A DNA stretch of 64,000 nucleotides from positions 1,175,643-1,239,642 of the forward strand of contig CAJFCJ010000014.1 in NCBI GenBank assembly GCA_904063045.1, in the 5' to 3' direction. Positions 1 through 64,000 of this stretch are shown here, piece by piece. The notes beneath the pieces are model-generated. The model made no database searches, had not been told where the DNA came from, and worked only from the letters and a program-made list of their open reading frames with translations. Within the stretch, counting starts at the first letter, position 1, and each line of letters opens with the position of its first letter. Source of the stretch: Dimorphilus gyrociliatus. Lineage: Eukaryota; Animalia; Annelida. The position numbers were made by a program, and so were the translations under genes.

Positions 1-126
1 ATCAACTTTTCCATTAAATATATAATGTTTTGTAACTTTTTATTATTTAATCCGACTTCTTTTTATATATATATGTATATAAAAAACTAGTCCCAAACGA
101 TTAATATAATCGTTTCTGACAAATAA

Positions 127-279
127 GACAAACATTTTATTATAAATAATGCTTTCATATGGGAAGTTTATCAATTATTCCCTCTTTTCTTTCTGAAATT
201 CGATGGTGTAGATAAAAAAAAGGCGGGTTATTTAAGTGATGATGAAGAGAAAATGGCGGTAGCTTTTGAAGAGAATTAA
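127..279 (+). CDS. Possible terminal exon of a gene starting upstream of the window
   Basis: Open frame reading ...FIWEVYQLFPLFFLKFDGVDKKKAGYLSDDEEKMAVAFEEN*: a hydrophobic stretch then a charged tail. No clear splice acceptor and no homology recognised. Confidence 0.2.
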   Translation, partial: DKHFIINNAFIWEVYQLFPLFFLKFDGVDKKKAGYLSDDEEKMAVAFEEN

Positions 280-335
280 CCCATTTGCTTCTAATTCAAA
301 ACTCCTTTGATGTTACTGTAAAAGTAGTTTATATG

Positions 336-3250
336 CTAGTGGTACAAGAAATTAGTTGTATTACTTACATGCCTAATTGGGCCTTCTATGAAAGGATCGT
401 ATACATCTTCAGGAAGATCGGTCAAATTTTTCAGATCAACTTCACTATTCATACCGTTTAAAACGTTTCGAATATGCTTCCTAATGAGCTCAGGATCGTA
501 TCTTCCTGAATTAACGACATTCGAACAGCGTGGTAATTGATTAAAAGCCGAACAATCTATATTCTTATTTTGTTTATATTGTACAAGGTCAATGTAATTG
601 CCTTTCGTTTCTGGCCCTTCTTCAAGTTCTTTTCGAGTGCAAGGATGGGATCCCATTTCACTTTTTTTCCGACAAATTAACCTTCTAATTTGCTTTTCAC
701 TAAATCGATCTCCCGGACTGTAAAGGAATATTTAAACAATACAAACTCATAACTGAGAACGCATACAGGTATTTAAAAATATACAAATATTACTATGGCA
801 TGCTTTATTTACTTAAAACAATCTTTATCGGCAGGAATCCAACATTCGTCGGTAGATTCCCAACTAGACCATTGGGGAATTACTCCGGTATATCTATTAC
901 ATGTCCTACCACTGTAATCCGGATTACAAGAGCAATTAAAAGAAGATATCGTATTGATGCATACACCTTGATAGCTACAAGTCGGAGAATCCCTTCCGTC
1001 TGTTGAACTCGTACCTGAGCAATTTAATCCATTCTTTTCGCAAGTTTCTTCCGGTTGGCATTCATTAACATCCTCACAAGATGGATTCAAATTCCAAGCG
1101 TTACCCTAAAAAAAACAAACTGATAAAATTAAATGTTTACCAATTACATTCTCCTTAAAAATTGGTGTTTTTTTAAACTAGTAAAATCACTTGAAGTAGG
1201 CTTAATTTTAGTTAAAAAAAGAAAAGAGACAAATTTGTCTGTTGACATTTCTCAATAGCTATATCTACTGAAATTAAATATTTATAAAATTATATAGCAC
1301 TCACAGCAGTCCTTCTGGTAATCATACCGTCTTTACCATTACATATACAACGAAACCCGAATCTGGACTGAACGAAATGTTGACATTGACCATATTGGCA
1401 TTTAAGATTATGAAACTGATGACTAGGTTTTTCAATTTCGGAGCAAATATCAATTTTCGTTTCGCAAAACTTGCCGGTGTATGAAGCATGACAAACGCAC
1501 TCAGGTTTATCGTTCACCATTTGGCACTTGCCACCTAATCCACATCCATCATCAATGCCATCTCCTTTGTCAGGACGCTTGCAACCTTTCGTCGCTTGTA
1601 TTTTTTCATCTGTTTTTTATCATAAATTTGTTAACGATCACAGTAGGGGGGTGGGGCAGCCCTTGAGCAAAAAAATTAGATAGACGAGCATAACCCTGTT
1701 TTCTTCTGAAAGGCCTAGTATTGCAACAACTTTGCTCTAAATTGACCATTCTTTACCAGCAGGTACGCCCCGAAAAACATATACAAAAGACTTATTGTAA
1801 TTGAAAAAAAAGTAATACCTGGAAAGCAAACAGTCCGTTTGTATTGGCTTATTTCTTTGTAGCCAAATTTGCACATACAAAACACTTGTTTGTCAAACAA
1901 CGTAACCTCAGTTTTATTATCAATAATAAAGAATTTTGAATGATAATCTCTAAAAAAAATAGCTATAAGATTTTCTGTTCAATTTTAAAAGATCATAAGG
2001 GAAAAAAAAGAAAGAGGTGAGGATAAAGAGAGAATGAAAACATACTTGAAAAAGGGCCATTCACGGTCATGTTCATAGTAATTTTTAATCACGCTATTCG
2101 ATTTATTATATACGCTATAGCATAATTCAAAACCATATTTTTTTACTTCTTGGCTTGCATTTACCTTTAGAGGATCGAGAAAATTCTTTCCTTTATCTTT
2201 CTCCTTAGACTCTATTGGTAAACAAGCAATTTTCTCATTGCACGGATTCGGGCAATGTCGAATACTAGTTTCATTCCTCTCTCTCATAATCCTCTTACAC
2301 TCAGCGTAATGGTAATAGACAGACTGAAAGAAAATAGCTATTAAGCGACTTTTTATGCATATAATATTCTTATTTATTTTCTAAGTAGGATGTCGTAGAA
2401 TATCAAACGATGCAAATTTCAAAGGTTAAGAGTACAATAAAACAATATATATTTAAATTTATGAAAATCTTACAAACAACTAATCATTTGTTCTGCCTAT
2501 TGTAAAATACATGAAAGCCTACTTTATCCTATATCTTAATTTGTCAGTTTACGACCAAAGATGCAAGGCATGCTGCACTAATAAAGCTTTTAAACATGTT
2601 CACTTAAAATTGAGGCTGTGTTTTCATCTATGCCTACACGCTTCTGTTTATGCATGTTGGCCGTAAAAGGTATAAAGCATCGTTCAATAAAGTACAGTTA
2701 GATAGATAGACAGATAGATAGATACCATTCCGGCCCAATTTCTTAATTGTATGGGTATATTTGAAAATATGGGATCTCCCAGTCTTGATTTCACAAATTT
2801 ACTTTGAGAATACGTATGCTTGACACTCTCGCGCCTTAATTCTCTCTTATGGTAGGTAATAAAGGTCTGAATAACTTGCCTACCGCTATCCGCCACCCAT
2901 CCGAGACCATTTATAAACTTATCAGTAGAAATATCTCTTGGAGGTCCCGAAAATACACCTTAACAAAGGGAAATTCCTCTTTCGTATATAGTTCATCTCA
3001 GAATACCCGAATCAATTTAGATAAAATAAGAAAAACAACATTAAATAGTATTACCATAAAAGTTTATTTTCTGTGCAAAATTTTCGGACTTTCTACCATT
3101 AACCTTTCTGTTCAACTCAAGTACTCTTGATTTTTCATTCAAATGTTGCAATTCAAAAATTTTGACATGATCCGGCATGATATCTCGATCGGAAATTTCT
3201 ACTCGGTCGCATTCGTAATTACGCTTATCCCATTTACCATTTAGACATGC
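336..3250 (-). CDS. Multi-exon extracellular mosaic protein: Cys/Trp N-terminal module, TSP1-like, EGF and Ca-binding EGF repeats, TSP1-like, C-terminal tail (5' end uncertain, possibly up to ~3760)
   Basis: Most junctions are phase-compatible: ACLNGKWDKRNYEC... (from 3250), G-VFSGPPR...NWAGM, SVYYHYAECKRIMRERNETSIRHCPNPC, EGF motifs (GCGLGGKCQMVNDKPECVCHASYTGKFCE; DVNEC...CINTISSFNCSCNPDYSGRTC), QWSSWESTDEC...RRLICRK, stop at 336. Exon structure around 1600-1750 is not fully resolved. Confidence 0.75.
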
Positions 3251-4947
3251 CTAAAAAAATGTCTAAACTATATAAAGGAAAATATCGTTTTTCAGGTTTT
3301 TGCTATTAAAGTTTTGTACATAATTAGGCCCACCGAACTCTTGTAAGACATCTACTGAACGCTTCTTAAGGAAAGTAAGTGCTCTGTTAAATATCAAATG
3401 TAAAAGGGAGGGGGTGAAAATACGTTTTTGCCTTTTATATTATTCGAATATAAATACCTCTTCTTGTTAACAAATACTTCACCTTTAGTTAGGGTTAATA
3501 CGTTCACAGGTAATAATAAAAAAAGTGTTACAAACATTCTTCAAATTTTGACTAGGATTAATTAATTAATTAATTATTATAATAATTTTTTAAATATTTA
3601 AAACAAATGTAATAAACGTCAGACAAAATGCTTTTAGATTTTATTGATCTTTACCCGTTAATTATGTCCGAAACCCCATTACCAGAGCTTCGTTTATCTT
3701 ACATCCATTACCGTGTGGGAATAAAGAAATTAGGAAGCTTTGAAATAGGAGAGGTACGTAGTTTATTACCTTCTACGTTCAACTAATATAGATAAATAGT
3801 ACATACAGTCTCTTTATATCCTATTTTTACTGGTATTTTAACTACAATGAAGATGTAGATACACAAAATAGAGGTAATTTTTTAACAATTCTCCTTTTCT
3901 CTTTTATCCAAATAATAAACGCCCTATTTATCTGCATAGTAGTTGAAAGAATCGACCTTTTCTTCAGAAAGTGAGTAATTGACATTTATTCAATGCAATT
4001 ACGTTACCTTTGATAAACGAAACGTATATATTTTATAGCCTTTTATTTTCAACAATTATTAAAGAAATACATAGGAATGAAAGGTATTCGAACTGAAAAT
4101 GTTCGAAAGAATACAAAAAGGAAGTAATTGCCTTATTGAACAAGCTTGTTAATGAATACTTAAATTTTTCTAAAACGTTCGGTTTTGTTCCTCTATCTTT
4201 TTAAGTTTTCTTAAATATAAAATATCTATACTAATTTCTTTTTAAAACCTGTAATTTTAAGCAGTGGTATTTTCTTTAGTAATCTTTAATTTATTCTATT
4301 TTTACATTGAGCGGGAAAAAGTTATCTGAAAGGGAATGTATATACAAAAAAAAGTGAACGAGTCAACGAGAGTGGTATCGCATTCATTTATTTTTTTGAC
4401 AAATATTGAAAAAATGCATGAATTGACTATTTGCATATCTTGATATCAAATTTTAATAATAAATATACTATTTAAAAAAATTGAATGTATTTATTTTTTA
4501 AATTTGTTAAGGATTATTTTGAGAAATAGAATAGTTTCTACGTTTAAATCAAATTAAGAAACTATTTGTAGTTTGAGATGATTCCTCAAATAACAGTATG
4601 TTATTATAATCACTATTCTGTTCGTAATTAATTGGATCCTTTCTAATTAATTAAAGAAAACGAATACTTTCCGACCGTAGAAGAATTGGATATGCTGATT
4701 GCAACGGCTGGGTAACCGGTTATCACCTTCAAACTACATCCGGTAGAAGTGATTTATTTAAATTTCTAATGACTTTTTATTTTCACCAATTTATTTGAGA
4801 TAATCACACTTTATTATATCTAAGGTTTAATAACATATCATATGCTTTGAACGCTAAAACTATTTTAACGTTTGAAATTATGCTACTTTATGAAAAGTTT
4901 TTAAACATTTTGAGCGATAATATAGCATTTTATATTTTAGCGGCGAT

Positions 4948-5532
4948 ATGGTGAAATTGTTCGTGGGAAATATTCCAGACGACTTATATAGTAATGAACT
5001 GAGAGAACTTTTTGAGGAATATGGAACTGTTGAGGAGGCTACCAGGTTGTCAAAATTTGCTTTTGTTGTAAGTGATACAAGTCCTTTCTTTTTATTCTTA
5101 CGTAGAAAAAAGAATAGATAAGTATTCTCTTTTCGTTTTTTCCCTTCTTTTTAAAAAAAGATCTAAGAGCTTTAAATTGTCTAAAGAAAATTTTAATATT
5201 AGCTAATAATCTCCAATTTGGCTTGATTGGAAGCGTCAAACGTGCCTGAACTAAGAACCTCAATCAATAAGCTTGTTTTAAGTTTTGTAGTCACGTAATG
5301 TGATCAGGCAATAAAAGAGAATTAAAAAGAATCAAATATTCTGATAATTTGTTCATTGAATTAAAAATTTATTTTTGCAGCATATGCCCAACGAAGAAGA
5401 AGCTAATCGAGCCTTAAAAGGATTGGACAAGTACCATTTACGAGGATTTAATATAAATGTTGAAGTATGACTGCAATAGATTAATAATATATTTATAAAT
5501 ACAGTTTTTGCCACTTAAATTATAAATATATA

Positions 5533-5576
<44 letters not shown>

Positions 5577-6554
5577 GTATATTTATTATAAAATAGATAT
5601 CAACAAGCACTGCAGGTGAGAAAGGAGGTCCTAGAAATCGAGGAGATGGCACTCATGGAAGGAGTCGAGGTGGCAACGGCGGTCCCATAAGGGTTGGAAA
5701 CGGTGGGGGTGGTGGAGGAGCTGGGGGAAACCGCGGAGGCTTTCAATCCAGATATAACCCGTACAACTTACCACCTAGCAATCAGCATTATCAACCACCA
5801 GGATACCGCTCCGAATATGAGCGGTATTTCGAAAAGCGACCTTTAAATGACATGGAAAGGCGCTTATTAAATGTTCTTCTTCGCCGTCAAGATGACTTTG
5901 ACGGTCCTCGCATGACGCAGCAACAAAGTACTCTCTGGGATCCGTACAACAGACCGCCACCTGATGCTTATAAAAGGGGAAATGAAGGGTAATTGTTATA
6001 TTTTAACCAAAAATATTTCTTTCATTTTTCAGTATTATTTTGAATATTTCCTAATATATTTTGGCTTAATTTTATTTGTTTTGGTTTTAAATATTCTGGA
6101 AATTTGGCGATTAACGTGGTTCGTGTTTTAACTAAATTCCCTTTATCTTGACTAAACATTCTTCCAGCATAAGGGGAATTTTTACATCTGATTATTTACC
6201 TTCTCTGTTTATCTTTGTCATAGTGCCAATATTGTGGTTAGAATTCTTTGAACGATTTTTAGCTGAAACCCTACCTTTTGCTTTCTCATTCAATATGATT
6301 CTCTAAGTAAATTTAGATGTTTTGTTATTACCTTTGTTATTTCAATCAAATAAGTTTCATTTTTAAATAGTCAAATCCATTTTGGTACTACGTATTACAT
6401 ATGAGCCTATCCAGAAGAGCTGATTGATAATAAAAGCCTAAATTGACTAATATTTTTTTCTAGGCCCGGGGGAGTGAGTACATTGACGTCAATTACTGCT
6501 TCGACTGCTGCCAATAATACAACATCGGGAATAAATACTTACAGATCAGCTTAG
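4948..6554 (+). CDS. RBM4: RBM4/lark-like RNA-binding protein: single RRM plus Gly/Arg-rich low-complexity tail, 4 coding exons
   Basis: MVKLFVGNIPDDL...RELFEEYGTVEE...FAFV|HMPNEEEANRALKGLDKYHLRGFNINVE resembles RBM4/lark RRM1 (MVKLFIGNLP). GT-AG introns are phase-consistent and the frame ends ...TYRSA* at 6554. Confidence 0.8.
5536..5570. repeat. (TA)n microsatellite in RBM4-like intron 2
   Basis: Uninterrupted TA run, immediately preceded by TACTGTA. Confidence 0.95.
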
Positions 6555-7182
6555 AAATTTCAAAAATATAAAGTTTTATTGCCCAGTCAAAAATTTAGTT
6601 TCGTTTTTATTTTAAACAGATATATTGGTGAAACTTGTGAGTATTATGTGAAATGAGAAATATTGTAATATATTTTAGAACAGAACAGAATTAAATCTAT
6701 AGTGTATGTCAAAACACATTATTATTGTAAATGTAATGTATACAGCATACTTTATAAACATGTTGTATATATCTGTATATATCTCTCTATATATTTGTAT
6801 ATATATATAGTGATGTATAGATATAACAATTGGAGCATTTCCTGTAAAAGATATAATATATCTTTCAAATTTGTATCATGTGATTAATATTTCCATTTGA
6901 ATGTACCATACTACTTGAAAGTACCAGTGTCAGACTTGCGTTAATGCCTGTTACGAATAATTAATTGATACATTCATAATACATTTCATCTGACACCGTC
7001 CATTAATTTATTGACTACTATTAATGAGTAATGAAACATGGGTATGATTTCTTTCCTAGTCTTGAAGAAGGAAATAATGTTTGAGCAACGAAAATTAGTT
7101 CTGAAACACTTTACAACGATATATTATTGCTTGTCTCTAATTTGCTGTAATTAAGGGCTTATAATGATACTACCATTGGTAA

Positions 7183-7229
7183 GCGCCATCTGTGTTTTAT
7201 TATCTTCCTCTCTTGTGACGTCACGTGAC
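7183..7229. promoter_or_regulatory. Cluster of a CTCF-like core, a CRE and an E-box/CLEAR palindrome
   Basis: GCGCCATCTG at 7183 (reverse complement CAGATGGCGC); GTGACGTCAC at 7215-7224 overlapping GTCACGTGAC at 7220-7229. Motif match only. Confidence 0.35.
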
Positions 7230-8908
7230 GAAATCGAGGACCTCTGGGTAAGCGGGGCAAATGTGATGAAAGCATATCAATATGTGCTTTGGCCGACATT
7301 TGCAACGAATCACCTAAAAAACGATTTTTTCATAAGGATATCCACAAAAGTTTGATCGAAATCTCATTGAAAGACAGTGCTGACAGGTAATAATTCACTC
7401 GTGCAGCGGATCATAAAGTATAATTCGATTACGGAAATTTCATCGGTATCAGTGTTTCGCTGACAGAAGGATGTTGACAAAGACAAATTGTTATGTACTA
7501 ATATACAGTATGTAAGAATGAAGGAAAAGAAGAAAATTCTGAAGTTTCCCAGTTTAATTCCCCAAACAATTGTTTCCATCCAGACTTTTATAGTTGGTTA
7601 GGCATAAATATTTCTACAGAAATAGGAAAGATACTGATAGACTTTGTACCAAAAAAAAACCTAAATACTCATTTCTTTTTTTTTAAGCATCATTCTTTCC
7701 CCTTTCCTTAATTTTATTAAAGCCGAATAGACTATTTTTTGCAGAATAATCGTATCAAATAGGACTACATCAGTAAGAAAATGAGGCGATCCGTTATATA
7801 GAATTGTAATATTCTATTAGTTTGGAAAAAGTCTTATCACAAGAAAAAAAAATCACTCAATTTTGCTAAAGTTGTCTTATGTCAAAGGAAATTGAGGTTT
7901 TTTTTTATTATTGTTTTGCTTTATATATACAGTATATACATTCTTCTTTAACTAGGCCGGATTTATAATAGTTGCTAACTTTTGCTATTCGTTAAGAAAT
8001 TGAACTGTAGATTTTATGTGGATTTTTTATAAAAGAAAGAGAGACACAAAGACAACAATACCCTTCTACACTGTTTATACAGTTGGTGTTAAAAACAAGC
8101 GAACCGTCTGTGGCGTTTCTCTGTAACGGAAATTGAAGTATTTAGACGCTTTTTACGATCCAAGCTTATATATAGTTTAATAACATGTGATATAAAGTAA
8201 CCCTTCTTATGAATATACTGATAGACAGCGTATAATTTATTATATATATATGGCTTAATATAGCAAAAATATAATCTTTTAAGCAAATAGGATATATCTA
8301 GATGGTAGTCATCAGTTTAATGGACTTAAAAGATAATAGATTATTAGAAGCTCAAAATCAGAGACAACTTATATCAATAGTGTTAACTATATAAACTTTA
8401 TCTTCCAAGATAAATAATTTGTTCTAATTAGCTTGTTTTCAGACAAAAGAAAGGAAACTCTCAAACAAAAATGATAAAATTGGAATTTTTTTGAAAAGAA
8501 CTATAAGAAGGAAGACGAAGAAGGAGAAAGAAGAAAAGAAAATATATAAAAAAAAGAGGAACAAAGCAAGATAGAAAGAGAAAAGCTATAAAACTAGCGA
8601 ACAAGCTTGTTATAATATAATATTAAGGAAGTGTAATTAAAGTAGTTACGATTATCCTTTTATTTATATTTCTAATGGCCAAGGTTTGTTAAATCTAACC
8701 TAAAAACCACATTACCTTACTTTACTTGAAGATAATGAATGTAAAATTATATCATTTCCTTCTTAAATAGAAGAGTATTACGGATCTTCCGGAATCGATA
8801 GAAAATTGCTCGCCAGAGTCAAATCTCTCCCTTTCCCCATTATCTCCATCAACTGAAGACGGAAACGGTAACCTCACTCATAAATAGTATATTTACGCAC
8901 CTTTTATC

Positions 8909-10288
8909 ATGTTTGTTTTATGCCTAAAACATTCAGATAGTAGGAAAACTACTTCGTTCGACGAATTACGCTTAGATATTAACGAAGGTCGGTAAAAGTA
9001 ATGTTGTTATTCTTCTTAATTTTAAACGAAATCCTTAAAACGATTGCTAAATTTAGAATTGGAGAATGACAGCTTTGAAAAAGACGGTAATATTAGAATT
9101 GGATAAGGTAGAACTTTACTACGTAAAGAGACTAAACAGTTTATTTTTATAGAGGAAGCTGTAAATGAAAAGCAGCGTAGCGTTATTAGTCATCTTTTAT
9201 CCCAAGTTCGTATTGGAATGGATTTGACTAAGATAACTTTACCGACATTTATTCTTGAAAGTCGGTCCCTTTTAGAGATGTTTGCTGACTTTTTAGCTTA
9301 TCCCGATCTTTGGTTGGCTATTGCGGATGGTCATACAGAAGAAGAGAGAATGATTGCCTGTTTAAAATGGTATTTAACTTCTTTCCGAGCTGGACGAAAT
9401 CCAGTAGTTGCCAAGAAACCATACAATCCGACTCTGGGAGAAATATTTCAAAGTTATTACGACATGGAATACTTATTTCCCCAAGAAGGAGACAATTCAA
9501 CCCAAGATGGACCTGTTCCTTGGGCAAAAGAGAGAGACGTTCAAGTAGTTGCCGAACAAGTTTCCCACCATCCACCAATTTCGGCCTTTTACGCTGAAAA
9601 CTCACTCAAAAAAATGTCGATGAATGGACATGTTTGGACAAAATCAAAGTTTTTGGGTTTGTCTATAGGAGTTTCCCTAATAGGAAAGGCGGTAATTTCA
9701 ATGCTTGATTACAATGAACAATATACAATTACTTTTCCGTCCTGTTATGGAAGATCAATTCTGACAACTCCTTGGATGGAATTGGGGGGTAAGACTCAGA
9801 TTACGTCAACGAACGGATTTACTGCAGATATTGAATTCCATACTAAACCCTTTTACGGTAGTAAAAAACATTTTGTTGACGCTTATGTTATGGCACCAGG
9901 TGCGGAGTCTAATCGCAAACCAATTCTATGCGTTAAAGGTGAATGGAACGGCGTTTTGGAAGCTCAATGGACATCTTATAGCGGGAAAGCTGATTTTACA
10001 ATAGATACTAATAAATTAAAGCCTCAGCCTAAGAGAGTTAGGCCGCTCGATCAACAGGATCAGCAAGAATCGAGAAGATTATGGAGGAATGTTACCTATT
10101 ATTTATCTAAAAACGACGTCAGTAAAGCGGCAAAGTATAAATCTTCGATAGAACAAAAGCAGAGAGACGAAGAGAGAGAAAGAAAAAATATGAATTGTCA
10201 ATGGAAACCTAAATTATTTCGAGAAGTTTCGACTGATTGGCTCTATGTTAATCAATTGGAAGATCGTATAATTTCTTGTAATAATTAG
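8909..10288 (+). CDS. OSBPL9: Oxysterol-binding protein-related protein (ORP9/10/11-like), ORD domain only
   Basis: SVISHLLSQVRIGMDLTKITLPTFILESRSLLEMFADF, KKPYNPTLGEIF and the OSBP signature EQVSHHPP. Two short 5' exons from ATG 8909 splice in frame. Confidence 0.9.
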
Positions 10289-10730
10289 CTGTTATTAACT
10301 ACGAATTAGACAACAATAAAGGCTTTTGTTGAGAATATACTACTCAATTAAACCATTATCCTAATCTATATTCAGTTTGTATTGTATGAAAAGATAAAAA
10401 TTTGAATCCTTTGCCATTTAACAAGTAGTTTAATTATTTATCAATCAGGCATAGATGAATTCAGAATGAGAAACGGTCACCATTTACAAGTAAATTTCAT
10501 ATATAAGTAATGACAATTATATTTCAATTCAATAAGAAAAGATGACACGAAGCAGCGATTATCTAGCTTAAACGTTAAATGGTATTTGCAATTCTCCCCT
10601 CTATTTCCCACCTTTGACAAAATTTAACCGAAATTTCGTGATTGTTAGTATACTTGACAGTTGGTTTAGATGTGCCATAACCTTGTAGACTTTTGTGGTG
10701 TTGAGGGAGGTGATTTCTAATTTATTGATC

Positions 10731-10874
10731 AGGGCGCCGGGTCTTGGGGACACCAACTGCCCTTCGTTTACAAAAATTATGCGTCCGAAATCTCTTGATA
10801 GCGATTCCGCGCAACGGTCCCTTTAAATGTACGATCGGAACCGTCACGTGCCACTCACGACAAACGCCCTTTTT
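10731..10874 (-). ncRNA. RNU11: U11 snRNA (minor spliceosome)
   Basis: The reverse complement reads AAAAAGGGCGUUUGUCGUGAGUGGCAC...GCGGAAUCGCUAUCAAGAGAUUUCGGACGCAUAAUUUUUG...GGGCAGUUGGUG...CCCGGCGCCCU. This matches human U11 block by block from recall: 5' AAAAAGGGC, GUCGUGAGUGGCAC, AUCAAGAGAUUUCGG, Sm site AAUUUUUG and the terminal stem. Confidence 0.95.
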
Positions 10875-10940
10875 AAACCCGTTTCAAATAAAAGTTACTT
10901 AAATGTATACTTTAAAAAGAAAAATGAAAATTTGCCCTTC

Positions 10941-10948
10941 ATTTGCAT
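10941..10948 (-). promoter_or_regulatory. Octamer motif upstream of U11
   Basis: ATTTGCAT (ATGCAAAT on the U11 strand) about 70 bp upstream of the U11 5' end. Octamers are typical of snRNA promoters, though usually further upstream in vertebrates. Confidence 0.4.
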
Positions 10949-11108
10949 ATTGAGACTAGAAATGTAATGCGCCATCTCTAGGACATTTAAAAAATGACGA
11001 TGCCCGCCTATTCAACTCACTAAACCATCGTTATTATTGATTCCTTTTATTGATCAAAAAGAGATTAATTAATACATTCGTTATACAGTATAGTTTTATT
11101 TTTTCAAA

Positions 11109-13551
11109 TTATTCTGATTTGGGTCTATTAGATAATTGCCTTGTTAGACGTGGCGTATCTTTGGTTGTTTGAGCAAAAAAATCTAGGTTGTTTTGGCATC
11201 TCCAAGCTAATATTTGAGGTAATATAAGCAGTAATAAATTGAAAAACCAAAAATTGTATCTAGGGAAGTCATTCATAGGTACTCGAAGGGGAAACGGTGT
11301 TCGATGATGTAAAGATGACCCGATATACGCAAATTGACCCTAAAATATAATAAAAAGTAAATGAAATACTACAAAAATCTACATTAAAAAGTAATTAAAA
11401 CCTGTGCAGTTGCTCCAGCTAATAAAAGAGCCCAGTCTGGAAAGTAGCTTTGCGAAGGATATATTAGACTATAAATCGCTATAAAGAAGAGTGGTACGAA
11501 ATAGAAGAAATGAACTAACATCTGAAAGAAAATAAATACGTAAATGACAGGTGATATAAGAAAGGAATGTTATTGCATCAAGTACCTGCATTTTTCCATA
11601 TGCATTGGGATCGGTAATATAAGGTTCATATTGTTCCAAAAATACTTGGGAAAATTTATGATTTAAACCCATAGTTATCTAAAAAGAAAAATACAAGAAT
11701 AGCTTTTATCGTTTATAATTATCATATTGTATAGTACTTACAAGACTTCTAAGTAATGTAAACGCTAAACAAACAAGAGTTGCAATTACTAACAAAAGGT
11801 CAATAGGCCTTTTCAAGATGTTGGTAGTTTGTCTTTTTGAAGTAGTATTTAAAGGTCTCTCTTTAAGAAATCTCCCAGCACAAATAAAAGGAAATATAAT
11901 GTATGGCAAATTCAACAGAAAGGACGGTTTAATTTCGTGTTTTCCAAATAAATTTCCAGGTATAAATACTAAAATGCTATGGGCTATCGATCCAGACCAG
12001 TATAGGCCTACCTCTCTAAAATTTTGACTGTAACGAAAGATAGAAGAGAACAATTATATTTATTAGTAAATTAACATAATATAAAAGTAAGTATTATAAA
12101 TCTATTATTAAAATTATACTCTACAAATATTCAATATTCAAGTGTTATTATTAAAAGATCATGTCTTTTTTTTATTTTTGCCTTGTTTGTCAATTTTGAC
12201 ATTTTTATAGCTTAAATACTAAGAGAGGACAGGTGGAGATAAATTCGTACGAATTAAAAGATTATAGAAGTCAGAGATAAAGAAGAGAAAAGAATATAAA
12301 AATCAATAAAAATAAAATTCTTAAAACTTAAATAAAAACAGAAATAAAGTAAAAAAAAAAAACTAGAACATTTTCATTGCTTATTTCTATTCTTTTTACG
12401 TCTAGTTTATCACATGTAATCTGATTAAATGGGATAGTTATTTTTAACAAAATATTATAATAGGCCTACAATAGTATAATTATAATGTTTGTAAATGTAT
12501 AGTATACGTATTCGTATACAGTATATGTACAAATGTACTTTAGTAAATCGCTCTTATCTCCCTCTCCCCCTCCCTCTTTCCTCAACAGAGTTTTCTGTTA
12601 TTTAATTATCAAAGGATGATCAGAATCTATTCTTTAATGCGTAATCTTTCTTTAGAAATACTTAATAATAGATAAATAAAGATATATTTCTGTTCTTATC
12701 AGAAATTTCTGTTTGTTATAGATTTCTTACATGTGAAAAGAAAATTTAAAACTAAATATAACAGATTTATCAGAAAGGATTCTTAAAGATTTCTTATAAA
12801 ATGTGTAAGGTGTATGAAAATCAATTGAGTATCATGGATAACCTATATATATATATATATATATATACAGTATATATATATTTAAATAGACAGATAGACA
12901 GAGGGAGGGAGTGAATGAGAAAGGAGAAGAATATTAATATTGAAAAAGACGAAGGAAATCCATAAAAGTATAGATCTGTAAATTCATTATTACCCTTTCA
13001 TATGCAAAAAGATAGTTAACTGTCTTTTCATTTCTGACTATCGCCCCAACTCAGTTTTCTTTATCATTACTCTTATATAAACCGATACTTACTTCCATGA
13101 TAGTGCTGCTAACATCATTAGATACATAGCATAATGGGCAATGCCATCCCAATAGCAGATCATGGTTCCGTGAGCACTTTTCAAATATGGTTCCCCATCT
13201 TTTAAATAATAGGAAAAGAAACCACTGATTATACCGTCGTTTTCTAAAGCCATTAATATATCGCAGGCCGAAGAAAAAGTTCCCAACATGAAAACTGGTG
13301 GAGATTTAAATTCTACGATGAGACTAAACATTTACTTGCATACTTTTCTTACCGTATAACAAAGGTTCATTAGCCAAGGAAGATGATTTTATCACAAAAT
13401 ATACAACTATGCAAAGGCCAATAAGACTTGATGCTCCAGAAACTAGTAGGCCTACTTCACCAAGTGTTTGTGCTGAGAGATTGACAACAAACGAAATTGG
13501 AACTGCCGTAAGCGAGAGAAGGAAGACTACCGTTGATGTTGACATCGACAT
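11109..13551 (-). CDS. TM6SF1: TM6SF1/2-like EXPERA-domain membrane protein, multi-exon
   Basis: DGEPYLKSAHGTMICYWDGIAHYAMYLMML, YWSGSI, QYEPYITDPNAYGKMQ, YLPDWALLLAGATAQ, GQFAYIGSSLHHRTP. Last exon ends ...SNRPKSE* at 11109. Confidence 0.9.
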
Positions 13552-13910
13552 TCTTGGTAATAATGTGACTTGTTTAGGAAAATTCGACCAAAGTTCAAAT
13601 CATTTATGAGATTGTCTGCTATTGTCCATTAGATTAAAGAATTTCCGTTTCCTACCGCCAAAATTTAAACTCTCATTTCAAAACAAATAACCCTACCATT
13701 TTAACCCCATCTGTCGGATTTTTAAAGAAATACATTATAATGATATACTGTATTCAAGGTATAATCAATATTGGGACGAGCCACCTACTCACCTACAGAG
13801 CGAAAATGAAGACAGCTCACGAATCAAGTTTTATATTGTTGAATTGACGTTAAGAAGGCAAATCAGAGTTAATTTAGATACCATTGTTAAATAGAACGTT
13901 ATTAATAATC

Positions 13911-16900
13911 ATGTCGTTAAGAATGGTCATTAAGACGGTATTTAAAAAAATTTTGCGATTGTGAGTATCAAAATCTCAATAGCAAAATGCGTATTTTGTA
14001 CTCATCTTACTCATCCACACATTACTTCTTTCATTTCTCAAATTATTTCAGCTATTCCAATATTATAGTCAAATTTTGGATTGGAATTTTAATTCTTACA
14101 GTGGTTCTAGTTGTAGCCTGTGGAGTTCCAACGTTTCTTACCCAGAAACTTCCTGATTTCACTGAACCAACAAAGGTTTCTATTAGTATAAAAATCTTCT
14201 CACTTAGTTTTTACTTTCATTTTTACTATGATTCTTATTATTTAAGGGATTTGAAACAAGAGGAACAAAGATTAAGAGGGCGATCATCTCTGAAGAAAAT
14301 ATTGATACCGGTGGATTAACTAGACCGAGTTTTAATAGAATAAAACGAACAGTAGTTGGGCCAGAACCACCAAATGAGAACTCTAATTCAAATACTGACC
14401 TCAATCGTTGCTATACAATCTATAGCGATTTATCATATTTCTATCCGAAAATGTGTTGGAAGGCAAAAGACGATTCGGATCTTTTTACATTGTCAAATTT
14501 AAAGAAATTATGCAGGGTTGGATATAAATATTTCCTTAATGTTGGTACCTTTTCGACTCTTTGCGAGGTTCAAAGTTTACCAGTCTATATAGCTAATATG
14601 AAAGGATTAAGAACTTGTGAAGAGATTACTCAGAACGACATTGAAGATGTCCATGAAATGTTGAAAACTTGTGCTCCATTTTACTACAATCAGCAGCTAA
14701 CAATATCTTGTAGAGAGAGTAGAAATTGCCTAGAATCTCTTCCTTCTGCATGTAGAAATAATTCGAAGCACATTTATAATATATTCTATTATTTCGTTGA
14801 TAAGGATTTTCTTAGGGATCAAAAGAGTGAAAATTTAAAGTTGAAGATAACTTTATTAATAGGTACATCAGGTAATGGCGATCACTTTGAATATTATAAA
14901 GAATACGCTGAGGGTAAACAAGAATACGAGAATCTTGAACTAGCTGGTTTAAAGTTAAACGGAGACGCTCGACAAGAGATCTTCAACAAATACATGCTGG
15001 AAGATATCTTATTTATAGGGATAGGTCTAGGAGTCATTCTCCTTCTTGTGATTTTATACTTGAAATCTTTTGTTTTGATGATTGCCATTATCTTTCAAAT
15101 AAGCTTCAGTTTTGTATTCGCTTATTTCTTTTACCATATCGTCTTCAGGATTAAATTCTTTCCGTTTATGAACTTGCTTGGGGTAATTATTCTGGTGGCT
15201 GTTGGCACTGATGACGTGTTCGTATTTTACGATGTCTATCTTCAAGAAGTAAAATTCCTAAGGGGACAAACCTTCAGTTGTAGAACTGGCAAAGAGATAA
15301 AGAAAGACGAAACTAAAGACCCTGATAATAAAAAATCTGATGACAATTGTGAAGATGATTGTGCCACAAAGGAAAAGGAAGAAAACGAAAATAAAGAAAC
15401 GTTTGAAGAGAATGTTAATAATCAATCTATTAAAAATTCAAATAGAGATTTGATTAGTAATGAAGATAGTTTGGGAGATTTACCAACGTCTTTAGAAATT
15501 GACGAAGTAATCTATAATACATTTAAACACGCTATTTCGTCTATCAGTATAACATCTTTTACTACTGCCGCAGCTTTTTACGCTTCAGTAGTATCGGATA
15601 TTACATCTATAAAATGTTTTGGTATTTTTTGTGGAACTGCAATCCTTTGTAATCTCTTTTTTATGGTAACTTGGATTCCAGCTGTTGTAATGGCAATAAC
15701 TGTTATATCTAGAATGTTATCTAACAGGATACCGAAATGTAATAAGTTAATGAAATCGACTGAAGGTATAAGTAAGAAACTTTCTTCCCTTAACAAGTTG
15801 ATATTTTGTAAGACTTTACCTAAGTTGGTTGTTAAACTTCGGTATGTTTGGATAATTTTCTTCACACTTTTGGGTATATCCGGATTTATCGTAACGTTCG
15901 TCACTCCAAAGCTTAAATTGCCAACATCCGAGACATTTCAATTGCTAAAAATGGATCAGCCCATTGAAGCTTGGGTTCATAAATATAAATTGAGATTCCA
16001 ATATGCCATTAAGAAGGATGAATCCAGATCGAAGAATGGAATGCCTTTAACGATGATTTTTGGTGTTAACGATAAAGATAATGGTAATCATCTTAATCCT
16101 GATGACAAAGGGGAACTATCTCTTAGGTCCATTAATCTATTCTCCGCTGACATGCAAAAGACGTATTCGAAAATGTGTGAGAAATTTAAACAAGTTGAAT
16201 TTTTAAGTAGTAGAACGAAGAATATTTGTGATATAGTCCTCAAAGATCTACGTACTCAATGGTCACAACCATGTGCAGTTGGACAAAACTGTTGTGATTT
16301 AGTTGGTCCAATCTATCCTGATAATAAATTTGAATACTGTCTTACAAAAGCTATATATTTTGGAGGATCATATAATAGTATGATACTTGAACCCTTAGGA
16401 TATTCTAATTCAAAAGACATACTGGCAATAAGAATGCAGTTAGAATTGAATCAAAGTTGGACAAGTAACTATGACGATATGGATAAATTATATAAATCTA
16501 TTGAAGCGTTTTGGAGCGAAAATGTTGGGGATCGGGGATGGTTCACATCCTATTTTGATTTTTATGACCTTCAAAGATCTTTAAGTCAAGGTACCTATGT
16601 TTCATTAGGCATATCAATAGGATTTGCGTTTGCTGTCATGCTTTTTACAACTTTAAATCTTTTAATCACATTCTATGCCATACTATCAATTGGTTTCGCT
16701 ATTTTCACAACGATCGGAATGCTTGTCTTAGCTGGTTGGGAATTGAACATCTTGGAGAGTGTGGCAATATCCTTAGCCGTGGGTTTGAGTATTGACTTTC
16801 CAATTCATTATGGAGTAAGCTATGTTCTCTCCTCCTGCCCTAGTCGACAATCAAAAGTGGCGGAATCATTCAGAAGGGTTGGTTCATCCGTCGCTATGGC

Positions 16901-17093
16901 TGCATTAACAACTATAATAGCTGGAATATCTGTGTTACCATCAAGAGCTTATTCGTACTTTCAGCTAGGTTTATTTTTAGTTTTAGTAATGATTGCCAGT
17001 TGGCTATACGCAACATTTCTTTTCCAATCCTTGTGTGCGGCTTTTGGACCGGAAGGAAGTTTCCTTCAATTATTATCCATTTGGAAAAAATGA
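13911..17093 (+). CDS. DISP1: Dispatched-like RND/sterol-sensing-domain transporter, 3 exons
   Basis: KLPDFTEPTK|GFETRGT matches DISP1 LPDFSDP..GFEPRGT. TM4 AVGTDDVF and TM10 GLSIDFPIHY carry the conserved acidic residues; two SSD-like halves. Exon 1 from ATG 13911. Confidence 0.9.
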
Positions 17094-17701
17094 ATACTTC
17101 AGAGGTTCGTTCAAATCAAAATTTCCATAACTTAAATAATATTACAAACAAACATATCAGAGGGCGGTTCTCTCGATATAATTTAAAGTCTTAAATACTA
17201 TGTTTTTCCTTGCAAATGTGCCATGAAAGAATGTTAATTTACTCTTTTTAATTTGTCAATTCATTTTTAATCTATAGAGAAGAATTAATTGTTTGTTCCC
17301 TTTTTTCCAATGTACCCTGCAGAAGGTTTTCACTTTTTCTTTTTGTATCTTAATCAAAAGGCATTTAATATGTTTGTAATAAAATTAACTTACCTAAAGT
17401 AAAACCTATTTTCAATTGAATATTGACGTGTCTCCTTTGTCACTTTTTCACTTATATTTCCTAATTTTCTTATGTTTGGCAATAAACTTGTGTTCATATT
17501 ATACAATACTATTAATATCATATAATTAACAAGGGAGACTAAATTATAAGAATCATTTTTTTCCATCTTATCATACAGTCATCAAATTAATTATAGGAAA
17601 ATATATTAATTAGATAAAGGTCAATGCATGATACTTTGTGCTACAACAAAATATGATAATGATCATCATTATTGTTTGTTAATCTTCAACCTTTCCTCTC
17701 G

Positions 17702-18758
17702 TCATTTTCTGTTGGAAATATAATAAAGTGAAGTTTCACTATTCTTTCTATATCTTGTCATTAATAGTGCCGCAATTAGGTTAGGTACTCCACCGGAATT
17801 GGCGCCTATCATAGTCCCCAATGCTATTAGGTAGGGGGGGTTCCTGAAAAACCCATAGATAGCGTAGATGACAAACATAAACCATTGAACAAGAAAGGCA
17901 GCGACAATAAAAGTCATAATTTTAGCAGTTTTATCATATTTTCCTCTGGAGATTTGTAAGTTTTTATACTTGCATCGACGGCTCAATTTAATCCAGATTA
18001 TTGCATAACAGATGAGCGTAGTCAAAAATACGGTTGGTGGTATAAAACCTGACGCCGTTCTAAAAACTCTTGAAGCATAGGTTTTACTATTCAATGAACA
18101 CCTGAATAAAATATCATAAAACGGAATAAAGAAGAATGATTACTAGATAAAAAGAAATATCTAACCAGAATCCATCTCTTCCGAAAAAGTTGAAATACGC
18201 AAAATTAATATTAAATATTAAGGGAATAACAAAAACAAAAACAAACAATCGCCAATCGTATTTTCCAAGATATAGCTTCTTCTCTTCAATAACCATAAGA
18301 AAAGCATTAATTGCAGCAAACATAATTAATAAATTTTGCATAACAGCTGAATAATAACCAAAAAATCCGATTGATGCACAAGCAATTCTAGAAGGAACTT
18401 CTCCATCGGTTACAATTGAATAAATTCTATCATAAGTGTAATTTAAGCCGTAGACTCCATCAATTATTGCTATATAGATTATGATTCTTTCATGTAAAGG
18501 CTTTTTAAACAATGAAATTTTATTTTTAGAGAGTAGTATCATTATACAGCAAATACATAGTAGAGATATTATGCAACTGCAAAAGTTAGTAAATAGTCTA
18601 ATTGTAACTTGAATTAGCAACTCTATCATTAGCAATGTTTTCATTGCGCTTACTTACCAGCTCAAACCTATTCCATGGAATACATAAAATTTTGTACCGC
18701 AAAGTGGTTGAGCATTATAGAATTTTGCTTTACAAAGGATTGATGAATTTGCATCCAT
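17702..18758 (-). CDS. Orphan 7TM GPCR (cAMP-receptor/GPR157-like or divergent class A), 3 exons
   Basis: True start is probably ATG 18758 (MDANSSILC...FHGIGLS|CCIISLLC...), since the ORF-track ATG at 18644 lies just after a GTAAGT donor. Seven hydrophobic segments, an ECL Cys pair (IAC, FW|CSL) and GANSGGVPNLI in TM7. Confidence 0.75.
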
Positions 18759-20313
18759 TACCCGTTAACAATCTACATCATATGAAAATTGACCATAAAA
18801 GCTAGAAAAATTAAATAGTACACATTAAAGGAACAAAACAATCTTTACATATCTTTTATGGATGTATATGTTTGTCTATTGTATATAGATTTTTGTTTCT
18901 TAAGGCAAAGAGGATAGAAAATAAAGCTTACGATCCTCTTTTGCTCCTTATTTTTCTTTAGTAGAACCTAGTTATCATTAGAGTTTGCATAGACTAATAG
19001 CACATCTCTTTTACTTTTCTGATTATCATTATAGACCTTTGTAATTTCATAAAAATAATAATTTCTCTAATCATAAGATTGATGTTGTTTTTTTCGTTCC
19101 TCCCTCGTCTTCCCTATATTCCTATAAATCTTCAAAACAAAAACTTCTTTATGCTATCCAAGCAAAAGAGAATAATAATACATAAAGGAGAAATTATTCT
19201 TTAATAGTTTATGCATGCAAACATCTTATTTATACAAACTTATAAGTATGACGACACAGCAGAGTTCATTGACTCTTATAATATAACAAAATATAATATT
19301 TCATCCATACTATGGGTTTTTTGCGGCCGATTAGTTATTAGATAACTATTATATACAGCTAAACGGCTTTGTACATATACGGAAATCAGTAAGAAAGAAT
19401 AGTAAAGTCAACAATTACAATCAATACTTAGAAATGAATACATCTGCCAGTGTAATAGGAATAGTCTAATGAACAGAGAACGTTCTTCGAAAGGTTAAAT
19501 GCGTTAAACAATTCACTAAACCTTTAAGTATTAAAGATGAACATTTACATAAATTGTTTTCTATTTGAAATCAATGCGTCTATATATATACCTTATCAAT
19601 CCGAGAATAAATCTCTATACATCACCTCTACTCCTTCTCTTTTCAAGTAATACCCTTTCTTAACAATCACTAATGACCAACAAAATAAATGAAACTTACT
19701 TGCTCTTATTCTTAAAAATTCTTTATAACCCTCTTCTTCTACAAAAGAAGTGTTTTGCATATATGAAAACAAACGAGCGAAGACATTACTTGATAGCGTC
19801 TGAGTTTGAAGTGTGTCCGCTGCGAAAAGCGCCATGACTATAAAAGATACAACTACGCCATTAATTCTCGCCAGCAAAAAATGTAATAAATGATAACATC
19901 TGTTGATTTTTCATTAAAGGAAAAAAGTGAAAGACAGAGACTTGTCTAGAATGGACTTTGTTAGTTTTCTAATAATTATGAAATAAAATTCATTATGCTA
20001 ACAAGTTGTTTGTTCTTCTTAAGAAAAATACCGAGTTTAAAATCTTCCTTATCGGCTTAATTTGATTTTTAAAAGACTTTTAGCAGTGTTTACTAATTTC
20101 GAAGATGAATAAATAGTCACTTTTGCTTTTATCAACTTAAAAGAGTACAAATAAAAAATGTAAAGATATTTGCTAAATGTTTACAATTATAAGAAATAGT
20201 GATTACGGCTGTTAAAGAATTTTATATTAATAATAAACTTGACAATTCTGTTTACTCTGTTTTATTTAGAAAAAGAATATTACGATTTAAAGCAACGTAT
20301 TAATTTTTCGCGA

Positions 20314-20321
20314 CCGGAAGT
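20314..20321 (+). promoter_or_regulatory. ETS/GABP motif upstream of FAM161
   Basis: CCGGAAGT about 125 bp upstream of the ATG, next to an E2F-like TTTTCGCG. Confidence 0.4.
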
Positions 20322-20443
20322 TGTCTTAATTATTTTCGTATATTAGGGTTTATTCAAATGAAAATAGTAGCTAAACTCATTTTTTCGAACCCTTTACTAT
20401 TTAATAAAGCAAAAATCTAATAAACAGTTGGAGAAAAAAAAAC

Positions 20444-23258
20444 ATGAAAAATAAGTGCGGTATTAGCATTTCAGGACGCGAAAACATGGCAACGGCGATG
20501 AAAAACCCTCACACCCAGGCGGTTTTTACGAATTCTTGTGTAAAAACTGCACCGACATCTGATAATGGAGCAAGTAGGGTTATACAAGATACAGAGTCAC
20601 AAGAATTCGCAAGAACTTGGAATGAAGAAGACTTATATGACGATGATTACGACTCAAATGATTTACGCGCCACTACGAACGCGTCAATGCAAGTCGATTT
20701 GGCAAACTTAACTGATGATGAATTTTATCAGAGACTTGTCAAGTTGAGGTTGGAGCACAAAAAGACACTAGACCTTTATGCCAAAATGTATAAGGAAAAG
20801 GTAGATGGTGAAAGTTTGTCAGAATCGCAGGAATTTGTAGATACAAGCAGATCTTTTGATGCCGGCCGACCACCAACTGGAAGAAGTCGCTCGAGAAAGG
20901 TTCAAAGATCAAAAAGTCCCACCAGATCCCCTTATGAATCAGAAAATAGTCGGGGTGCAAGTCCAGTCCAGGCACATCGTTGGAAATTAGTGCCCACTGG
21001 TAATACTGCCAGTCGCGGTTACGAAAGTGATAATGGATCCACACAAAATAGACGACCCAGGTCCATTTCACCCTCCAGATCTAGGAACTCTAGAAATAGA
21101 TCTCGAACACCAGATGGTCGGCATGCTTCAAAGTCTTTGATTGAAGGCATGTGGAACGATTTCTCCGTTTCCGATTACGCTCCAAGAATATCTAGATCAG
21201 CATCACTTTCAAGGCTTTCCTCAGCTTCTGAATCGTTTCAGAAACGTGAATCAGCTAAACGTATGAAATCTGCTAAACTAAACGCCTGGCGTCATAGAGT
21301 GACAATTCCAAAACCATTCAATTTGACGGAAAGTAAAGGTGTCAAAACGAAAGCAATGAAAGATCTTGACGATGCACGTGACGTAAAGCTCAAAGAAGAA
21401 ATGGCCGAATGTAACAAAAAATTTAAGGCTATTCCAGTACCCGCTCATATTTACATACCTATGTTCGATGAGATTAACGAAGAAAAGGAGACACGAAGAA
21501 GACTCTTCAGAGACCATTGTCATAGTTTGGCAAAATCCGAAGAAAAACCATTCAAATTTATGAAAAGAGAGGAAGAGAGAAGACGCTACAAATCTGACGT
21601 TCATAAGTGAGTAGAAAGATGAATTATGTTTCATCTTTATTGTAACCTTTCTTCCTGTTTTCTTTAAAAATTATATATCCTTTCTTACAGATGTCTGACA
21701 GAAGGAGAAGTACTACCAAAGCATAAATTCCATGCAAAACCATTTCCAAAACACATGTTTGATGGTACTCAAGAAGAGAAAATAAAGGAGGAAGAAGAGT
21801 TAAAAAAGATTAAGAAACATATGAGAGCCAAAGAACTACTTAGAGAATCTTCCCTCCCAAGAAGTATGGCAGTAAATGGACAAGCCTATGCAGAAAATAG
21901 ATATCGCACAGCAAAATATGCAGAAAAAGCTAAAAAATTGGGAATTTCATCGGAGACCGATTTTAAACCTCGCATCTCCAAAACTGTACCAAATTTCGAA
22001 AAGATTCATCGTAAACAATCGCAAAAAGACATGAATTGTCATCGTGAAGTGAGAACTTCGACTGTTTGTAAGCCATTTAACCTGAGAACTTCACAAATTC
22101 CGTCCAGGAGGGAAAAGATTTACGAAGATATCATGAACGATGAAAGATATCTTTCAGAAAATAGGTATGAAGATACTGATTGCTGGAATTAATTAATAAA
22201 ACTCTTATTAACCATATGTTTAAATAGTAATATAGTTAATTTATATTTATAACTTTTACTCCGAAAATGTCGACTCTTTGAAATACATAATTAATAATGC
22301 TGTCGTTTTACTATAGATGGCCGTTTCAAATGACGCGATCGTCCACACTATCTTCATCAATTGACTTTAAGAACTCTTCCACTCTTAGATCAGCCATGTC
22401 CACTTCATTAGACGCTATTCCGGCAAAAATGACCTCAGCTCATGAAAAGAGGATTACTTCTGCCAAGTTGGAATACATTTGACATTCCATAATTCATTTT
22501 TGTTGATTTATTCATTTTTCACTTCTAGAACAAAACAAGAACAGGATAGGGAAAAAGAATTAAGGAAAAGAAAAGAAGAAAGATCAAGGAGAGAGAAAAC
22601 TAAAGAATTGGCAAAGGTTGTTCTGGAAAAAGCAAAGGCTAATGATAGATCTGTAGATCTAAAGTCTTCAGGGCCAAATAAACTTAAAGCGCTAAAGTAT
22701 ACATCTTTAAGATAATAAGCAAACAAATGCCCTTTTAAATCTAATATATTGATCATTTCAATTTACTAGGGCAGCTGAAAAGCAGAGAATGAGAGACTAT
22801 CAAGAACAATTGAAAGAAATGAATGAAAGAGTTAACTCTAAACAATTTCTTTTTGAAAGGACCACCATGGTATATTTTCAATTAATTTGCATATACCATA
22901 ATGATAATTTTAATATTTGTGCTTTAAACAGAAAAATGCAGCTCAAACAGCCGACAGAAGATATAATAAACATTTATTGGAACATGGCGTTCAGCCAGAG
23001 ACAATAGAAAGAAATGCATCCAAAAGATACGCATTCGAATCTGACTATGGTTCGGAACCTGCAGATAGAGAGGATAATGACATTCTCGGACAAACTTTCG
23101 AGAAAAGCCACGATGAATATTCGGTTGATGATAAAGATTATGATGATGAAGATTATGAACAGGCGTCTAAGAAATATTCAACCGCAGAAGAAAGTTCATT
23201 AACCGAGTCGGTTGAAGATGTTTCAATTGAATCAGGGAAAGAAGCTGCTCTCGAATAA
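20444..23258 (+). CDS. FAM161A: FAM161-family ciliary/centriolar protein, multi-exon
   Basis: RVTIPKPFNLT, KFKAIPVPAHIYIPMFDEI, KPFKFMKRE, HKFHAKPFP, VPNFEKIH, TVCKPFNLRT (UPF0564-type motifs); coiled-coil and acidic C-terminal region. Confidence 0.85.
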
Positions 23259-23463
23259 TAAATAAAAAACAATAGTAATAAATAAGCAAACTCTATCGTT
23301 TCGTTCATAAGGAATTGTACATGTACAATATGTTCTTTGTTTTATTTTTGCATAATTTGAATAATTCCAATTCTATGACTAACACGATTTCATTTTTTTA
23401 TAATTCAATGAGACTTTCTCATCTTTTCTCCTTCTTCTTAGATTGAGAGAATAAGGCGTGCTC

Positions 23464-24036
23464 TTACCATTGCTGTCCCATACCGCCCCCCATCATTGGA
23501 TCTTGTCCCATACCCATTTGACTTGGTTGCATACCCATACCCATACCCATATTACTTTGTCCACCCATACCAGGCATACCTCCCATACCCATATTACTTT
23601 GTTGCATTCCCATTGGACCACCACCCATACCCATATTACTTTGCATTCCCATTCCTCCTCCCATCATACTTTGTCTTTGCGACATGCCGCCCATAGTGCT
23701 CGCAGTAGCCCTTGGTCCTCCCATCATACTCGCAACTTGTCCCGGCATACCACCGCCCATAACACTTGCCGTTTGAAGAACTTCTTGAACTCTTCTTTCA
23801 GTCGCCTCTTCATCGACAACTTTAACAACAGCCGGTTGATTAGGTCGCATACGTCTAATACAAACAACCAATAAATAAGTAAGTGCATAACCTAAAATGG
23901 ACATAGCAACTGCGCAAGCAGAAACGATTGCCGTAGCCTGTTGAAAGTCTTTTCCGGAAGTATCCTTACCAAAAGCAGTATCAATAGCGTAAGAATAAGA
24001 GATAAGACATAGGAAAACAGTAATAATTTCTATCAT
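23464..24036 (-). CDS. Orphan small membrane protein: signal peptide, tiny ectodomain, one TM helix, Met/Gly/Gln-rich cytoplasmic tail
   Basis: Intronless 190-codon ORF: MIEIITVFLCLISYSYA (signal-like), AIVSACAVAMSILGYALTYLLVVCI (TM), RRMR stop-transfer, then GGMGMQSNMGMG repeats. Confidence 0.75.
   Translation of the reverse strand: MIEIITVFLCLISYSYAIDTAFGKDTSGKDFQQATAIVSACAVAMSILGYALTYLLVVCIRRMRPNQPAVVKVVDEEATERRVQEVLQTASVMGGGMPGQVASMMGGPRATASTMGGMSQRQSMMGGGMGMQSNMGMGGGPMGMQQSNMGMGGMPGMGGQSNMGMGMGMQPSQMGMGQDPMMGGGMGQQW
23520..23680 (-). repeat. Coding tandem repeats (QSNMGMG x3, GMGM)
   Basis: CATACCCATATTACTTTG occurs three times on the + strand. Confidence 0.85.
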
Positions 24037-24339
24037 TTGTACTGATATTCTATTTTTTCTTTACAAACAAAACTTTGCCTCTTTTTTATTTCTATTTTTT
24101 CTATTAAATTAATATGATAAATACACTTTTTGATGAACTTTTTCAATATTTTAAATGTTCTTTAAATTAATCTAACACTGTTATTTTTCTATTTAACATA
24201 TTATTTATTTTAAACTTTCATTACGTTGATTTTCATAATGTTTGTCATATTTATTGTTTTCTTTTTTTTTTAAATAATAAATATATTTATTCCTAGGCCT
24301 ATTTGATTAATTATTTCTGTAACAAAAGGAAAGAGAGTG

Positions 24340-24350
<11 letters not shown>

Positions 24351-24374
<24 letters not shown>
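24351..24374. repeat. (AG)12 microsatellite
   Basis: Direct read. Similar AG/CT runs occur near 28860, 32600 and 56745. Confidence 0.95.
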
Positions 24375-27300
24375 GGGATGGTATTTTAAAAAGTCCTTTA
24401 ACCCTCTGACCTCGCTTTCCCACGTATAAAACTTTGGAATAGTATATTTTTCTTATTTTTTAATTGATTAGATAGATATTCTTTTTTTTATCTTTTTATT
24501 ACTTCCCTTCTTGTCTTCTTCTTCCTCTCTTCTTCTTCTTTCTCTTCTTCCCCTACTTTTACCTTTACTATCTAAAGAAATGTGGAGAAGAAAGAAAAAG
24601 GAAATCGTTAACTTTCGTTTTTTACTTTTTTTCTTATTTATCGACTAATCTAATTAATACGGATTAAAGATAGTTTTTTAAAGAAAGGGAATAACGAAAA
24701 AAGGATTAAAATAGGTCTACTAGGGATTAAAAGAAATCCTAATTTAGTGCGTCTGTAAAACCGGTTAATTAAACATGGTAAAAAGGGGTATTAGCTGATG
24801 TGTTTTACGGTAATTCGTTAAAAAGACGTTTACCATTCGTATAAACAACATCAAACTAGCTTGATAGGATATTTTGGCATGTATGTTACAATTTTTTAAC
24901 GGGAATATATACCCTAATTGTTTTTTCTTTTGATAAAAAAAATATCGGGCACCTGGATTGTTTGTCTTTGACGGATCTAAATATAAACATTGGCTCTTTC
25001 CTGTTTTTTATCATTAACCCCATTGATTTTATTTAAGAGTATAAATCTGTCTGCTTCCTTTTATTATCTACAATTATTGAAAAATTAAGAAGATTAGCTA
25101 TACTAATTTAGATAAAAGATAACAAGAAAATAAAAAACATACCCTCAATTGATTTATGATCACTTAGCTAATTGTTTAAAACCATTAGCTTTTTTGTTGA
25201 TAAGCCTATAAATAATATATACATTTACCAAAAAGAAAAAGGAAAAGATAAAAGGAATTGAAAAAAAGAACTTTGTATTATCGAATAATTGTTAAAAGTA
25301 GAAGAAAAGAGGAAGGGAATGAAGAGGAGGAAGAAGAGACTCGTAAACAGTTTTAATATAAAAGAATTTATTGCAATTTTAGTTTTATGACAAGTCATAA
25401 ATGGATAATTTAAATCCTCTAATTGAATTATATATATATATATATATATATGTAGCTTTACTATAAATCTCCGTACATTCTCACTGAAATATCTATTGAA
25501 TGTCCCATGTTTTTTGACTTTTGGGAATACTTTTATTTATTTGTTTTAGCTTCGATTTCTTCAACTAAACAGATTTTACTTTTATTACTTTAACACTACT
25601 TTTTTAATATTATTTACAAATTTGTTCATGAATATTCATAAATAATATATAATCTATATTTACATATACTGGATTTTAATGTATATAAGAATGAACTCTC
25701 TTATTATATCTGTAGGAACGATCCTAATGATATTTCCTTTATAGTTTCTATTGTATTTCATAATGAGTTTAATTATTTCTAATCATGGGCGTCTACCCTT
25801 AACGAGCGTCCCGCAAGGTTGAACGTAGCCGGAAATTTTTCTTGGCAGCGGGAGTGAACAGCCCGGAGCTGTAATTCTAATAAAACGTACAAGTAATTGC
25901 GTAATAACATTCACGATTAATCTTTGATCAAGTGTATCACGATTACTCGCCTCAAAGTGTACGATATATCGAATCGTTTCGTTAGATGCTTTAATAATCG
26001 ATGTTTGGTGCGTCTCTTCTTTTATTTATTACGTATTAAATGTGTATGGTTATATTAATGCTAATTACACTGAAGGTCACCTAAGTAAACTTATCTAGTC
26101 TAGCTGTGATTTTTAAACGAGACAGGGGACAAAAGGTTAAAAGTAACAATTTTCACCTTCGCTGACCTCTCTTCTTGTCTGATGTAGACACAAAAAAGTG
26201 ATAAAATCGATATATCTAGTTAAAACTGGTAAAATAGTAATTAAATTCTACTTAGATTAATAAGATAATAATTAATTCTAACAAATAACATAAACGTTTG
26301 ACCTAATTATTCAATATAAATACACATCTAGTCATGTAAAACCTACTTGAACAACTTTGCAAAGGGAAGTTTCTTCATTACTTTAAACTTTTAAATTTCA
26401 GACAAGTTTTTTAAAATGATAATTTATTAGCTTAATTTATTCATTCACAGTTTTAATAGCGCTAAAGGAAAAAGCGTCTAAAAGGTCCTTGAAAGATGTA
26501 GATAAGCTGGAGAAGTATTATAAGAATTTTCTAAGAAATTGCGTTCACTTGTCCAATCGTTGTTTTCTTTTCGCGTTCTTTACTTATCTTTACTCTAATT
26601 TGCTCTAGGAAAAAGATAAGATGGAAAGGAAACGGAGATAAAAGAAATAAAATAAATGGCGAATGTTTTTATTACGTAAATTATAGAATTCGTAACTTTT
26701 CCGCTGAGCTCCATATGGCACGGATTATTCTAATTAAGGATTTTTAAACGGGCGTCCCCTTAATTATAGAGAATGTTCGTTTAGCAATCCTCATAGGGAA
26801 TTTGCTCTTTCTTTATTTCTATGACCCAATCCGACAAGCAATCGATGCTATTATAAATAGGGAACGGCGAGGTGAGAAAGAGAGAAAGAGATGTGAATGG
26901 GACAGAAGGAGAAGAGGGCAGGAGGGGGGAAGCTGTTGACATAGTTTTGGGGACGCCAATATATCCCTACAATTTTTTCATAAAAGTCGGAATTGAATGG
27001 ATAAAAAGACTATGGAATTTTCTAGAAGATGTTTTTTTTCCTTGGATTCTATTCGTATTGAAGGATTTCCGTGCCCCTTGTTAAGTGGACAATTTATGGA
27101 TCTCAAACAACAATAGGCCTATTGAAATATTTTTAAGTACTGAAATACTTACGAATACTGAAGAAGCTATTTAATTGGGATTAGCACTCAATTAAACCTT
27201 TAAAATCAAGTTGAAATAACGATATTATCTAGTTAGCAAATGGGTGGCTACCTGTCACAAATTAATATAGCTAACTGAACTTTCCAGGAACAATGGACAA

Positions 27301-29456
27301 CTATTTCCATATACTAATAGTAACATTTTATTAGCCTAAGGGAATTTTCCCTGAAGAAAATTTCTTGACGTTTATTGGCCAATTCACAAACGAGATTAGG
27401 CAATCGCCTCTCCTCCTTTCTCACCTCCCCCCTCCCATTTAGCCACCTGTTATATCTCCTCTGTCAAACGGGAACTTTATGGGGGTTTTTTTATGGCGTT
27501 GATGGCGCCGAGAAAACGCGTCTTCTATTGTCTACTTACTAAACACGTTAAAGCCGGTTTAAGGTGCATAAACAAGGAATACCTTCAATAAAATAAACAC
27601 TATTTAAATAGTTAATAAACATAGCACGACGAAAATTCCTTTAAATTTATAAATTTGCCGTTAAATTTGCCCCAATTTTCCTGGTTAACATCTTCATTAT
27701 CTTTAATAATTAAACATTGTAGAATTTTTGAGTACTGCCTCGCTTCACTCTCGTCTTGATCGATTACATAATCAACTAGCATTATGTAATTATTTGAAAG
27801 CGCTTGGGGAAAAGAGAAAGAGTTAGAGTGACAGAAAAGGCAAGGGGGGTGGATGTTGGGAAAAAGGGAACGAGGAGGTGATGTTGAAGAAGGAATTGTT
27901 TGAAAAGTTGTAGAAAGAGAGATAACGGTCTATTACAAAGCGTATATAGTTGTGGGTCTATTGCGCTTTTTAATCTCAAGGAAAAGTGGGTTATTTAAAA
28001 GGTGCCATATCCAATTGAAATTACGTATAGATTGAAGATAAAGACATAAATTAATAATAGTATTTCAATTACACGTCATTTTAGGAGTATTTTGTTTCTT
28101 TTTTAGAAAAATAAACATTCTTCTTCTCTACTTTGAAGGTAGAAATGAAGCAATCCATCATATAAAAAGGAATACTCTTAAAGAGTAGATTTTAATATTT
28201 ACATAAGAGTAATATATGGCCATTTTTCTACCCGCACCGTCCATTTAATTAGCATATTAATGAATGAATTTTCAAAAAAGATTCTCTTTTGTCCCTCGTT
28301 GCTTCCGTTTGCGAAAAGTGCATTTTCTTAAGACTTTGGCACGTGCCGAACGCTTTTATTGTTCCCTTTTCCACTTGACATTTCCCTTTATTATACCTTC
28401 CGACAGAGTCGTTCTAAAATGCTATATTTCATTAGGTGTACACAAAAAGCCTGTTCTAACTAATATAATTGATACAATTAAGATAAACAATTATATAGGA
28501 CTATACAATGAAACCTTTCTCAGTTAAACACCTAGGAAGAGATGAAATTGTCATTTCTAAAGAGTTAAAAAAAAGAAAAGAAAGGACAATAGGAACAATC
28601 CTTTAATTAATTGGGAAAAACTTGTTTAGTGATGATAAACAATAGAAATTAGTTAGAATAATGGGAGGAGGAGGAGAAAGAGGAAGAATAATAATGACAA
28701 GCGTCATCAGGAAAAGTATTGCCTTTCTCCAGAGTTACAATTTTTTTTATCTTATCAATAATCGAAGCGGAAGCGTTTGTTATCGATCAAAGCGTAATCA
28801 TTTACGGCGTATGTTTTTTTTATTTATTTATAAAGAAATAAGAAAAGGGAGGGAGCCAGAGAGAGAGAGAGAGAGAGATTACTCTTTTCGCTTGATCCGC
28901 CTACAAAACTTTTCTCCTCCTCCTTCTCCTTTTCCTTCCTTTTCTTTCACGACGTGTCAAATTTCTCGAGCGTCGCTTTTTTTATGTAAAGTGTATAATA
29001 GCACATGCTTCAATTTCCCTTGTTATTTAATATTTCCAAATTTCTATACTCCCTCCCTGCAATCTGTAACAAATATTTGCAGTCGACCGTTACAAAAAAC
29101 TCATTAATTCCCATTAAGATTATCTGTATTTATAGTAAAAAAAGAACTAATTGAACACACTAAATGTAAAAAGAAACCCACAATACGCTATAAACAACAT
29201 ACCAATAGGAAAGTATCTAAATATAGACTATTCTTAAGAGAAACTGAGAAAATAAAAGGCTTAAGCCTATTCTCTCTTGAAGGTGGGTTAAACAAACTAA
29301 TGAGTGACAAACGATATTACTAATCAACGGATTTTTTTAAAAAGTAAACTATTACATCACTTTTCCTTTAAAATTCAACTACGCAAAAAACACACAAATA
29401 TAAAAGATTTTTTTGGTCCTTTAGTTTCGGTTTTTGGTTTTTTTTGGCGGGATTCT

Positions 29457-30374
29457 TTAAGAGGAGTTGATCTCTTCTAAATATCGGTAGTGTATTGACC
29501 TGTAACTTAGGTATAGCGGCTCTTCAAAAACGTTATTCTGTTGTCTGTGACGCTCTTTATGAATGTAATAGGAAGCCAGAGCGGCAGCCGTAGATGCTTG
29601 CAAGCAAATCAGATCGAATACTCGGGGAATTGGCTTCCTCCCCTGATGTTTCCACATGACATCAAGCATCGCTTTTAAGGGTGATGGATCAAATATGCCG
29701 ATAACCGAAATTTCCAAGCTAAATACGTCTATCTTTTTACCGTCAGGGGATTCAACATTAGTGTATCTCCCTCTTCTATAATCTCTCTCCCACTCCATAT
29801 TGGCTTCAAGACAACAGGAGAGTTCCAGAATGAGGTATTTAGAACCCAAGTCAACTACCAAGTCGGGATACCTATTTTTACCGTTTGCGACGAATACCAG
29901 TTCCTCCATTGGTTTATAGTCTCTAAGACTGTCAGCATAGACATCAAAATTAAACCACTGGGTAATACCATGGGCTATTTGCTCAAGAATGGCATCATGT
30001 CGCCATTGATATCTACCAAGTCTTGCTGGGTTCTTTCTACTTCTATTCATTGACATTTCACACTTTGAGAGTGAGTGATCAATGTCAGACCGAGTACTAC
30101 CACATAGGATGCAATCTTCCATTCGTAATTTAACCATTATGTAATTCAAAATAAACTTTTGAACACAAATGGTAAAATACGGAAAGAATTCATGGACCCA
30201 ATTCCATACGTGGAGGTCTTCTATGGAATATGTTACCAAGCGACGCAAATCACAACCTTTTTTATCATACTTCAGGATGTCGATTAAGCTCTCGTGTATT
30301 CTCTCCTTCTCTCTTAGAGTACCAGGGAAGACATAATTGACCATTTTTGGCTTGTAGTTTGTTAAGGAAATCAT
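29457..30374 (-). CDS. RT-less retrotransposon-derived protein 1: CCHC zinc knuckle, RHD motif and restriction-like endonuclease (RLE) fold
   Basis: CILCGSTRSDIDHSLSKC (CX2CX8HX4C), GRYQWRHDAIL, YPDLVV...LELSCCLE, LEISVIG, YYIHKER. Intact 305 codons, in-frame TAA 9 nt upstream of the ATG, no RT sequence nearby. Confidence 0.85.
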   Translation of the reverse strand: MISLTNYKPKMVNYVFPGTLREKERIHESLIDILKYDKKGCDLRRLVTYSIEDLHVWNWVHEFFPYFTICVQKFILNYIMVKLRMEDCILCGSTRSDIDHSLSKCEMSMNRSRKNPARLGRYQWRHDAILEQIAHGITQWFNFDVYADSLRDYKPMEELVFVANGKNRYPDLVVDLGSKYLILELSCCLEANMEWERDYRRGRYTNVESPDGKKIDVFSLEISVIGIFDPSPLKAMLDVMWKHQGRKPIPRVFDLICLQASTAAALASYYIHKERHRQQNNVFEEPLYLSYRSIHYRYLEEINSS

Positions 30375-30502
30375 CTTTTTTTATTGAACGTCCGGCAAGT
30401 ACGTTGATGTTTAAAAGAATGAAGAGAAAACTTTTCTGCCAGTCGATAGCTTTTTCTCACTACATTTCATTCAGCCACTGAGCGATCATGAAGGGTAAAT
30501 AG

Positions 30503-30569
30503 GCTCCGCCTCCGCCTGCACCCCAGCGTATGCTCCAAATTTTATTTACACTACAAATTTAGGCGGAGC
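30503..30569. promoter_or_regulatory. Inverted GC-box pair upstream of RLE gene 1
   Basis: GCTCCGCCT (30503-30511) and its exact reverse complement AGGCGGAGC (30561-30569), 130-195 bp upstream of the ATG. Confidence 0.35.
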
Positions 30570-32672
30570 TTAATTTCCTATGAGAGGAACCAAGGCAAAA
30601 ACCTACGTAACCTCCTTTTCTCTCTTTATCAGCGGTACCAACACTTTGGTAAATGATTCGCTAATTGACTTCGCACTTGTTTGACGTCCATTTCAGGGTT
30701 GAATTTTTTAGATAAGCAATCACTCCTAACAGATATAAATATATAAATGGTTGAGAAAATAGGAAAGAGAATTGAACAGGAAATGGAAAAGTAGAGAGGA
30801 AGGAGTAAAACTGAACACAGAAACTATATAACAATGCTAAGGACAGTTACGTACATATTTTATGACTGTACAAAAAAAAGGTTGTGATTGAGAGGAATGA
30901 GAAAGTGAGACAGAAATGAGGAAGGCGGGGGGGGGGAGGGGGTAAACGTTTAACTTTCATCCTTTAATCCTGAGTTGTTTATTCTATATAAAAAAGGAGA
31001 AGAAAGAGAAAAGAAAAAAATTTAGCCATCTGTACAGGTGACGCGATCAAAACTCCCGCCTCTTTTGTTGATCGGCGCAAGAGAAGAATGGATAAAGAGT
31101 AAAAGAAATCGTAAAGTATACAGTTTTGTCAACAATTTATCAAAATGAGAATAAATACATTTCTATATATGAACAGAGAGTGTAAAAATCTATTATATTC
31201 CTCTAAAAGCGTCTATGTCTTTGTGACTGCAAAAACATTCTTGGCTATTTGCCAACATTGAAAAAAAAAGTGTGGGTGGATAGTAAAATGGACAGTTATT
31301 ATATACCTATTAAATAAAAAAATAATAAACCGCTTTAAGCTTCCCTTCCTTTAAGGAATTTATAGAATAATAATGGAATATTCTAAATTCTTGCGTAATC
31401 ATTTTTCAAAGTTATAGTCTGCTCTCCTCCCCTCTTCTTCCCTTCCTTTCTCTTCAACTCATCGGCCAGAAGAGATTTACTTAATACTATTATATAAGAG
31501 TCATTGTTCTTTTTTTTATGTGTTATGTATACATATATGCTATATACACACACTAAACGACGATAAGAGTGGCGATAGATTGAACTATCTAAAAATAGGC
31601 CATCAATAAAAAAAAGAAGGGGGGTGAGGATGAAAGAAAAATGTAACAATTTCAAGCTAATCCGGAAACTTCATTAGATCGGCAGATCTATAACAGAGTT
31701 ATTCATTACGGTGTTTAGCATCTTATTTAAATAAATTAGGCAAAAATTTTGTAATGAATTACTTAGTAAAGCTATTAATAAAACATTAAAAACAAACATA
31801 AAAACAGGGATAAAAGGAAAAATGTTACACTAATGTTGATGAAATCAGATAAAGTCTTCTAAAAATTCCGTACAAGTTGAGAGAATTACCCTATTACGGG
31901 TTCTCTCCTAATCAGTTCTTGTTGTTACATAATAACCTGTTATCAATATCTTTACCATTCAGATAGGAATATTAAATGGGATAATAAAACACGTTTCCCA
32001 TCCTAATTTATTTGTTAGCCTTAATTGATTTTCAGGTTATATATTCAATTTAGGATTATGTTGCAACGAGATTCCCTTGGGCAATATTGGAGAAATATTT
32101 CAATACCTTTAAAGGAAACTTGAAAGAAATCGGTAATCCAAGGATAAAATAGGCCTATGGCAACTTCCGATCGGTTTCTTTTCATATTTAAGGAATGGTA
32201 AACATTTCAAATAATTTAACTTCAGATTTGACCTACTTTATATATATAAATAAAAATAGACGTTTCCCAAGCTTTCTTAGTGTATTTTTTACGTTGTATA
32301 AGCAAATATTATATAATTTATTGTTTCATTTATTTTAGGGTAGTTTTATTAAAATATCTTTGAACTTTAAAAAAAAAAAGAGACGCTTTTTACTTTTACT
32401 AGTACAATAAAATGTTACATAGGTCACAACTAAAGAATTTTTCTTGTTTCATTTCTTATTCTGTTACGGTATTAAAAATAAAAACAAAAAAAAATATTCC
32501 TAATATTGATCTTTTTCACAAAGGTTAAGGATAACTTTTATCCATTTTTTTCCAATATTTCTTGTAGAGAATGGGAGAAGATGGAAATAGGTAAAGAAGG
32601 AGAGAGAGAGAGAGAGAAAGTAGGGGAAAATTAATTATATTTTGTCAACAAATGTCTAATTTCTTCTGTTTT

Positions 32673-33874
32673 CTACTTGCAAGTGTTTGGCGGAATATCT
32701 GTTCTGCGGCGCTTGTTATTCAAATCTTTAAAGAATTCTTGAATATCTTTAGCTTCTACGGTCTAAGTGTGGGAAAAAAAAGAATAAAGATTTTAAGAAA
32801 AAAGTATGTAAGAGATGAAAAGACTGTAAAGAATTAAAATTCTTGGCGTCTCTTTTATTTACGTGTAGACTATATAGAAACTTTGTATACCTTGCGTTTT
32901 TCAGCGAATTCCTTTAGGAACGTTCCAAGTTTAGTTTTCATATTATTGTAACCGGCGAGAACTTCGTTTTGTTGAACTCTCGACATATTTTCCAGAGCTC
33001 TATTCAAATTTCCTTCTTCGCTTGCTGTACGAGTTTTGGCTTTTTCTTCGTAAGCTTGAACACTGTCCTCTGGGTCAAGAAGGAATCCTATACCACTTTC
33101 AGTATATGTTTTCTTACAATTTTGACACCTACATAATCCATTACGCCAACCTTCTCTCCAAAATACCGCTTGGGCGGAAGATTTGCTCTTCTTTTTCAAT
33201 TCATCTAAAATACAACCTTCGACATCAAGTGCCTCTTCGGTTTCAGTATCCTTTGAAGATTCATAGTGAGTGATATAGGGGATGAGAAATGTGTGCTTTT
33301 CCACACAACCTTTACAAGTGACTTCGCTGTAAGAATTTGGTGAGATAATAGATCCTTTTAAATCACCGTTCAAGTGTCTGGTGTGATGCCAATCTTCGCA
33401 TATTACGCATTGGACCATCTCGTCTTCACTGGTATCCTCAGGATCAGGGTAAGGCCGACTACAGATGCAATAAACTCCGTCGTAATTATGATTATAAGTA
33501 TTTTCCTCATTTTTCTCAGCTTTATCTGGTCTCAGTTGGCATTTGCCAGGAACTTTAGAATTACCGCAATCGCATCTCGTATTGCGCTTTGTGTAGAGTT
33601 CAACAAGGTCATGAGTATCGTGACATTCAAAGCTACAAGCCAAGCATATAGCTCCAGAACCACAACTTTTACAGCTATATAATGGCTGACGTTTCAAGTA
33701 TCCTTCATCATACGTACAAATACGAGCATCGGCTCCTCCTAAAACAGCCCTGGCATCTTCCTCTAGTTGATCCTCTTCCCTAACAATATCATTTAAATTA
33801 ACAATATCCTCTTCTTCCTCAGATTTGTTCACAATATTCTGTTGTTCGTCATTTTTACTGTTTGCGGTGGCCAT
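32673..33874 (-). CDS. UBR7: UBR7 (UBR-box plus PHD) E3 ligase, 2 exons
   Basis: EDARAVLGGAD...CTYDEGYLKRQPLYSC, VELYTKRNTRCDCGN, YNHNYDGVYCICSRPYPDPED, MVQCVICEDWHH. The terminal exon TVEAKDIQEFFKDLNNKRRR...CK* is missed by the ORF track. Confidence 0.95.
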
Positions 33875-35970
33875 TCTGGTGAAGGAGAGAAAAAGAAAAT
33901 AGAAGAAATAATTACGAAATTATTGGTCATTTATACTTGTAAATAGAAGATTACGCAATAACGAATTACATTATAGAAATGTTGGAAAAAAAAGAAAGAT
34001 GATCAATTATAACTATATTTTTAACATTAAAATTTCTAAAGAAACACATTCTAAATGTGATAAAGAACATAATCCATTAATAGTTAACCTATATAATATT
34101 TAGCATTACTACACAGCTATGTCACAGATACAGTATTTACAACATGTTTAAGAATAAAGTATGAGTCATTGTGCTGTCTCATCAACTTTTGAAGTCTATG
34201 GGTAATATTTCTTTAATATGAATATACACACATGAAAGTTTGTAGGGCTAAAAAGAAGCATTTTCTTTATGTATTGCTAAAATTTCTACAAATGTTAAAG
34301 ATTTGCGTAACGGGCATGAAATCATTAAATCGAAATATATTACATCTATAGAGTAATGATGGGAGAGTTTAAAACAGTAGCAAGGTCAATAATAAATAGA
34401 TATTTAACTACTAAACACCAGAAAATCATTAAATATCTTTGTAATATAAAAAACAAAGGTAATATGTTTTATAGATATATACTATATATAATACGTGTAC
34501 AAATTGTACAAATAACTAAAAAAACTCCTACCTTTCGTGATTGATAGTTAATCAACTATATTATCGGTTCAGTTCTATGACACAAGTAAGGACTACAAAC
34601 TCTACATTGCTCCCTCTATCAGTATAATCTTGAACATTTTATACCGCCACTAGCAACGGTTTCTAATTACAAAATCACGCATCTATAACAAAGTATTGTT
34701 AAATCCAAACAACTGAAATATTTTTACTTCCTTGCACTTAATTTTAAAATGAATGATAGAAAAAGTTTAATGTAGCCTCTATTTTTAAAACTATACAATC
34801 CCCCTTATACTTCTTTGAGTAAACAAATATTAATCTATAAATAGAGTGTTTTTTCTCTCTATATAACTAAGAAACTAATAAAAAAAATCATTTTTTTTTC
34901 TTTTTAATGATCGGCATGAATTTTACTTTCGGCTGTTAAATATAGAATAAAAAGAGTATTAATAACTTGACAATTAACATTATATTACAAGAATTCATAT
35001 TCACTTAGGAGTTTACTTTTCATCCAAATTATTAATACCAGTTGTATTATATATCTCTATTTTTGGGCAATTAATTAGTTTATTTAAGAAAAATGTATCA
35101 AGATGACAAAACGAAATAGGAAACAAAAAAGCCTTTGATGTTTTATTACATTCTACGCATAGAGTGAATTTATTGAAGAGTTGGTACGTGAAAGCCGGGC
35201 AAAACAAACCTTAGGTAAATGACTCAACTTATGTAATTCGTATTATTGATAAGAATGTATATCTCTTTCTAAATAAGTATGTAATGCCTATAAACATTAC
35301 CTAATATTCATGAGGATCTTTCGCTCGCGTTAATCCTTTGATAAGGTATCGAAAAAAAATTACATCATGTGCATGTCCTCTCTTTTTTTTGTTTCAGGGA
35401 AAAAAGTAACATTAGGAATTTTCAGGGATTTTCGGTCGTTGACACAAAAAAGAAGATAAATATTCAGTGGGCGTACCTACCCTTTAACACCTAGATATCT
35501 ATTAAAAAATTTAACTTCCGGATGAAATAAATCTCGACGATACCTCCTAAAGGCGAACACAAATCTTTTTTGTTGCAATTTTAAAGCTAACTATTCGTAT
35601 CACGTGGAAATAGACCTTCTTTTGATAAAAAAAACTGGAAAGACAGTATCTAATTGATAAACGAACTATAATATAACATACAGTTTTTCAAGCCGTTTCA
35701 GCCATACGAAGGTTCTTTATTTGCTTTTTTTTTCTCTTCTAATTTAAGTAGTTTGTTAATCAAAAGCCTAAAAAATAAAAGTATTGAAAAATGGACAAAT
35801 TCGTTTGCTTGTTTTTTTTAAAAAAAAAACTTTATAAGATTCTTTTTTTCTTTTTTGTTCTTTTTTTAATTTCATTGGCAATTTACGCAAAATATTTAAG
35901 CAATTATTTTAGTATTGACAATATTTAGGACATACTTAAATTACTCATTAAAGGTCAATACTGTTTTTTT

Positions 35971-36777
35971 TCAATACTGCGACCAATGAAGTAAACTGGA
36001 ACGTTTCCATTCTGCCTTAGCACGTTCCGTATAGATAAAATGCGAACATAGCGTAACGACTTGTGTAATTCTAAGGATCGTATGCTTCATTCTTCTCTTA
36101 TCCCTGCCGCTTAACTTCTCTCGCTTTATAGCGCGCATGATCTCCTCCAAAGGACTTGAATTGAATAAGCCGAACGAAGAAACTTCAAGCGTATAAATTG
36201 TCAACGGTTTTCCGTTCAATTCTGTAAGACCCTTGAACTTATCTTTCTTACCATGCTTGTAGACGTCTAAGCTAAGTTCGTTGCAGACGGTCAATTCTAA
36301 ACCAAAATATCTTTCTTCGGTTTCAACTATTATACCTGGTAGCTTTCCCTTCATTTCTTCTTCCTTCGTTAATTCATCGATAGGAGGATAACGTTGCAAG
36401 TCGTTCGCAAAAACCTTGTGTTCGCCGAATCCCTTTAACCAATCAGCCAATAGACGAGCGACAGAATCATGTCTCCACTTATAACGGTCTGCAGCGTCCT
36501 TGCAGTTTGACAAAACATGAATATCATTCACATCAGTTTTCTTACACAAAAAACATTCGTTCCCAACGGACAAACCGTCCGTAAGGAAAGTTAAAATAGT
36601 GCGTTGAGCGGCTAAGGCACACCATTCGACATTTTCGCACCATCTTCGTTTATCCAGCCAACGTAGGGATCTTTCAGTCGGCCAACCAACAAAAGCTTGT
36701 TCATGAATTGAAATAATACGGTCATAGACCGTTGAATGATAAAAAGTTGGCTTTCTATGAGAAAAGTATGACGGCAT
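35971..36777 (-). CDS. RT-less retrotransposon-derived protein 2: CCHC knuckle, RHD motif and RLE fold, with the catalytic PD changed to PG
   Basis: CFLCKKTDVNDIHVLSNC, DRYKWRHDSV, KLPGIIV...LELTVCNE, KKDKF, LEVSSFG, SHFIYTER. Intact 268 codons; the frame is open to 36843. Confidence 0.85.
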   Translation of the reverse strand: MPSYFSHRKPTFYHSTVYDRIISIHEQAFVGWPTERSLRWLDKRRWCENVEWCALAAQRTILTFLTDGLSVGNECFLCKKTDVNDIHVLSNCKDAADRYKWRHDSVARLLADWLKGFGEHKVFANDLQRYPPIDELTKEEEMKGKLPGIIVETEERYFGLELTVCNELSLDVYKHGKKDKFKGLTELNGKPLTIYTLEVSSFGLFNSSPLEEIMRAIKREKLSGRDKRRMKHTILRITQVVTLCSHFIYTERAKAEWKRSSLLHWSQY

Positions 36778-36947
36778 TGTTCGAGTTAAGAGACTTGATG
36801 GTAAACTGACGTTTTCCTCTTCTAGATAGCTTTTGAAATATACTCAATAACTGCCTGTCTTTTATTTTGAAATATTCCATTTGAGTTCTAATTACTTTTG
36901 TAACAATCCAGGTGGCATTGCAATCAATAACCTTACGATATACTATC

Positions 36948-37478
36948 ATGTCAGGCACAAAATATCAACCTATTAAGAGTAATCTACAAGTCTATCCTGT
37001 AAGATTTTTGCCGGATGAAGATTTGAAGGAATGTTTAAAAAGATTTGTTCAGGATGCCGATTTAAAAGCTCCATTTATTCTTACTTGTTGTGGAAGTTTG
37101 AAAAGAGCGAAAATTCGTTTGGCTGATGCAGAAGTGGGCAAAGATAACAAAACTGTCAGATATATTTTCTAAATTGCCTATCTCTAGACTAAATTCTTGA
37201 AATATTTTCAATCAATTCCTATTAATTTATCATAATAGATTACTTTGGATGGCCGCTACGAAATAATATCTTTGGTAGGAACCTTAAATGGTAATGGTCA
37301 TCTTCATATATCTTTGGCTGATGACAAGGGTCAACTTATTGGTGGGCATGTGGTAAGTGATTTAATCATCTATACAACAGCCGAAGTTGTAATTGGTGAA
37401 TGTAATGACACATTATTTTCACGAGACACATGTGACAAGAGCGGTTGGGATGAATTGGTTGTAACAAAAAAAAATTAA
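36948..37478 (+). CDS. PPC/DUF296-domain protein, 2 exons
   Basis: VYPVRFLPDEDL, ILTCCGSL, YEIISLVGTL, HLHISLADDKGQLIGGH, YTTAEVVI (PPC/DUF296 motifs including HxH...H). Confidence 0.85.
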
Positions 37479-38210
37479 CATAGACAAGATGTTGATGTGC
37501 AACAATAAAATATGCTTAGTGTACTACCTAATAATAAAAATCAAATTAATTACATACCTGATTAATTGAAATGAATATGTTTTGTGTCCTTCTTCTGTTA
37601 CCACCGTTTTGCTTTTCGCGCTTTTTCTCTCCGTTTACGCTTCCATCTTTGATCACAATGCAAATTTTCAATGTTATTTTCGTATTTCAAATAAATTTTG
37701 ATTATGGTTTTTTTTTTAAAAATAACTATACAAATTTAGCTTTATTGTTCATAAAATCTTTATAATAAAGTAATATTTGAAAAATTACAAAACTGTTCAT
37801 ACCGGAAGAGGCAAAACTGAAATTTTTTAAATTTGTATACTCTACTGTAGTTATTATTTTTACTAATTTTCTGTGAAATGGAAAATATTTAATAAAAAAT
37901 AGATATTGATTATTGGTTTACAAAAAGCGCTCTAGTCGAATCTACTAGTACTAATGACAGAATCCTTAAGTAATGATAAATATAATTCAAAAAGAGTGGA
38001 GCATATGTTGAATCAATTCAAAAGTTACTGTAAAAAAGTATTGTAGGGTATTCATCTGTTTAACTATAATAACGTACCGCTAATATTAAGTTATCTTTGT
38101 ATCCAGTACTTATTTTTGAATCGTATTTTTTATTGACTCTGAATGACATTCAATGACTCCTAATTTTCGATTTCTCACAAATAAGAGCTATTTAACAATC
38201 GTCTTAAGAA

Positions 38211-39131
38211 TTATATCAAGTTGTTCATTATTCTAATAACAGATGTGACTTCAAACATGAAGTAGTTACAAGAAAGGTGAGCCTTTTCTAGAACATGTTT
38301 ACTTAGAATAAAAGTATTTGACATCCCACTTGCCTCTTTTACATCTGACTTGACCAAAAAATGTAGCCCGATAACATTTTCATTATAATTTGTGTATGCC
38401 ACTCCTGAAAAAAATGATTACTTTTAATAAACTTAAACACATTCTACATTCTTTAAATATGTTTTACATTGGCAGTCGTTTAATTTTATGAAAATAGTTT
38501 CTAGCTCTTCTTTTAAGCCTTCAAGACCAATACTCTGTATTGCATTTATCAGTAAACCATGAAACTCTGGTAATGTTATATTTGATTTGCTTTGTAAAAT
38601 ATGATTAAGTAGCTTATAATTTATATAGGAGTTAGTATTTTGTTGATGGCAACTTTCTATAAGAGTTTTTGCTTGCCGGTCATACAGAAAAATATAAAAT
38701 GAATCTGTTTTAACACTGGAGGCAACTATTATTTTGACTTTTGGCATATCCGTTTCGAGTCCTTGAAAGAGGATTGCAATTATCTTTTGAAAGAATCAAA
38801 TACAAATGATTACCTTTTATTCTGTCTAAAACCTGTTGCTCTCCAAAGCGTTTTAACGTAATGATCAATTGATCGTAAAAGCTTTGATACCGACATTCAG
38901 CTTTGTCTATTATCTCAAGGTTAATCATTAAACGATTTTGAGTCCCTCTTGCTTCTTGTATCTGTACATGTGACAAGCCTAACTTCAACGCAATCTGACT
39001 TCCATATTCACCAATTACTCGCGAAATTCGATAGATATAATATTGAATATCTTCACTTGTATCTATAGAAGATTACTAATAACAACAAATATTTACAATG
39101 GATAAGAGTTACCTTGTGTCCTATTGGACAT
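38211..39131 (-). CDS. Tandem death-fold protein DD-1 (type A + type B + C-terminal tail)
   Basis: MSNRTQ|DTSEDIQYYIYRISRVIGEYGSQIALKLGLSHVQIQEA...RIK|DSFYIFLY...NYKLL...IQSIGLEGL...KN|GVAYT...LI*. All junctions are phase-1 GT-AG. Confidence 0.65.
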
Positions 39132-39765
39132 TCTTTTCATTTATTGGCTACACGAAATGGTTTCAGAACACTTACAACCATTAATGTGGTTTTAGTTCAA
39201 TTCTAATAAACGACATAATTTAGTTAAATACTGCAAGTTTTTCGTAAAGTAGCTCTATTGCATAATCGTAAGGAGCTTCTGCTATTGTATGATTATTTAT
39301 ATTTTTAAACCTCTTCAGATATTCTAAATCTTAAAATTATCACGCTATTAGATGCAGAACCTCAATTAGTCATTTTACTTAGTAATTCACACAAAATGCC
39401 TTTAATACTTGTGGACCTTTCTTGTATCTAGTATTTTTGGAATATTTTCTGGTTATTGGATCTCATATACCCTGAGTGATGAGTAATGACTATATGCCCC
39501 TATTACAAATGAGCTCTAATTCAATTCTACTAAAAATTTACAATACTTTTAGAAAAGGTTTTAATAGACATTTAAGTCATCTATAGAAAAGTTGTTCAAC
39601 TATGAAATAAACAGTTTTTCGCAAAAAAAACCTTATTTATCAAAAAGGCGGAAGTAAAATTTATGGCATTCAAGTTTCCAATATTGAGTAAATAAGAGGC
39701 CTACTAAATTTTAGAGGAAAATAACTCTATCTCGTCATAAGCATGAATAAGAGGAATGAGCGAAT

Positions 39766-42700
39766 ATGTCAAAAATAAATCAAGTCATATTGTTTTACCA
39801 GCAAGAAATAAAAAGTCTGTTGAATGATGATCAAATTTTTAAGATGGCTGCACGTGAAAACGGCATCATAAATAATCAAGAATCGGAAGAAAATTTCGCT
39901 ATTTTCTTTGAAAACTGTATACTTCGTGTCCCGACTAAAGTTTTCCAAAATTTGTTAATAACCTGTTCTCGACAAACGGCTTCTAAGAGATACGTCGAAT
40001 TGGCTAAAAGCATTGAGTATCCCTGGTCCCAATTAGTTCAAGAGGTTAAAAAGTATGTACGAGAAAAGTTTGTTAATATTTCCATGTTTAAAGACAAGAA
40101 AATCTTAGTTAATTATGAAAATATAATGGCACCAGTGCTAATTTCTACGTATTTAAACAATGATCAAGTTGATGATGTGAAAACTTCAGATGATTTTTTT
40201 AAGCTATCAAATATTATTTATGAAAGAGGAGATAAGATTCTTATCAAAGGAGGACCTGGCATGGGAAAAACATATCATTTTAGGAAAATTCTCTGTTCAT
40301 GGGCTACAGGAGATAAGAGAGACTGTCTTCTTCTAAATCTTCAATTAAAGAAGACAGATCAATGTAATAATATTATAGATGAACTATATAAACATAATTT
40401 TTCACAATCTTCAAAAATTTCTAGGTCACTTTTTGCTTGTATTTTTAATAAGGAATTTTCTGATTTCCATCGGAAAATATTTATTTTGATAGACGGAGCA
40501 GATAAATTCGCAACCCACGTTAAATTTTTGAATAAAATATTTACAAGTTTTTCAAGGCTGGTCATACTTGTATGGTCAAGAAATTGGAAGGCCTATGAAA
40601 TTAGTAATACATATAATCATGTCTATGAAATATTCGGATACGATGAAATTCAGAAAAAAATATTCTTTGATAAGTTTTTCTATGAGTTACACAAAAATAA
40701 AGTTTGTCAACAAGTTACTCGTCAACGTAAATTGAGTAGTGACGATCCTTATCAGGATGTGACAAGCGCTTGGATTCATAATAGATCGGAAAGTGATAAA
40801 TTATGGCAATATTTATGGACTAAAAGAAAAGATTTATTGAAATCTTGTTCAAGGCCATTAGTTGCTTTCACAACAGCTGCTGTTTGGGAAGAAACGAAAG
40901 AATGTAAAGAAGGGTATATATTTGAAAAAGTTATCGATAGACTTTTAAAGAAAAAAGCTATTACTAGAGATACTATATACTATGAAAAGATTATTAATCA
41001 TTGTTCAGAAGAGGCATACAATCACCTTTTTCGTAAATTACCCATTAAAATGACTGATATTATTAAAAAATCGAGTAATATTGGAAATTTACTTATGGTA
41101 AATCCTTACCAGTCTGCTGAAGATCAAGAGTTAGCTTTTATTGATATTTCATTTTTGGAGTACTTTGCAGCCAAACACATAATCAACTGTTTAAAGTCGA
41201 ATGCAAACTGTGAACAAGGACGTTTAGAAAATTCGGTTGCAAAGCAGGCATTCATTCGATACCTGTTTGATCATAATTTAATTGAGTTAAAATTTATATT
41301 TAGATTTATTAGAGAACTATATCCAGAGTTTTTCTCTATTTTACCTGCAAAAAAATCATTTCCTCTCGAACCAATAGATGATGATGCATTACATACGATT
41401 AAACATTATCGAAATGAGAGGGTTTTTAAATTATGTAACACTACCTTAGCATTTCACCATTTGAATCCAATTGTTAAAAGTTTGTCAAGAAATGTTACAA
41501 CTATACAATTAATGAAGGTTAGTCTTAATCTGGATTATTTTTTGGAACTTATAACAACAGAACTTAGCCTTCAGTTAATAAACTTGGAACTTAATTCTTT
41601 AATTGAAGATAAGAGCATATCTGTTAAGATTCTTACTGAAATAACTCGGACTTTTGTAAAGTTGAAAAGCCTTTTTCTTATCAACGTTCCCCTCTGTAAA
41701 AATTTGAGTACACCAGTGGATATATCTTCAAACTCCGTGCTTGGCCTTACTTTGCAGAATTGCTGTTTTTCACCTGACATGATAAGATCTTTTAGCTGTC
41801 AGCGTTTATATAAATTGAATCTATCTTTTAATAAAATCGAAGGTAAGTTTAATTAACATTACATTGTAAATAATCAATCTATTCAAATTTTCCTTCTAAT
41901 TTAGATCAGAAGTTCAAAAATTTTATTAATTGCCTAAAATCTAATCGTAGTTTGAAGGCTATTGACTTTTCTTTTTGTCAGTTGTCAGACACCCATTTTG
42001 ATAGTTTAAAAACACTAATTGAAGAAAATCGTAGTCTTACAGAAATATCCTTACAGGGTAATGATTTTAACATTGAAACAACGAAATCTATAGGAAGTTT
42101 AGCAGATGAAAGGCAATATATCAAAGTATTTGAAATTAACAACTATAAAGCTTTGAGCGAAAACGATAAGAGTTTTATAGCATTTAATCCGAATCTTGAA
42201 GTTTTAACTTTGTCAAAGAGTACAATACTTTCGCCGGTTATTGAGAAAATAATTCAATTGAAAAATCTAGTGGAATTGGGATTATCTTCCATAAACATTA
42301 AATGGATTGGAAATCATTTTATTCACTTGGAAAGTTTTGTTAATTTAAAGATCTTTGACTTCAGCTATAATGATATAACAAATCAAAAGAGAATGTTTCA
42401 TTTATTTAAGGAAATTCTTTCAAGTTCTTTCAATTTGAAAAAACTTGTTATGAACAACTGCAATATAAATCCAGAAGGTCTTAATATTTTAGGGAATTGT
42501 ATGAAAAAACTTTCCAATTTGACTTTTATAAATATTTCAAATAATAATCTAGATTGTGATAGTTTTGAAGAATTCTTAAAATTCAAGATATTCACAGAAC
42601 AGGAAGAAATTGAATTGGATTGTTCAAACTGCCATTTGGAAAGTCAAAATCTTGTTTCATTACTAAAATTACCGAAATTTAAGATTTTAAACTTTTCACA

Positions 42701-45209
42701 GAATTATATAAGCGAATGTTATGTGGAGTTGGAGAATATTGCATTTTTTCAATATCTCAGAGAGCTATATTTAAGAAATTGCAATTTACCGGAAGAATTC
42801 CTACAACAGATTGGTAGGAACTTGGAAAGTTTTAGTATGGTTCAAATATTAGATATATCGGAAAATAACTTTAAGGATAGATCATTGAACTATTTTTTTG
42901 AAAGAGTATCAACGGAGGAAAATAATCTTAAAGAGATCTATATTTATGGCAATGAGTTTTCAAAATATGTAATTTCAAATATGTATTCGTGTATTAAATC
43001 TCTACCAAAGCTTAGTATTCTTAATTCTACTGAATCTGTCAATGATTCGTTATTTAACCAAAGCTTAAATGAGTTAGTTAACAGCAAAAAGTTTAATTTA
43101 AAAATGATCAACAGTTTACTCTCTAACTACGATGATATTGTTGAATTAAAGATATTACAATTATCGCTTATAAGCGGTCAGAGAGAGAGTTATCTTCATT
43201 TGATTTCTGAATTAGAAATCAAAATAAAGTTCATTATTTTCGATGATATCCTTTCGCCAAGTGAGAGTTTAGAAATTAAAAAGATTATTGATCAAAAGGA
43301 AAAGACTGTTGAGAAAATTTCAATTAATGAACATTTTATGAAAAATACAGATTTTTCTCTATTGTCAGCTAATTTTAATTTAACATCATTAAAAATTGCG
43401 TTCAGATCGGAGGAAATAATTAATTCAGAAATTTGGAACTTGCTATCGGGACAGGAGATGCTGAAAACTTTATATTTGTCTAGAGTTAAACTGGAAGATA
43501 GATATTGTCAAAATTATGAGAATATTTTCATTAACCGCGTTTCAAAACTTGAAGAACTAAAGATTTTCTCGTCAACATTCTGTGGAGCAACTATCAGGAA
43601 TTTTATTTCCCGACAAGAACATTTAAAAGTATTGGAGATTAACGAGTCTAAATTTGATAATCTTTTCGATAGAGAATGCAAATGTCGCTCTCTCAAAAAG
43701 CTTACTTTATTCAAATACGAGTTTTCAAGAGAAGAAATGGAAGATTTTAAAATATTCCTTAACAAACAAAGCCATTTGGAAAAATTAAATCTAAAATTAA
43801 ACAATTTAAAAGATAATATTGGTTTGAAAATATTTAGTGACAGCTATAGAAATGATAATAATACAATTACCGAGTTAAGCTTGCACAAATGTAAATTATC
43901 AGTAAATATGGCTGATAAACTTGGGCTGTTTATTGGTCGTCAAACGAATTTGGAAGTTCTTGATTTATCTGGCATAAACATGCAAAATAAAATTGGTTGT
44001 AACTTATTTAGGGCGATCTCGGAAAAATGTTGTAACATCTTAGATTTGAAGTTGGGTAAGTGCACTTTCTCAAGGGATATGGCGGAATACCTAATAGAAT
44101 TTATTGATAATCAAAAACGCTTGAATGTCTTAGATTTAAATTCAACAGATTTATCTGTGCTTAATACGAATAAAGAGTTTCATTTCTGTTATGAAACAAT
44201 CATTTGCCTTAATTTGCATCATTGTACTCTATCAGAAGAAACAGCTTACTTATTTGGAAGACTTATTAGGCATGAGCATTTGGATATACTTAATGTAAGT
44301 AATTTACGATTGGAAGAGTGTGGAAGTAATTTGTTTGAAACTAGTGGGATATGTTCAACTATTTCAGAGATAAATTTATCTGAAACTACATTTTCCTCCT
44401 CTACGGCAAAGACGCTTGGAATATTTCTTGGTTATGCGGTCAATCTTAAAACACTGAATTTGTCTAAAACAAATCTTACAAGAGATATTGGAAAGCAGCT
44501 ATTCTCAAATATCTCCTGTGACTGTTGTAAGATCATAAATCTTAACTTAAGTCTATGCAAATTCTCCGCTTCCATGGCCCAGTATCTTGGAATATTCATT
44601 AAATATCAAGATTCTTTGAACACTCTTGATTTATCCCGCACAGATCTCACAAACGAAATTGGAACCAATATATTCTCACGAAAAGTTGACACTAAATACA
44701 CTAAATACATCTCCAGTTTGATCTTAGTAGGTTGTTTACTGTGTTCTAAAATGTCTACCTCTCTTGGGATATTTATTGAATGTCAAAACAATTTGAGCCA
44801 TCTTAATTTATCACATACAATACTGGAAGGTTCAATAGGAAAAAATCTATTTGAACACGCATCTCATACTTTTCCCACAATATTGACGGTTAACTTGAAA
44901 CGTTGCAAGTTTTCATCAGATATGGTTGAATCTCTTGCTAAGTTCATAGGAAAACAAATTAATCTTACAGAGCTGAATCTATCATCAACTGATCTTTCAC
45001 AAATTGAAAAAGAGCTATTTACAGAAATATCTAAATCTTGTTACTATGTTAGAAATCTAAATATTCAAAACTCCACACTCTCCAATGATCAGACAACTGG
45101 CATTTTACAATTTATAGAGTGTCAAAAATATTTAACTAATGAGGAAAAACTGTTGATAACCCAAGAAATTGTTGAAAGAAAGTTTAGAGCCTCTAAACCC
45201 TTGATATAA
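39766..45209 (+). CDS. NLR: CARD-like N-terminus, NACHT, winged helix and very long LRR (~1793 aa, 2 exons)
   Basis: Walker A GGPGMGKT (40249-40272), Walker B IFILIDGADK, sensor-1-like VWSR, FIDISFLEYFAA and many LxxLxLSxN repeats. The 62-nt intron 41843-41904 joins the two long ORFs in frame. Confidence 0.92.
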
Positions 45210-45339
45210 ACAGATATGAATATATTGTTAACTATTAAAAGAAGACTATGATAATTTTGTTAAATAATATTTTTTATCTTGTCGTATCGACTTTTCCCCT
45301 TCAACTTTCTGTTTTGATATGTGTTCCATTGACAAACAG

Positions 45340-46110
45340 TTAGGTAGGTATATCCATCATAGTGTCTGACCTGTTCAATATAGAAAATTTATATAAGCTA
45401 AAGAGCTTTATCAGTTTAATTTCATCTATTAACCCATATGTTTCTTCCTGCGAGAACGGTAGACTTCTATTCAACAACTCGTTCCATTTTATTCTCAATT
45501 TTTTAGAAGCACGAGCATTTCCAATGTCTACTAAAGCTTGGAGAATAGTATTAACTCTGCTTTGAATTTTGTCCTTTTCACTAGTAGATGGCAAATATTC
45601 TTGATTATTTGACCATTTTTGCAAACATTTCAAATTAACTTGAAAAAAATCTGGGGTTTCTTCATGCCTTCTCTGACCTAAGCTATCCATCGCTTTGAGT
45701 CCTAATAGACGATAATAAAATCTATCATCTTGAATTTTTTCAGAAAGCTTCCTAATGAGTTGTGTTTCAGATTGTGCTTCACCTAAGTATTAATATTTGA
45801 AATAACCTTCACAAAATTCTTTACTATACTGTATATACAATATATTTACTTATTTACCTAACAAATGTAGATAGCCTTTATTACCAGACTCCGTTAATGC
45901 TTGCTTAACACACGTTCTAAAATTATTATCTTCAATTTCCCACAGATCATTCATTAACCTTTGAAGGTCGTTTTCATATGGCGTTCGAACCTGTACACAT
46001 TGAACTTCAGCTATTTCCCAACCTAACTGTAACATCAAACTTTGACCTTTATTTGAAACAATTTCAGCTACATGAACGAGAAATAAATCGTAAGCCTTAG
46101 ACGCTTCCAT
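45340..46110 (-). CDS. Tandem death-fold protein DD-2 (type A + type B)
   Basis: FLVHVAEIVSNKGQSLMLQLGWEIAEV...LHLL|GEAQ...QDDRFYYRLLG...NLKCLQKW...LQALVDIG. The 3' end is uncertain. Confidence 0.65.
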
Positions 46111-46430
46111 TCTCGAGAATGACTATGTGATTACCAGTTCATATATGGTTATTAAAGGTTAATAACCATCTAAAATATACTTTTAAGAATTATTGAAGGT
46201 TATAGTTCTTATAGTTTTATAGTTAAATAAAGTTTAGAATTGTATTTGTAAACAAAAGTCTCTTTTCTACTTCGTAAAATACATAAAACATTTTTATGCA
46301 TTTTTAACTGTTCAAGCAATCTTTCACGTTTCACTATTTTTTTCTTGTAAATCATATACTCTTCATTCAGTATTCATATAATACTCTTTGAATGTTGAAG
46401 AGGTTTAATGTTAGCTGTACAGTAGTCAAA

Positions 46431-47818
46431 TTATCCATTAAAACTATGTATCTCCGATTCACACGAATACGATAGTTCTCTACAGGATTCTGTCTGCCGT
46501 TCTAGATATATTTTTTAAAAATAACTATTAATCAGTAATTGCATATTAAGCAAGTATTTACCACCTGAGTGTCCATTAGCAGCAGGAACTTCATTTAAAC
46601 TTCTCCAGAAATCATTTATTTTTTCTAAAGTATTCAAATGTCCTAATTCTGATAGGACTCTATTTATGGTGCCTCTCAAAACTATTTCGCTTAAATTACT
46701 ATTGTTTCTACAAAATAGCTGTAGTAATTCATAGTTGACGTCAGAATAGTGTTTTTTTGTTGTCACCATTTTCAATGATACTTCGTATTCATCAAATCCA
46801 CAAATAAATCTAAAAAAATTTTCTTCACCTACTTGGCTTGATGTAATCATTATCCATTTTTCTATGTTACCTTCACTCTCTAGTTGGAACAAAAAGGATT
46901 GTTTATGATAGAAATAAATTGATTTAATAACTTTTACCTAGTATAGACACTAAATCATTCCTTTTAAGACATTTTAAAACTCTCATCATTTGTGCTTTAA
47001 GTGCATCCGAACCAACAATTTGTAACTTTTGTCTTAATGCTATCCTTCTCGCGTCTACAATTGTACATGAACCACTTGCTTTTTGTACATCATCATAAGA
47101 CATTCCCAAATTTAATGCTAAAGTAGGACCTTCGGAGGACAACAATTCGGCTAATTTCCTTAAATATTCTTCAACTGTAATTAAATTAAAATCACATAAA
47201 TTAATGGGAAAAATTCAAGTCTACTACATTTGTCTCGTGTTTCAGGACGAGCTGCTGGTCTTTCATTTGAATGCTGAAGATTATTAACGGTTGGGTCATT
47301 TGCTTATGTTGAAAAAGACTATATTATTAATAATACAGCATAAAGGACATTAATAAAGTTACCCCTGTTACTGGATACTGTCAGACGTCGCCACCCTTCA
47401 TCCAACGATGTAGCAATTTCAGTTTTACCCATTATCCTTAACGCCTCTAATATTTTATCCTTCTTCTCTTCCTCCGATGGAATTCTCACTGTTACCCATT
47501 TCAGATAGGCATACGTTAATTCTGTTAATCAGAATAGAATGATATACTGTTTTATTACCATACATGATATTTATGACAAATACCGGAATTTGATGCTACT
47601 ATATGTATACCATGGCGACGTATTTCTTCCTCTATAATTTTTCTATCGATACTTTGATCAATACGAATTTGTTGAGTTACAACTTTGTCGATTAGGCGTC
47701 TTCTCACCTCCTCCAGATTTTCTGGTTCCATTCCCAATTCAATAGCTAACTGTTCACCATACTCGCTAACTTCATCAGCGATAGTTTTTAGAAACTGTAG
47801 CAGCACTGGAGAATTCAT
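46431..47818 (-). CDS. Tandem death-fold protein DD-3 (type A + type A + type B), 6 exons
   Basis: FLKTIADEVSEYGEQLAIELGM; YLRKLAELLSSEGPTLALNLGMSYDDV; EENFFRFICG...NYELL...LSELG. Phase-1 introns throughout; stop at 46431. Confidence 0.7.
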
Positions 47819-47860
47819 ATTCTGACAGTTTAGAGTAACAATCTAAATAGGAAACTAAAC

Positions 47861-47872
47861 CGCGCATGCGCA
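47861..47872. promoter_or_regulatory. NRF1/Ewg-type motif upstream of DD-3
   Basis: CGCGCATGCGCA matches YGCGCAYGCGCR, about 45 bp upstream of ATG 47818, in very AT-rich surroundings. Confidence 0.5.
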
Positions 47873-48106
47873 TCAGAAACCAGTCTATCTATTTTCGTTT
47901 TTAAAAGCAAACTTTAACAGTCCGATTGAACGAAGAAAGAAAGTAATAATATCCTCGAATCAAAAATAATCAAAACAATTTATTATATTAGGCATAAAAC
48001 TACTGTTTGTAGTTATAACTCGACGAAGAGAAAAAGTATTCATTCTTCATATTCGGTTTCAAAATTTAAACATATTAACAGTTATTACTGAAAAACAATT
48101 ACGTAT

Positions 48107-49001
48107 TTAAAATCTCTTATCATTTTCTTTCCTTGAAGGAATTACTGCGAATTTCATATTGATAAATTCATTCTTCGAACAATCTTGCACATCTATTTTA
48201 AAAACAATATCAAATATTAAGTTAAAATGGAGAATGTAAACAATGAACAAATTTTTACCTAATCCTTCGTTATTAGCCGAAGGAAGTACTTTCGCACTTT
48301 TTTCACTAACGCGTTTCCTGTCAATTTTATATTCCTCATTCAACTCTTCTGCAAATTCTTTCATAAGGCGGAATGTCTTCTTTCTACCAATTTCAAGTAA
48401 AGCCGTCCCAAGATCTTCGGCTAATTGAGAGAAAGTTTTGTTTGAATGTTCTTTTGAGTACCTATCTAATAATTCATAAGCCAAATCTGAATGATTTCTG
48501 TGCTGTCTTAAGCTTGAAAATACTGATTGTGCGTTATCATATCCATATAATAATATATAAAATTTACTATCCGTTACTGAAGTTGATATGATAGAGAAAA
48601 TTTCATTATAGCCATTATCGATTGAAGCATTTTCTTTAAAATTACATACATTAATACAAGTGTATTCAGTATTTTAATTAATTAACCTATTTTACTGTAA
48701 ACGTCTTCCCTTCCACAAGCTTTAAGATGTATTTTGGCTTCGCTTAAAAACTTTGATCCAAGTTTTGTATGAGCTTTAACGCAAATTTCATATCTTACTC
48801 CAAAGCTGGATGGCAAGCGTTTTATATCTGATATCTGTTTGTCATCTAAACCTAAATGCAACATAAATTTCTCCCAATCTTGAGACAGGTAATTCGATAA
48901 TTTTAGAGCAAAATGTTTAAATTTCTCCTCTAATCACAAGTATAAAATCAGTTATAAAGTAATATTGTTATTCAATGCCTACCTCTGGACTTTTCATTCA
49001 T
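48107..49001 (-). CDS. Tandem death-fold protein DD-4 (canonical death domain + type B), 4 exons
   Basis: MNEKSR|EEKFKHFALKLSNYLSQDWEKFMLHLGLDDKQISDIK (classic DD W..L...LG) then DSKFYILLYG...AYELL...LLEIG; phase-1 introns. Confidence 0.75.
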
Positions 49002-50322
49002 CGGGAATAAAGTGTGGTTTGAAGCCTAATTTCACAAAGTTGTGGTTATAAAATATGAGGAATGGTTTTCAAGCGAGGTAGGAATTTTAGTTAATACTAT
49101 ATAAATTTAATTTAAAAATATATATATAGTTTATTTTATTGGTAAATAAAAAAAGATGACAAAAATTGATTGTATTATTTAAAACAAGGCATCGTCTGCT
49201 ATATGAGAAAAAACAGAACAGGTACAACAGGAAGTAGAACAAATGGCGCAAAATTCAAAAAATTTCGCAAAAGTAATTTTGCATATATATCTAACTTTAC
49301 ACATTATTAACATCAATATATGATCCATAGTATTTACATCTGCTATTTACACACCTTTAAATCATTAGTGTGTATAAATTTGTACTGTATATTTGTAAAT
49401 TTGTAAATTTTAAACAACTGCTTTAATTCATTCTTTTCACTTTTCTCAAAAATTCAACTCTACGATTTTTGAGCGCCATTTGCTTTTTTTGATTATATTT
49501 AACCTAAATAGTCTGTTTATTAATATGTAATAAAATAATAATAGTAATATTGAGACGTTATCTGTCTAAAAAGTCTATATCTTAATGGAGGATTCTATTC
49601 AGCTAGTTTTTCTATTAAATAGCTCTATTTAAGAAAAGAATTATTAAACTTTCCTATAGGTTGTTTGTATATATTTATATTAATATAAAGATATATAAAT
49701 TAATCCTGTCATAATTGTGAATAGAAAGCCTTTTCGTTTTGTATTTTTGAATATTTGAAGTAGTACTAAAAATGACTGCTAAGAGGCTCTCTTTTATTAA
49801 CAAAAGAGATTTCTTTCCTTTTATCAAAACGCTTCTGATTTGAATATTTTCTATATTCGTTATATGTTAATTAGTTTAATTAGTTTAAAATTAAAATATT
49901 TCTTTTCTTAGCTAGTCAATAATTTATCTAATTATCTTAGAATATCTCTATTAGTTTTCATAAGATATTTCATTTTGTATAGTAATTAGATTCGTTTAAA
50001 TTATTTAATGAATTAAAATAGCTATTATCAAATAGTTGTGCGTTTAACAAACAGGATTGAAAGCACTTTACAAAAGTTTACATAATGTTTTAAAAATTTT
50101 AACCAATAGATGTCGCCAGTACTGTTGATAAACTGGTATCCAATTGCTATTGTCAATATTAGTGAAAACAGTTTTGTAAAGAGATCGGAGCCAAGATCCA
50201 GGCCAGTTCGTTTTGCACCTTCAAGGAGGTCTGACTATTCTAACGAAAAAACCAGGTTTTTCGGACTAACAACCGGGTATTAGTAAATTTCTTTTTTACC
50301 GCCGCATGGCGGTTCGTGCGAA

Positions 50323-53300
50323 ATGGAAAATTTGATTCCCAATATACGCAAACTTGGTAAACAACCCATTCTTCGCCGAAAGAGTAAACATGTTCCATTA
50401 GCTGACAGAGTAAGTTGAAAAATTTTCATGAATTGAATAACTTTGAGTTGAATGGTAAAAAAGGAAATTGATTTCAGGCCTGTTTAGAGAGAGTTCTCGG
50501 CTTGACGGTCACAAACGGCGCCTGTCTAGCGGCTGCTTGCGACGATGGACAGCTGGCGTACACTGCTGGTTGCGTTCTGGTTTTATATGACTCAAAAACG
50601 GATGCACAAAGACACGTTATTAATCATGCACGAAAAATTTTGACCTGCGTTGCTTTCAGTCCAGACGGACGAAATTTGGCTACAGGCGAAAGTGGCCATG
50701 ATCCTCATGCTCGCGTCTGGTCAAAAGCGGATCTACAATGTGTCGCTTCTCTTGGCCCTCTCCATAAGTTTAGCATTAACTGTGTTGTGTGGGCAGGTAA
50801 CGATATGCTAGTTTCAGTTGGATCCCAGAACGATCAGCTGGTTACCGTCTGGCAATGGCAAACAGGTAAAGAAATAGCCTCTAACAAGGTCGCTTCAAGG
50901 GTGGTCGACGCCGCTGTGCACGATAACACTCTTGTAACTGTAGGATCTAGGCACGTAAAGTTCTGGTATTTAGGAGATGGTACCCGAGCAGAAAAGAAGG
51001 TATTGTACGGTCGAAATGCTCTTTTAGGAGATGTAAAAGATAATCACTTTGTTGGTGTTCGATGGAATGGTCCTTCCACAGTTTTCGTTCTTACGAAATC
51101 TGCCAAATTTTGTCAAATTGACGCTATCAAGAGAATTATTGTTAAATGGGTTGATGTTCGCGCATCTTCAGGACTTTGCTTAGATATAAATGACCAATGT
51201 GCTTATGTTGGTTGTAACGATGGCATTGTAAGGGTGTTCAGCTGCGATCTAAACTTTATATGTACTTTACCAAGCCCCCATCCTCTAGACGTTGACGTTG
51301 CCTCAAAAATACCAATTCAAACTAGTGATAAATATCCGGACGCAATTGCAGTTCGACAGCATATTGTCAGAGAGAATGGAGAAAAACGTCGGCTAGTGAG
51401 TGTTGTCTATAAGGACAGAAGTTTATATGTTTGGGATATGTCAGATATGAGACGAGGGGTTGGAAAGAAAAGGTCTCATCTCTTTCACTCTGCAGCAGTA
51501 AATGGCATAGATGTATATAATTCAAGTTTTTATACTGTCTCCGGTGATGGAACTTTAAGAGTTTGGACTCTTGACTCGATGTGTGCATCACAAAATATAT
51601 ATAGTAAACATTTATTGAAAATAGTACGTGTTCTACCTGAATCAGAAGGTGCAGCTAAAACTATTGCTTTTGCTGAAGATGGACTTCAGGTAGCTGTCGG
51701 AGATAAAGTTGGTAATATTCATATATACGATACTAAGAGTTGGGAAAAAGTAACCTCATTAGAAGCTCATGACTCAGAAGTTCTTGCACTAAGCTTTGTA
51801 AACCATAAGGGTTTACGGCTGCTGGCTTCAGGATCACGTGACAGAATGCTCCATGTCTTCCATAGAGATCAAAACTACGGTTTAGTAGCCACTCAAATAG
51901 ATCACTCAGCTGCTGTTCAAGGTGTCTTATGGGCAAAGTGTGGAGATGAATTAAAATTAATCTCTTGCTCAGCAGATCGTTCTCTTTTATTTAGAACATT
52001 GAATGTTGACAAACAGACGGGAACAATTGATTTTACTTTAGATAAATATGAAGCTGGAAAAGCAACTTTCTACAACCTGCAGTTAGACAGTAATAAAAAC
52101 CACTTGTTGGCTGCCTGCAATGATAGAACTATCAGAGTTTATAGCATTAGAAGTGGCAAATTGAAAAGAAGCTTGAAAGTAGCAGACGATTGCTCATCAG
52201 TTACGCGTCTACAAACGGACAAGGGAACTTGTAGTGTTATGGCTGTTGTTACAGGTGATAAAACTGTAGAATTACGAGATTCCCATACGGGAGAATGTTG
52301 GGCTGTATTGTGCGGTCACGCAGAACAAGTTTCAGACGTTGCATTCTTACCAGACAATAAGCGCCTTGTCACGGTTGGTGCCGACGGAGTTATCTTAGTG
52401 TGGACTTTACCAACAGAAGTCTCACATACACTAAGATCGAAATCATTAAAAGCGAAAAAGTCGCCTATATCAAACAAAAATGAGATAGCCTCTCCTTCAG
52501 GTAGATTAATGCCGAATATTGACGAAGTTCTCGCTTCCCTCTCTCCAAAAGTTATTTTAAAACCAGAAGATCCTAGTAGTGCAGTTTTACCATCTTGGGC
52601 ACAAAGAGCTGTCGATAATAATGCAACTGGAACTCCTCGATCAAAATGGAAAAGAAATAGTGAACCTATTAGACCAGCATCTGCCCCTATAGTAGTGGCT
52701 GATAGCGGAAGTGACGATGACAGCGAATCTGAATCAATAGATGTCCCGGAGATGCATTCGTCCGAATCTGACGATGCTGTAGAGGTAGAAACAGTTGATG
52801 ATAATGAAGTAGTATATCTACCTCAAAGATCAGATTCTGCTAAGTATGATGTTCATTCAAATTCTCCTGACGCAGAAACTTTTAATAGTGACGACTCTGC
52901 TCCGTCTACCCCTTCTTCGTTGCTACCACCTCCCAGGGAGCAACAGGAAGACACTCCTCTTGATCCATCAAGATTAAGTATCTCAGCTCGTGTTCTATTA
53001 GCTGCCTCCCAGGCAAATAATGCTCAACAATCACCTCCATCACCTACAAATAAGCCTACTGCTGCTCGTCGAAGGTCAGTGAATAACAGTAAACAATCTT
53101 CCTATGCAGCACCAACTTCTGCTTCACTTCAAAAGTCTTCACGCTCAGGAAGCACCATGTCAGTTAATAAAACTTCAACAATGACTTCTAGACGGAGGTC
53201 TCGAGGAACTGGCGATGGTTCTGCTACGGTTACCGCAGCTAAATCCACCCCAAATTTGTTTGACGCTGTTGAGGCAGAGAAGGATGACAAAGCCCTCAGC

Positions 53301-54362
53301 GCACAACGGTATGACTCTTTCGTGAAAAAAGCATTAGCTACAACCAGGCGAGAAGTATCCATTGAAGAAACGAAAGAAATGCTCAAGAAAAGGTCAATAC
53401 AACCCGCTCGAGGACCTCTGGCAGCTGCTCGAAAGCCTATGAGCACTGGCCAAGCGGATGAACCCCGAGAGGGCGAACCAGATGACCCTGCACCTATTCA
53501 ATTGACACCTCCATCAACAAGCTCAACAAATTCGAGTACTAGTCCATCACCCATTAAAGCACCATTAAGCGGAGACTCTTCAAAAACATTCCGACCATTA
53601 TCAATTTGGGCTTCAAACTCGTCACCTAGTAATTCTGACAGAAATACACCGAATGGGGACTCATCCCCACCGAAAACTTATTCTGCATGGAGAACTAGAA
53701 ATAAAGATGAATCGCCCACCAAACACAGAGTTTACAGTTGGAAAAATTCGGATGACGAAACTAACGACTCTGACTCAGTTAAAAGGATAGTAACTAATAG
53801 TGTAGTCTCAAATTCTCCAGCTTCTGTTATGGTTACTAAAAGTGAAACGAATGAAACTGTAGATAAATCGAAATTTATTACGTTTAATCGTGGTAGTACC
53901 GGCAGCGCCAGCCTATCATCCCCTCAAAAAAACTTGAGCAATAACGTTACGAAACCTGATTTACCAAATACATCGTTTGTATCTTGCAGAAGTAGTCTAT
54001 CTTTGGAAGGAGAAGAGGCAGCGGCAGAAGGAGATAATGATGATGACGATGATGACGATGGTGATGTCATTATTGAAAAGAGTCCCCCACTGCCTAGTAC
54101 CCCTGTCCCTCTTAGGAAGATAACTTCAGAAAGTTTGAAAGATGCAATGAATCTAATAGAACGTGCCATCGATTTCTGTAAAGACGATAAAAAGGAAGAA
54201 GTTGAAAGTCGAACGCGAATGAAAGGCGTTTTAAAATTAATTAGTACTAAATTATACAGAGAAGGCTTTTGCTCAGATATTCAAATAGTGAACGACAAAC
54301 TAAACGCAATAGAATTGATGTGTTCGGATTTAAAGAAAGAGTTAGTACTGCCAAATGACTGA
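50323..54362 (+). CDS. MAPKBP1: MAPKBP1/WDR62 WD40-repeat protein, 2 exons
   Basis: LERVLGLTVT, LATGESGHDP, LVSVGSQND, VTVGSRHVKFW, LLASGSRDR, GHAEQV...LVTVGADGVILVW, then a long Ser/Pro-rich tail. Short first exon from ATG 50323. Confidence 0.9.
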
Positions 54363-55032
54363 TCATTAGGAACTTGAACAATTCTTTTCAGTTTTTAATC
54401 CGGGTATTTATCTCTTGAAAAAGAACTCTTTAACATAAAAAGTATGGATTTTTTAGTTAAAAAAAGGATTTCTCTGTATATTAACATTATTATTCTTAAT
54501 TTTTTAAGAATCTAACTGAATACTGCTGGATAAATAGAATAGATTAACGAAGAAAAAAATAAAAACTGCTGTAAAATAATTGTTACGGAGTGAATTCACA
54601 TTCTGTCTCCAGCTTTCTCTCTCTTTCCCTCCCTCTATTAATCTATCTATCTAACTACCTTTCTAAAGTATTTCAGAATGTGCTTGCTTGTTTAATATAT
54701 ATATAAATAGGAGCCGATTAGAGCTCTCTGTCAACATCAGTGCACTAGTATTCATTTATTATAATCTTTTTACAATTAATGACAAGCATACTGGATTTAT
54801 CCTTTTGTAAACTAATTTTTAATGCATAAAAAATTCAACGCAATATTTTCTTAATTTAAACGACGGCATATATCGTATTTACTTCTATTTAAATAGACGA
54901 AATGAGCGTTCCTTTACCTGTTGCTTGTTCAAAACACTTCTTTTTGTAATACTTATTCAAATTTTCCAATTGATATTTATATAAACAATATTGATTGTTT
55001 ACATTTTCCTTTATTGTTTACTATGAAAGACA

Positions 55033-56609
55033 ATGAGAAACTTACTACTCTGCCCTAAAGATTTAGCCCCTAGTTTCTTTTCACTTTTCCTCTTAGAACT
55101 AATTAGTAATCAATGTCATACGGCACACTTTCGCATGGATTTTAGGATAAGAGGATATTCATTTAAAAAGAATGCCGGCTGTGATACGGCTAGTTCTGGT
55201 ATTAAAATATTTTACTATCATATGATCAATAATAGCTTAATTAAACCTTTCTATGGGATTGATTACAGAGCATGCACGCTGCGATCCATATTTCAGAGTG
55301 TTTTGTATAGGTTCATGCCCATTCAAATTGGAAAAATGCCAATGCGAATATTATAAAACTGCAGAGACTTATAGCAAAAGTAACATTTGGTCAAGATGGT
55401 ATGGTTTAACGTTCGCAAACCGTCCAAATCCTTTTAAAATACCCTTAATTAAAAAAAAAAGTGTTTACCTATATGCTTCTTTATACGATGAAGATATTAA
55501 TGGAGAAGAACTAATAGAAGAATTCTCACATAATTTTACTATAAATAGAAGCATTGAATACAATCAAATAATCATCAATGGAAGTAGAGTAAATTTACAT
55601 CTATATGTCAAGGTTTTTTACGAATAGCCATAGTTTTCTTTACTACTTATTAAAACCAATTAATTATGCTCTTTCCTATTTTATTTACCTGTTAGTTTTC
55701 GTGTTCTCGTAATTATTATGGATTAAATTGCAATACGGTTTGTAAGCCTTCTTCATACACAGGAGAAGTTTGCGAAAAGGCCTCAGGAGCCCTAGTATGC
55801 CCTACAAATGGAAAACGTTTTTATGGCCGATATTATCAGAATTGTTATAATCAACAGGTTGATTGATAATTCTTAGATCGTTTATAAAAACATTCTTATT
55901 TGTTTTAGGAAGAAACGTTAAATCGGGTTAGAGAATGGAAATATATTAAGAATATTCGATCTAAAGTGAAGAATAAATATTTTACGCTTCATGAAATAAA
56001 GTTTGTTTTTGACAAACATAGTAGAGTTTGTAAACGTAAAGGTAACGTAAAATAATTTAATCTAAGACATCAACTAATTAGACAAAGTTCATAAATGAAG
56101 ATAGGACGAATAGAGAAGGATTTTGCGGTATTTTTTTCCCATTTCTCTGCATTGGTTTATACTGCGATTGCAGTTTTCTAAGATTATTGAAATTAAGATC
56201 GAAAATAGTCTACTATAGATATTACAACCGTAAATCAATTTACACAATCTATTATTCAAAGAGATTAAAGATACCTGGAAGATATATCCATCTTAAAGGT
56301 GTTTTTATTGATACAAGTAATTCAAGTGATTCGATTATTAGTAAATTTTGTATCGACATCTCTACTGGGGATAATTACATTTCACAAAGAAAAGTACTCA
56401 GATATAAACAATTTCACTTGTACATTGGCTATAAGGTTTGTATTGCTTATTTCTCTCTTTCCTTCCTTCTTTCCTCCCTCCCTCCCCAATTTAATCATCT
56501 ATGTATTTATGATAATGATAATTCCGTTTTTGTTTTGATATATAGGCCTATCTATCATATAAATCTATGACTTTTTTCTTTCTTATCTCAATAGATTGTT
56601 CCGGTTTGA
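55033..56609 (+). CDS. Delta/Serrate-like N-terminal (MNNL/C2) + DSL protein with a second C2-like module, no EGF repeats or TM helix
   Basis: AHFRMDFRIRGY...GC...RCDPYFRVFC...NPFKIPL...YASLYDEDINGEELIEEF...LHLYVK|FSCSRNYYGLNCNTVCKP...C...G...C...FYG...C aligns motif by motif with the Delta MNNL-DSL region. The 5' and 3' ends are uncertain. Confidence 0.65.
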
Positions 56610-56955
56610 AGAATAGAGAATGAAGTGTAAACCTATTTAATAACTTTACTCTATCAAAAGAGCGATTGTTTAAATGAATCTTCTTTCATAGTGGAAAAAA
56701 ACTATTAAACTGTGATGAATTTTTCTTCCCTTGCTCTCCTTTCTCTCTCTCTCTCTCTCTCTTCCTGTAATTTTGTTTTTACATCATGCCAAATATATAA
56801 AGTAGGCTTAGAACATTAACAGGCTCATTATTAACCATATTTACTTTTCAATACAACTCGACTTTTTTTTTTATTATCGAAAAACAACGCCGCATAAAAC
56901 TAGGCTGTTTAATAAACAGCAGCGTTGGCCGCTTAGATACGGTCGGTCGTCAAAC

Positions 56956-58168
56956 ATGGCTCCGGTAAAACGTCCGTTTACGTGAGTTTATCTTATTTTC
57001 TTTTATAATCGTTCAAAATAAGTTTTTTTCTCTTGAAATGAAATCATCTAGAAAGTACCGAAAGAAGCGTGCAGCCCAAAAATTTTCACCGGAAGAGCTT
57101 CATCATAAAATAGGCGTGGTTTACGACCATGTGTAAGTTTTTATCTAGTTTAGTAAAGTATGAAAAGTAGTTTTTGTCTATATTCTATAAATTTATAAAT
57201 ATATTTATCTATACAAATTTAACAGATCAATGATACTACAATTCATCATCAAATTTACAGTATGCACCATTATAGTTTTATATACTGTAATTGCAATAGG
57301 TCTAATTTGTATTCCATCTATTTTACCACGAATAATACTGCTCAATGATATTCGTATTCCGTTTTATACGGATTTAACAAAACCGGAGCTATTGGGCTTG
57401 AATTCTACAAAGAATTTATATATTGAAACTGAGGATGGACGGCGTTTAGGAGCTTGGTATAGCTACTCTGGAAAAACATTTAAGGAAAGCTTTCATGACA
57501 ACCGGCCGGCTTTTTTATATTTACACGGCAGAGAAGGAACAAGAGCTGTTCAACACAGAATTGATCTTTATGAAAAACTGAGGGAAAATGGGATTCATGT
57601 GCTAGCTCTTGATTATGGATCATTTGCCGATTCCGAAGGCATTCCTGCTGAACAAGCTATAACTCAAGACGCTATGACGGCGTATTACTGGCTAAAGAAT
57701 AGGACTAAATCATCCATATTCATATACGGTCATTCTTTAGGAACGGCTGTGGCCGTGTCGGCTGCGGCACGCATACCAAAAGAATTAAAGCCCGACGGCA
57801 TTATTCTACAATCTCCATTTAATAAATTAGATGAGGCGTTTACTCAGCATCCAATGGGTAGGCCGTTAACTTGGATACCACCAATCGCTCATTTATTCGT
57901 CTCAACACTTCGTTCCCAAAATATTACATTTTCAACTGAAAGTAAAATTAGCGATGTTCAATCTCCAATTATTATCCTTCATGCTCAAGATGATCGTTCC
58001 GTTCCTATTCACCTTGGAGAGAAGTTATATAAAACAGCAAAAGGATGCGGAAAAAGTGTCAAATTTATAGCATTCGATTCGAAAGCCGGCTGCGGACACA
58101 ACTATATTCACGAAGATAAAGACTTTATCAGTATTATCAAAAATTTCATTTCTAACTGCACAAGATAG
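56956..58168 (+). CDS. ABHD12: ABHD12-like alpha/beta hydrolase (lysophosphatidylserine lipase family), 3 exons
   Basis: N-terminal TM helix, LGAWY, FLYLHG, LALDYGSFADS, nucleophile GHSLG, LHAQDD and GHNYI. Confidence 0.88.
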
Positions 58169-58620
58169 AGCTTTTCTCTAGTGCCAATTATCTTATTTAC
58201 ATATTAAAGAAAAGTTCTTTTCTTTCATTTTATTTTTTTTTACTGTGTACACAACGATCTGCTTTTCTTATTTATTGCATAAAAAAAAACAGCATATGTA
58301 TCCCTTGGCTTAGGTTATATTTGTGTAGTTTTTACGGCCATCCATTCAAGTCAATTGAGCCTATTAATAACGTTTAGATATGCCAATAGATGGCCTCACG
58401 TAACGGTGTGAGTTATTATAGATGTCGCTGATCCAGTTTGTCGAAAGATCGGTATTGACCGGTTAACCAACTAATAGAAACCGGTCTTGAGTAATTGAGG
58501 AGTTTCATGAGGGGAGAGGATAATACAAAGATATAACATAAGGTCTTTCGAGCATTATTTTATTCATATATCATTGACTGAAAGATATTAATCAACTGGT
58601 TTTGAAAAGATCTTAATAAT

Positions 58621-60855
58621 ATGGGGAAAAAAACTAGAAGAATTCAATCTATATCTGAGAGGCGAGGTCTTCAGGATGAACTTTTGCGTATTACTGCAAT
58701 GCAAGAAGGTGTTACTAGTGCCAAGCTGGAATGGCAAGCGCACGAACAAACACGTTCCCTAGTCGATAAAATAAGAAATCTAGAGGCGACCTTTGAACGG
58801 CCAACCACGCCGAGAAAGGAGCGCATGGAAGCGCTACTGGAGTGGGCAAAGGATTCGCTAAAGATTGATGTATCGAGCATAAAAATTGAAGAAAATGAAA
58901 AGAAAGGATTTGGTTTTGTTGCCTCTAGGGATATGGCCGAGAATGAGGTAATTTTGACAATTCCCGATAACTACTTTTTGAAACTGCCTAGAAATGGTCC
59001 AGTGGCAAAATTCATTAGTCAGGATAAGATGCTCATCTTTATGCCAAACGTGGCTTTAGCAGTTTATCTATTAAGCGAATATTTCAATAAAAAGTCGTTT
59101 TGGAAAGTATACTTCGGTAAATAACATTGTATAAGTATTAAATTTCATTTGTAATAAACAATCATTTTTGTTCCCCTCTCTCCATCCTAACCAGATGCTC
59201 TTCCCGATTCGTTTGATACAGTATTGTATTGGTCCGACGAAGAGTTAAAAAGACTCAAGGGTTCAGTAGCATTCGGTAAAATTACTACACTATACTATAA
59301 AATCTATTGATTTAAAAAATTTTATCACTTTTATCTTTCCAAATAAATCTATTATCTATTTCGATTTATTATAGGTGAAGCAATAAAGCTATATCGAAAT
59401 ATTGCAAGACAGTACGCTTATCTATCAAAAGTCCTGCAGGTATGTATATACAAATGATGCAATAATACACGTTTCAAGATAATATACACAGTATATATAT
59501 ATATATATATATATCTATATATATCTATATATATATACAGTATGTATTTTATATATTTTATCTATATCTATATTTATATATATATTATATCTATTTATAG
59601 TACAGTTTATATTTTATGCATAAAAATAATTTTCCTTCTTTTTTTCACACATGTTCTATTGTTTTTTGCTGTAACAATTCGTCACGCTTTTGCCATTTCA
59701 GGCTTATGGTGATCCACAGCTCCCATTAATCTCTTATGATCAATACAGGTATTTGGGATGCTAGTTACTGTTTCTCTTGCTTTTATAGATCACTATCATA
59801 ATTATAATTATTGTAATTATTATTATTATTATTACTACCACTATTATTATTATTTAAACAGATATTTAAATCATACAGTATAAGTGAATTGTTTGTCTTT
59901 ATAATAAACAGATCTATATTGATATTCTCTTAATGTATTGTTTTTTAATCCTTTATTTTAGATGGGCCGTTTCAGTAATTATGACTAGACAAAATGCTTT
60001 AAATCCTGAAGCTTTTAATACTGCACTTGTTCCCTTGTGGGATAACTGTAATCATGAAGTTAATGCAGTAGCCAGTACGGATTATGTAATTGCTAAAGAA
60101 AAGATGGATCATGGTTACGCCGAATGTCATCTTACGCAGGCTGTAAAAGCTGGAAATCCAATTACAATAAACTATGGCAAGAAGCGAATTCTGCAGGATT
60201 TACTTTTACATTGCGGGTTCGTACCAGAGATTACTAATGCGTTGGAGAATCCAATTCGTATAAAACTGGGTGAGTTTGATTGTCTTCTTTAACCTGTTTT
60301 TTTTGTAATCCAAAACGATATTCTCTGAAGGAATTAGCACGGCCGATCGATTGTATGCTAAACGGTTGAAATTACTGGCTCTCTTTGGCTTGGAAGCCTC
60401 TTGTAGCTACGAAATTAGCTGTGACCTTCCTGAGAAGTCTCTGCTATATGTTTTCATTAGGGTGTTCCACATGGATGAAGGTAATCATGTTAAACTGTCG
60501 ATTGATGAACTATAGAGTTTTCTATATTGTTTTACTACTATTTTTTATAGCAACCATCGAAAAATGGCTGGAATCTGATAACTATTCTGTAATATCGATG
60601 CTAGAAGATTCTCCAGCTGGAGAGGAGATTGAACGAAAAGCTTGGAATCTTTTAAAGGAGCGACTATCTTTGATTCTTGCTTCCTACACAACCACCAAGG
60701 ACGAGGATATGGCAGCTGCGAAGTCGGATCAGAATCGTTTGGCATTTGCAACTCGTCTAAAAACGGCCGAAAAATGTGTTTTACAACGGCTAAAAGAAAT
60801 TTGTATTGAGTATATAGAACGTTTGGATAAAGAGATCCCTTCGTTGGAAAAATAA
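58621..60855 (+). CDS. SETD3: SETD3 actin-histidine methyltransferase, multi-exon
   Basis: MGKK start, GFGFVASRD, MPNVALA, RWAVSVIMTRQN, LVPLWDNCNH, INYG...LLLHCGF and a Rubisco-LSMT substrate-binding-like C-terminus. Confidence 0.88.
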
Positions 60856-62102
60856 CGATATAGATGAAACATTTGTTTATTTTTATAAATCCACCATGCC
60901 ATTCAAAACAAAAGTTGTAATGTTTATGATACAAAAATGGACTGTGTATGGAATGGTACGTTTGTTTTTTTGTCTTGACTTGTTTTTGTTTGGCATCTAA
61001 CCAAGTATTGTACGAAAGTTTACGTCTCTATTTAGATTCATATACCTCTTCGTTTGGGCATCCCTTTCTACTTCGATCTCATGAAATCTAAATGGAACTG
61101 AATAATGCTTTCATTACTTTTCAAAACATAAAAACTAGAAAAAAGAGCAAAAACTATTGCCAAGTGGTATTTTACATAATAAACAAAAGAGCTTGTTGAA
61201 TATTTATCTATATTATAGACAAAAGACTATTATTGAGTTATTTTAGCCAAAAAGTCTAAATAAAGACAGAAAATATTGACTTTAATTAAACTATTTAAGA
61301 TTAAGAATGATCAATTCAGTAATGTTTAATAATGCTTTTTTCAAAGCCTACTATCTTTTTTTCAAAAACTGAAGAAATGATAAATCATATCATTCTTTTA
61401 TCATATAATTGTAGGTTTGTTTGAAATGCATATAGCAGAATTCATGATCTATCTCCCCACCGAAATATTCAGAGAATTGCTTACTGATTATTCAATAATA
61501 AGAAATACAATCATATTAGTCAATTATTCATATAAAAAAAGAAGTTATTTATTTAATTAAAAAAGCTTATCATTATATTATTATAATATAATTGATTCTT
61601 TTAAAATATATATTTATATATAGTATATATACAGTATATGTACATGTATATATATATATATATATATACTATATGTATTAGGTGCAATTAAATACTATCA
61701 CCTTGAACACCAGGAAAAAAAATTAGAAAAAAATTCAGCTTTAGTACACTTTTAGTAGTTTTTATAAAAGTTTCTTTTTTTGTTTCTATCTTTTTTTTTC
61801 CATATAATTTAAAACATAAAAAAACGCATGCATAGATAAAAACAAATGCTTTTTGATAAAAATGACTTTCTTCTTAACAGTTTTGTCTATGTTTTTCTTT
61901 CCAACAACAAACATTATTTCGTTAAGTGTTTCATTAAAGACAAAACTGCTATTACTATTATTGTAAGAAAAATTTTACTTATTTAATAATATTAATAATA
62001 ACATATTCGTTCAACTTTTTGGGAGAAAATATTTTAAAATTGAACACGGAGAGAAATTAAAGCCAGACAAAAAAATAAATTAATTTCATCGTATTGGCCT
62101 AT

Positions 62103-63853
62103 TTAATCAAGTTGTTTAAATAAAAATTTAACTTCTCTTAATTTAGAGGCAGATTTTGTCAAGTATTTTGACTGCTTTGGTGAGTCGATAATGCTACGAA
62201 CTTTTAGTAATAGACTATTGCATTCTTTGCATCTTTGAAAACGTTCTTCCCTGGAAATATCTACGGAATTACTACTTGGCGGGGTTGATATGTTGGCTTT
62301 GATAACTGAGGCGAAGCACTGAAGTATTGTTCTCACTGATGTAAGACTAACTAAGACATGACTGAAAAAAATTTAAACTATAATGAAAGAAAAGTGTAAA
62401 ATCAAAATTCATCTTACTTTTCATATTTACTATTCAATAATTCAATAAGACTTGGTAGAATAATTACGGCAAGATCAAGAGTCCAAAGAGAACTAAAGAA
62501 ATAAAAAAAGTTAATGTTTTTTGAAGTATTGTTTTACTTAAAACAAATATACTTTTTCTTTAACACAATTTCTAATAAATCGACAATTATTGAGGGATCT
62601 TTCATCCCTATTGCTGTTTCGATAGATGTTCTTATATTTCCTGCAGACCAAAGCACTCTAACGATTTGTAAATTTTTTGCTCTAGCCTGTAAAGCTTCTA
62701 TCATTGACGAATGACCTTTGATCAGTGATGCGGGAATTTCTGCTCTTGAAGCATTAGCATCACTATTTGTTTTTGGCATGAAGTCACTCATATTTATCAT
62801 TGGTTCCACATTCATCACGTCTTTGTCTTCAATAGGTTCAATGTTCGAATTTGGTTCCGCCTTATGTTCAATCTTAAGAATATTTTTTGTGGGATCCTCT
62901 TTTAAGACTTTCACTTTAAATTTATTCTCTGTTTCTTTCGTTTCTTTGTCGGGTTTTTTCGGAGTATAGAGTTTTTGGACAGGAGGAGTTCCTTGATGAG
63001 ATTTCTTTGGCCTAGTTGGTTTATCATCTCGCTTAAAAGGCTTATGCTTCTCAATTAATTCTTTTTCAAAATTTTCTCTATCGTCATTGGAAGCGTTAGG
63101 TCGAAGAAGACTTTGAGTAACCTGATATGTTGCAACATTTGTGCCGGAATGAGAAACTCCCACTATATAATCTTTACAAAATGCCAAGTCGCTTAAATTG
63201 CCCCATCCAGTTTTCACTGAATCTAGATATTCATTAGGTTCCCAACTATATACCTTTAAATAATCATTGCATGCAGCATAAACACAGTTCTCCGTAGAAT
63301 GAAATTTCACACATTTATAATCTGATGTAGTATCAGATGATTTAGATGAACCTAATGATTTAAAAACATCAATATCCCAAAAAGTTAAAGTTCGATCGGC
63401 TGTAGCAAAACATAGAAGGAATTCATTTGGATGAAATGCAACTGCTTTAACTGCAGCATTGGCCGACAACTGCGATATCTGCTTTCCAGAAGTAATATCA
63501 AAAATCCTAACTGTTGAGTCGTCTGAACCAGAACAGAACCATCGTCCATCTGGACTAAACTGAACACAATTGATACCCGCACTATGCCCACGATACGAGT
63601 AGACACAAGCTTTACGTTCTATATCCCAAAATTTAATATTTGTATCGTTACTACCAGATAAAATATAACGATCCGTCCAAGGATGAAAGTCAATAGTTTT
63701 CACGTTTGACTTGTGCCCGCTTAAAGTTCTAACGATTTTGCACTGTTCCAAATTCCACACTTTGAGACAGCCTGAAGACGAACCTGCTGCTATTAATTCT
63801 TCACTTTTGTTAAATTGAACACATTCTACTCCACTAGTATGACCAGAAAGGGT
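62103..63853 (-). CDS. KATNB1: Katanin p80 WD40 subunit B1 (5' part outside the window)
   Basis: LSGHTSGVECVQF, RTLSGHKSNVKTIDFHP, SGSNDTNIKFWD, FSPDGRW, FHPNEFLL and the C-terminal con80 region (GHSSMIEALQAR...WTLDL...SKYE...VDISREERFQRC). Confidence 0.93.
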
Positions 63854-64000
63854 CTGTTTATAAATATTTATATTAATTTTAAACAAACAGTATTTCTAAG
63901 AAAAGAAAATAAAAACTAAAAAAAAGTAAATTTTCAGGAATAGATTTCTTGTATTGTTGCTATTAAAAATATTTTTCTTTTTTTTTTGCAGTTTTGCAGC

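Follow-up and report, generated by a model that had tools for sequence, protein, structure and literature searches.

Probable domestication of the zinc-knuckle and RLE module of an R2-type LINE as a pair of RT-less host genes in an annelid

In the genome of the annelid Dimorphilus gyrociliatus, two intronless paralogous genes, here A and B, are probably host genes that arose by one old domestication of a LINE followed by a duplication, and are likely to act as nucleic-acid binders whose cleavage activity has been lost or weakened. Both lie in the 64,000-nucleotide stretch of contig CAJFCJ010000014.1 that was analyzed (the window, whose positions are used throughout). Briefly, the results support the following history. 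Both genes derive from the post-RT part (linker helices, CCHC knuckle and RLE) of a non-LTR retrotransposon of the R2 type, in the RLE clade. Loss of the RT took place a single time and was followed by duplication of the RT-less gene, well before the two species under comparison diverged; purifying selection has maintained both copies over their full extent ever since, and both are transcribed. The features of the locus are as follows:

29457..30374, minus strand: gene A, an intronless ORF of 305 aa comprising linker helices, a CCHC zinc knuckle and an RLE fold
30375..30790, minus strand: 5' untranslated region of A, spanned by cDNA-like contigs with no splice
32329..33875, minus strand: UBR7-like gene, lying between A and B and matching zf-UBR in Pfam; its intron is at 32763-32890
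33876..37557, minus strand: 5'UTR intron of one UBR7 isoform, enclosing gene B and the PCC-domain gene
35311..35970, minus strand: 3' untranslated region of B, covered by a cDNA-like contig
35971..36777, minus strand: gene B, the paralogue of A, a 268-aa ORF with no intron
36912..37478, plus strand: two-exon PCC-domain gene in head-to-head arrangement with B, whose ATG lies 135 nt away

An earlier reading of this DNA from its sequence alone had described two intronless, stop-free ORFs on one strand, about 5.6 kb apart around UBR7, and its coordinates are borne out (the spacing of A and B is 5,596 nt); UBR7 itself is not intronless, having the intron listed above and an upstream 5'UTR exon. The PCC-domain gene lies so close to the ATG of B that there is no space for an RT upstream of the latter; the corresponding Pfam domain (PF03479) is found on the orthologous ORFs of a related species at the locus L005. 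Neither repeats flanking A and B nor target-site marks were found, the repeat search giving only low-complexity matches. A spliced leader on UBR7 was considered and dropped, as the loose end maps within the window itself, and a scan for sigma-70 promoters and terminators was set aside as not meaningful for an animal gene.

A and B descend from the C-terminal knuckle and RLE module of RLE-clade LINEs. A search with a profile of the two, with relatives counted at E <= 1e-3, recovered 621 matching proteins, in all of which the match is C-terminal; the long ones carry RVT_1 and zf-RVT upstream (Pfam). Over the knuckle and RLE, the nearest RT-bearing relatives are 28-35% identical, and their profile E-values go down to 1.7e-17; the best outside match directly follows an RVT_1 ORF, and a long relative (P0049) can be aligned to R2 proteins of solved structure over the stretch running from RT to RLE (E 4.6e-38). 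Other searches were less informative: Pfam found no domain on A or B, PDB sequence searches with A, B and a four-sequence profile gave nothing useful, and word-indexed protein searches yielded no named protein, only the B orthologue plus a few fragments of LINEs. Further, no RT remnant was detected near either gene: there are no long ORFs upstream of A or B, and in tblastn with 13 RT-bearing relatives only the post-RT ends match, inside A and B. No target gene came up when the contigs of the nearest LINE relatives were scanned with Rfam.

The structure predicted for A points to the same source. The AlphaFold model (pLDDT 80.8; a first run with four sequences reached pLDDT 43 and was too poor to be used) recovers R2 proteins as its seven best Foldseek matches. 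In structural alignment, model residues 26/30-282 match R2Bm 789-1107, and the seven R2 entries score Z 15.2-17.6; the next fold scores Z 7.6, the matches that follow R2 being PD-(D/E)xK endonucleases. By its secondary structure (H121-140, four strands, H190-203, E214-223), the model belongs to the PD-(D/E)xK nuclease fold superfamily. For B, alignment to A suggests the same RLE fold. Thus, profile search, Pfam on the long matches and the comparison with the C-terminal part of R2Bm, spanning linker, knuckle and RLE, agree with the earlier attribution of the module to the C-terminus of RLE-clade LINEs, as do Pfam, the absence of long upstream ORFs and tblastn with the remark that no RT or RT remnant lies upstream.

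Not all residues of the module have been kept. The relevant elements are:

30060..30113, minus strand: zinc knuckle of A, C88-x2-C91-x8-H100-x4-C105
29535..30014, minus strand: RLE core of A, residues 121-280
29775..29777, minus strand: codon 200 of A, Arg at the catalytic Lys position (first K of KX2KY)
36502..36555, minus strand: zinc knuckle of B, C75-x2-C78-x8-H87-x4-C92
36010..36486, minus strand: RLE core of B, residues 98-256
36334..36336, minus strand: codon 148 of B, Gly in place of the PD aspartate

The CX2CX8HX4C knuckle, the R(Y)xWRHD motif (RYQWRHD in A, RYKWRHD in B) and the C-terminal signature (tails SYYIHKER and SHFIYTER) are all present as had been described, and the LPT..NL..W stretch, common before the knuckle in LINE relatives, is indeed missing there in A and B. 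The PD-(D/E)xK-type region that had been recognized in both stands as regards the RLE fold of the A model, but B has PG rather than PD and A has Arg for the catalytic Lys. Each of the four knuckle residues, at the alignment positions of A, is at least 97% conserved among 116 LINE relatives. The A core retains R121, R125-H126, D148, P170-D171, E184, E190, E221 and G226; that of B retains R98, R102-H103, D126, E161, E167, K177, K180 and G203, with the substitutions Y181F and N169S. As a separate observation, residues 32-40 of B (WPTERSLRW), 43 residues before the knuckle, bear an ambiguous resemblance to LPT..NL.RW.

In R2Bm, the zinc ligands and the R..RH residues are required for DNA binding. 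With both intact in A and B, zinc-dependent binding of DNA or RNA is predicted. The complete catalytic set (PD Asp, Glu and the Lys of KX2KY) is found in neither A (K200R) nor B (D148G, Y181F), and the positions concerned, A 200 and B 148/181, are conserved in 115-116 of the 116 LINE relatives. The Lys replaced in A is K in 116/116 of these, and its role in R2Bm is described as catalytic (PMC5678591, from which the residue roles are taken); the PD aspartate is D in 116/116. Further, the A orthologue likewise has Arg and the B orthologue Gly. Arg at the catalytic Lys in A and Gly at the metal-binding PD Asp in B would thus leave cleavage lost or much weakened, and the complementary loss of one catalytic residue per paralogue is a clear hint of a shift from cutting to binding. 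The intact binding residues taken together with the altered catalytic ones make binders with lost or weakened cleavage the most likely reading. Since one LINE-invariant residue is replaced in each paralogue, the label "endonuclease" is doubtful; hence, of the earlier proposal of a stand-alone nucleic-acid-binding or nuclease gene family, the host-gene family is supported and the nuclease is in doubt.

The replacement of the Lys alone does not prove that A is inactive. It is conceivable, if unlikely, that A is an active Mg-dependent nickase with Arg200 in place of the Lys and B a non-catalytic partner or regulator, the pair amounting to a working host nuclease. A retains all the acidic residues of the site (D148, D171, E184, E190, E221) plus Y204, a retention not expected in an unused site, and A and B are linked in both species; against this stand the invariance of the Lys among the LINE relatives and its catalytic role in R2Bm. 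If A and B are binders instead, one possible role would be to occupy nucleic acids that RLE LINEs recognize. A more speculative version, to which we give only a slim chance, has A and B as a catalytically disabled LINE-derived pair, perhaps a heterodimer, that binds the DNA or RNA recognized by RLE LINEs and thereby blocks LINE integration. Were this so, it would be a host defense made out of the module with which the parasite itself targets and cleaves, and such blocking might be part of the reason why this compact genome contains so few repeats. A complex prediction for A(20-290) with B scored 0.00, which is no answer and was counted neither for nor against binding.

As for the single origin of the two genes, A and B align at 24% identity over 219 aa with an E-value of 7e-28, far beyond chance. 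In a site-heterogeneous LG+C20 PMSF tree they form one clade (UFBoot 100 / SH-aLRT 99), and they are reciprocal best matches, by the modest margin of 96 bits vs 84 and 75. They share the derived states Y180, F228, P232-L233, L258 and E274 and the lack of LPT..NL.RW. In their first 60-85 residues, a shuffling test found no significant similarity; hence, the invariant N-terminal columns of alignment A1 are not evidence, and a common truncation point is unsupported. Capture of A and B separately from two RLE LINE copies, with their grouping an artefact, is a very improbable alternative. Both genes sit on long branches, so that long-branch attraction could inflate the support for the clade; moreover, their mutual identity (21-24%) is no higher than that of A or B to LINE relatives (18-28%), and their N-termini cannot be aligned with each other. 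However, the clade holds at 100/99 under the site-heterogeneous model, the best matches are reciprocal, and the common derived states and the shared absence of LPT..NL.RW occur in genes 5.6 kb apart on one strand.

Conservation was assessed against one other species, which bounds the family poorly in age and spread. In this relative, the gene order PCC, B, UBR7, A is the same and collinear with the window. The A orthologue (L005:16351-17292) is 87% identical and that of B (P0001) 92%. Against its orthologue, A has pN 0.075 and pS 0.77 (pN/pS 0.098, Fisher p 2.7e-81), and B has pN 0.044 and pS 0.585 (pN/pS 0.074, Fisher p 8.4e-54). Every segment of both genes is constrained, and the reading frames are intact in both species with synonymous sites near saturation.

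With regard to transcription, both genes are covered by cDNA-like contigs of three runs and by one RNA library, the contigs giving neither strand nor level. The UBR7 intron is absent from these contigs, whereas A and B are covered with no splicing; pieces of both genes occur in the true RNA library. Two records, X3 record 8 (1,830 nt) and X4 record 15 (1,372 nt), extend from the 5'UTR of A through and beyond its ORF, and X4 record 18 (1,813 nt) matches collinearly from 35311 on, across the ORF of B. The non-canonical joints 30804 to 32237 and 31020 to 32470 of run X2 were disregarded, having 21-nt sides and resting on single contigs.

The 77.9 Mb genome has only these two loci, with one copy each of A and B. 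It also holds active-looking RT-bearing RLE LINEs sited in U2 snRNA arrays; their similarity to A and B is marginal (E 0.087 and 0.004), so that the recent parent is not among them. Near-identical RT-bearing parents, the finding that the sequence-only reading had set against its own proposal, were searched for in the genome and not found. The usual fate of LINE copies is 5' truncation, and the genome does contain active-looking RLE LINEs; nevertheless, that A and B are decaying 5'-truncated insertions or ORFs of a non-autonomous element is hardly credible given one copy each, frames intact in two species near synonymous saturation, pN/pS of 0.07-0.10, retained synteny, no repeats or target-site marks and only marginal similarity to the genome's own LINEs.

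Thus, among the checks that the sequence-only reading had proposed, those of copy number and synteny (two loci; the same gene order in one relative), selection (pN/pS of 0.07-0.10 for one orthologue pair per gene) and expression (coverage of both genes by contigs that carry no strand or level) come out in its favor. Its rejection of two independent decaying copies is upheld by the intact frames, constraint, synteny and single copies, and its shared RT-less ancestor kept under selection is in keeping with the clade, the reciprocal best matches, the syntenic constrained orthologues and the cDNA-like contigs. A and B display the properties of domesticated genes: derivation from a transposon without the parts for transposition, syntenic single-copy orthologues, purifying selection and transcription. 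Being single-copy, transcribed, strongly conserved and RT-less, they appear to have been kept by the host for its own use.

Among known systems, R2 proteins (R2Bm 8gh6/8ibw, R2Tg 9dou/9nl3, Platysternon R2 9nl2) have the same fold and order of elements as A over ~210 aligned residues, and share with A and B the CCHC knuckle, the RH motif starting helix 1, the PD..E..KX2KY layout and the Gly after strand 4. Unlike them, A and B lack the RT, the N-terminal zinc finger, the Myb domain and an association with a target site, and are present in one copy each; LPT..NL.RW is missing, A has replaced the catalytic Lys and B the PD Asp, and identity is 13-16%. The nearest relatives in sequence are unnamed RLE LINEs with an RT, found in metagenome and eukaryote assemblies (e.g., P0049, and P0152 with its upstream RVT_1 ORF), which, unlike A and B, have the RT, occur in several copies of differing length and keep all catalytic residues. 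The Utopia elements are NeSL-clade LINEs that target U2 snRNA genes (PMC4640811). Including the U2-associated copies of this genome, they have the C-terminal domain order of A and B with marginal similarity.

Host genes derived from non-LTR retrotransposon proteins are rare, and R2 proteins are under study as gene-insertion tools. Hence the interest of A and B as a compact natural construct of 268-305 aa, with R2-type linker, knuckle and RLE and no RT, though the narrowness of the known range, one miniature annelid lineage, limits the reach of the finding. A literature search found no host gene derived from an R2-group RLE module, the sole parallel being the ancient one of Prp8, which is universal in eukaryotes, keeps an RT-like domain and has no CCHC knuckle. 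This cellular protein uses an RLE-like domain related to that of LINEs without DNA cleavage (PMC5678591). As a structural match to the A model, Prp8 is far weaker than R2, with a Foldseek E of 0.03 or worse.

The two intronless genes A and B share a CX2CX8HX4C zinc knuckle, the motif RY(Q/K)WRHD and an S(Y/H)(Y/F)I..ER tail, and are 24% identical across an alignment of 219 residues (E 7e-28); neither is recognised by Pfam or by plain PDB sequence searches. The features concerned are:

29457-30374, minus strand: gene A, a stop-free ORF of 305 aa
35971-36777, minus strand: gene B, a stop-free ORF of 268 aa
between A and B: a UBR7-like ORF of 334 aa with a zf-UBR domain (Pfam)

A profile of A and B with their orthologues, run against 1.84 billion cluster representatives, returned 621 matches at E <= 1e-3 (best outside match E 1.7e-17), and the match was always C-terminal in the matched protein. 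According to Pfam, the long matches (722-1142 aa) carry RVT_1, and usually also zf-RVT, upstream of the matched part. One protein relative from this search, P0049, aligns with the solved R2 retrotransposon proteins from the reverse transcriptase (RT) through the knuckle to the endonuclease (E 4.6e-38). The highest-scoring outside match, P0152, is immediately preceded on its contig by an RVT_1 ORF, an arrangement that looks like a frameshifted copy of a non-LTR retrotransposon (LINE). An AlphaFold model of A, made from a 71-sequence alignment, has pLDDT 80.8 and pTM 0.82 with a core above 90, and R2 proteins take the top seven places in a Foldseek search of the PDB. With VIA-align, model residues 26/30-282 superpose on R2Bm residues 789-1107, namely the stretch that begins with the post-thumb linker and ends at the C-terminus, at Z 15.2-17.6, as against only 7.6 for the next fold, the influenza PA-N endonuclease. 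Feature and shape searches of the ESM Atlas likewise led to the same eukaryotic clusters with zf-RVT and RVT_1. Taken together, the profile matches, domain architectures, R2 alignment and modeled fold indicate that the predicted core of A is the linker, zinc-knuckle and restriction-like endonuclease (RLE) module of an RLE-clade LINE; by its alignment to A, the core of B is predicted to be the same module. The sequence-only reading had thus rightly placed this module at the C-terminus of such LINEs, after the RT. A further relative, P0079 (669 aa), carries the knuckle and RLE at residues 68-302, with about 370 residues beyond them, unlike the usual C-terminal placing.

In R2-type RLEs, the RH motif is required for DNA binding, and the PD and E residues are accompanied by a catalytic lysine, the first K of KX2KY in helix 2 (PMC5678591). 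We counted conservation at these positions among 116 LINE-borne relatives, with stretches aligned without gaps.

Conservation of binding and catalytic residues (A numbering unless stated)
Four zinc ligands: at least 97% of LINE relatives; kept in A and B
R125-H126: 116/116 and 115/116; kept in A and B
D148: 116/116; kept in A and B
PD aspartate: 116/116; kept in A (D171), Gly148 in B
E184: 114/116; kept in A and B
First K of KX2KY: 116/116; Arg200 in A, kept in B (K177)
Tyr of KX2KY: 115/116; kept in A (Y204), Phe181 in B

The catalytic-site changes are identical in the orthologues of A and B. Hence, each paralogue retains the binding elements but has an incomplete cleavage chemistry, and from this we infer that A and B bind nucleic acids, with cleavage lost or weakened; A may retain some residual activity.

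That two such divergent genes stem from one ancestor, as had been proposed, is upheld by their being reciprocal best matches (96 bits, the best LINE relative reaching 84 and 75) and by their forming a single clade (UFBoot 100, SH-aLRT 99 under LG+C20+F+G4) on a stem of ~1.07 changes per site, with the caveats that both branches are long and that A and B are, in raw identity, no closer to each other than either is to LINEs. A third caveat is that A and B show no significant similarity in their first 60-85 residues, though LINE proteins align there by tblastn. The pair has in common the derived residues Y180, F228, P232-L233, L258 and E274 (A numbering) and, as had been noticed from the sequence, both lack the LPT..NL.RW stretch that in most LINE relatives follows the last linker helix and precedes the knuckle. 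The path from A to B measures 2.2 changes per site, some 20-fold longer than that separating orthologues, so the duplication long predates the species split.

These orthologues lie on L005, a 28-kb Logan contig from another organism, in the order PCC, B, UBR7, A, collinear with the window. Their protein sequences are 92% (B) and 87% (A) identical to those of the window, and the ORFs align ungapped. Between the window and L005, pS is near saturation (0.77 for A, 0.585 for B) and pN is 0.075 and 0.044, giving pN/pS of 0.098 and 0.074 (Fisher p 2.7e-81 and 8.4e-54); both genes are less changed than the neighboring UBR7 (pN 0.121). Constraint is seen in every segment, including the N- and C-terminal parts beyond the recognisable module. 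Selection for their retention, suspected earlier, is thus borne out by these ratios, the synteny and the intact frames. L005 also carries, at 4408-6829 between a NACHT gene and the PCC gene, two DDE_3-like ORFs that the window lacks; a DNA transposon probably inserted there in that lineage.

The alternative, that A and B are mere transposon copies, would be favored by near-identical RT-bearing parents, yet six-frame searches of the 77.9-Mb source assembly with single proteins and a deeper profile found only these two loci. The RLE LINEs with an RT that the deeper profile did recover, on contigs C29 and C272, show only marginal similarity to A and B (BLASTP E 0.087 and 0.004). No flanking repeats were found. 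The absence of an RT or its remnant upstream also holds: the PCC-domain gene starts 135 nt upstream of B in the opposite direction, the 2.5 kb upstream of A has no ORFs, and tblastn with 13 RT-bearing relatives matches only post-RT parts, inside A and B. We therefore reject this alternative; transposon domestication, as a gene pair so far confined to one lineage, is well supported. Full-text literature searches found no host gene derived from an R2-group RLE, the nearest idea being the deep relationship of the LINE RT-RLE to Prp8 (PMC5678591). As for the LINEs of this genome, several RT and RLE copies (e.g., L031:3736-6441, 901 aa, RVT_1) are interleaved with U2 snRNA genes (eight Rfam RF00004 matches) at C29:560001-595777 (pieces L031-L034) and on C272; such interleaving is the hallmark of Utopia elements, whose description makes no mention of annelids (PMC4640811).

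Both genes are transcribed, as seen from contigs of four public runs aligned to 30175-36174, which show neither strand nor level. Three runs, whose type is not stated, look like cDNA, in that the 128-nt UBR7 intron is absent and intergenic DNA uncovered; the fourth, a declared metatranscriptome, adds pieces inside A and B. For A, two unspliced contigs (1,830 and 1,372 nt) extend from its 5' flank (to 30790 and 30482) through the ORF; for B, two more (1,813 and 1,624 nt) span the gene and reach 35311 in its 3' flank. No contig covers 31375-32174 or 33975-35174, gaps that set A and B apart from the UBR7 body. Although free of ORFs, the 1.6 kb upstream of A (30375-31959) aligns with the L005 species at ~70% identity, and cDNA-like contigs reach into part of it, as far as 31316. 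This stretch could represent a long 5'UTR or, alternatively, a conserved transcript that is regulatory or non-coding.

Near its 3' end, the UBR7-like gene is interrupted by a GT-AG intron of 128 nt (32763-32890), which has been removed in contigs from each of the four runs, so its real stop codon lies elsewhere than the ORF end at 32870. In one isoform, a 5'UTR exon lies 3.7 kb upstream, from position 37558 upward (intron 33876-37557, minus strand): the loose 5' end of UBR7 contigs from two runs matches 37561-37587 uniquely, and the minus-strand junctions read CAG|GTATGT at 37558/37557 and CAG|aATG at 33876/33875. Gene B, on the same strand, and the PCC gene, on the opposite one, both lie inside this intron; hence, B may share the UBR7 promoter.

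Follow-up and report, generated by a model that had tools for sequence, protein, structure and literature searches.

The examined locus lies in a 64-kb stretch of contig CAJFCJ010000014.1 from the tiny marine worm Dimorphilus gyrociliatus, hereafter the window. It holds an NLR gene on the plus strand (39766-45209), and on both of its flanks minus-strand genes with death-fold-like modules of two types, fixed in the order A then B. The NLR is identical to the public model DgyrCDS9928, a two-exon gene of 1793 aa with NACHT and RNI-type LRR, which matched the window sequence at 100%. Its features are:

39766..41842 (+): exon 1, encoding an 86-aa orphan head, NACHT, helical domains and the first LRRs (ORF; splice donor in the sequence; public model identical)
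39766..40023 (+): N-terminal head, residues 1-86 (BLASTP alignment to the NACHT ORF of a close relative begins only at residue 87)
40237..40680 (+): NACHT NTPase core, residues 158-305, P-loop GPGMGKT (Pfam PF05729, E 1.5e-7 to 5e-7)
41843..41904 (+): intron, 62 nt, GT..AG, phase 1 (sequence; agrees with the 1793-aa public model)
41905..45209 (+): exon 2, about 1100 aa of RNI-type LRRs and the stop (phmmer against PDB; RNA contig)

The NACHT match at residues 158-305 scored 30-32 bits, above the Pfam gathering cut-off of 26.7 bits for PF05729. Pfam LRR models had no match in the C-terminal part, though phmmer against PDB aligned these about 1100 aa with ribonuclease inhibitor and the LRRs of NLRP9, NLRP5 and NLRP1 (E 3.6e-12 to 1e-5). 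An RNA contig covers the gene from 44000 to the stop and runs about 1.5 kb past the examined stretch, presumably into more of the gene. For the 86-aa head, the homologue search found nothing, the A and B profiles gave no link, and AlphaFold predicted helices at a pLDDT of 43.6; by these three routes no recognisable death fold was found at the N-terminus of the D. gyrociliatus NLR.

Upstream, DD-1 (A1-B1) is a predicted three-exon gene which is absent from the public annotation and lies head-to-head with the NLR, its predicted ATG being 625 nt from that of the NLR. Both predicted introns (50 and 52 nt) are GT..AG and of phase 1.

39113..39140 (-): DD-1 predicted exon 1, ATG and 9 codons, ending in phase 1 (sequence; mini-exon design as in DgyrCDS9930 exon 1)
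38814..39062 (-): module A1 exon, death domain (leave-one-out profile 48 bits)
38433..38761 (-): module B1 exon with stop (leave-one-out profile 50 bits; BLASTP to B5, E 3e-7)

Downstream, the public annotation has two genes, DgyrCDS9929 (210 aa) and DgyrCDS9930 (593 aa). DgyrCDS9929, which is A2-B2, is convergent with the NLR, with 130 nt between the two stops, both of which are spanned by a single RNA contig.

45858..46110 (-): DgyrCDS9929 exon 1, module A2 (public protein P0001; RNA joint 45780/45856, cut +2; AlphaFold model)
45434..45782 (-): DgyrCDS9929 exon 2, module B2 (P0001; RNA joints; leave-one-out profile 34 bits; six predicted helices, residues 90-187)
45340..45370 (-): DgyrCDS9929 last coding exon and stop (annotation; RNA contig)
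48983..49001 (-): DgyrCDS9930 exon 1, ATG and 6 codons, phase 1 (sequence; public protein P0005)
48687..48929 (-): module A5 exon (RNA joint 48633/48687; leave-one-out profile 63 bits)
48259..48633 (-): module B5 exon (RNA joints; leave-one-out profile 73 bits)
48107..48192 (-): tail exon after B5 (RNA joint 48192/48259; contig cover goes on through 47933-48103)
47822..48145 (-): annotated 324-nt intron, merging A5-B5 with A4 and the rest into the 593-aa model (annotation)
47584..47818 (-): module A4 exon, ATG at 47818 (RNA joint 47521/47584; leave-one-out profile 34 bits)
47363..47521 (-): half B module B4h, C-terminal helices only (B profile E 8e-4, profile positions 63-97; RNA joints)
47228..47302 (-): 25-codon linker exon, phase 1-1 (RNA joints 47174/47228 and 47302/47363; P0005 sequence)
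46938..47174 (-): module A3 exon (RNA joints; leave-one-out profile 40 bits)
46565..46879 (-): module B3 exon (RNA joints; leave-one-out profile 61 bits)
46431..46501 (-): DgyrCDS9930 last coding exon, with 3' UTR to 46228 or further (annotation range; RNA contig pieces)

Nine minus-strand GT..AG introns were spliced out in the RNA contigs, all of them 53-75 nt long. The annotated 324-nt intron is doubtful, because no RNA joint was seen at it, RNA contigs lie inside it (47933-48103) and it is 4-6 times as long as the nine confirmed ones. When the tail exon after B5 stays unspliced, an in-frame stop is reached at 48107-48109. DgyrCDS9930 is probably two genes, of which a separate A4-halfB-A3-B3 gene probably starts with the ATG at 47818, and the RNA contigs suggest three downstream transcripts: A2-B2, A4-halfB-linker-A3-B3 and A5-B5. 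Spliced contigs showed that the downstream DD genes and the 3' part of the NLR are transcribed; above 48958 there were no RNA contigs.

A sequence-only reading of this locus was borne out in part. Its NLR was exact in position and strand, the minus-strand modules do occupy both flanks with little else in them (Pfam found no other domain in the A and B genes), and the downstream genes are expressed. Its count of four simple DD genes did not hold, since the annotation has two downstream genes, the RNA contigs suggest three transcripts there, and DD-1 is unannotated and predicted.

In total, the locus carries five modules of type A and, with B4h as the half, four and a half of type B. Each was recovered by a profile made from the remaining ones (18-85 bits), and a six-frame profile scan found no further A or B module in the window. 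The module reading frames are open for 78-124 codons each in a genome of 31% GC; nine stretches of at least 80 codons without a stop occur in 4.6 kb, more than expected by chance, as base shuffles gave about 0.25 per kb. The A-B units are only 11-25% identical among themselves. Almost every exon for A, B or the linker is phase 1 at both ends, so these exons can be chained in frame, as in A4-halfB-linker-A3-B3, or attached to a NACHT exon. No effector domain was found in the A-B proteins and no caspase, kinase or other effector in the locus, which leaves the label "inflammasome/PIDDosome-like", given by the sequence-only reading, as speculation.

That reading had also called the modules death-fold-like, and this applied with different force to the two types. 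Module A is a genuine death domain, as judged by its sequence profile. Built from 10 modules, this profile matched the PIDD DD best (E 2.7e-6, profile positions 9-85 of 91), and further matched the DDs of ankyrin-1/2/3, p75NTR, RIPK1, FADD and MyD88. Pfam Death (PF00531) matched three of the 10 members (best E 1.9e-7); several single A modules, A2 included, fell below Pfam significance alone. In structural comparison of the AlphaFold model of A2-B2 (pLDDT 75.7, 11 helices) with VIA, DD, PYD, DED or CARD domains made up 49 of the 50 best matches, which supports a six-helix death fold for A. The leaders were the FADD DD (Z 13.0, 98 of 99 residues), the ankyrin-G DD (Z 12.1, rmsd 2.3 A, 90 aligned), the PIDD DD (11.1) and LRRD1 (10.9), with the tool's own note that Z near 13 may arise by chance for helical bundles, and with alignment ranges that span both modules and are not assignable to A or B singly.

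Module B appears to be a divergent six-helix module, and it looks like a death fold only within the two-module A2-B2 model. There, B2 has six predicted helices (residues 90-187), with pLDDT 85-95 in the second half. Comparison of A with B by hhalign gave E 1.7e-4 at a probability of 49%, with 87 columns in register, which speaks for a relationship between the two modules. A 5-sequence B profile matched the LRRD1 DD at E 0.0045, so that LRRD1 is common to the structural and the sequence-profile lists; however, the 8-sequence profile reached only E 0.27 and had no significant PDB match. Single B members gave weak matches only, to Dredd_N, Death and DED, and Foldseek returned no match, which counts against the fold of B.

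A search of 1.84 billion representative proteins for the A-B family gave 8 matches, the real ones being only from D. gyrociliatus and its close relative. Flanking genes and module order are the same at the syntenic locus in both species. The relative has only 10 nt between the end of its A-B ORF and the NACHT ORF downstream, a layout found alike in four assemblies. Since the NACHT exon has no ATG before the P-loop and a predicted 63-nt GT..AG phase-1 intron would join the two frames, the receptor of the relative is predicted to be DD-DD-NACHT-LRR, with A-B as its own N-terminal signalling head. This predicted A-B-headed receptor is the main result beyond the earlier observation. In D. gyrociliatus, the 86-aa orphan head sits where the relative's NLR has the A-B pair. 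A second A-B unit of the relative lies on a 9.8-kb contig from which a NACHT gene is absent.

Between the two species, the NLR and DD genes are 24-40% identical and the flanking genes 89-92%, with dN of 0.63-0.88 against 0.05 in the flanks. Nevertheless, the reading frames of the module counterparts are open in the relative, where dS of the flanks is about 1.15. The half B module is present there as well (ORF L006 9309-9524), the A3 modules of the two species form a pair in the tree (support 88/91), and B3 is 38% identical to the relative's P0006. By these sequence comparisons, the locus was retained over the long term despite rapid change.

We regard it as very probable that this is a fast-evolving NLR receptor locus, in which a lineage-specific unit of a canonical DD (A) and a divergent death-fold module (B) was copied around one NACHT-LRR gene. 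The possibility that the small ORFs are relics or artefacts, i.e. dead and non-functional exon copies of NLR heads, as the unannotated DD-1, the half B module and the doubtful 324-nt intron of the 593-aa model might suggest, is extremely improbable given the spliced RNA contigs, the 78-124-codon frames kept open at such a GC content, the positional counterparts that have stayed open in the relative although synonymous change is saturated, and the conservation of the half B module itself.

The NLR and the surrounding double-DD genes point to a receptor plus a kit of partner proteins, for which we infer an adaptor or decoy function. The linkage claimed by the sequence-only reading gains from the A-B pair predicted to be spliced onto the relative's NACHT exon; however, the D. 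gyrociliatus head lacks a recognisable death fold, which counts against homotypic docking in this species. As a tentative proposal, for which we see a somewhat less than even chance, the free A-B proteins would be signalling subunits of a DD oligomer nucleated by the activated A-B-headed NLR, that is, "detached heads" of this oligomer. Oligomerisation of the receptor would bring its death domains together, and free A-B proteins would then be added through homotypic DD-DD contacts, like RAIDD on PIDD or IRAKs on MyD88. Having two module types, they might also connect to another death-domain effector whose gene lies elsewhere. In D. gyrociliatus, where an orphan-headed NLR faces an A-B gene across 625 nt, the head function may be supplied in trans, from a promoter region that DD-1 and the NLR would share.

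Alternatively, the free A-B proteins could be decoys or dampers, death-fold-only inhibitors like human POPs, COPs and short FLIP, which arose by duplication of receptor head exons and, rather than relaying the signal, cap the DD assembly of the receptor or compete with it. They do hold death-fold modules only, their genes adjoin a receptor whose relative bears a predicted A-B head, and rapid evolution suits arms-race regulators. The sequence-only reading had assumed that genes for such regulators do not usually adjoin the receptor gene; this is wrong for the best-known cases, human POPs and COPs, which lie next to the PYD or CARD genes from which they were made by exon duplication (PMC7555848). 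However, POPs and COPs are young and parent-like (61-64% identity for POP3 and POP1; PMC7555848), whereas the A-B units differ strongly from each other and have persisted in the two species at a dS above 1. Their fixed two-module design and multi-unit chains are more scaffold-like, and in D. gyrociliatus an inhibitor would find no A-B head on the neighbouring NLR. We consider a decoy role unlikely.

The A-B genes may also be neighbours of the NLR by descent only, as an independent lineage-specific DD family (e.g. in apoptosis or other DD pathways) that was duplicated locally in tandem; the relative's NLR would have captured one copy by chance and the D. gyrociliatus NLR would have no functional tie to them. 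The relative's stand-alone unit on a contig without NACHT fits such a history, as does the D. gyrociliatus head unrelated to A and B, and phase 1-1 exons make accidental capture easy. However, all five units flank the NLR on its two sides with none elsewhere in the window, and the arrangement is conserved at that flank divergence. In addition, the NLR and the DD genes are equally exceptional in rate beside conserved flanks, and the NLR has predicted DD-1 head-to-head and DgyrCDS9929 tail-to-tail, the transcripts of the latter overlapping its own. Descent alone seems to us distinctly improbable.

Among known systems, a DEATH-NACHT-LRR architecture occurs in the invertebrate NLRD-type NLRs of sponge, amphioxus, sea urchin and Lottia, and the DEATH-NACHT protein HyNLR of Hydra co-precipitates with a DD-caspase (PMC3879445, PMC11508797). 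The present locus resembles them in its NACHT and LRR receptor, the predicted death-domain head in the sister species, largely single-exon genes and fast lineage-specific evolution. It differs in that the head is a pair of distinct DD types rather than one DD, in the orphan head of the D. gyrociliatus NLR and in the free copies of the head unit around the gene. Human POP1-3, COP, INCA and ICEBERG are death-fold-only products of exon duplication beside death-fold-bearing parents (PMC7555848). The A-B proteins are likewise death-fold-only and paralogous to the predicted head of the adjacent receptor in the relative, whereas in D. gyrociliatus the modules have no profile link to the head of the adjacent NLR. 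Unlike the single-domain, primate-young POPs and COPs, which stay close to their parents (61-64% for POP3 and POP1), A-B units have two domains, are sometimes concatenated, share 11-25% mutual identity and are conserved across saturated synonymous divergence.

Bipartite or layered death-fold systems include ASC (PYD-CARD), RAIDD in the PIDDosome and the MyD88-IRAK Myddosome. Like ASC- and RAIDD-type adaptors, A-B proteins are small, with two different death-fold-like modules and nothing else, and by sequence module A matches the death domain of PIDD best. However, A and B both appear to be of the DD class while the modules of those adaptors belong to two different classes. Tandem death-fold proteins, such as the DEDs of caspase-8, cFLIP and vFLIP and the CARDs of RIG-I and MDA5, serve regulated oligomerisation, vFLIP and short cFLIP being tandem only. 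A-B shares with them two death-fold modules in one chain; unlike them it is of the DD subfamily and has a different genomic context, and no sequence relationship to them was detectable.

In fungal and bacterial NLR-effector clusters of the NWD2/HET-S paradigm, neighbour genes carry the N-terminal signalling element of the receptor (PMC3321046). Here a globular death domain stands in place of the short amyloid motif, and the partner genes lack a killing domain. The receptor adjoins partner genes in both species, with the head element common to both only in the relative, and this likeness would imply signalling by homotypic templating between neighbours.

The locus lies on contig CAJFCJ010000014.1 in AT-rich eukaryotic DNA (GC about 31% across the window). 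On the minus strand around the NLR receptor gene, two types of module recur, a death domain module (A) and a divergent module (B). A invariably precedes B, and the pairs are hereafter called A-B units. The genes and exons are as follows.

Features of the locus (window coordinates)
35971-36777, minus strand: 268-aa ORF without Pfam match
36948-37478, plus strand: PCC-domain gene (public annotation)
38761-38433, minus strand: B1 exon of DD-1 (predicted)
39062-38814, minus strand: A1 exon of DD-1, followed by a 52-nt intron (predicted)
ATG at 39140, minus strand: mini first exon of DD-1, 9 codons plus 1 base, followed by a 50-nt intron (predicted)
39766-45209, plus strand: NLR DgyrCDS9928, 1793 aa (public annotation)
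39766-41842, plus strand: NLR exon 1 (sequence)
41905-45209, plus strand: NLR exon 2 (sequence)
46110-45340, minus strand: DgyrCDS9929, 210 aa, the A2-B2 gene (public annotation)
49001-46431, minus strand: DgyrCDS9930, 593 aa, only a faint Pfam 'Death' match (public annotation)
50502-54362, plus strand: WDR62/MABP1-like gene, single 1286-codon open frame (annotation and sequence)

The WDR62/MABP1-like frame reaches 40-42% GC within this region of about 31% GC. DD-1, which the sequence-only reading had placed upstream of the NLR, is absent from the public annotation GCA_904063045.1, where the interval 37478-39766 is empty; we predict it as a three-exon structure with canonical introns (38433-39140, minus strand), of the same design as the other units. 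A 63-codon ORF located 3' of B1 (38211-38402, minus strand) shows a faint likeness to the beginning of B modules (tblastn E 0.16), and it could be a further DD-1 exon or a decayed module.

The same reading had counted four paralogous death-fold genes. Tandem death-fold-like modules were present. Type A occurs five times (A1-A5) and type B four times in full (B1, B2, B3 and B5) and once as a half (B4h). The pairwise identity of the modules is only 11-25%. Every module was recovered by the profile of the others (A, 18-63 bits; B, 34-85 bits), and BLASTP between modules linked B3 with B5 (1e-9), B1 with B5 (3e-7) and A1 with A3 (9e-6). No additional A or B module was found in a six-frame profile scan of the 64 kb. 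Nine open stretches, each 80 codons or longer, fall inside the 4.6 kb of the module region, although open frames alone are weak evidence, about 16 such stretches per window being found in base shuffles. The exons for A, B and linker nearly all have phase 1 at both ends (B2 has phase 2 at its end), indicating that units can be concatenated in frame. The locus illustrates how shuffling of phase 1-1 death-domain exons can build multi-module scaffolds and can join such exons to NACHT exons.

The claim that the modules are death folds held for A. A profile of 10 A sequences matched the PIDD death domain over its full length (E 2.7e-6), followed by the death domains of ankyrin-1/2/3, p75NTR, RIPK1, FADD and MyD88. 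Pfam Death was matched individually by three A members (best E 1.9e-7), and the single modules of D. gyrociliatus had no significant death-fold match in Pfam. Folding of A2-B2 with an 8-row alignment yielded eleven helices at pLDDT 75.7, with A at residues 3-86 and B as six helices at residues 90-187; single A-module rows were dropped from this alignment and B-only rows retained, since MAFFT alignments of whole A-B proteins mixed with single modules straddled the modules. When this two-module model was searched against PDB, Foldseek returned unrelated helical proteins only, none significant. An exhaustive VIA search gave death-fold domains in 49 of the 50 best rows. The leaders were the FADD death domain (Z 13.0, 98 of 99 residues) and the ankyrin-G death domain (Z 12.1, rmsd 2.3 A), then those of PIDD (Z 11.1) and LRRD1 (Z 10.9), and after these PYD, DED and CARD domains; the tool itself warns that helical bundles may reach a Z near 13 by chance, and the alignment ranges (e.g. 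3..194) cover both modules, leaving the aligned module ambiguous. What makes the death-fold call persuasive is that the VIA list is so uniform and that sequence evidence points the same way independently. ESM Atlas shape searches were uninformative (TM 0.23-0.37), and the Atlas feature search placed DgyrCDS9929 nearest to Death-domain clusters (0.86-0.87), which we take as a lead only. Individual exons and database proteins served as input for the searches and the folding.

For B, hhalign aligned its profile in register with that of A across 87 columns (E 1.7e-4; probability 49%). Earlier hhalign runs with 5-sequence profiles had returned nothing, either for A against B or for the comparison of each with the NLR head (residues 1-86). 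An early profile of B hit the death domain of LRRD1 (E 0.0045), a protein also present in the VIA structural list, and the larger B profile had no significant match in PDB. Judged from model and profiles, B is thus probably a death fold, not a proven one.

Nine GT..AG introns of the minus strand, 53-75 nt long, are spliced out in the assembled contigs of one run, indicating that these contigs are derived from RNA. Their joints confirmed all introns of DgyrCDS9929 and, within the reach of the contigs, all but one of DgyrCDS9930; the contigs end at 48958 and do not cross its first intron (48930-48982). No RNA joint was seen for the annotated 324-nt intron (47822-48145, minus strand) that joins A5-B5 to A4, contigs lie inside it at 47933-48103, the frame without this splice stops at 48107-48109, and A4 has its own ATG at 47818. 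DgyrCDS9930 is therefore probably two genes, A5-B5 and A4-halfB-linker-A3-B3. One RNA contig spans the 3' part of the NLR into DgyrCDS9929, indicating overlapping 3' ends of these convergent genes, whose stop codons are 130 nt apart (45209-45340). The annotation gains one predicted gene, DD-1, and a DgyrCDS9930 model that is probably over-merged.

The two NLR exons are linked by a 62-nt GT..AG phase-1 intron, and the product is identical to the public protein. NACHT was found above the Pfam cut-off at residues 158-305. Over the C-terminal 1100 residues no Pfam LRR model matched, while phmmer against solved structures aligned the C-terminus with the LRRs of ribonuclease inhibitor and of NLRP9, NLRP5 and NLRP1 (E 3.6e-12 to 1e-5). 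The Walker B region (40492-40520, plus strand) reads LIDGADK, an unusual motif, and the relative described below has LIDGIDDS. The NLR head had no homologue in a word search of 5.8 billion proteins, no match in PDB or Atlas (the Atlas feature search included) and no profile similarity to A or B in hhalign even with larger profiles. AlphaFold without alignment predicted it as helical at a pLDDT of 43.6, which is unusable, and the model was discarded as a search query for that reason. Neither the LRR exon nor the head revealed a close NLR paralogue in word searches.

Among 1.84 billion representative proteins, the B profile had no more than eight matches at E <1e-3, of which DgyrCDS9930, DgyrCDS9929 and three Logan-assembly proteins were convincing (Logan runs SRR23372216, SRR23372228, SRR23372229, SRR23372231 and SRR31984831). 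These assemblies come from a close sister species, the relative: its WDR62 orthologue has 89% protein identity, its flank DNA is 77-83% identical with a flank dS of about 1.15, and its 268-aa ORF is 92% identical, indicating strong constraint. The locus is syntenic. On one contig of the relative, WDR62 precedes A5-like and B5-like ORFs, then an extra death domain, and after it A4-like, half-B, A3-like and B3-like ORFs, with the LRR tail of the NLR next and convergent to these ORFs; no A2-B2 counterpart was found at that place in this contig. The extra domain (L006 7846-8308, plus strand), between B5-like and A4-like, is a canonical death domain with a weak Pfam Death match; the first part of a B module comes after it, and it has no counterpart in D. 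gyrociliatus.

Another contig of the relative holds the 268-aa ORF, PCC genes, two DDE_3 transposase ORFs and a 215-aa A-B ORF (P0008). P0008 is on the same strand as a NACHT ORF and ends 10 nt upstream of it. This NACHT ORF shares 30% identity with the D. gyrociliatus NLR over residues 87-689 of the latter and has no ATG upstream of its P-loop, and a 63-nt GT..AG intron (L002 10611-10673) unites the A-B and NACHT frames in phase 1. From the spacing, the missing ATG and the intron, the relative's receptor is predicted, from DNA only, to be DD-DD-NACHT-LRR. The layout of A-B beside NACHT was repeated in four assemblies. The DDE_3 transposase-like ORFs (L002 6757-9178, minus strand) have the PCC genes on one side and the A-B head on the other, a position taken by DD-1 in D. 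gyrociliatus; they may have driven rearrangement. A second A-B unit of the relative (L010 6476-7073, plus strand) stands alone beside a TRPM2-like ORF, and no NACHT was found inside this 9.8-kb contig. Module trees were almost unresolved, with moderate support only for the A3 and A4 species pairs and a weak split grouping B2 with the B of the relative's head; we therefore claim neither an orthologue of that head nor a direction of rearrangement.

Identity between the two species is 30-34% for the NLR and 24-40% for the DD genes matched by position, and dN is 0.63-0.88 at the NLR/DD locus versus 0.05 in the flanks. By blastn, window 37687-50106 had no match in the relative. With synonymous sites saturated, dN/dS gave no basis for claiming positive selection at the locus; what we observe is fast evolution with reading frames retained.

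Our results establish that this NLR locus evolves fast and contains a family of two-death-domain units specific to the lineage, and such a unit appears to be the receptor's head in the relative. The sequence-only reading had proposed a receptor with a linked kit of death-fold adaptors or decoys. Since the relative's receptor head appears to be the same A-B unit, a functional tie through DD-DD contacts is the most economical reading, and we lean towards it. As to the free units, we tentatively favour signalling subunits or detached heads, a possibility that falls short of even: the units are old and diverged with conserved order, two distinct modules are kept, and they persist beside a D. gyrociliatus receptor that lacks such a head. 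On the same grounds, decoys are the less likely role of the free units. Co-location through tandem duplication and nothing more is rather improbable.

To our knowledge, signalling by invertebrate NLRs is largely unknown. Death-fold heads are usually assumed to recruit death-fold adaptors from gene families that are large and unlinked. At this locus there are few candidate partners, and they are lineage-specific, expressed and linked to a single receptor, with an apparently fused unit in a close species, giving an explicit small set of pairwise interactions and a natural comparison of fused versus split in an animal whose genome is 73 Mb and whose life cycle is fast.

Many invertebrates are well known to have NLRs with a DEATH head (PMC3879445, PMC11508797), death-fold-only genes adjoin their parents in primates (PMC7555848) and NLR-partner clusters are known in fungi (PMC3321046); the locus is therefore new as a variant only. 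A more speculative and rather improbable reading is a split NLR, with receptor body and two-death-domain head separated in D. gyrociliatus. The head exons would have been parted from the body, for instance by inversion, giving a head-to-head receptor/adaptor gene pair with a single 625-nt intergenic region driving both; further free and concatenated heads would act as tunable subunits, and the sister species would keep its head fused. If true, fused and split states would have been caught in two close species, and the split NLR would be an animal counterpart of the fungal NWD2/HET-S clusters or of the paired NLRs of plants.
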